From assembly GCF_035285525.1 (NCBI RefSeq), contig NZ_JAYKGW010000158.1, positions 1 through 14,855 on the forward strand: a DNA stretch of 14,855 nt, written 5' to 3'. Position 1 is the stretch's first letter. Each line of letters begins with the position of its first letter. The position numbers and the translations under genes are program-made. Shown here piece after piece: positions 1-14,855 of this stretch. This DNA comes from Okeania sp. (GTDB taxonomy: Bacteria; Cyanobacteriota; Cyanobacteriia; Cyanobacteriales; Microcoleaceae). Below the pieces are notes generated by a model. It was not told the origin of the DNA and did no database searches. It was given only the letters and a program-made list of their open reading frames with translations.

Positions 1-10
1 CACGAACGCT

Positions 11-115
11 ATTGGTAGGGTGCGTTTTGCGTTCCGCAAAGCTCCGCTTTATATGTCGGCTCAAGCGCCGAAACGCTGCGCGACATGAAAAGCGCACAAC
101 GCACAACGCACCAAT
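11..115. repeat. GC-rich MITE-like dispersed element with imperfect inverted ends, carrying the GCTGCGCGACATGAAAAGCG core (71-94)
   Basis: ATTGGTAGGGTGCGTT (11-26) is an imperfect inverted match to AACGCACCAAT (105-115). The core motif recurs at 1466-1492, 1710-1766, 3224-3266 and 10975-11027. Locally much more GC-rich than its surroundings. Confidence 0.4.
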
Positions 116-213
116 ACTCTATATATATTGCCTCCCGTGTAATTCCTGATATAATTAAAATTTATGAAGATTTCTAATATTACTTCCTATCCCATCTTTT
201 CTAAATAAGTTTA

Positions 214-1338
214 ATGAATCAATACTATGCCAAGGTAGCTAAAGGTTTAGAAAATATTGCTGCCCAAGAATTAGAAAGTTTAGGCGCTCAAAATATCTCT
301 CCAGAATTTACGGGGGTAAGTTTTACAGGGGATAAAACTTTACTTTATAAAGTTAATCTTTGGGCAAGAACTATTTTTAGGGTATTAGTTCCGATTGCAG
401 AAGTTAGATGTGTTAACCGAGACGTTTTATTTAATGAAGTTAAAAAAATTCCTTGGCAGCGTTATATTTCTCCTAAAAATACATTGGCAGTTCACTGTAC
501 TGGAAATAATGATAAATTAAAGCATACCCATTATACTGCTCTACAAATAAAAAATGCTATTACTGAGCAACAAATGGAAAAATTTCGCTACAGATCGAAT
601 ATTGATACTAAAAATCCAGAGATATTAATTAATGCTCATATTGAAGATAAAAATTGTATTCTTAGTTTAGATAGTTCTGGTAGTAGTTTACATCAACGTG
701 GTTATCGTTTGGCAATGGGTTTTGCTCCTCTAAAAGAAACTTTAGCAGCAGCTTTATTGGAAATGGCAGAATATTCTCCAGATTTACCTTTTTTAGATCC
801 TTTATGTGGTTCAGGAACTTTACCTCTGGAGGCGAGTTTAAAAGCATTAAATATTGCACCGGGATTGTTTAAAAATAAGTTTGCTTTTATGAACTGGCGT
901 GATTTTGATGAGTCTATTTGGGAAGATTTATTAGCAGAAGCTAAGAGTAGTCAATTAACTGAATTAAAATCAATAATTGTGGGAAGTGACAAAAATTCAG
1001 AAGTGCTTTTTCAGGCTCGTAGTAATGCGAAAAAATGTGGGGTTGCAGATAAAATTAAGTTTATGGAAACAGATTTATCTAATATAGAACCTCCGGCAGA
1101 AAAAGGAATTATTATTTGTAATCCTCCTTATGGGGAACGTTTAGGAGAAGTGGAAGAATTGGGTAAATTATATAAAATGTTGGGGGATATTTTTAAACAA
1201 CGTTTTACTGGTTGGACGGCTTTTATTTTGACAGGAAGTAAACAATTATCTAAACAGGTGGGGTTAAGAACTTCTGGCAGGATTCCTGTTTATAATGGTC
1301 CGATATCTTGTACTTTATTAAAGTATGAATTGTATTAA
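214..1338 (+). CDS. THUMP domain-containing class I SAM-dependent RNA methyltransferase (RlmL N-terminal-half-like, UPF0020 methylase)
   Basis: 374-aa ORF. The N-terminus MNQYYAKVAKGLENIAAQELESLGA is typical of THUMP-methylases. SAM-binding DPLCGSGT and catalytic NPPYGERLG motifs are present. Confidence 0.85.
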   Translation: MNQYYAKVAKGLENIAAQELESLGAQNISPEFTGVSFTGDKTLLYKVNLWARTIFRVLVPIAEVRCVNRDVLFNEVKKIPWQRYISPKNTLAVHCTGNNDKLKHTHYTALQIKNAITEQQMEKFRYRSNIDTKNPEILINAHIEDKNCILSLDSSGSSLHQRGYRLAMGFAPLKETLAAALLEMAEYSPDLPFLDPLCGSGTLPLEASLKALNIAPGLFKNKFAFMNWRDFDESIWEDLLAEAKSSQLTELKSIIVGSDKNSEVLFQARSNAKKCGVADKIKFMETDLSNIEPPAEKGIIICNPPYGERLGEVEELGKLYKMLGDIFKQRFTGWTAFILTGSKQLSKQVGLRTSGRIPVYNGPISCTLLKYELY

Positions 1339-1341
1339 TTT

Positions 1342-1373
1342 TAGGGAGTAGGGAGTAGGGAGTAGGCAGTAGG
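1342..1373. repeat. Heptamer tandem repeat (TAGGGAG x ~4.5), STRR-like
   Basis: tagggag tagggag tagggag taggcag tagg, starting 4 nt after the stop of the methyltransferase gene. The reverse-complement array lies at 1851-1883. Confidence 0.85.
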
Positions 1374-1709
1374 TCAATAATGGATAATTGATAATTACCT
1401 CTCTCTAAAATAAGGAGGATTGAATAAAAGGAAAAAATTTATTTCTCAAGGGGAGATTAGATATGGCGTTTCGCTGCGCGACATGAAAAGCGAAGTGGCT
1501 CTGTAATAGTGGGAAACCTGGCCATATCGCCCTTCGAGAAGCTCCGCTGATGACCGCTTTTTCCCCTTTAAAGGGGAGGCTTCAAGGCGCGAATTATTTA
1601 ATTATTTAATTATTAATTATTCGGTAAGAGATTGTTCAGAAAAATGTAGGAAAAAGTTTTTGACTTTGACTTTTGCAATATCACAGCTAATCAATATTTT
1701 TTAGATAAG

Positions 1710-1766
1710 GTAGGGACGTTTTGCTGCGCAACATGAAACGTATTTTTGTCGGTGCAACGTCCCTAC
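1710..1766. repeat. 57-bp hairpin dispersed repeat (GTAGGGACGTT ... AACGTCCCTAC) containing the GCTGCGCAACATGAAACG core
   Basis: Perfect 11-bp terminal inverted repeats. About 90% identical by eye to the reverse complement of 10975-11027. A short form occurs at 5158-5185. Confidence 0.8.
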
Positions 1767-1850
1767 GTCTGATTTGATCAATATTATGGTAAATTTATTA
1801 CAGGTAAGATGCCTGTGTTACTTTGTCAAAAATCTACTCTTGTAAACTAT

Positions 1851-1883
1851 TCCCTACTCACTACTCTCTACTCCCTACTCCCT
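1851..1883. repeat. Heptamer tandem repeat (CTCCCTA-type, degenerate), inverse of the 1342-1373 array
   Basis: tcccta ctcacta ctctcta ctcccta ctccct. It sits immediately upstream of the ATG at 1890. Confidence 0.8.
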
Positions 1884-1889
1884 GAAAAA

Positions 1890-2816
1890 ATGAATAATCA
1901 AAAAGATTGGCAAGTTAAAAATTTAGAAGCTATTCGGCAAAGAATTGATTGGCTTCATAAACAACCTGATGGAGTAATTTTTTCTCAACCTTCTGGCATA
2001 CATTTTTTAATGATAAAAAAGGTTAAATTCATCATTCAGTTAGTATTAGTGGAGCAAGTAACTTTAAAAATGAATTGGGTTCAATCTATACTTAATTTGA
2101 ATGATCCTACATATTTAATTTTTCCTTATACTCAGGCAATGATGTTAGGTTTTCTGTGGAATAGTCAACCTCAAAAAGTTTATCTTGCAGGTTTTGGTGG
2201 GGGTAGTATTGCTCAAGTTTTGCATCATTATTTTCCAGATGTAACTATAGAATGTACAGAAGTAGATGCTAATGTTTTAGAAATTGCTCAGAAATTTTTT
2301 GGGGTAAAATTAAATGAAAGATTACAGGTGAAAATTCAAGATGGTAGAGAATATTTAGAACAAAAAAATCACCAGGATAAGTATGATATGATAATGATTG
2401 ATGTGGCTTTTGGTAATGGTTATATGTCTTATAATTTAGCCACTCAAGAGTTTTATGAACTGTGCGATCGCTATTTATCAAAATCTGGAGTTATAGTTGT
2501 TAATACATTAAAAAGTAATGGTTTTGAAGCGGAATATGTGAAAACTATTAAAGCTGTTTTTCCATCTATTTATATCTGCCATACTAGCGGTAAAAATACT
2601 ATTATTATTGGTACTCGTGATGTTTTTTTGACTCCAGCAGAAATTAGAGAAAAGGCTAAATTTATACAAAATTATTATCAGTTTTCCTTCCCCTTGGTAG
2701 ATAGGGCAAATGATTTAAAAATTCTTGATGAATTACCAAATTTAGATTTAGAAAAAGTGTCAATTTTGCACGATAATGTTTCGCCTGGTAATTATTTTGA
2801 TTCTTGGTTATTTTAA
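1890..2816 (+). CDS. Spermidine synthase-like class I SAM-dependent methyltransferase-fold protein
   Basis: Motifs VYLAGFGGGSIAQ...ECTEVDANVLEIAQKFFG, DGREYL and YDMIMIDV match the spermidine/spermine synthase fold. I prefer the ATG at 1890 (MNNQKDW...) because the ORF-track start at 1809 reads through the heptamer repeat array. Confidence 0.75.
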   Translation: MNNQKDWQVKNLEAIRQRIDWLHKQPDGVIFSQPSGIHFLMIKKVKFIIQLVLVEQVTLKMNWVQSILNLNDPTYLIFPYTQAMMLGFLWNSQPQKVYLAGFGGGSIAQVLHHYFPDVTIECTEVDANVLEIAQKFFGVKLNERLQVKIQDGREYLEQKNHQDKYDMIMIDVAFGNGYMSYNLATQEFYELCDRYLSKSGVIVVNTLKSNGFEAEYVKTIKAVFPSIYICHTSGKNTIIIGTRDVFLTPAEIREKAKFIQNYYQFSFPLVDRANDLKILDELPNLDLEKVSILHDNVSPGNYFDSWLF

Positions 2817-2818
2817 TA

Positions 2819-3034
2819 AGGACTTACGCAGAAACTGGGTTGATCAACAAAATCTCGTGGTTTGAACTGAACTCAGAAACCCGGTTTGAACTGAACCCAG
2901 AAACCCGGTTTGAACTGAACCCAGAAACCCGGTTTCTTGAAGAAACCGGGTTTCTTTGCGTAAGTCATATTTTGAACTGAACCCAGAAACCCGGTTTGAA
3001 CTGAACCCAGAAACTGGGTTTCTTTGCGTAAGTC
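2819..3034. repeat. Composite MITE-like element with inverted ends and internal 24-bp tandem repeats
   Basis: The ends are AGGACTTACGCA (2819-2830) and TGCGTAAGTC (2957-2966, repeated at 3025-3034). The 24-mer tttgaactgaacccagaaacccgg occurs 5 times (2861-2932 and 2971-3018). A 15-bp-stem hairpin agaaacccggtttct/tga/agaaaccgggtttct spans 2923-2955. A sibling element lies at 8541-8695. Confidence 0.8.
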
Positions 3035-3289
3035 ATATTAATAAAAAAGTAAGAAGCAATAGAGAATTTACTGACAGCGCGATCGCGCTTATGTGTGAAT
3101 CCTAATAATATTAGGACTTACCCATGAACGCTACTGGACAGTTTAATCAGGATATGTTGGAGGTTTCACTATAGAGACGTTTTCTGCTAAGAGCGGACAT
3201 GTTTGCGGAGTAGTCTGTCAGGATAACGCTACGGGACATGAAACGCATTTTTGTTATACAACATCCAGACAAGGAGTTTTCACGCATTT

Positions 3290-3520
3290 ATATCATGTCC
3301 GGTTGAATAGTTATCAGGGTAGTCAACCCACCCCTAACCCCTCTCAGGAGGGGAACAGGAGAAAATTTTTTTTATCACTAGACATCTGCAAAAATAAAAA
3401 ATCAAATCAATTCTTATCCATAAATTATCAATTATTTCTTCCTTTTCCCTGTTCCCACATATCTAGTGTTCCCTGTTCCCTCTTTTCTGGAGATGTCTAC
3501 TAATTATCCGGACATGATAT
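3290..3520. repeat. 231-bp MITE-like element with perfect 13-bp terminal inverted repeats (ATATCATGTCCGG / CCGGACATGATAT)
   Basis: TIRs lie at 3290-3302 and 3508-3520. The internal motif tcaattatt...ttccctgttccctct recurs at 10775-10815. Confidence 0.7.
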
Positions 3521-3529
3521 TAGTCAGAT

Positions 3530-3572
3530 AAACCCGCCCCATAATATAAGCCGCAGTCTCAGGGGCGGGTTT
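3530..3572. repeat. Hairpin AAACCCGCCCC-N21-GGGGCGGGTTT, with a third half-site at 3610-3621
   Basis: Perfect 11-bp inverted repeat read directly. aaacccgcccct recurs about 40 bp downstream. Confidence 0.6.
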
Positions 3573-3748
3573 ATATAAATGCTAGAGTAAGCATGAAAAT
3601 TTCCTGAGAAACCCGCCCCTACCCCATGTACTATTTTAGGTCAGTTCATTACTAATAGCTGTTAATTACCCTCATGGGTAAGTCCTGTTGTATGATAAAA
3701 TACGATATATATTCTCTCATTAATGAGGCAAACTGAAATTAATTAAAC

Positions 3749-5059
3749 ATGGCAATAAACCAAGAATATAAACAACGACGGCAAAAATTAATGGCAAAAA
3801 TTGGCAGTGGTACGGCTATTTTTAGAAGTGCGCCAATGGCTGTTATGCACAATGATGTAGAATATGCTTATCGTCAAGATAGTGATTTTTTTTATTTAAC
3901 AGGTTTTAATGAACCAGAAGCGGTGGCAGTTATTGCTCCTCACCATGAAAAGCATAAATTTGTTTTGTTTGTGCGACCAAAAGATGTGGAAAAAGAAACT
4001 TGGAGTGGTTATCGGGTTGGTGTGGAAGCTGCTAAAGAAAAGTACGGTGCAGATGCAGCTTTTTCTATTGATCAATTAAATCAAAAATTGCCGGAATATT
4101 TGAAAAAGGCGGATAAAATTTATTATCGTTGGGGACGCGATCGCAATTTTAATGACACAGTATTTAGACATTGGCAAAATTTGATGCGAGTGTATCCAAA
4201 ATATGGCACTGGTCCGATTGCAATTCAAGATGCAGGCACAATTTTACATCCAATGCGTCTGATTAAAAGTGATGTGGAATTGGCACAAATGCGGAAAGCT
4301 GCTGATATTGCAGTTGATGCTCATAATCATGCTATGAAGTTTGCTGAAGTGGGAAAGTTTGAATATCAAATTCAAGCGGAAATGGAGTATATATTTTCTC
4401 GTCAAGGAGCTACTCCTGCTTATCCTTCTATTGTTGCTTCGGGTGCTAATTCTTGCATTCTTCATTACATAGAAAATAATCGGCAAATGCGAGAAAATGA
4501 TTTGTTATTAATTGATGCTGGAGCTGCTTATAATTATTATAATTCTGATATTACTAGAACTTTTCCTATTAGTGGGAAATTTACACCGGAACAAAAGATT
4601 ATTTATGAGTTAGTTTTAAAGGCGCAGTTAGCAGCAATTGAACAGGTAAAACCAGGAAATGCTTATCAAGAAATTCATGATAAAGCAGTACGAGTTTTAG
4701 TGGAAGGATTAATAGATTTAAAAATGTTAAAAGGTAATATTGATGAAATAATTGAAAAGGAAAAATATAAGCCTTTTTATATGCACAGAACAGGACATTG
4801 GTTAGGTCTTGATGTGCATGATGTGGGTGTTTATCAATGGGGAGAAGAACCGCAAAATTTACAACCAGGACAGGTATTAACTGTGGAACCTGGTATTTAT
4901 ATTAATCCTAATATTAAACCAGTGGCAGGTCAACCAGAAGTATACGATCGTTGGCGAGGAATTGGAATCAGAATTGAGGATGATGTTTTGGTTACGGAGG
5001 AAGGATATGAGGTATTAACTGCTGGAGTTCCTAAGTCAGTTGAGGAGTTAGAAAGGTAA
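3749..5059 (+). CDS. pepP: Xaa-Pro aminopeptidase (M24B family, AMP_N + prolidase domains)
   Basis: 436-aa ORF. The M24B metal-ligand context is present: LIDAGAAYNYYNSDITRT, HRTGHWLGLDVHD, EPGIY, IRIEDDVLVT. Confidence 0.9.
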   Translation: MAINQEYKQRRQKLMAKIGSGTAIFRSAPMAVMHNDVEYAYRQDSDFFYLTGFNEPEAVAVIAPHHEKHKFVLFVRPKDVEKETWSGYRVGVEAAKEKYGADAAFSIDQLNQKLPEYLKKADKIYYRWGRDRNFNDTVFRHWQNLMRVYPKYGTGPIAIQDAGTILHPMRLIKSDVELAQMRKAADIAVDAHNHAMKFAEVGKFEYQIQAEMEYIFSRQGATPAYPSIVASGANSCILHYIENNRQMRENDLLLIDAGAAYNYYNSDITRTFPISGKFTPEQKIIYELVLKAQLAAIEQVKPGNAYQEIHDKAVRVLVEGLIDLKMLKGNIDEIIEKEKYKPFYMHRTGHWLGLDVHDVGVYQWGEEPQNLQPGQVLTVEPGIYINPNIKPVAGQPEVYDRWRGIGIRIEDDVLVTEEGYEVLTAGVPKSVEELER

Positions 5060-5157
5060 GCATTTACCTATTAGCTTTTTTGGCTTACTATAATAGAAAA
5101 ATCACTCTTACTATTTTTCCGACTACTTCCTATATAACTCCCATTATTCTTGGTTTT

Positions 5158-5185
5158 GTAGGGACGTTGTATGTAACGTCCCTAC
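5158..5185. repeat. Short form of the GTAGGGACGTT/AACGTCCCTAC hairpin repeat
   Basis: gtagggacgtt-gtatgt-aacgtccctac. It lies about 100 bp downstream of pepP and has no trailing T-tract. Confidence 0.75.
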
Positions 5186-5390
5186 TCTCTACCTCAAAAG
5201 AAGGCAAAAATTAAAATTTGATGATATTTTTGAGAGTTATTATTTTAAATTATTATAGTATTAGGTGGATTGAATTTACTAACAAATAGAGATAGGAAAT
5301 TTTCATTTCCTAAGCATTTTCTAGTATTTAGGTTAGTGGCAAATCTGTAAATTTCTAATTAATCAAAAATCATAAATTAGGAGAAAAAAA

Positions 5391-5915
5391 ATGAAGTTTG
5401 GCAATCTTGCTAAAATTGTGGCTGGTGTTGCTGGTGTGGCTGCGACAGGTTATGGTGTAAAAAAAGCTGCAGATTATTTCCAGAATCGCGGTCAAGAAGA
5501 GCATGATCCAGAAACAAGTGAAGAGCATGAAGTTGAGCTAGAGTCTGATGATATTGCTTTTGCAACTGTGGAACCTGAGTCGGTACAACCTTTCCTTGAT
5601 AATAGTTTTGGTGCAGAAGGTCGTTATGTTCCTACTCGTCCACCAAAAGTATTTGAATATCAAGAGCAACAATATATGGTGATTTGGACTTATGATAATG
5701 AGAAGGAAAAAAATCAATTGATGGCTTTTAAGTGTTCTGAGGATGGTCGCCACATGGTTGCTAGTGTAGGATATACTGCTGATGCTACTGACTATAATGT
5801 TAATTTGGATGGCACAAATTTAGCTGTGGAAATTAGTGGTAATGGGGAACAAATTACATCTGGTCAAGGTGAAACTGATGGTACAGATGAGGTTGATTTA
5901 GTTCCTGTTGGTTAA
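5391..5915 (+). CDS. Hypothetical acidic protein with an N-terminal hydrophobic anchor or signal
   Basis: 174-aa ORF with a strong SD (AGGAG at 5379-5383, 7 nt before the ATG). The N-terminus is LAKIVAGVAGVAATGYGV. The remainder is rich in D/E. I recognise no family. Confidence 0.65.
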   Translation: MKFGNLAKIVAGVAGVAATGYGVKKAADYFQNRGQEEHDPETSEEHEVELESDDIAFATVEPESVQPFLDNSFGAEGRYVPTRPPKVFEYQEQQYMVIWTYDNEKEKNQLMAFKCSEDGRHMVASVGYTADATDYNVNLDGTNLAVEISGNGEQITSGQGETDGTDEVDLVPVG

Positions 5916-6176
5916 TTTATACCAGAAGGCAGAGAGAGAGGGAGTCCCCCCTATCCCTCTTTGAAAGGGGGGGGGAGGCAGAAGGAAAAATATTGCTTTG
6001 TCTGGGTTTTAGGCTTTTGATGAGTCCTAACCGCCTTGGCAGTTGCTATAACTAGGGGTTGCTGAAAAAATTTTTTTGCCAAGGCAGAAGCCAGAATCCA
6101 GCAATCCTGCAAGTCAGAAGGAATCAGAATTATAGAACAATGTAGTCAAAATATCATCTCTTGATTTTCAGTCCCT

Positions 6177-6209
6177 ATCTTGCCAAAAAGTTAGGATTTT
6201 TGGCAAGAT
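6177..6209. repeat. Perfect 12-bp-stem hairpin (ATCTTGCCAAAA / TTTTGGCAAGAT, 8-nt loop)
   Basis: Read directly. It lies inside the 685-bp gene-free region. Related TGCCAAGGC/GCCTTGGCA half-sites lie at 6034-6090. Confidence 0.6.
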
Positions 6210-6367
6210 AGGCTTAAAAAGTTGTACTTTTTCCCAACTTGAAAAGGCTAAAATATTTACCAGTAAAAGCTTTGAGATTTAATCAGCAAACCCTAACTAT
6301 AGTTGTCAAAAATTTGGTAAGTTTTCAACTAGGTTTTGGCAATATTTAATAATTGTATTTGTACAAG

Positions 6368-6400
6368 AAAATCTGCTCAGTTTAGAGCAGATTTTTATTA
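6368..6400 (+). terminator. Candidate rho-independent terminator
   Basis: Stem aaaatctgctc (6368-6378) pairs with gagcagatttt (6385-6395) around loop agttta, followed by a T/A-rich tail (tatta, 6396-6400). On the minus strand the stem is followed by tttcttgt. It could serve the convergent genes at 5391-5915 (+) and 6601-7299 (-). Confidence 0.5.
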
Positions 6401-6444
6401 TTAATTTGACGATTGAAACTTATATAAAATCCAATTTAACAGTT

Positions 6445-6543
6445 GTCATTGCGACGATAGGAAGCAACCTCAGTGTGCCCCTAAGATTGCTATCCTTACA
6501 GAATGCTGCGCAAACCTTTTACTTTTTTTTCAGTCGCAATGAC
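6445..6543. repeat. 99-bp element bounded by perfect 11-bp inverted repeats (GTCATTGCGAC / GTCGCAATGAC)
   Basis: Inverted repeats at 6445-6455 and 6533-6543 read directly. The interior contains gaatgctgcgcaaacc, which resembles the GCTGCGC core. Confidence 0.6.
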
Positions 6544-6600
6544 TTGGATATATTAATTATCAAGTTTTAGTTTATAAATCTGGTTTCTGCATAAGTCCTG

Positions 6601-7299
6601 TTAGATAAATTTAAAACAGTCTAGAAGATTGGCAAACTGATTTAATTCTGGCTGTGAAGGAGCATTTCTATTCAGCCAAAATGCTTTGATTCCTACATTA
6701 TTTGCACCTTGATAATCAGCAGTAAAACTATCTCCAATATGTACAGTTTCTTCAATAGTACAATCACATTTTTGTAAGGCAGCAGTAAAGATTTTACTAT
6801 CAGGTTTAGCTGCTCCTACTTCTGTAGAAATAGTCACATTATCAAAAAATTCTGCTAATTCTAATGCTGTTAAAACTGGATAAAGTCGGGAATCAAAATT
6901 AGATAAAACTGCTAATTTAATTCCACTTTTCTGCCACTTAGTTAAGGCAGGTTTCACATCAGGATAAACAAACCAAGGTGCAGCGGTAGCAAAATAATTA
7001 TAGAGTTCTTGAAAGAATTGTTTAAAGTCAGAAAACTGCTCGAATACTCCTACTTTTTTATAAGTTTCAGCAGCAACTTGACACCACCACTCAAATTCTA
7101 AGTCTGGTATTTTGGCAGATTCTACTCCGGGAAATGCCATTGGTGGTGCAGTTTTAAAACTTTGAAAAAAAGCTTGATTTACAGTAGTGGGAGAAATATT
7201 TACTCCCCATTTAGTGGCAAATTGTTGATAGATTTCACCCACGCTACCACGAACACCAAACAAAGTACCGACAGCATCAAGAAAAATAATTTTAGTCAT
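6601..7299 (-). CDS. HAD-IA family hydrolase (REG-2-like subfamily)
   Basis: 232-aa ORF. Motif I is IIFLDAVGTLF, the DAVGT variant typical of REG-2-like HADs. VLSNFD (motif II) and GDSFTADYQGANNVG (motif IV) are present. Confidence 0.85.
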   Translation of the reverse strand: MTKIIFLDAVGTLFGVRGSVGEIYQQFATKWGVNISPTTVNQAFFQSFKTAPPMAFPGVESAKIPDLEFEWWCQVAAETYKKVGVFEQFSDFKQFFQELYNYFATAAPWFVYPDVKPALTKWQKSGIKLAVLSNFDSRLYPVLTALELAEFFDNVTISTEVGAAKPDSKIFTAALQKCDCTIEETVHIGDSFTADYQGANNVGIKAFWLNRNAPSQPELNQFANLLDCFKFI

Positions 7300-7316
7300 A
7301 ATTTAAGGAAATCGCT

Positions 7317-8513
7317 TTACAAACTTGAGAACATTTCTTGAATAGGATTAACTATCCAATTAAAACCAACTTTAATCTGATGTTCCAAGGTTGGCAACCG
7401 ATACAGATAAACTAAGCGCCTTGCTAAATTTGCTATCTGACCATCTAACTTAATACCTAAACTGGTAAGAGTGGCATTGTCAACTCCCAATGCCATCATT
7501 TCCCCTAATGCTTGATAACGGAATGGCAATAGAGGTCTCCCTGTCAAAGATGCCCAAATATTCCAGGCAACATAATCTGATTGTTGTATTGCTACTTGAG
7601 CAGTGGTGGGCACTTTTTGTCCGTCTGCATCTTGGCAGTCTGCTAAGTCTCCCAGGGCAAATATTTTGTTATCATTTTGTACTTGTAGAGTTGCACTGAT
7701 AATAATTTGGTCGCCCTGATTTTTGGTTAATGGTAACGACTGCACTACTGAAGCAACTTTGTTACCAACCGTCCACAAAACGATATCGACCGGAATCGTG
7801 TCAACTTGCTCTTTATATTTTAAAGAAATTTGAGTCGCTTCTATTGATTCTACTTCTGTTTCTAGATCGATCCAAATATTCCGTTGTGATAATGCTTGGG
7901 AAGCAGCTTCCCGGTTAAATTCTGGGGAGGTTCGCAAAATCATTTCATTGCGTTCGATGATTCTAATTCTACCTTTTTCTGATAAACGATCAGCTAATTT
8001 ACAAGCTAATTCTACTCCACTGTAACCACCACCAACAATAGCAATTCTAATTTTTTCCCGGTCAGATGCTTCTAAAATTCGTAATTTTTCTTGGAGACGG
8101 TAAGCATCATCAATAGTCCGAAATGGGATAGCGTATTCGGCAGCACCAGGAACAATTTCTATAGGTGTTTCACCTCCCATTGCTAAAACCAGGCGATCAT
8201 AACTGAATGCTTGACCATTTTCTAGTTTCACTTGTTGTTGGTTGATGTCAATACCGGAAACTACACCTTGACAAAAACGAATATCAGTGTCTGCTAATAA
8301 CTCAGCATAAGGTGGAGCTATTTCCCAGGTTTGGAGTTCCCCGGTGACGAGTTCGTACAATAGGGGGGCAAAAAGAAAGCGATCGCGTTGGTCTATAAGG
8401 ACTATTTCTGGTTTGTTTGATGATTCCCAGGGAAACTGGATTAAGCGGAGGGCAGTATAAAGTCCCCCAAAACCGCCACCGAGAATACAAATGCGCTGAG
8501 TTTTTTCTGTCAT
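7317..8513 (-). CDS. Type-2 NADH dehydrogenase / NAD(P)/FAD-dependent oxidoreductase (NDH-2, Ndb-like)
   Basis: 398-aa ORF with two Rossmann GxGxxG motifs: ICILGGGFGGLYTA (FAD) and IVGGGYSGVELA (NAD(P)H). FALGDLA is also present. It ends 17 nt upstream of the HAD gene, so the two likely form an operon. Confidence 0.88.
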   Translation of the reverse strand: MTEKTQRICILGGGFGGLYTALRLIQFPWESSNKPEIVLIDQRDRFLFAPLLYELVTGELQTWEIAPPYAELLADTDIRFCQGVVSGIDINQQQVKLENGQAFSYDRLVLAMGGETPIEIVPGAAEYAIPFRTIDDAYRLQEKLRILEASDREKIRIAIVGGGYSGVELACKLADRLSEKGRIRIIERNEMILRTSPEFNREAASQALSQRNIWIDLETEVESIEATQISLKYKEQVDTIPVDIVLWTVGNKVASVVQSLPLTKNQGDQIIISATLQVQNDNKIFALGDLADCQDADGQKVPTTAQVAIQQSDYVAWNIWASLTGRPLLPFRYQALGEMMALGVDNATLTSLGIKLDGQIANLARRLVYLYRLPTLEHQIKVGFNWIVNPIQEMFSSL

Positions 8514-8540
8514 AGTTAGAATAGAATATTAATTTTACTA

Positions 8541-8695
8541 GGACTTACGCAGGGAGGGGAACCCAGAAACCCGGTTTCTAGGAGAGGAACCCAGAAAACC
8601 GGTTTCTACAAGAAACCAGGTTTGAGGGGAACCGGGTTTGAGGGGAACCCAGAAACCCGGTTTCTACAAGAAACCGGGTTTCTTTACATAAGTTC
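8541..8695. repeat. Second member of the AGGACTTACGCA / CCCAGAAACCCGGTTTCT MITE-like family
   Basis: Starts with ggacttacgca (8541-8551) and ends with the degenerate tacataagttc (8685-8695). Contains three gaacccagaaa(a/c)ccggtttct units and the 15-bp-stem hairpin agaaacccggtttct/aca/agaaaccgggtttct (8651-8683). Confidence 0.75.
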
Positions 8696-8880
8696 AGTTT
8701 AGGTAACTTCTTTATAGGATAGCAAGAAAGTCAAAAGTAAGATTTGGTCGGCTCACAATTTTGATGCTACAGTAATTTTAGGAAGTTATTTCATATCTTT
8801 AGTTTAAGATGATATAATTTTCAAATCAAAGCATAAAAGTTTTTATTTCAGGAATTTCTAATAATTAAGGAGATAGAATA

Positions 8881-9246
8881 ATGCAACTAGAGAATTATTT
8901 TGAATTTTTAAACCCTGATGATATTAGAATTAAAGGACATCGTATTGGTATTGATGATGTCATAGATTATTATTGGAAAGGATATACACCAGAAAAAATT
9001 CAGACTGAATTACCTACTTTAAGTTTAGAAAAAATTTATGCTACTATTACTTATTATCTACACAATAAGGATAAAATAGATGCTTATATGTCACGGTTAG
9101 CTGCATGGAGGGAACAGCGTTATCAAGAATGGTTAGCTTCTGAACCTTCACCTATGGTAAAAAGAATTAGAGAAATTAAAGCGCAGAAACAAGAAAACAA
9201 AACACAACTAAATAGTATAGATGAAAATCCGTTTTTTACTGGATGA
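8881..9246 (+). CDS. DUF433 domain protein (COG2442-type putative antitoxin)
   Basis: 121-aa ORF with SD AAGGAGA at 8867-8873. IKGHRIGIDDVIDYYWKGYTPEKIQTELPTLSLEKIYATITYYLHNKDKID matches the DUF433 helix-turn-helix-like pattern. Confidence 0.8.
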   Translation: MQLENYFEFLNPDDIRIKGHRIGIDDVIDYYWKGYTPEKIQTELPTLSLEKIYATITYYLHNKDKIDAYMSRLAAWREQRYQEWLASEPSPMVKRIREIKAQKQENKTQLNSIDENPFFTG

Positions 9247-9580
9247 AAATTTGTCGCCTCAACTAAAAATAGCTGTATTAAATATTAACTCATCCATAGA
9301 TATTTTGCGAGTAGGCGATCCAAATACCCCGCCCCTGGCCACACCAGATCCAGATATTTTAGTTTATCTAGAATCATCACAAAGACTACTGGTAACAAAT
9401 AATCGTAAAAGTATGCCTGGACATTTACAACTTCATTGGAAAAATGATCGGCATATTTGGGGTTTATTTTGGTTACGTTCAGACATAACTTTAGGGAGAT
9501 TAGCTGAAGAAATTTGGATGATTTGGGAAACTTCTGAAGCTGAAGAATGGATAGATAAAATAGATTGGATTCCTTTTTAA
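9221..9580 (+). CDS. DUF5615 family PIN-like / Mut7-C-like putative toxin (COG4634-type)
   Basis: 119-aa ORF. The N-terminus MKIRFLLDENLSPQL is the signature start of DUF5615 proteins. It overlaps the upstream DUF433 gene by 26 nt. Confidence 0.75.
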   Translation: MKIRFLLDENLSPQLKIAVLNINSSIDILRVGDPNTPPLATPDPDILVYLESSQRLLVTNNRKSMPGHLQLHWKNDRHIWGLFWLRSDITLGRLAEEIWMIWETSEAEEWIDKIDWIPF

Positions 9581-9709
9581 TCAGCAAATTTCGTTAATCT
9601 TTATTTTCCTCTTTTTGTATTTCATATAACCATCCTTTCTTGCTTATTCAAAAATTATTCTATACTTAAAAATGTTTCCATATTAATCTTAATTCTCAAA
9701 TCTAAAATT

Positions 9710-10627
9710 ATGTTTATTCCTGTAGGTTTTGAACAAAAATCAATTGTCACTTCCCAAGGTCGCATGGTTTACTACACCAATGACAAAGCACCCTGGAAAA
9801 CTGAGACGGACAACACCGACGACTTACCCACTTTAGTATTTTTCCACGGTTTTGGTGGGGGGTCTTCTGCCTACGAATGGTCAAAAGTTTATCCTGCCTT
9901 TGCCTCAGAATATCGCATCCTGGCTCCGGATTTAATTGGGTGGGGGCGTTCAGAACATCAGGCATTAGATTATAAAGTAGAAGACTATGTTACCACAATT
10001 ACCGAATTTTTGGAACAAACCTGTCAACCTCCTACTAGAGTTATTGCTTCTTCCTTGACTGCTGCGATAATGGTGAGAGTAGCGATCGCTCGTCCAGAAT
10101 TATTCAAATCTCTGATCTTGACAACTCCTGCTGGTTTATCTGACTTCGGCGAAAATTATACCCGCAGTTTTTTTGCTCAACTGGTAAGTACGCCAATATT
10201 AGATCGTTTTATTTATAGTGCTGGTGTTGCCACTCCAGGAGGAATTAAAAATTTCTTAGAAACGAGACAGTTTGGTAATCCAAGTTTAGTTTTTGATGAA
10301 ATTGTAGAAGCATATTTAGAGTCAGCAAATCAACCCAATGCTGAATATTCGGCTTTATCTTTTGTTCGGGGAGATTTGTGTTTTGACCTATCATTATATA
10401 TGAATCAATTAACAATTCCCACGGCAATTATTTGGGGTAAAAAATCCCAATTTACAGGTCCCGAAATAGGTCAACGTTTGGCAGATTTGAATCCAGAATT
10501 TGTGCGAATTTTTCAAACATTAGATGATGTAGGTTTAACTCCTCAATTGGAAGTTCCGGCAGTGACTATTGGATTGATTAAAAAGTTTTTAAAGCAGTTG
10601 GATGAAGTACCCGTTGCTGTAGTTTAA
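9710..10627 (+). CDS. Alpha/beta-hydrolase-fold protein with an apparently degenerate catalytic triad
   Basis: 305-aa ORF with the HG oxyanion motif FFHGFGGGS. The nucleophile elbow reads ASSLT rather than GxSxG. WGKKSQF replaces the usual WGxxDxF. GLTPQLEVP replaces the usual GHxPxxExP. Confidence 0.8.
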   Translation: MFIPVGFEQKSIVTSQGRMVYYTNDKAPWKTETDNTDDLPTLVFFHGFGGGSSAYEWSKVYPAFASEYRILAPDLIGWGRSEHQALDYKVEDYVTTITEFLEQTCQPPTRVIASSLTAAIMVRVAIARPELFKSLILTTPAGLSDFGENYTRSFFAQLVSTPILDRFIYSAGVATPGGIKNFLETRQFGNPSLVFDEIVEAYLESANQPNAEYSALSFVRGDLCFDLSLYMNQLTIPTAIIWGKKSQFTGPEIGQRLADLNPEFVRIFQTLDDVGLTPQLEVPAVTIGLIKKFLKQLDEVPVAVV

Positions 10628-10680
10628 GTCTTAGGAAAAATCGGGTTATTTGTAGGGGTGAATGGTATTCGCCCTTCTAT

Positions 10681-10770
10681 TCTAGATAAGTGCTTATGCA
10701 AAATTAATTGTATAATTTCATAAGCAAAATTAATTACAAATTATATAATAAATATTCAAACTTATCTAGA
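10681..10770. repeat. 90-bp AT-rich segment bounded by perfect 10-bp inverted repeats (TCTAGATAAG / CTTATCTAGA), with an internal direct repeat GCAAAATTAATT
   Basis: Inverted repeats at 10681-10690 and 10761-10770 read directly. atgcaaaattaattgta and aagcaaaattaattaca lie inside. Confidence 0.55.
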
Positions 10771-10795
10771 AATTATCAATTATTCCCCCTATTAT

Positions 10796-10945
10796 CTATT
10801 CCCTGTTCCCTCTCTCAACTAGGAAATTATGATTGCTCAACCTGAAAATTATCAAAAAATGACATCCGTCGATTAATTCATAGGTAATATCTCTTTCTGG
10901 AAGAGCTAAAAATTGTTCTAAGTTTAGTTGTGTTTGTGTAATCAT
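10796..10945 (-). pseudogene. Truncated Uma2-family (DUF820) endonuclease gene fragment, N-terminal ~27 codons only
   Basis: The minus-strand ORF reads MITQTQLNLEQFLALPERDITYELIDG, then unrelated sequence running into the ttccctgttccctct repeat and a stop. The LxxFLALPE...YELIDG pattern is the characteristic Uma2 N-terminus, a family highly expanded in cyanobacteria. Confidence 0.5.
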
Positions 10946-10974
10946 ATATTGTACGGAGTAATATCAAGCCCCTT

Positions 10975-11027
10975 TAGGGACGTTGCATAACAAAAATACG
11001 TTTCATGTCGCGCAGCGAAACGTCCCT
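10975..11027. repeat. Hairpin dispersed repeat (TAGGGACGTT ... AACGTCCCTA with core CGTTTCATGTCGCGCAGCG), inverse orientation of 1710-1766
   Basis: Read directly. It lies 48 nt downstream of the stop of the 715-aa gene and could double as its transcript-end hairpin. Confidence 0.8.
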
Positions 11028-11074
11028 ACAAGATTTTGATTAGTATAATAAAAGTTTGATTCATAAATCATAAA

Positions 11075-13222
11075 TTATGATTTTTTCCCACAACGTCGAG
11101 GTCGTTTTTGTAAGTTAATTTCCAACAAATCTGCAATATCGCACTTTAATTTATCTGCTGTTGTCTTATTCGGTTCTATATAACCAAAACCATCATTAAA
11201 AAAGTTTTTCTGATAGAAATAAATCCCTGCTATCCATTCTTTTTTACCTGCTAAATATTCATCTGCTTCTCCAGTAAACTCTTTTTCATCTCTCTCAACA
11301 TACTGAAATTTTACATCATTTTTGAGGATTTTATGAATGGCTTTAACAATTTCTAAACGCGCCTGTTCTCTTATAACTATTGTAGAATTTTGATCTAATA
11401 TTTCTTCCTCTAATTCCCGGACAACTTTTTGAATAATTCTGCTAGTAGTAGGAAATTTTTCTAGTGCTTTTTCCATTTTTACTGTGGAAATTTCATTCAA
11501 ATTAGTTGTTTCTAGATAAGTTGATTTTTCTTCCTTAGAAGGTAGAACTTCTGAAATTTTCTTTGGAAAAATATCTTTAGTATTAAATTTACTAACCTGA
11601 TGTCCTAAACCAAAAAATAAACCGTGGGAAATCATAACTAGAAAAATTATTACCACTGGTCTTCCATACTTCATAATTAATATAGTCATCTTTTCAGAAA
11701 AAACTAATTCTTTCTGAACAGTTAACCCAAAAATAGTTGTTTCATAACTAACCTTTGATTTTGATTTTGGAAACGCTCTAGAAAAAATTATTCTTGGTAC
11801 TTTTCCATTACTAATTTGGTGAAAATAAGCTGCTAACTCATAATCAGGTAATTGAGAAAATAAATCTGCCAAAGGTTGATAATAATTGCAGTTTTCTTGA
11901 GGAGATTTTAACCAAGAAATTAAGTTTTTCCAAATAGCGTTTTTATCTGTTTCTTTACCAAGAGTTTTATTGGATAAACTATTTCCGAAAGATTCTAAAT
12001 CTTCGCGAACTTGTTGTATAATTTGACTAGAATATTTTGACCATAAATTGTCTTTATTGTTGAATAGCCAACAGCAGGCAGGAATAGATATTTTTTTGCC
12101 TAATATTTGGTAGAAGGCATCATTTACTCCTCGTAAAATTAATGGTTCTAATAATTTTTGATTATTTCTCAGTTGTGATTGTAATGTCAGAGATATTTTT
12201 TGCTTTTCATTCTCTTTCTTTTCATTTCTAGTAATATTTAACCAATCTAGATATTCTGCTAAAGTTTCGGGAATTAAAATTGCTCTTAAAGTTAAGAGTC
12301 TAATCATTTGAGAATTAGTATTTCCTTGTTTGATGGCATTACTCGCTCCCAGATTATCAAATAATTTGTTTAAATCTTCTGATGTAATTTCCCCAGTCTG
12401 TAATTTTAAAACTAAATTTTCTATCCATTCTTGTTTAATTTTAGAACCACCAATTAATCCTTTAATTGCTGTTTCTATAGCAGCTTCATCTATATTTTTT
12501 GAGATATTTTTAGGGGAGTTTTCAATAATTTTTGTCTGTATTTCTGTCAGACTTGCTGCTACTTCCGCATTTGCCGGATGAATAATAATAAATTGTTCTG
12601 GTTGTTCTACAGTTTCGGCATGATAAATCCATGATGTAGGTTTTTCATTGGCTTTGGTTTCTGCCATTTTATTAATAATTTGTAAGTCTGATAATTCCGG
12701 AGGAATTATAGCAGGTAAATTTTGATTTTTCAGCCAATCTTGTAAGTCTTTGGGTAAACTTCTTCCTGGTTTTCTAGTGATTTTATGTTGGTTTGGTTTA
12801 CCAATTTCTTTAGTTTCAGATGGATTAAATATAAGGTTAGTTCTATATTGTTTCTGACTATTCATCCAATCTAATATTTGCCAGATATTATCTTTCCCAA
12901 CACAGAAAAAATAACGATAAAAAGAGGTTGAACGCCCATATTCATCTTGCCCGGAAGTAACTACAGCAACTACCGAATAATCTGGTTCTTCACTACTCAT
13001 ACTTAAAACAACTCGCCCAACCAAAGTAGGTTCTTGACTATCACGATTTTTGCCTACTTCAAAACTTTTATTGGCAATTGCTCTGGCTATAGAATGGGGA
13101 ACTTGAGGTAAGGTTAAATTCATATATTCCCCTATTTTAAATCCTTTGGAAATCCATTTACCATCGGGTAATATTTCGGGAATTATTCCTGTGCTGAACT
13201 CGTGAATTTCTATATTTTTCAT
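11075..13222 (-). CDS. Large uncharacterised protein with one predicted TM helix; candidate GTPase-associated partner (possibly GAP1-like)
   Basis: 715-aa uninterrupted ORF in very AT-rich DNA. The N-terminal ~125 aa look like a mixed alpha/beta domain (VGRVVLSMSSEEPDYSVVAVVTSGQDEYGRSTSFYRYFFCVG). The centre is long and helical. A hydrophobic stretch RPVVIIFLVMISHGLFFGLGH covers aa 521-541 (nt 11600-11662), followed by a ~170-aa charged C-terminal region. I recognise no enzymatic motif. Confidence 0.85.
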   Translation of the reverse strand: MKNIEIHEFSTGIIPEILPDGKWISKGFKIGEYMNLTLPQVPHSIARAIANKSFEVGKNRDSQEPTLVGRVVLSMSSEEPDYSVVAVVTSGQDEYGRSTSFYRYFFCVGKDNIWQILDWMNSQKQYRTNLIFNPSETKEIGKPNQHKITRKPGRSLPKDLQDWLKNQNLPAIIPPELSDLQIINKMAETKANEKPTSWIYHAETVEQPEQFIIIHPANAEVAASLTEIQTKIIENSPKNISKNIDEAAIETAIKGLIGGSKIKQEWIENLVLKLQTGEITSEDLNKLFDNLGASNAIKQGNTNSQMIRLLTLRAILIPETLAEYLDWLNITRNEKKENEKQKISLTLQSQLRNNQKLLEPLILRGVNDAFYQILGKKISIPACCWLFNNKDNLWSKYSSQIIQQVREDLESFGNSLSNKTLGKETDKNAIWKNLISWLKSPQENCNYYQPLADLFSQLPDYELAAYFHQISNGKVPRIIFSRAFPKSKSKVSYETTIFGLTVQKELVFSEKMTILIMKYGRPVVIIFLVMISHGLFFGLGHQVSKFNTKDIFPKKISEVLPSKEEKSTYLETTNLNEISTVKMEKALEKFPTTSRIIQKVVRELEEEILDQNSTIVIREQARLEIVKAIHKILKNDVKFQYVERDEKEFTGEADEYLAGKKEWIAGIYFYQKNFFNDGFGYIEPNKTTADKLKCDIADLLEINLQKRPRRCGKKS

Positions 13223-13277
13223 TTTTTAATACCAATTATTAATTCACTTACAATACTCATAAATAAAAATAATCTTT

Positions 13278-13322
13278 AGGGGTTTGGTTTCCAAATTTAT
13301 TGGGTTGGGAGACCAAACCCCG
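13278..13322. repeat. GGGGTTTGGT(T/C)TCC ... GGAGACCAAACCCC hairpin element
   Basis: A 14-bp stem with one mismatch (13279-13292 / 13308-13321), 56 nt upstream of the 715-aa gene start. The same motif family occurs at 14744-14799. Confidence 0.75.
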
Positions 13323-13359
13323 CATTTATAAATCTTACACCCTATTTAGGATTGTTATA

Positions 13360-13466
13360 TTAACACTAAAATTATTGTTTATTTCTTTATTACTTCTTCC
13401 TTGATAAATACATAAGAGGATAGAAATATTGAATATTTAAGTATAGATAGAATGACAAACATATTT
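13360..13466. repeat. Modular AT-rich repeat, copy A, in the spacer between the GTPase and the 715-aa gene
   Basis: Four modules: TTAACA(C/G)TAAAATTATT, a pyrimidine tract, ATAAATA(C/T)ATAAGAGGATAGAAATATTGAATA and AGATAGAAT..AAACATATTT. All are shared with copy B. Confidence 0.8.
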
Positions 13467-13572
13467 GACAGGGCTTTCTATTGCCCGTGAGGTACACCAG
13501 CGCTACTACCATATTTTCACCATTTACTCTGTACATCATCTGCCCTAAATATACTGTACATAAAGATAAAAA

Positions 13573-13683
13573 TTAACAGTAAAATTATTACCTATCTCTT
13601 TTTCTTTCTTCCTTCTTCCTTCTTTCTTTATAAATATATAAGAGGATAGAAATATTGAATAGATAGAATCAAAAACATATTTT
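13573..13683. repeat. Modular AT-rich repeat, copy B, plus a third copy of the first module at 13692-13715
   Basis: Same module order as copy A, with a longer pyrimidine tract (13598-13629). The 24-nt ATAAAAATTAACAGTAAAATTATT is perfectly repeated at 13566-13589 and 13692-13715. Confidence 0.8.
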
Positions 13684-13810
13684 ATATAAGCATAAAAATT
13701 AACAGTAAAATTATTTCCCATTGTCTATGCTCTATTTACTAATTAATAATTAGAAATAGTTTTCATGTTCTACTATAAATTATCCATGCTCCATGCTCCA
13801 TTATCTATTA

Positions 13811-14701
13811 TTAATTATCCATTAATTTTTTGCCTGTACAAATCCAATAAATGGGAGAAACTAAACCAAAAGGTCGCCATCTTTTCACATCTTCTAATAC
13901 AGATGCTACCCCACCACGACCACGATAAATCTGCTGAGAATTTGGTTTAAAATATTTTTTTCCAGTTACACCAAAAGCAGAAGTTGTAAAATATTCCACA
14001 TTTCCCATTCCCAAATCTTGCCAAGATTCTAATCTTTTTAAAATAGTCGGAAATCTGGCTTCTGTTAAAAATTTTGGTCTGTGTCTATTTACCCATAAAT
14101 CTGCTAATTCACATTTAGTTAATACTAAAGCAATTCGTCGTTTTTGACCTAAAATATTGTCTCCTGCTAATGCTACTAAAAGTTTATCAACTCCTTGGGA
14201 ATATTCTAAGTCTTTACGATGAGTTGTACCGTCTATCATTAACATTATTCCTGTGGCTGGAAAACAATCATTTAAGTAGTCTTGAAGTAATTGAGAATCT
14301 TTTTCCTGAAGTATATCACTAAAAAATTCTCCTGAATAATCTTTGCAACTAATATCTAAGTTAAAAACCGTATTTGATAGATTCAATTTATCTGAATTTT
14401 TCAGAACTATTCTCAAACTATAATCACGAATTTCTAATACATCATTGGCTAAACGAGTTGGTTCAATTTGTAACCCTTTTTCTATCAAATTCTTTGCCTG
14501 CTTAATTAAATATTTTCCATCTTGATTGCCTGGAGTAACTGACTCAACTTTACTATAAATATCAGCATTTGAACACCTAGCTAAAGCTGCCAGATAAGTT
14601 GTTTTTCCAGCAGCGCGATCGCCGATGACTCGTAAAATTCCCGAATAATTTTCGGCTTTTATATTCTGATTATTTTTTTGATTAAATATAGATTTAAACA
14701 T
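13811..14701 (-). CDS. Small TRAFAC-class P-loop GTPase (Ras/Arf-like core with insert), uncharacterised family
   Basis: 296-aa ORF. G1 is GDRAAGKTT (aa 27-35, nt 14597-14623). G3 is DYSG (aa 121-124). Strand plus G4 is IALVLTKCEL (aa 190-199). G5 is probably TSAF (aa 239-242). A candidate G2 Thr lies in EPTR (aa 80-83). Confidence 0.85.
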   Translation of the reverse strand: MFKSIFNQKNNQNIKAENYSGILRVIGDRAAGKTTYLAALARCSNADIYSKVESVTPGNQDGKYLIKQAKNLIEKGLQIEPTRLANDVLEIRDYSLRIVLKNSDKLNLSNTVFNLDISCKDYSGEFFSDILQEKDSQLLQDYLNDCFPATGIMLMIDGTTHRKDLEYSQGVDKLLVALAGDNILGQKRRIALVLTKCELADLWVNRHRPKFLTEARFPTILKRLESWQDLGMGNVEYFTTSAFGVTGKKYFKPNSQQIYRGRGGVASVLEDVKRWRPFGLVSPIYWICTGKKLMDN

Positions 14702-14743
14702 TTTTTCAGCATCATTTTATAATAGTCGATTATCAATAATATC

Positions 14744-14799
14744 GTAGGGGTTTGGTCTCCCAATCCCATCTAGCTAGGGTTTGGTCTCCAAACCCCTAC
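14744..14799. repeat. Two tandem GGGGTTTGGTCTCC-type hairpin units (GTAGGGGTTTGG ... CCAAACCCCTAC)
   Basis: gtaggggtttggtctcccaatccc-atctagct-agggtttggtctccaaacccctac, 43 nt upstream of the GTPase start codon. Same family as 13278-13322. Confidence 0.75.
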
Positions 14800-14806
14800 A
14801 TTTTTT

Positions 14807-14855
14807 TCACAAATTACCGATGACTCGTAAAATTCCCGAATAATTTTCGGCTTTT
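14807..14855 (-). pseudogene. Duplicated 5' fragment of the GTPase gene, cut by the window edge and ending in a premature stop before the P-loop
   Basis: 14817-14855 is 39/39 identical to 14622-14660. In the gene frame it reads KAENYSGILRVIG then N-L-stop (tga complement at 14807-14809) instead of DRAAGKT. Confidence 0.6.

Follow-up and report, generated by a model that had tools for sequence, protein, structure and literature searches.

The 14,855-bp window of Okeania sp. DNA analyzed here carries two open reading frames on the minus strand, found where the original prediction had placed them: one at 13811..14701 that encodes a 296-aa protein (GTPase C, apparently the third of three paralogous DO-GTPase-like TRAFAC GTPases, A, B and C), and one at 11075..13222 that encodes a 715-aa predicted bitopic membrane protein (BIG). 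Each product has an identical counterpart among the deposited Okeania sp. proteins (P0001 and P0119), and both frames are full length, with 99–100% coverage relative to their orthologues. A word-indexed search returned 118 homologues of BIG and at least 226 of GTPase C, and a full profile scan gave 594 BIG-family representatives. The source-named homologues of GTPase C are all cyanobacterial and linked to BIG, and for BIG the source-named matches and every locus fetched are of cyanobacterial or uncultured origin; the host itself is Okeania, a member of the Oscillatoriales and not of the Nostocales. The dN/dS ratios lie below 1 for both genes (0.2–0.3 for GTPase C and 0.4–0.5 for BIG). The segments 11075–13222 and 13811–14701 are confirmed as genuine genes, and chance is ruled out.

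GTPase C contains all four small-GTPase motifs at the positions implied previously, each on the minus strand: the G1/Walker A motif GDRAAGKT (aa 27–34, including K33; 14600..14623; family consensus IGDRxsGKT), the G3/Walker B motif with the DO-GTPase-type Glu, DYSGE (aa 121–125; 14327..14341; initially noted as DYSG), a G4-like LTKCE (aa 194–198; 14108..14122), in which Glu replaces the canonical Asp of NKxD, and a G5-like TSAF (aa 240–243; 13973..13984; consensus FttSAFG). All four are kept across 68 orthologues. The earlier pointer to Kaur et al. (2020, eLife, PMC7159879), who named the DO-GTPases as a TRAFAC family and included the Walker-B Glu in its definition, proved useful here: GTPase C scores 32.5 bits against Pfam DO-GTPase2 (PF19993; cut-off 27) and 26.9 bits against DO-GTPase1 (PF19975), at least 226 cyanobacterial homologues show the same Pfam assignments, and the family consensus sequences match these models as well (C, 35.3 and 33.4 bits; B, 33.6 bits). 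G1, and G3 with its Glu, are conserved in all three paralogues, the G3 consensus being KDYxGEFF in C, RDYPGE in B and DtpGE in A, and these comparisons show A, B and C to be three paralogous P-loop GTPases of the predicted DO-GTPase type, with a Walker-B DxxGE. At G4, A retains NKAD; B (MSKCE) and C (lTKCE) bear [ST]KCE and not NKxD, and their guanine specificity is therefore uncertain. The complete P-loop motif set would also suit a housekeeping GTPase (Era, Der, YihA/EngB or Obg) lying beside an unrelated membrane protein, but no Pfam or NCBIfam match to any such family was obtained for GTPase C, its source-named homologues are BIG-linked, and it is found on plasmids. A housekeeping identity is thus effectively refuted and can be considered vanishingly improbable.

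BIG is predicted, from hydropathy and AlphaFold models, to comprise a cytoplasmic part, one transmembrane helix and a periplasmic PG_binding_1-like domain. Its N-terminal β-β-α-β-β-β-α domain (aa 1–135; 12818..13222, minus strand, as for all BIG features), delineated by invariant columns and the model, is the best-conserved part of the protein (IHEFSTGI, YMNxT, GR and YRYF) and the most constrained, with a dN/dS of 0.20–0.24 vs 0.8–1.1 in the transmembrane and linker region. A second small α/β domain (aa 136–245; 12488..12817) follows in the model of aa 1–245 (pLDDT 90.2, pTM 0.90), and then a helical region modeled as cytoplasmic (aa 246–500; 11723..12487); the cytoplasmic part forms three globular units in the AlphaFold2 model of the whole protein (pLDDT 82.9). 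The membrane anchor expected of the 715-aa protein is borne out by a single hydrophobic segment (aa 522–540, PVVIIFLVMISHGLFFGLG; 11603..11659; Kyte–Doolittle 19-mer mean 2.16), which falls within a long model helix at 508–544 and lines up among the homologues in the alignment. The putatively periplasmic C-terminal helical region (aa 576–715; 11078..11497) ends in the PG_binding_1-like module (aa ~653–699, WIAGIYFYQ...GFGYIEPNKTTADKLKCD), with the conserved motif WIxAIYxYQ...G.I...T...LK. PG_binding_1 (PF01471), which shares its helix–DGxxGxxT–helix signature with this module, matches 3/32, 2/9 and 8/53 BIG homologues in the three sets searched (13 in total; best E = 2.6e-6); the window BIG gave no match at E ≤ 1, and Okeania-clade BIG proteins differ in having GFGYIEPNKTT where DGxxGxxT is expected.

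As originally reported, no catalytic family could be assigned to the 715-aa protein with Pfam, NCBIfam or PADLOC, and almost none of its homologues carries a Pfam domain. A PP2C_2-BIG fusion protein in Planktothrix (P0093) links BIG to a phosphatase arm. Foldseek returned no convincing PDB relative for the cytoplasmic region (best E = 8.9e-3, TM 0.18–0.26), and the N-terminal region gave weak matches only, to TagF and to PAS/LOV domains. TagF belongs, with Fha, the PP2C phosphatase PppA and the kinase PpkA with its periplasmic vWA domain, to the module that controls type VI secretion post-translationally. It was the top weak match in two independent queries, and the wider gene cluster described below encodes FHA, PP2C and vWA proteins; however, the TagF matches are not significant (E = 0.009–0.1, TM 0.18–0.26), the cluster has no type VI secretion genes, no core kinase and no sequence match to TagF families, and GTPases are not among the parts of that module, making the likeness a lead and not a classification. 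The order of N-terminal, α/β and helical domains likewise recalls the longin–DENN layout of small-GTPase platforms (FLCN/DENN and MglB; longin/roadblock-type). For the full-length model, the highest-ranking match was the FLCN complex (6nzd_H; E = 0.083), but with a TM of 0.09 and an rmsd of 34 Å, and with PAS/LOV domains scoring equally, it is no real match.

The comparison covered 79 species-level loci, of which 65 had sufficient upstream sequence for counts of A, B and C. The gene order is A-B-C-BIG-D-E-G(n)-H-I-J-K-L. The predicted pairing of the GTPase with the large gene is strongly conserved, a GTPase C orthologue lying upstream of BIG in 60/65 loci, and the same eight cyanobacterial plasmids carry the two genes, adjacent, among 72,556 plasmids searched. 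The proposed two-gene unit must nevertheless be enlarged, to three paralogous GTPases and BIG, usually followed by at least eight further conserved genes, and the module does extend past the window end, with A, B and C all preceding BIG in 56/65 loci. D and E are present in 48/60 loci, and the genes downstream of BIG usually encode vWA, ARC6-IMS, class-A β-lactamase-like serine-hydrolase, zinc-ribbon-FHA and PP2C proteins. C and BIG are separated by 4 nt in 28 loci and by at most 17 nt in 40/60, but by 230–1769 nt in the Okeania/Dapis/Trichodesmium clade. The A-B-C-BIG set is conserved in Oscillatoriales, Nostocales, Chroococcales, Pleurocapsales, Spirulina and Leptolyngbya-like lineages, and none of the cluster proteins matches the PADLOC defence models. 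We consider it probable that the Okeania pair represents GTPase C and BIG of a cyanobacteria-restricted cluster with the core A-B-C-BIG, which, if so, would add to the DO-GTPase membrane switch systems a cyanobacterial variant not described before.

The original prediction likened the pair to the GAP1 systems. These GTPase-centric DO-GTPase/GAP1 systems have been predicted only (Kaur, Burroughs, Iyer and Aravind 2020, eLife, PMC7159879), and the statement that such modules lack an experimentally defined function holds; the suggested link to cyanobacteria is contradicted by the same paper, in which they are "nearly completely absent in cyanobacteria". The cluster resembles the membrane-proximal GAP1-N2 systems in several respects: a TRAFAC GTPase with a Walker-B Glu whose Pfam scores exceed the threshold or lie at it, several paralogous GTPase genes in a single operon, a large conserved partner encoded directly downstream, in GAP1's gene position, with a C-terminal transmembrane segment and extracytoplasmic domain as described for GAP1-N2 proteins (PMC7159879), peptidoglycan-binding domains nearby together with the PP2C and vWA genes described for one GAP1-N2 theme (PMC7159879), and components of varying copy number. 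It differs in having three GTPases and not one or two, all without an N-terminal zinc ribbon, in ARC6-IMS-domain genes at the variable-array position, and in downstream genes that are rather constant, in contrast to hypervariable effectors. The two GAP1 system types are defined by their companion genes, GASH or FNIII (PMC7159879), neither of which appears in the neighbourhoods examined, and no GAP1-N1, N2, M or C domain was detected in 94 members of the BIG family (32 + 9 + 53) or in two consensus sequences with E-value limits of 1–10, so the 715-aa protein does not qualify as GAP1 by homology. BIG might still be a highly divergent, N2-like GAP1 with N, M and C domains beyond Pfam detection, in a cyanobacterial branch of an ancestral DO-GTPase–GAP1 pair; its gene position, its three globular cytoplasmic units, its membrane topology and its neighbours favor this, but the missing domains and companion genes, the third GTPase and the phylum make it unlikely.

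In the favored reading, of a DO-GTPase-type membrane switch, the conserved cytoplasmic N-terminal domains of BIG would be the site at which A, B and C come together in a hetero-oligomeric switch driven by GTP. BIG has neither detectable GAP1 homology nor a convincing structural relative, so the case for it as a GTPase platform comes down to gene order. Spanning the inner membrane once, BIG would set its PG_binding_1-like domain against the cell wall and might link conditions in the periplasm or peptidoglycan with the nucleotide state of the GTPases, in either direction, with output in most genomes passing to the co-encoded vWA, ARC6-IMS-domain, class-A β-lactamase-like serine hydrolase, zinc-ribbon-FHA and PP2C proteins. 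The whole cluster could then act as a threshold-setting, phospho-regulated trans-envelope apparatus, corresponding in function to the membrane-proximal GAP1-N2-type DO-GTPase systems, for which Kaur et al. predicted a role in conflict (PMC7159879).

The same parts could instead form a non-conflict envelope or morphogenesis machine (for peptidoglycan remodelling, division or cell–cell junctions), in which the GTPases regulate the periplasmic peptidoglycan-binding, ARC6-IMS and serine-hydrolase components. The PG_binding_1-like domain of BIG, the ARC6-like IMS proteins and β-lactamase-family serine hydrolase, and a gene order kept in many cyanobacterial orders all speak for such a machine, as does the zinc-ribbon-FHA protein, the architecture of which we take to resemble that of the filament-integrity protein FraH. 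However, the cluster is carried by plasmids both small and large (in A. variabilis it makes up about half of plasmid B, 35.8 kb in size), some genomes have several copies (two loci in T. erythraeum, three in one MAG), BIG and ARC6-IMS paralogues are arrayed in tandem, and the dN/dS of BIG is high; these features speak tentatively for an accessory role of the conflict type and against a core function in the envelope. The retention of only A-B-C-BIG adjacency in the Okeania clade and the window neighbours, repeats and a toxin-antitoxin-like pair, also argue against the envelope machine, leaving it possible but doubtful.

Those neighbours largely agree with the initial description: MITE-like palindromic repeats lie at 13277–13321 and 14744–14807 and a DUF433/DUF5615 toxin-antitoxin-like pair at 8881–9580, although the reported Uma2 fragment was looked for in the window and not found. 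The 588-bp spacer between the genes (13223..13810) holds a tandem duplication of ~220 bp together with a pair of palindromic repeats (D2, D3, D5, D7 and I12); it is expanded in the Okeania lineage, and the two genes are not tightly coupled. Upstream of GTPase C (14702..14855), a palindromic GGGGTTTGGTCTCC repeat pair occupies 14744–14807, 14727–14855 is not common to relatives, and 14817–14855 is a 39-nt exact copy of the GTPase codons at 14622–14660. The contig stops 154 bp upstream of GTPase C, at 14855, which is the technical cause of the absence of A and B; no D-to-L genes were found within the window, and they are not adjacent in this lineage. The swollen spacer, the missing D-to-L genes and the odd second copy, where the contig stops, of the 5′ part of the GTPase gene might suggest a decaying, non-working remnant of the larger cluster, but the full-length frames, the intact GTPase motifs, dN/dS values below 1 for both genes and the retention of long-spacer A-B-C-BIG in Okeania, Dapis and Trichodesmium render this improbable. 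The impression that both genes are more AT-rich than housekeeping genes stands marginally at best: their GC contents of 0.305 and 0.316 lie below that of the window (0.342) and within the range of its other genes (0.30 to 0.405).

Both minus-strand open reading frames of the original prediction lie where they had been placed, at 13811–14701 for the GTPase (296 aa, here C) and at 11075–13222 for its downstream membrane partner (715 aa, here BIG). The GTPase motif set of C is complete, with GDRAAGKT at aa 27–34, DYSGE at aa 121–125, LTKCE at aa 194–198 and TSAF at aa 240–243. Against Pfam, C scores 32.5 bits for DO-GTPase2 (PF19993), above the gathering score of 27, and 26.9 bits for DO-GTPase1 (PF19975), just below the cut-off of 27; the consensus of 68 C orthologues exceeds both cut-offs (35.3 and 33.4 bits, respectively), and PF19993 is present in 118 of the 120 C homologues, among the matches listed. 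DO-GTPases are defined by Kaur et al. 2020 as TRAFAC GTPases with a conserved Walker B glutamate (PMC7159879). The Walker B DxxGE is kept in 68 C sequences, as well as in 68 and 60 sequences, respectively, of B and A, the paralogous GTPases encoded upstream in relatives. As DYSGE in C and DxxGE in every paralogue match this definition, C is, judged by its sequence, a member of the DO-GTPase family, and the DO-GTPase2 score and DYSGE confirm the original prediction in its choice of both the GTPase family and the paper that describes it. The N-termini of DO-GTPases frequently, although not obligatorily, carry zinc ribbons (60%) or TM segments (13%) (PMC7159879); the N-terminus of C (MFKSIFNQKNNQNIKAENYSG) contains no Cys/His pairs, and so no zinc ribbon by sequence inspection, and hydropathy along C peaks at only 0.9, so that no segment of it is hydrophobic.

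A housekeeping GTPase, the alternative against which the original prediction had been set, was rejected for C on the lack of any NCBIfam or Pfam match to Era, Der/EngA, YihA/EngB or Obg, and the source-named C homologues are all cyanobacterial (some on plasmids), in contrast to the universal distribution of the housekeeping GTPases. The best match of C to the PADLOC-DB 2.0 defence models reached only E 0.005 (PDC-M49A, in the P-loop region). At the G4 position A keeps the canonical NKAD, whereas [ST]KCE is conserved there in B and in C (window 14108–14122 in C), so the three GTPases may differ in nucleotide handling, either through different base specificities or because they are partly non-canonical.

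The pair had been described as a two-gene module; it is instead the last part of a longer operon that the end of the contig truncates. When GTDB genomes, one for each species, were scanned with the BIG profile, 123 loci emerged; the 79 that were fetched are all cyanobacterial or uncultured, and their ORFs were typed with HMMs derived from a set of five reference operons. Three GTPase genes, all DO-GTPase-like, stand upstream of BIG in the homologous neighborhoods and fall into three sets of orthologues, A of ~250 aa, B of ~275 aa and C of ~300 aa (containing the window protein), with B and C ~30% identical. Where 3.2 kb or more of upstream sequence was available (65 loci), C is present in 60, B in 62 and all three in 56; paralogous DO-GTPase copies in one operon, a feature of 38% of the published systems (PMC7159879), are thus a trait of this cluster too. 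The C stop codon lies exactly 4 nt from the BIG start in 28 loci and no more than 17 nt from it in 40 of 60. On the downstream side, 3 kb or more was available at 60 loci, and in 48 of these the next genes are D, which encodes ~360 aa without a domain, and E, which encodes a vWA protein of ~430 aa. Many loci then encode ARC6-like-IMS proteins (one to five), a serine hydrolase of the Beta-lactamase2 family, a further two vWA proteins, a protein of 127 aa and a zinc-ribbon-FHA protein, followed by a PP2C phosphatase in both clusters for which the far end was inspected (Planktothrix and A. variabilis). PADLOC-DB 2.0 returned nothing for BIG or for eight of the nine other cluster proteins scanned, and only two weak matches (E ~0.003) for paralogue B.

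Copy number varies within the cluster: BIG occurs as two to four tandem paralogues, some of them >1,000 aa long, at loci L061, L079, L083/L087, L029 and L032, and one to five ARC6-like-IMS genes per locus in some genomes (e.g., L055, L040 and L057). Components with sensing or conflict roles typically diversify in copy number as BIG and ARC6-IMS do here. Trichodesmium erythraeum IMS101 carries two copies of the system (L026 and L028, at 1.29 Mb and 3.08 Mb): one, of the Okeania type, has a 726-aa BIG, with B-C-BIG but no A detected and D-E several kb away, and the other is compact, with tandem BIG genes (876 and 891 aa) directly followed by D-E.

Conservation of the gene pair extends to plasmids, for in a search of 72,556 plasmids the same eight, all cyanobacterial, carried both the GTPase and BIG, and carried them adjacent to each other. 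In Anabaena (Trichormus) variabilis ATCC 29413, a 15-gene cluster at 13494–31265 of plasmid B (L088, NC_007411) occupies about half of the 35.8-kb replicon, and the cluster is also plasmid-borne in Fremyella/Tolypothrix PCC 7601. The remainder of A. variabilis plasmid B encodes DnaB, ParA/ParB, XisF and an IS1, and a second copy in this strain is indicated on plasmid A (Ava_A0014). A phage origin of BIG was rejected, as tblastn gave no match in 50,697 phage records.

The original description of the 715-aa protein as membrane-anchored and free of assignable catalytic motifs was borne out: the window BIG has no match in Pfam, NCBIfam or PADLOC and a single hydrophobic segment, at aa 522–540 (Kyte–Doolittle mean 2.16). 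A word-indexed search gave 118 family matches and a full profile scan of 1.84 billion representatives gave 594 (332 at E ≤ 1e-30), the best 150 of which are all close family members; every source-named match, like every fetched locus, is cyanobacterial or uncultured. Pfam domains occur in almost no member and, given 594 representative clusters with almost no domain annotation, the BIG family is a candidate new Pfam family.

The AlphaFold2 model of BIG (86 sequences) has a pLDDT of 82.9, and that of aa 1–245 alone a pLDDT of 90.2 and a pTM of 0.90. In the model, a beta-beta-alpha-beta-beta-beta-alpha domain (aa 1–135), which holds nearly all of the invariant residues (IHEFSTGI, YMNxT, GR, D93, R97 and YRYF), is followed by a small alpha/beta domain (aa 136–245), a helical region (aa 246–500), a long TM helix (aa 508–544) and a disordered linker leading to a C-terminal helical domain. 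Foldseek searches of the PDB and BFVD with the full-length model and with aa 1–245 returned nothing at E ≤ 1e-3, and PDB sequence searches found no relative. TagF structures top both PDB queries (E 0.009–0.1, TM 0.18–0.26), with PAS/LOV domains level with them; the best match is at E 8.9e-3 for aa 1–245 and at E 0.08–0.1 for the full-length model. These fold matches are too weak to classify BIG as TagF, FLCN/longin-DENN or PAS, and the modeled likeness to TagF and longin-DENN may serve as a lead only.

The C-terminal module of BIG carries the motif W-x-x-A-I-Y-x-Y-Q ... G-x-I ... T-x-x-x-L-K. PG_binding_1 (PF01471) is matched in this aligned region by 13 BIG homologues (best E 2.6e-6) and by the consensus of divergent members (13.3 bits); the window protein itself does not match the model. 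As BIG has no signal peptide and its 520-aa N-terminal region stands beside cytoplasmic GTPases, an N-in, C-out topology is likely, and the putative cell-wall-binding domain would then be periplasmic. One homologue (P0093 of Planktothrix sp. FACHB-1365, 920 aa) has an N-terminal PP2C_2 domain (E 2.3e-29) fused to BIG. Two others (P0242 and P0366) bear unannotated N-terminal extensions of ~229 aa, and one representative contains TPR repeats.

The large protein had been likened to GAP1 (GTPase-associated protein 1), which combines a GAP1-N1 or GAP1-N2 domain with GAP1-M and GAP1-C and is accompanied by GASH (N1 type) or FNIII-repeat (N2 type) proteins (PMC7159879). At the level of Pfam scans this identity was rejected, there being no GAP1 match in the window protein, 94 homologues or two family consensus sequences. 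GAP1-N1, -N2, -M and -C domains were absent from the window protein and from 32 diverse homologues (alignment A1) at E ≤ 1, from the 25 top-ranked families listed for 53 divergent members (set A4), from nine long variants at E ≤ 0.01 and from the two consensus sequences at E ≤ 10, in Pfam scans in which HMMER filters may hide very weak matches. Likewise, no GASH or FNIII companion family was found near BIG in T. erythraeum, Okeania, Dapis, Planktothrix, Nostoc, Microcystis or A. variabilis. BIG does share one GAP1 trait: its gene directly follows a DO-GTPase gene in 60 of 65 loci, the position that GAP1 occupies in DO-GTPase systems, and the overall logic of the GAP1-N2-type, membrane-proximal systems parallels that of the A-B-C-BIG cluster. 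We regard the BIG system as one that would work like the GAP1-N2-type systems, without demonstrable membership in Pfam scans, which a very remote relationship could escape; BIG is not filed as GAP1 because it has no Pfam GAP1 match. The enrichment of such systems in cyanobacteria, as originally stated, is the opposite of what Kaur et al. 2020 report, namely that DO-GTPase/GAP1 systems are "nearly completely absent in cyanobacteria" (PMC7159879).

Within the window, from an Okeania sp. (Oscillatoriales, Microcoleaceae), the contig ends 154 bp upstream of C, and no A, B, D or E gene is present in the 14,855 bp. The A and B GTPases are not visible because the contig ends and, with A-B-C together in 56 of 65 loci, the original expectation of a module that continues beyond the window is very probably correct, the two missing genes being GTPase genes. 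Okeania, Dapis and Trichodesmium share the order A-B-C-BIG with spacers of 230–1769 nt, and in these genera D-E are either a few kilobases further downstream or missing. The two genes were not located on another contig of the same assembly by a word-indexed search with B of O. hirsuta, which recovered nothing from Okeania or Dapis, its own query included, or by exact look-up of the BIG protein record (P0001), which found only a 2.3-kb Logan contig. Against nine relatives, dN/dS is 0.20–0.30 for C and 0.40–0.48 for BIG; along BIG it is 0.20–0.24 in the N-terminal domain, 0.8–1.1 (nearly neutral) in the TM/linker region and 0.3–0.6 in the predicted periplasmic domain. With full length, intact motifs and these dN/dS values, both window genes look functional from their sequences.

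In the mechanism that we propose, A, B and C would assemble into a hetero-oligomeric GTP switch seated on BIG at its cytoplasmic N-terminal domains, BIG would couple the switch to peptidoglycan or the periplasm, and the signal would pass on via the vWA, FHA and PP2C components; the PP2C–BIG fusion supports a physical link of BIG to the phosphatase arm. The role could be in conflict or immunity, as Kaur et al. 2020 propose for DO-GTPase systems (PMC7159879), or could instead be in envelope homeostasis. An accessory, conflict-type role is favored by the location on plasmids, the presence of several copies in one genome, the tandem BIG/ARC6-IMS arrays and the fairly high dN/dS, but not by the constant downstream gene set or the lack of a PADLOC match. 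With slightly less than even confidence, we suggest that the cluster represents a third, cyanobacteria-specific class of DO-GTPase system overlooked by the defining survey, in which three GTPases docked on a TM partner without a PDB-related fold would act as the switch for a trans-envelope apparatus of roughly 15 genes (vWA, ARC6-IMS, serine hydrolase, FHA and PP2C) that is mobile on plasmids and monitors the cell wall or periplasm, possibly providing filamentous and colonial cyanobacteria with immunity or abortive infection.

In the literature searched, DO-GTPase systems are discussed by Kaur et al. 2020 alone, with PF19975 mentioned in one alignment-methods paper; no paper on the cyanobacterial A-B-C-BIG cluster and no functional study of the Ava_B0 genes or of the DUF4101/vWA/GTPase set was found there, and the cluster proteins are named in databases as hypothetical or 'Double-GTPase domain-containing'. 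What is known is the GTPase family; what is new is the three-GTPase layout, a partner family that resembles no solved structure convincingly, and the occurrence in a phylum thought nearly devoid of such systems. DO-GTPase systems are a purely computational prediction without an experimental entry point, and the cluster is a widespread cyanobacterial relative of different build, with three GTPases and a non-GAP1 partner lacking a convincing PDB match. Its plasmid-borne form (A. variabilis plasmid B and the PCC 7601 plasmids) offers a compact entry point to the function of GTPase-centered membrane modules. The window holds only the truncated end, and the cluster as a whole matters more than the window.

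The GC contents of the two window genes (0.305 and 0.316) are low, as had been judged by eye, but fall within the range of the neighboring genes (0.30–0.405). Of the accessory context originally described, the palindromic MITE-like repeats and the DUF433/DUF5615 pair were located, and the Uma2 fragment was not found. The C–BIG spacer is 588 bp long and repeat-rich, with a ~220-bp tandem duplication (13359–13470 versus 13572–13690, in blocks 83–92% identical); Rfam gave no RNA family in the window, this duplication included. Each gene is preceded, 45–105 nt ahead of its start codon, by a pair of palindromic hairpins of the GGGGTTTGGTCTCC(C)AA type (13277–13321 and 14744–14807), and one is terminator-like by score. 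They could be MITE/REP-like insertions, or transcript-boundary elements uncoupling C and BIG in this clade; a promoter/terminator consensus scan did not discriminate in the AT-rich window, with 30 matches found and 22 expected. The last 39 nt of the contig (14817–14855) are an exact direct copy of 14622–14660 (C codons ~15–27), 195 nt away and with a palindromic repeat pair between the copies, and window 14727–14855 is not shared by relatives; the copy is either a contig-end assembly artefact or a lineage-specific duplication or insertion. The overlapping DUF433 and DUF5615 genes (8881–9246 and 9221–9580), a putative toxin–antitoxin-type pair, lie ~1.5 kb from the module, with an alpha/beta-hydrolase gene on the other strand between them and the module.
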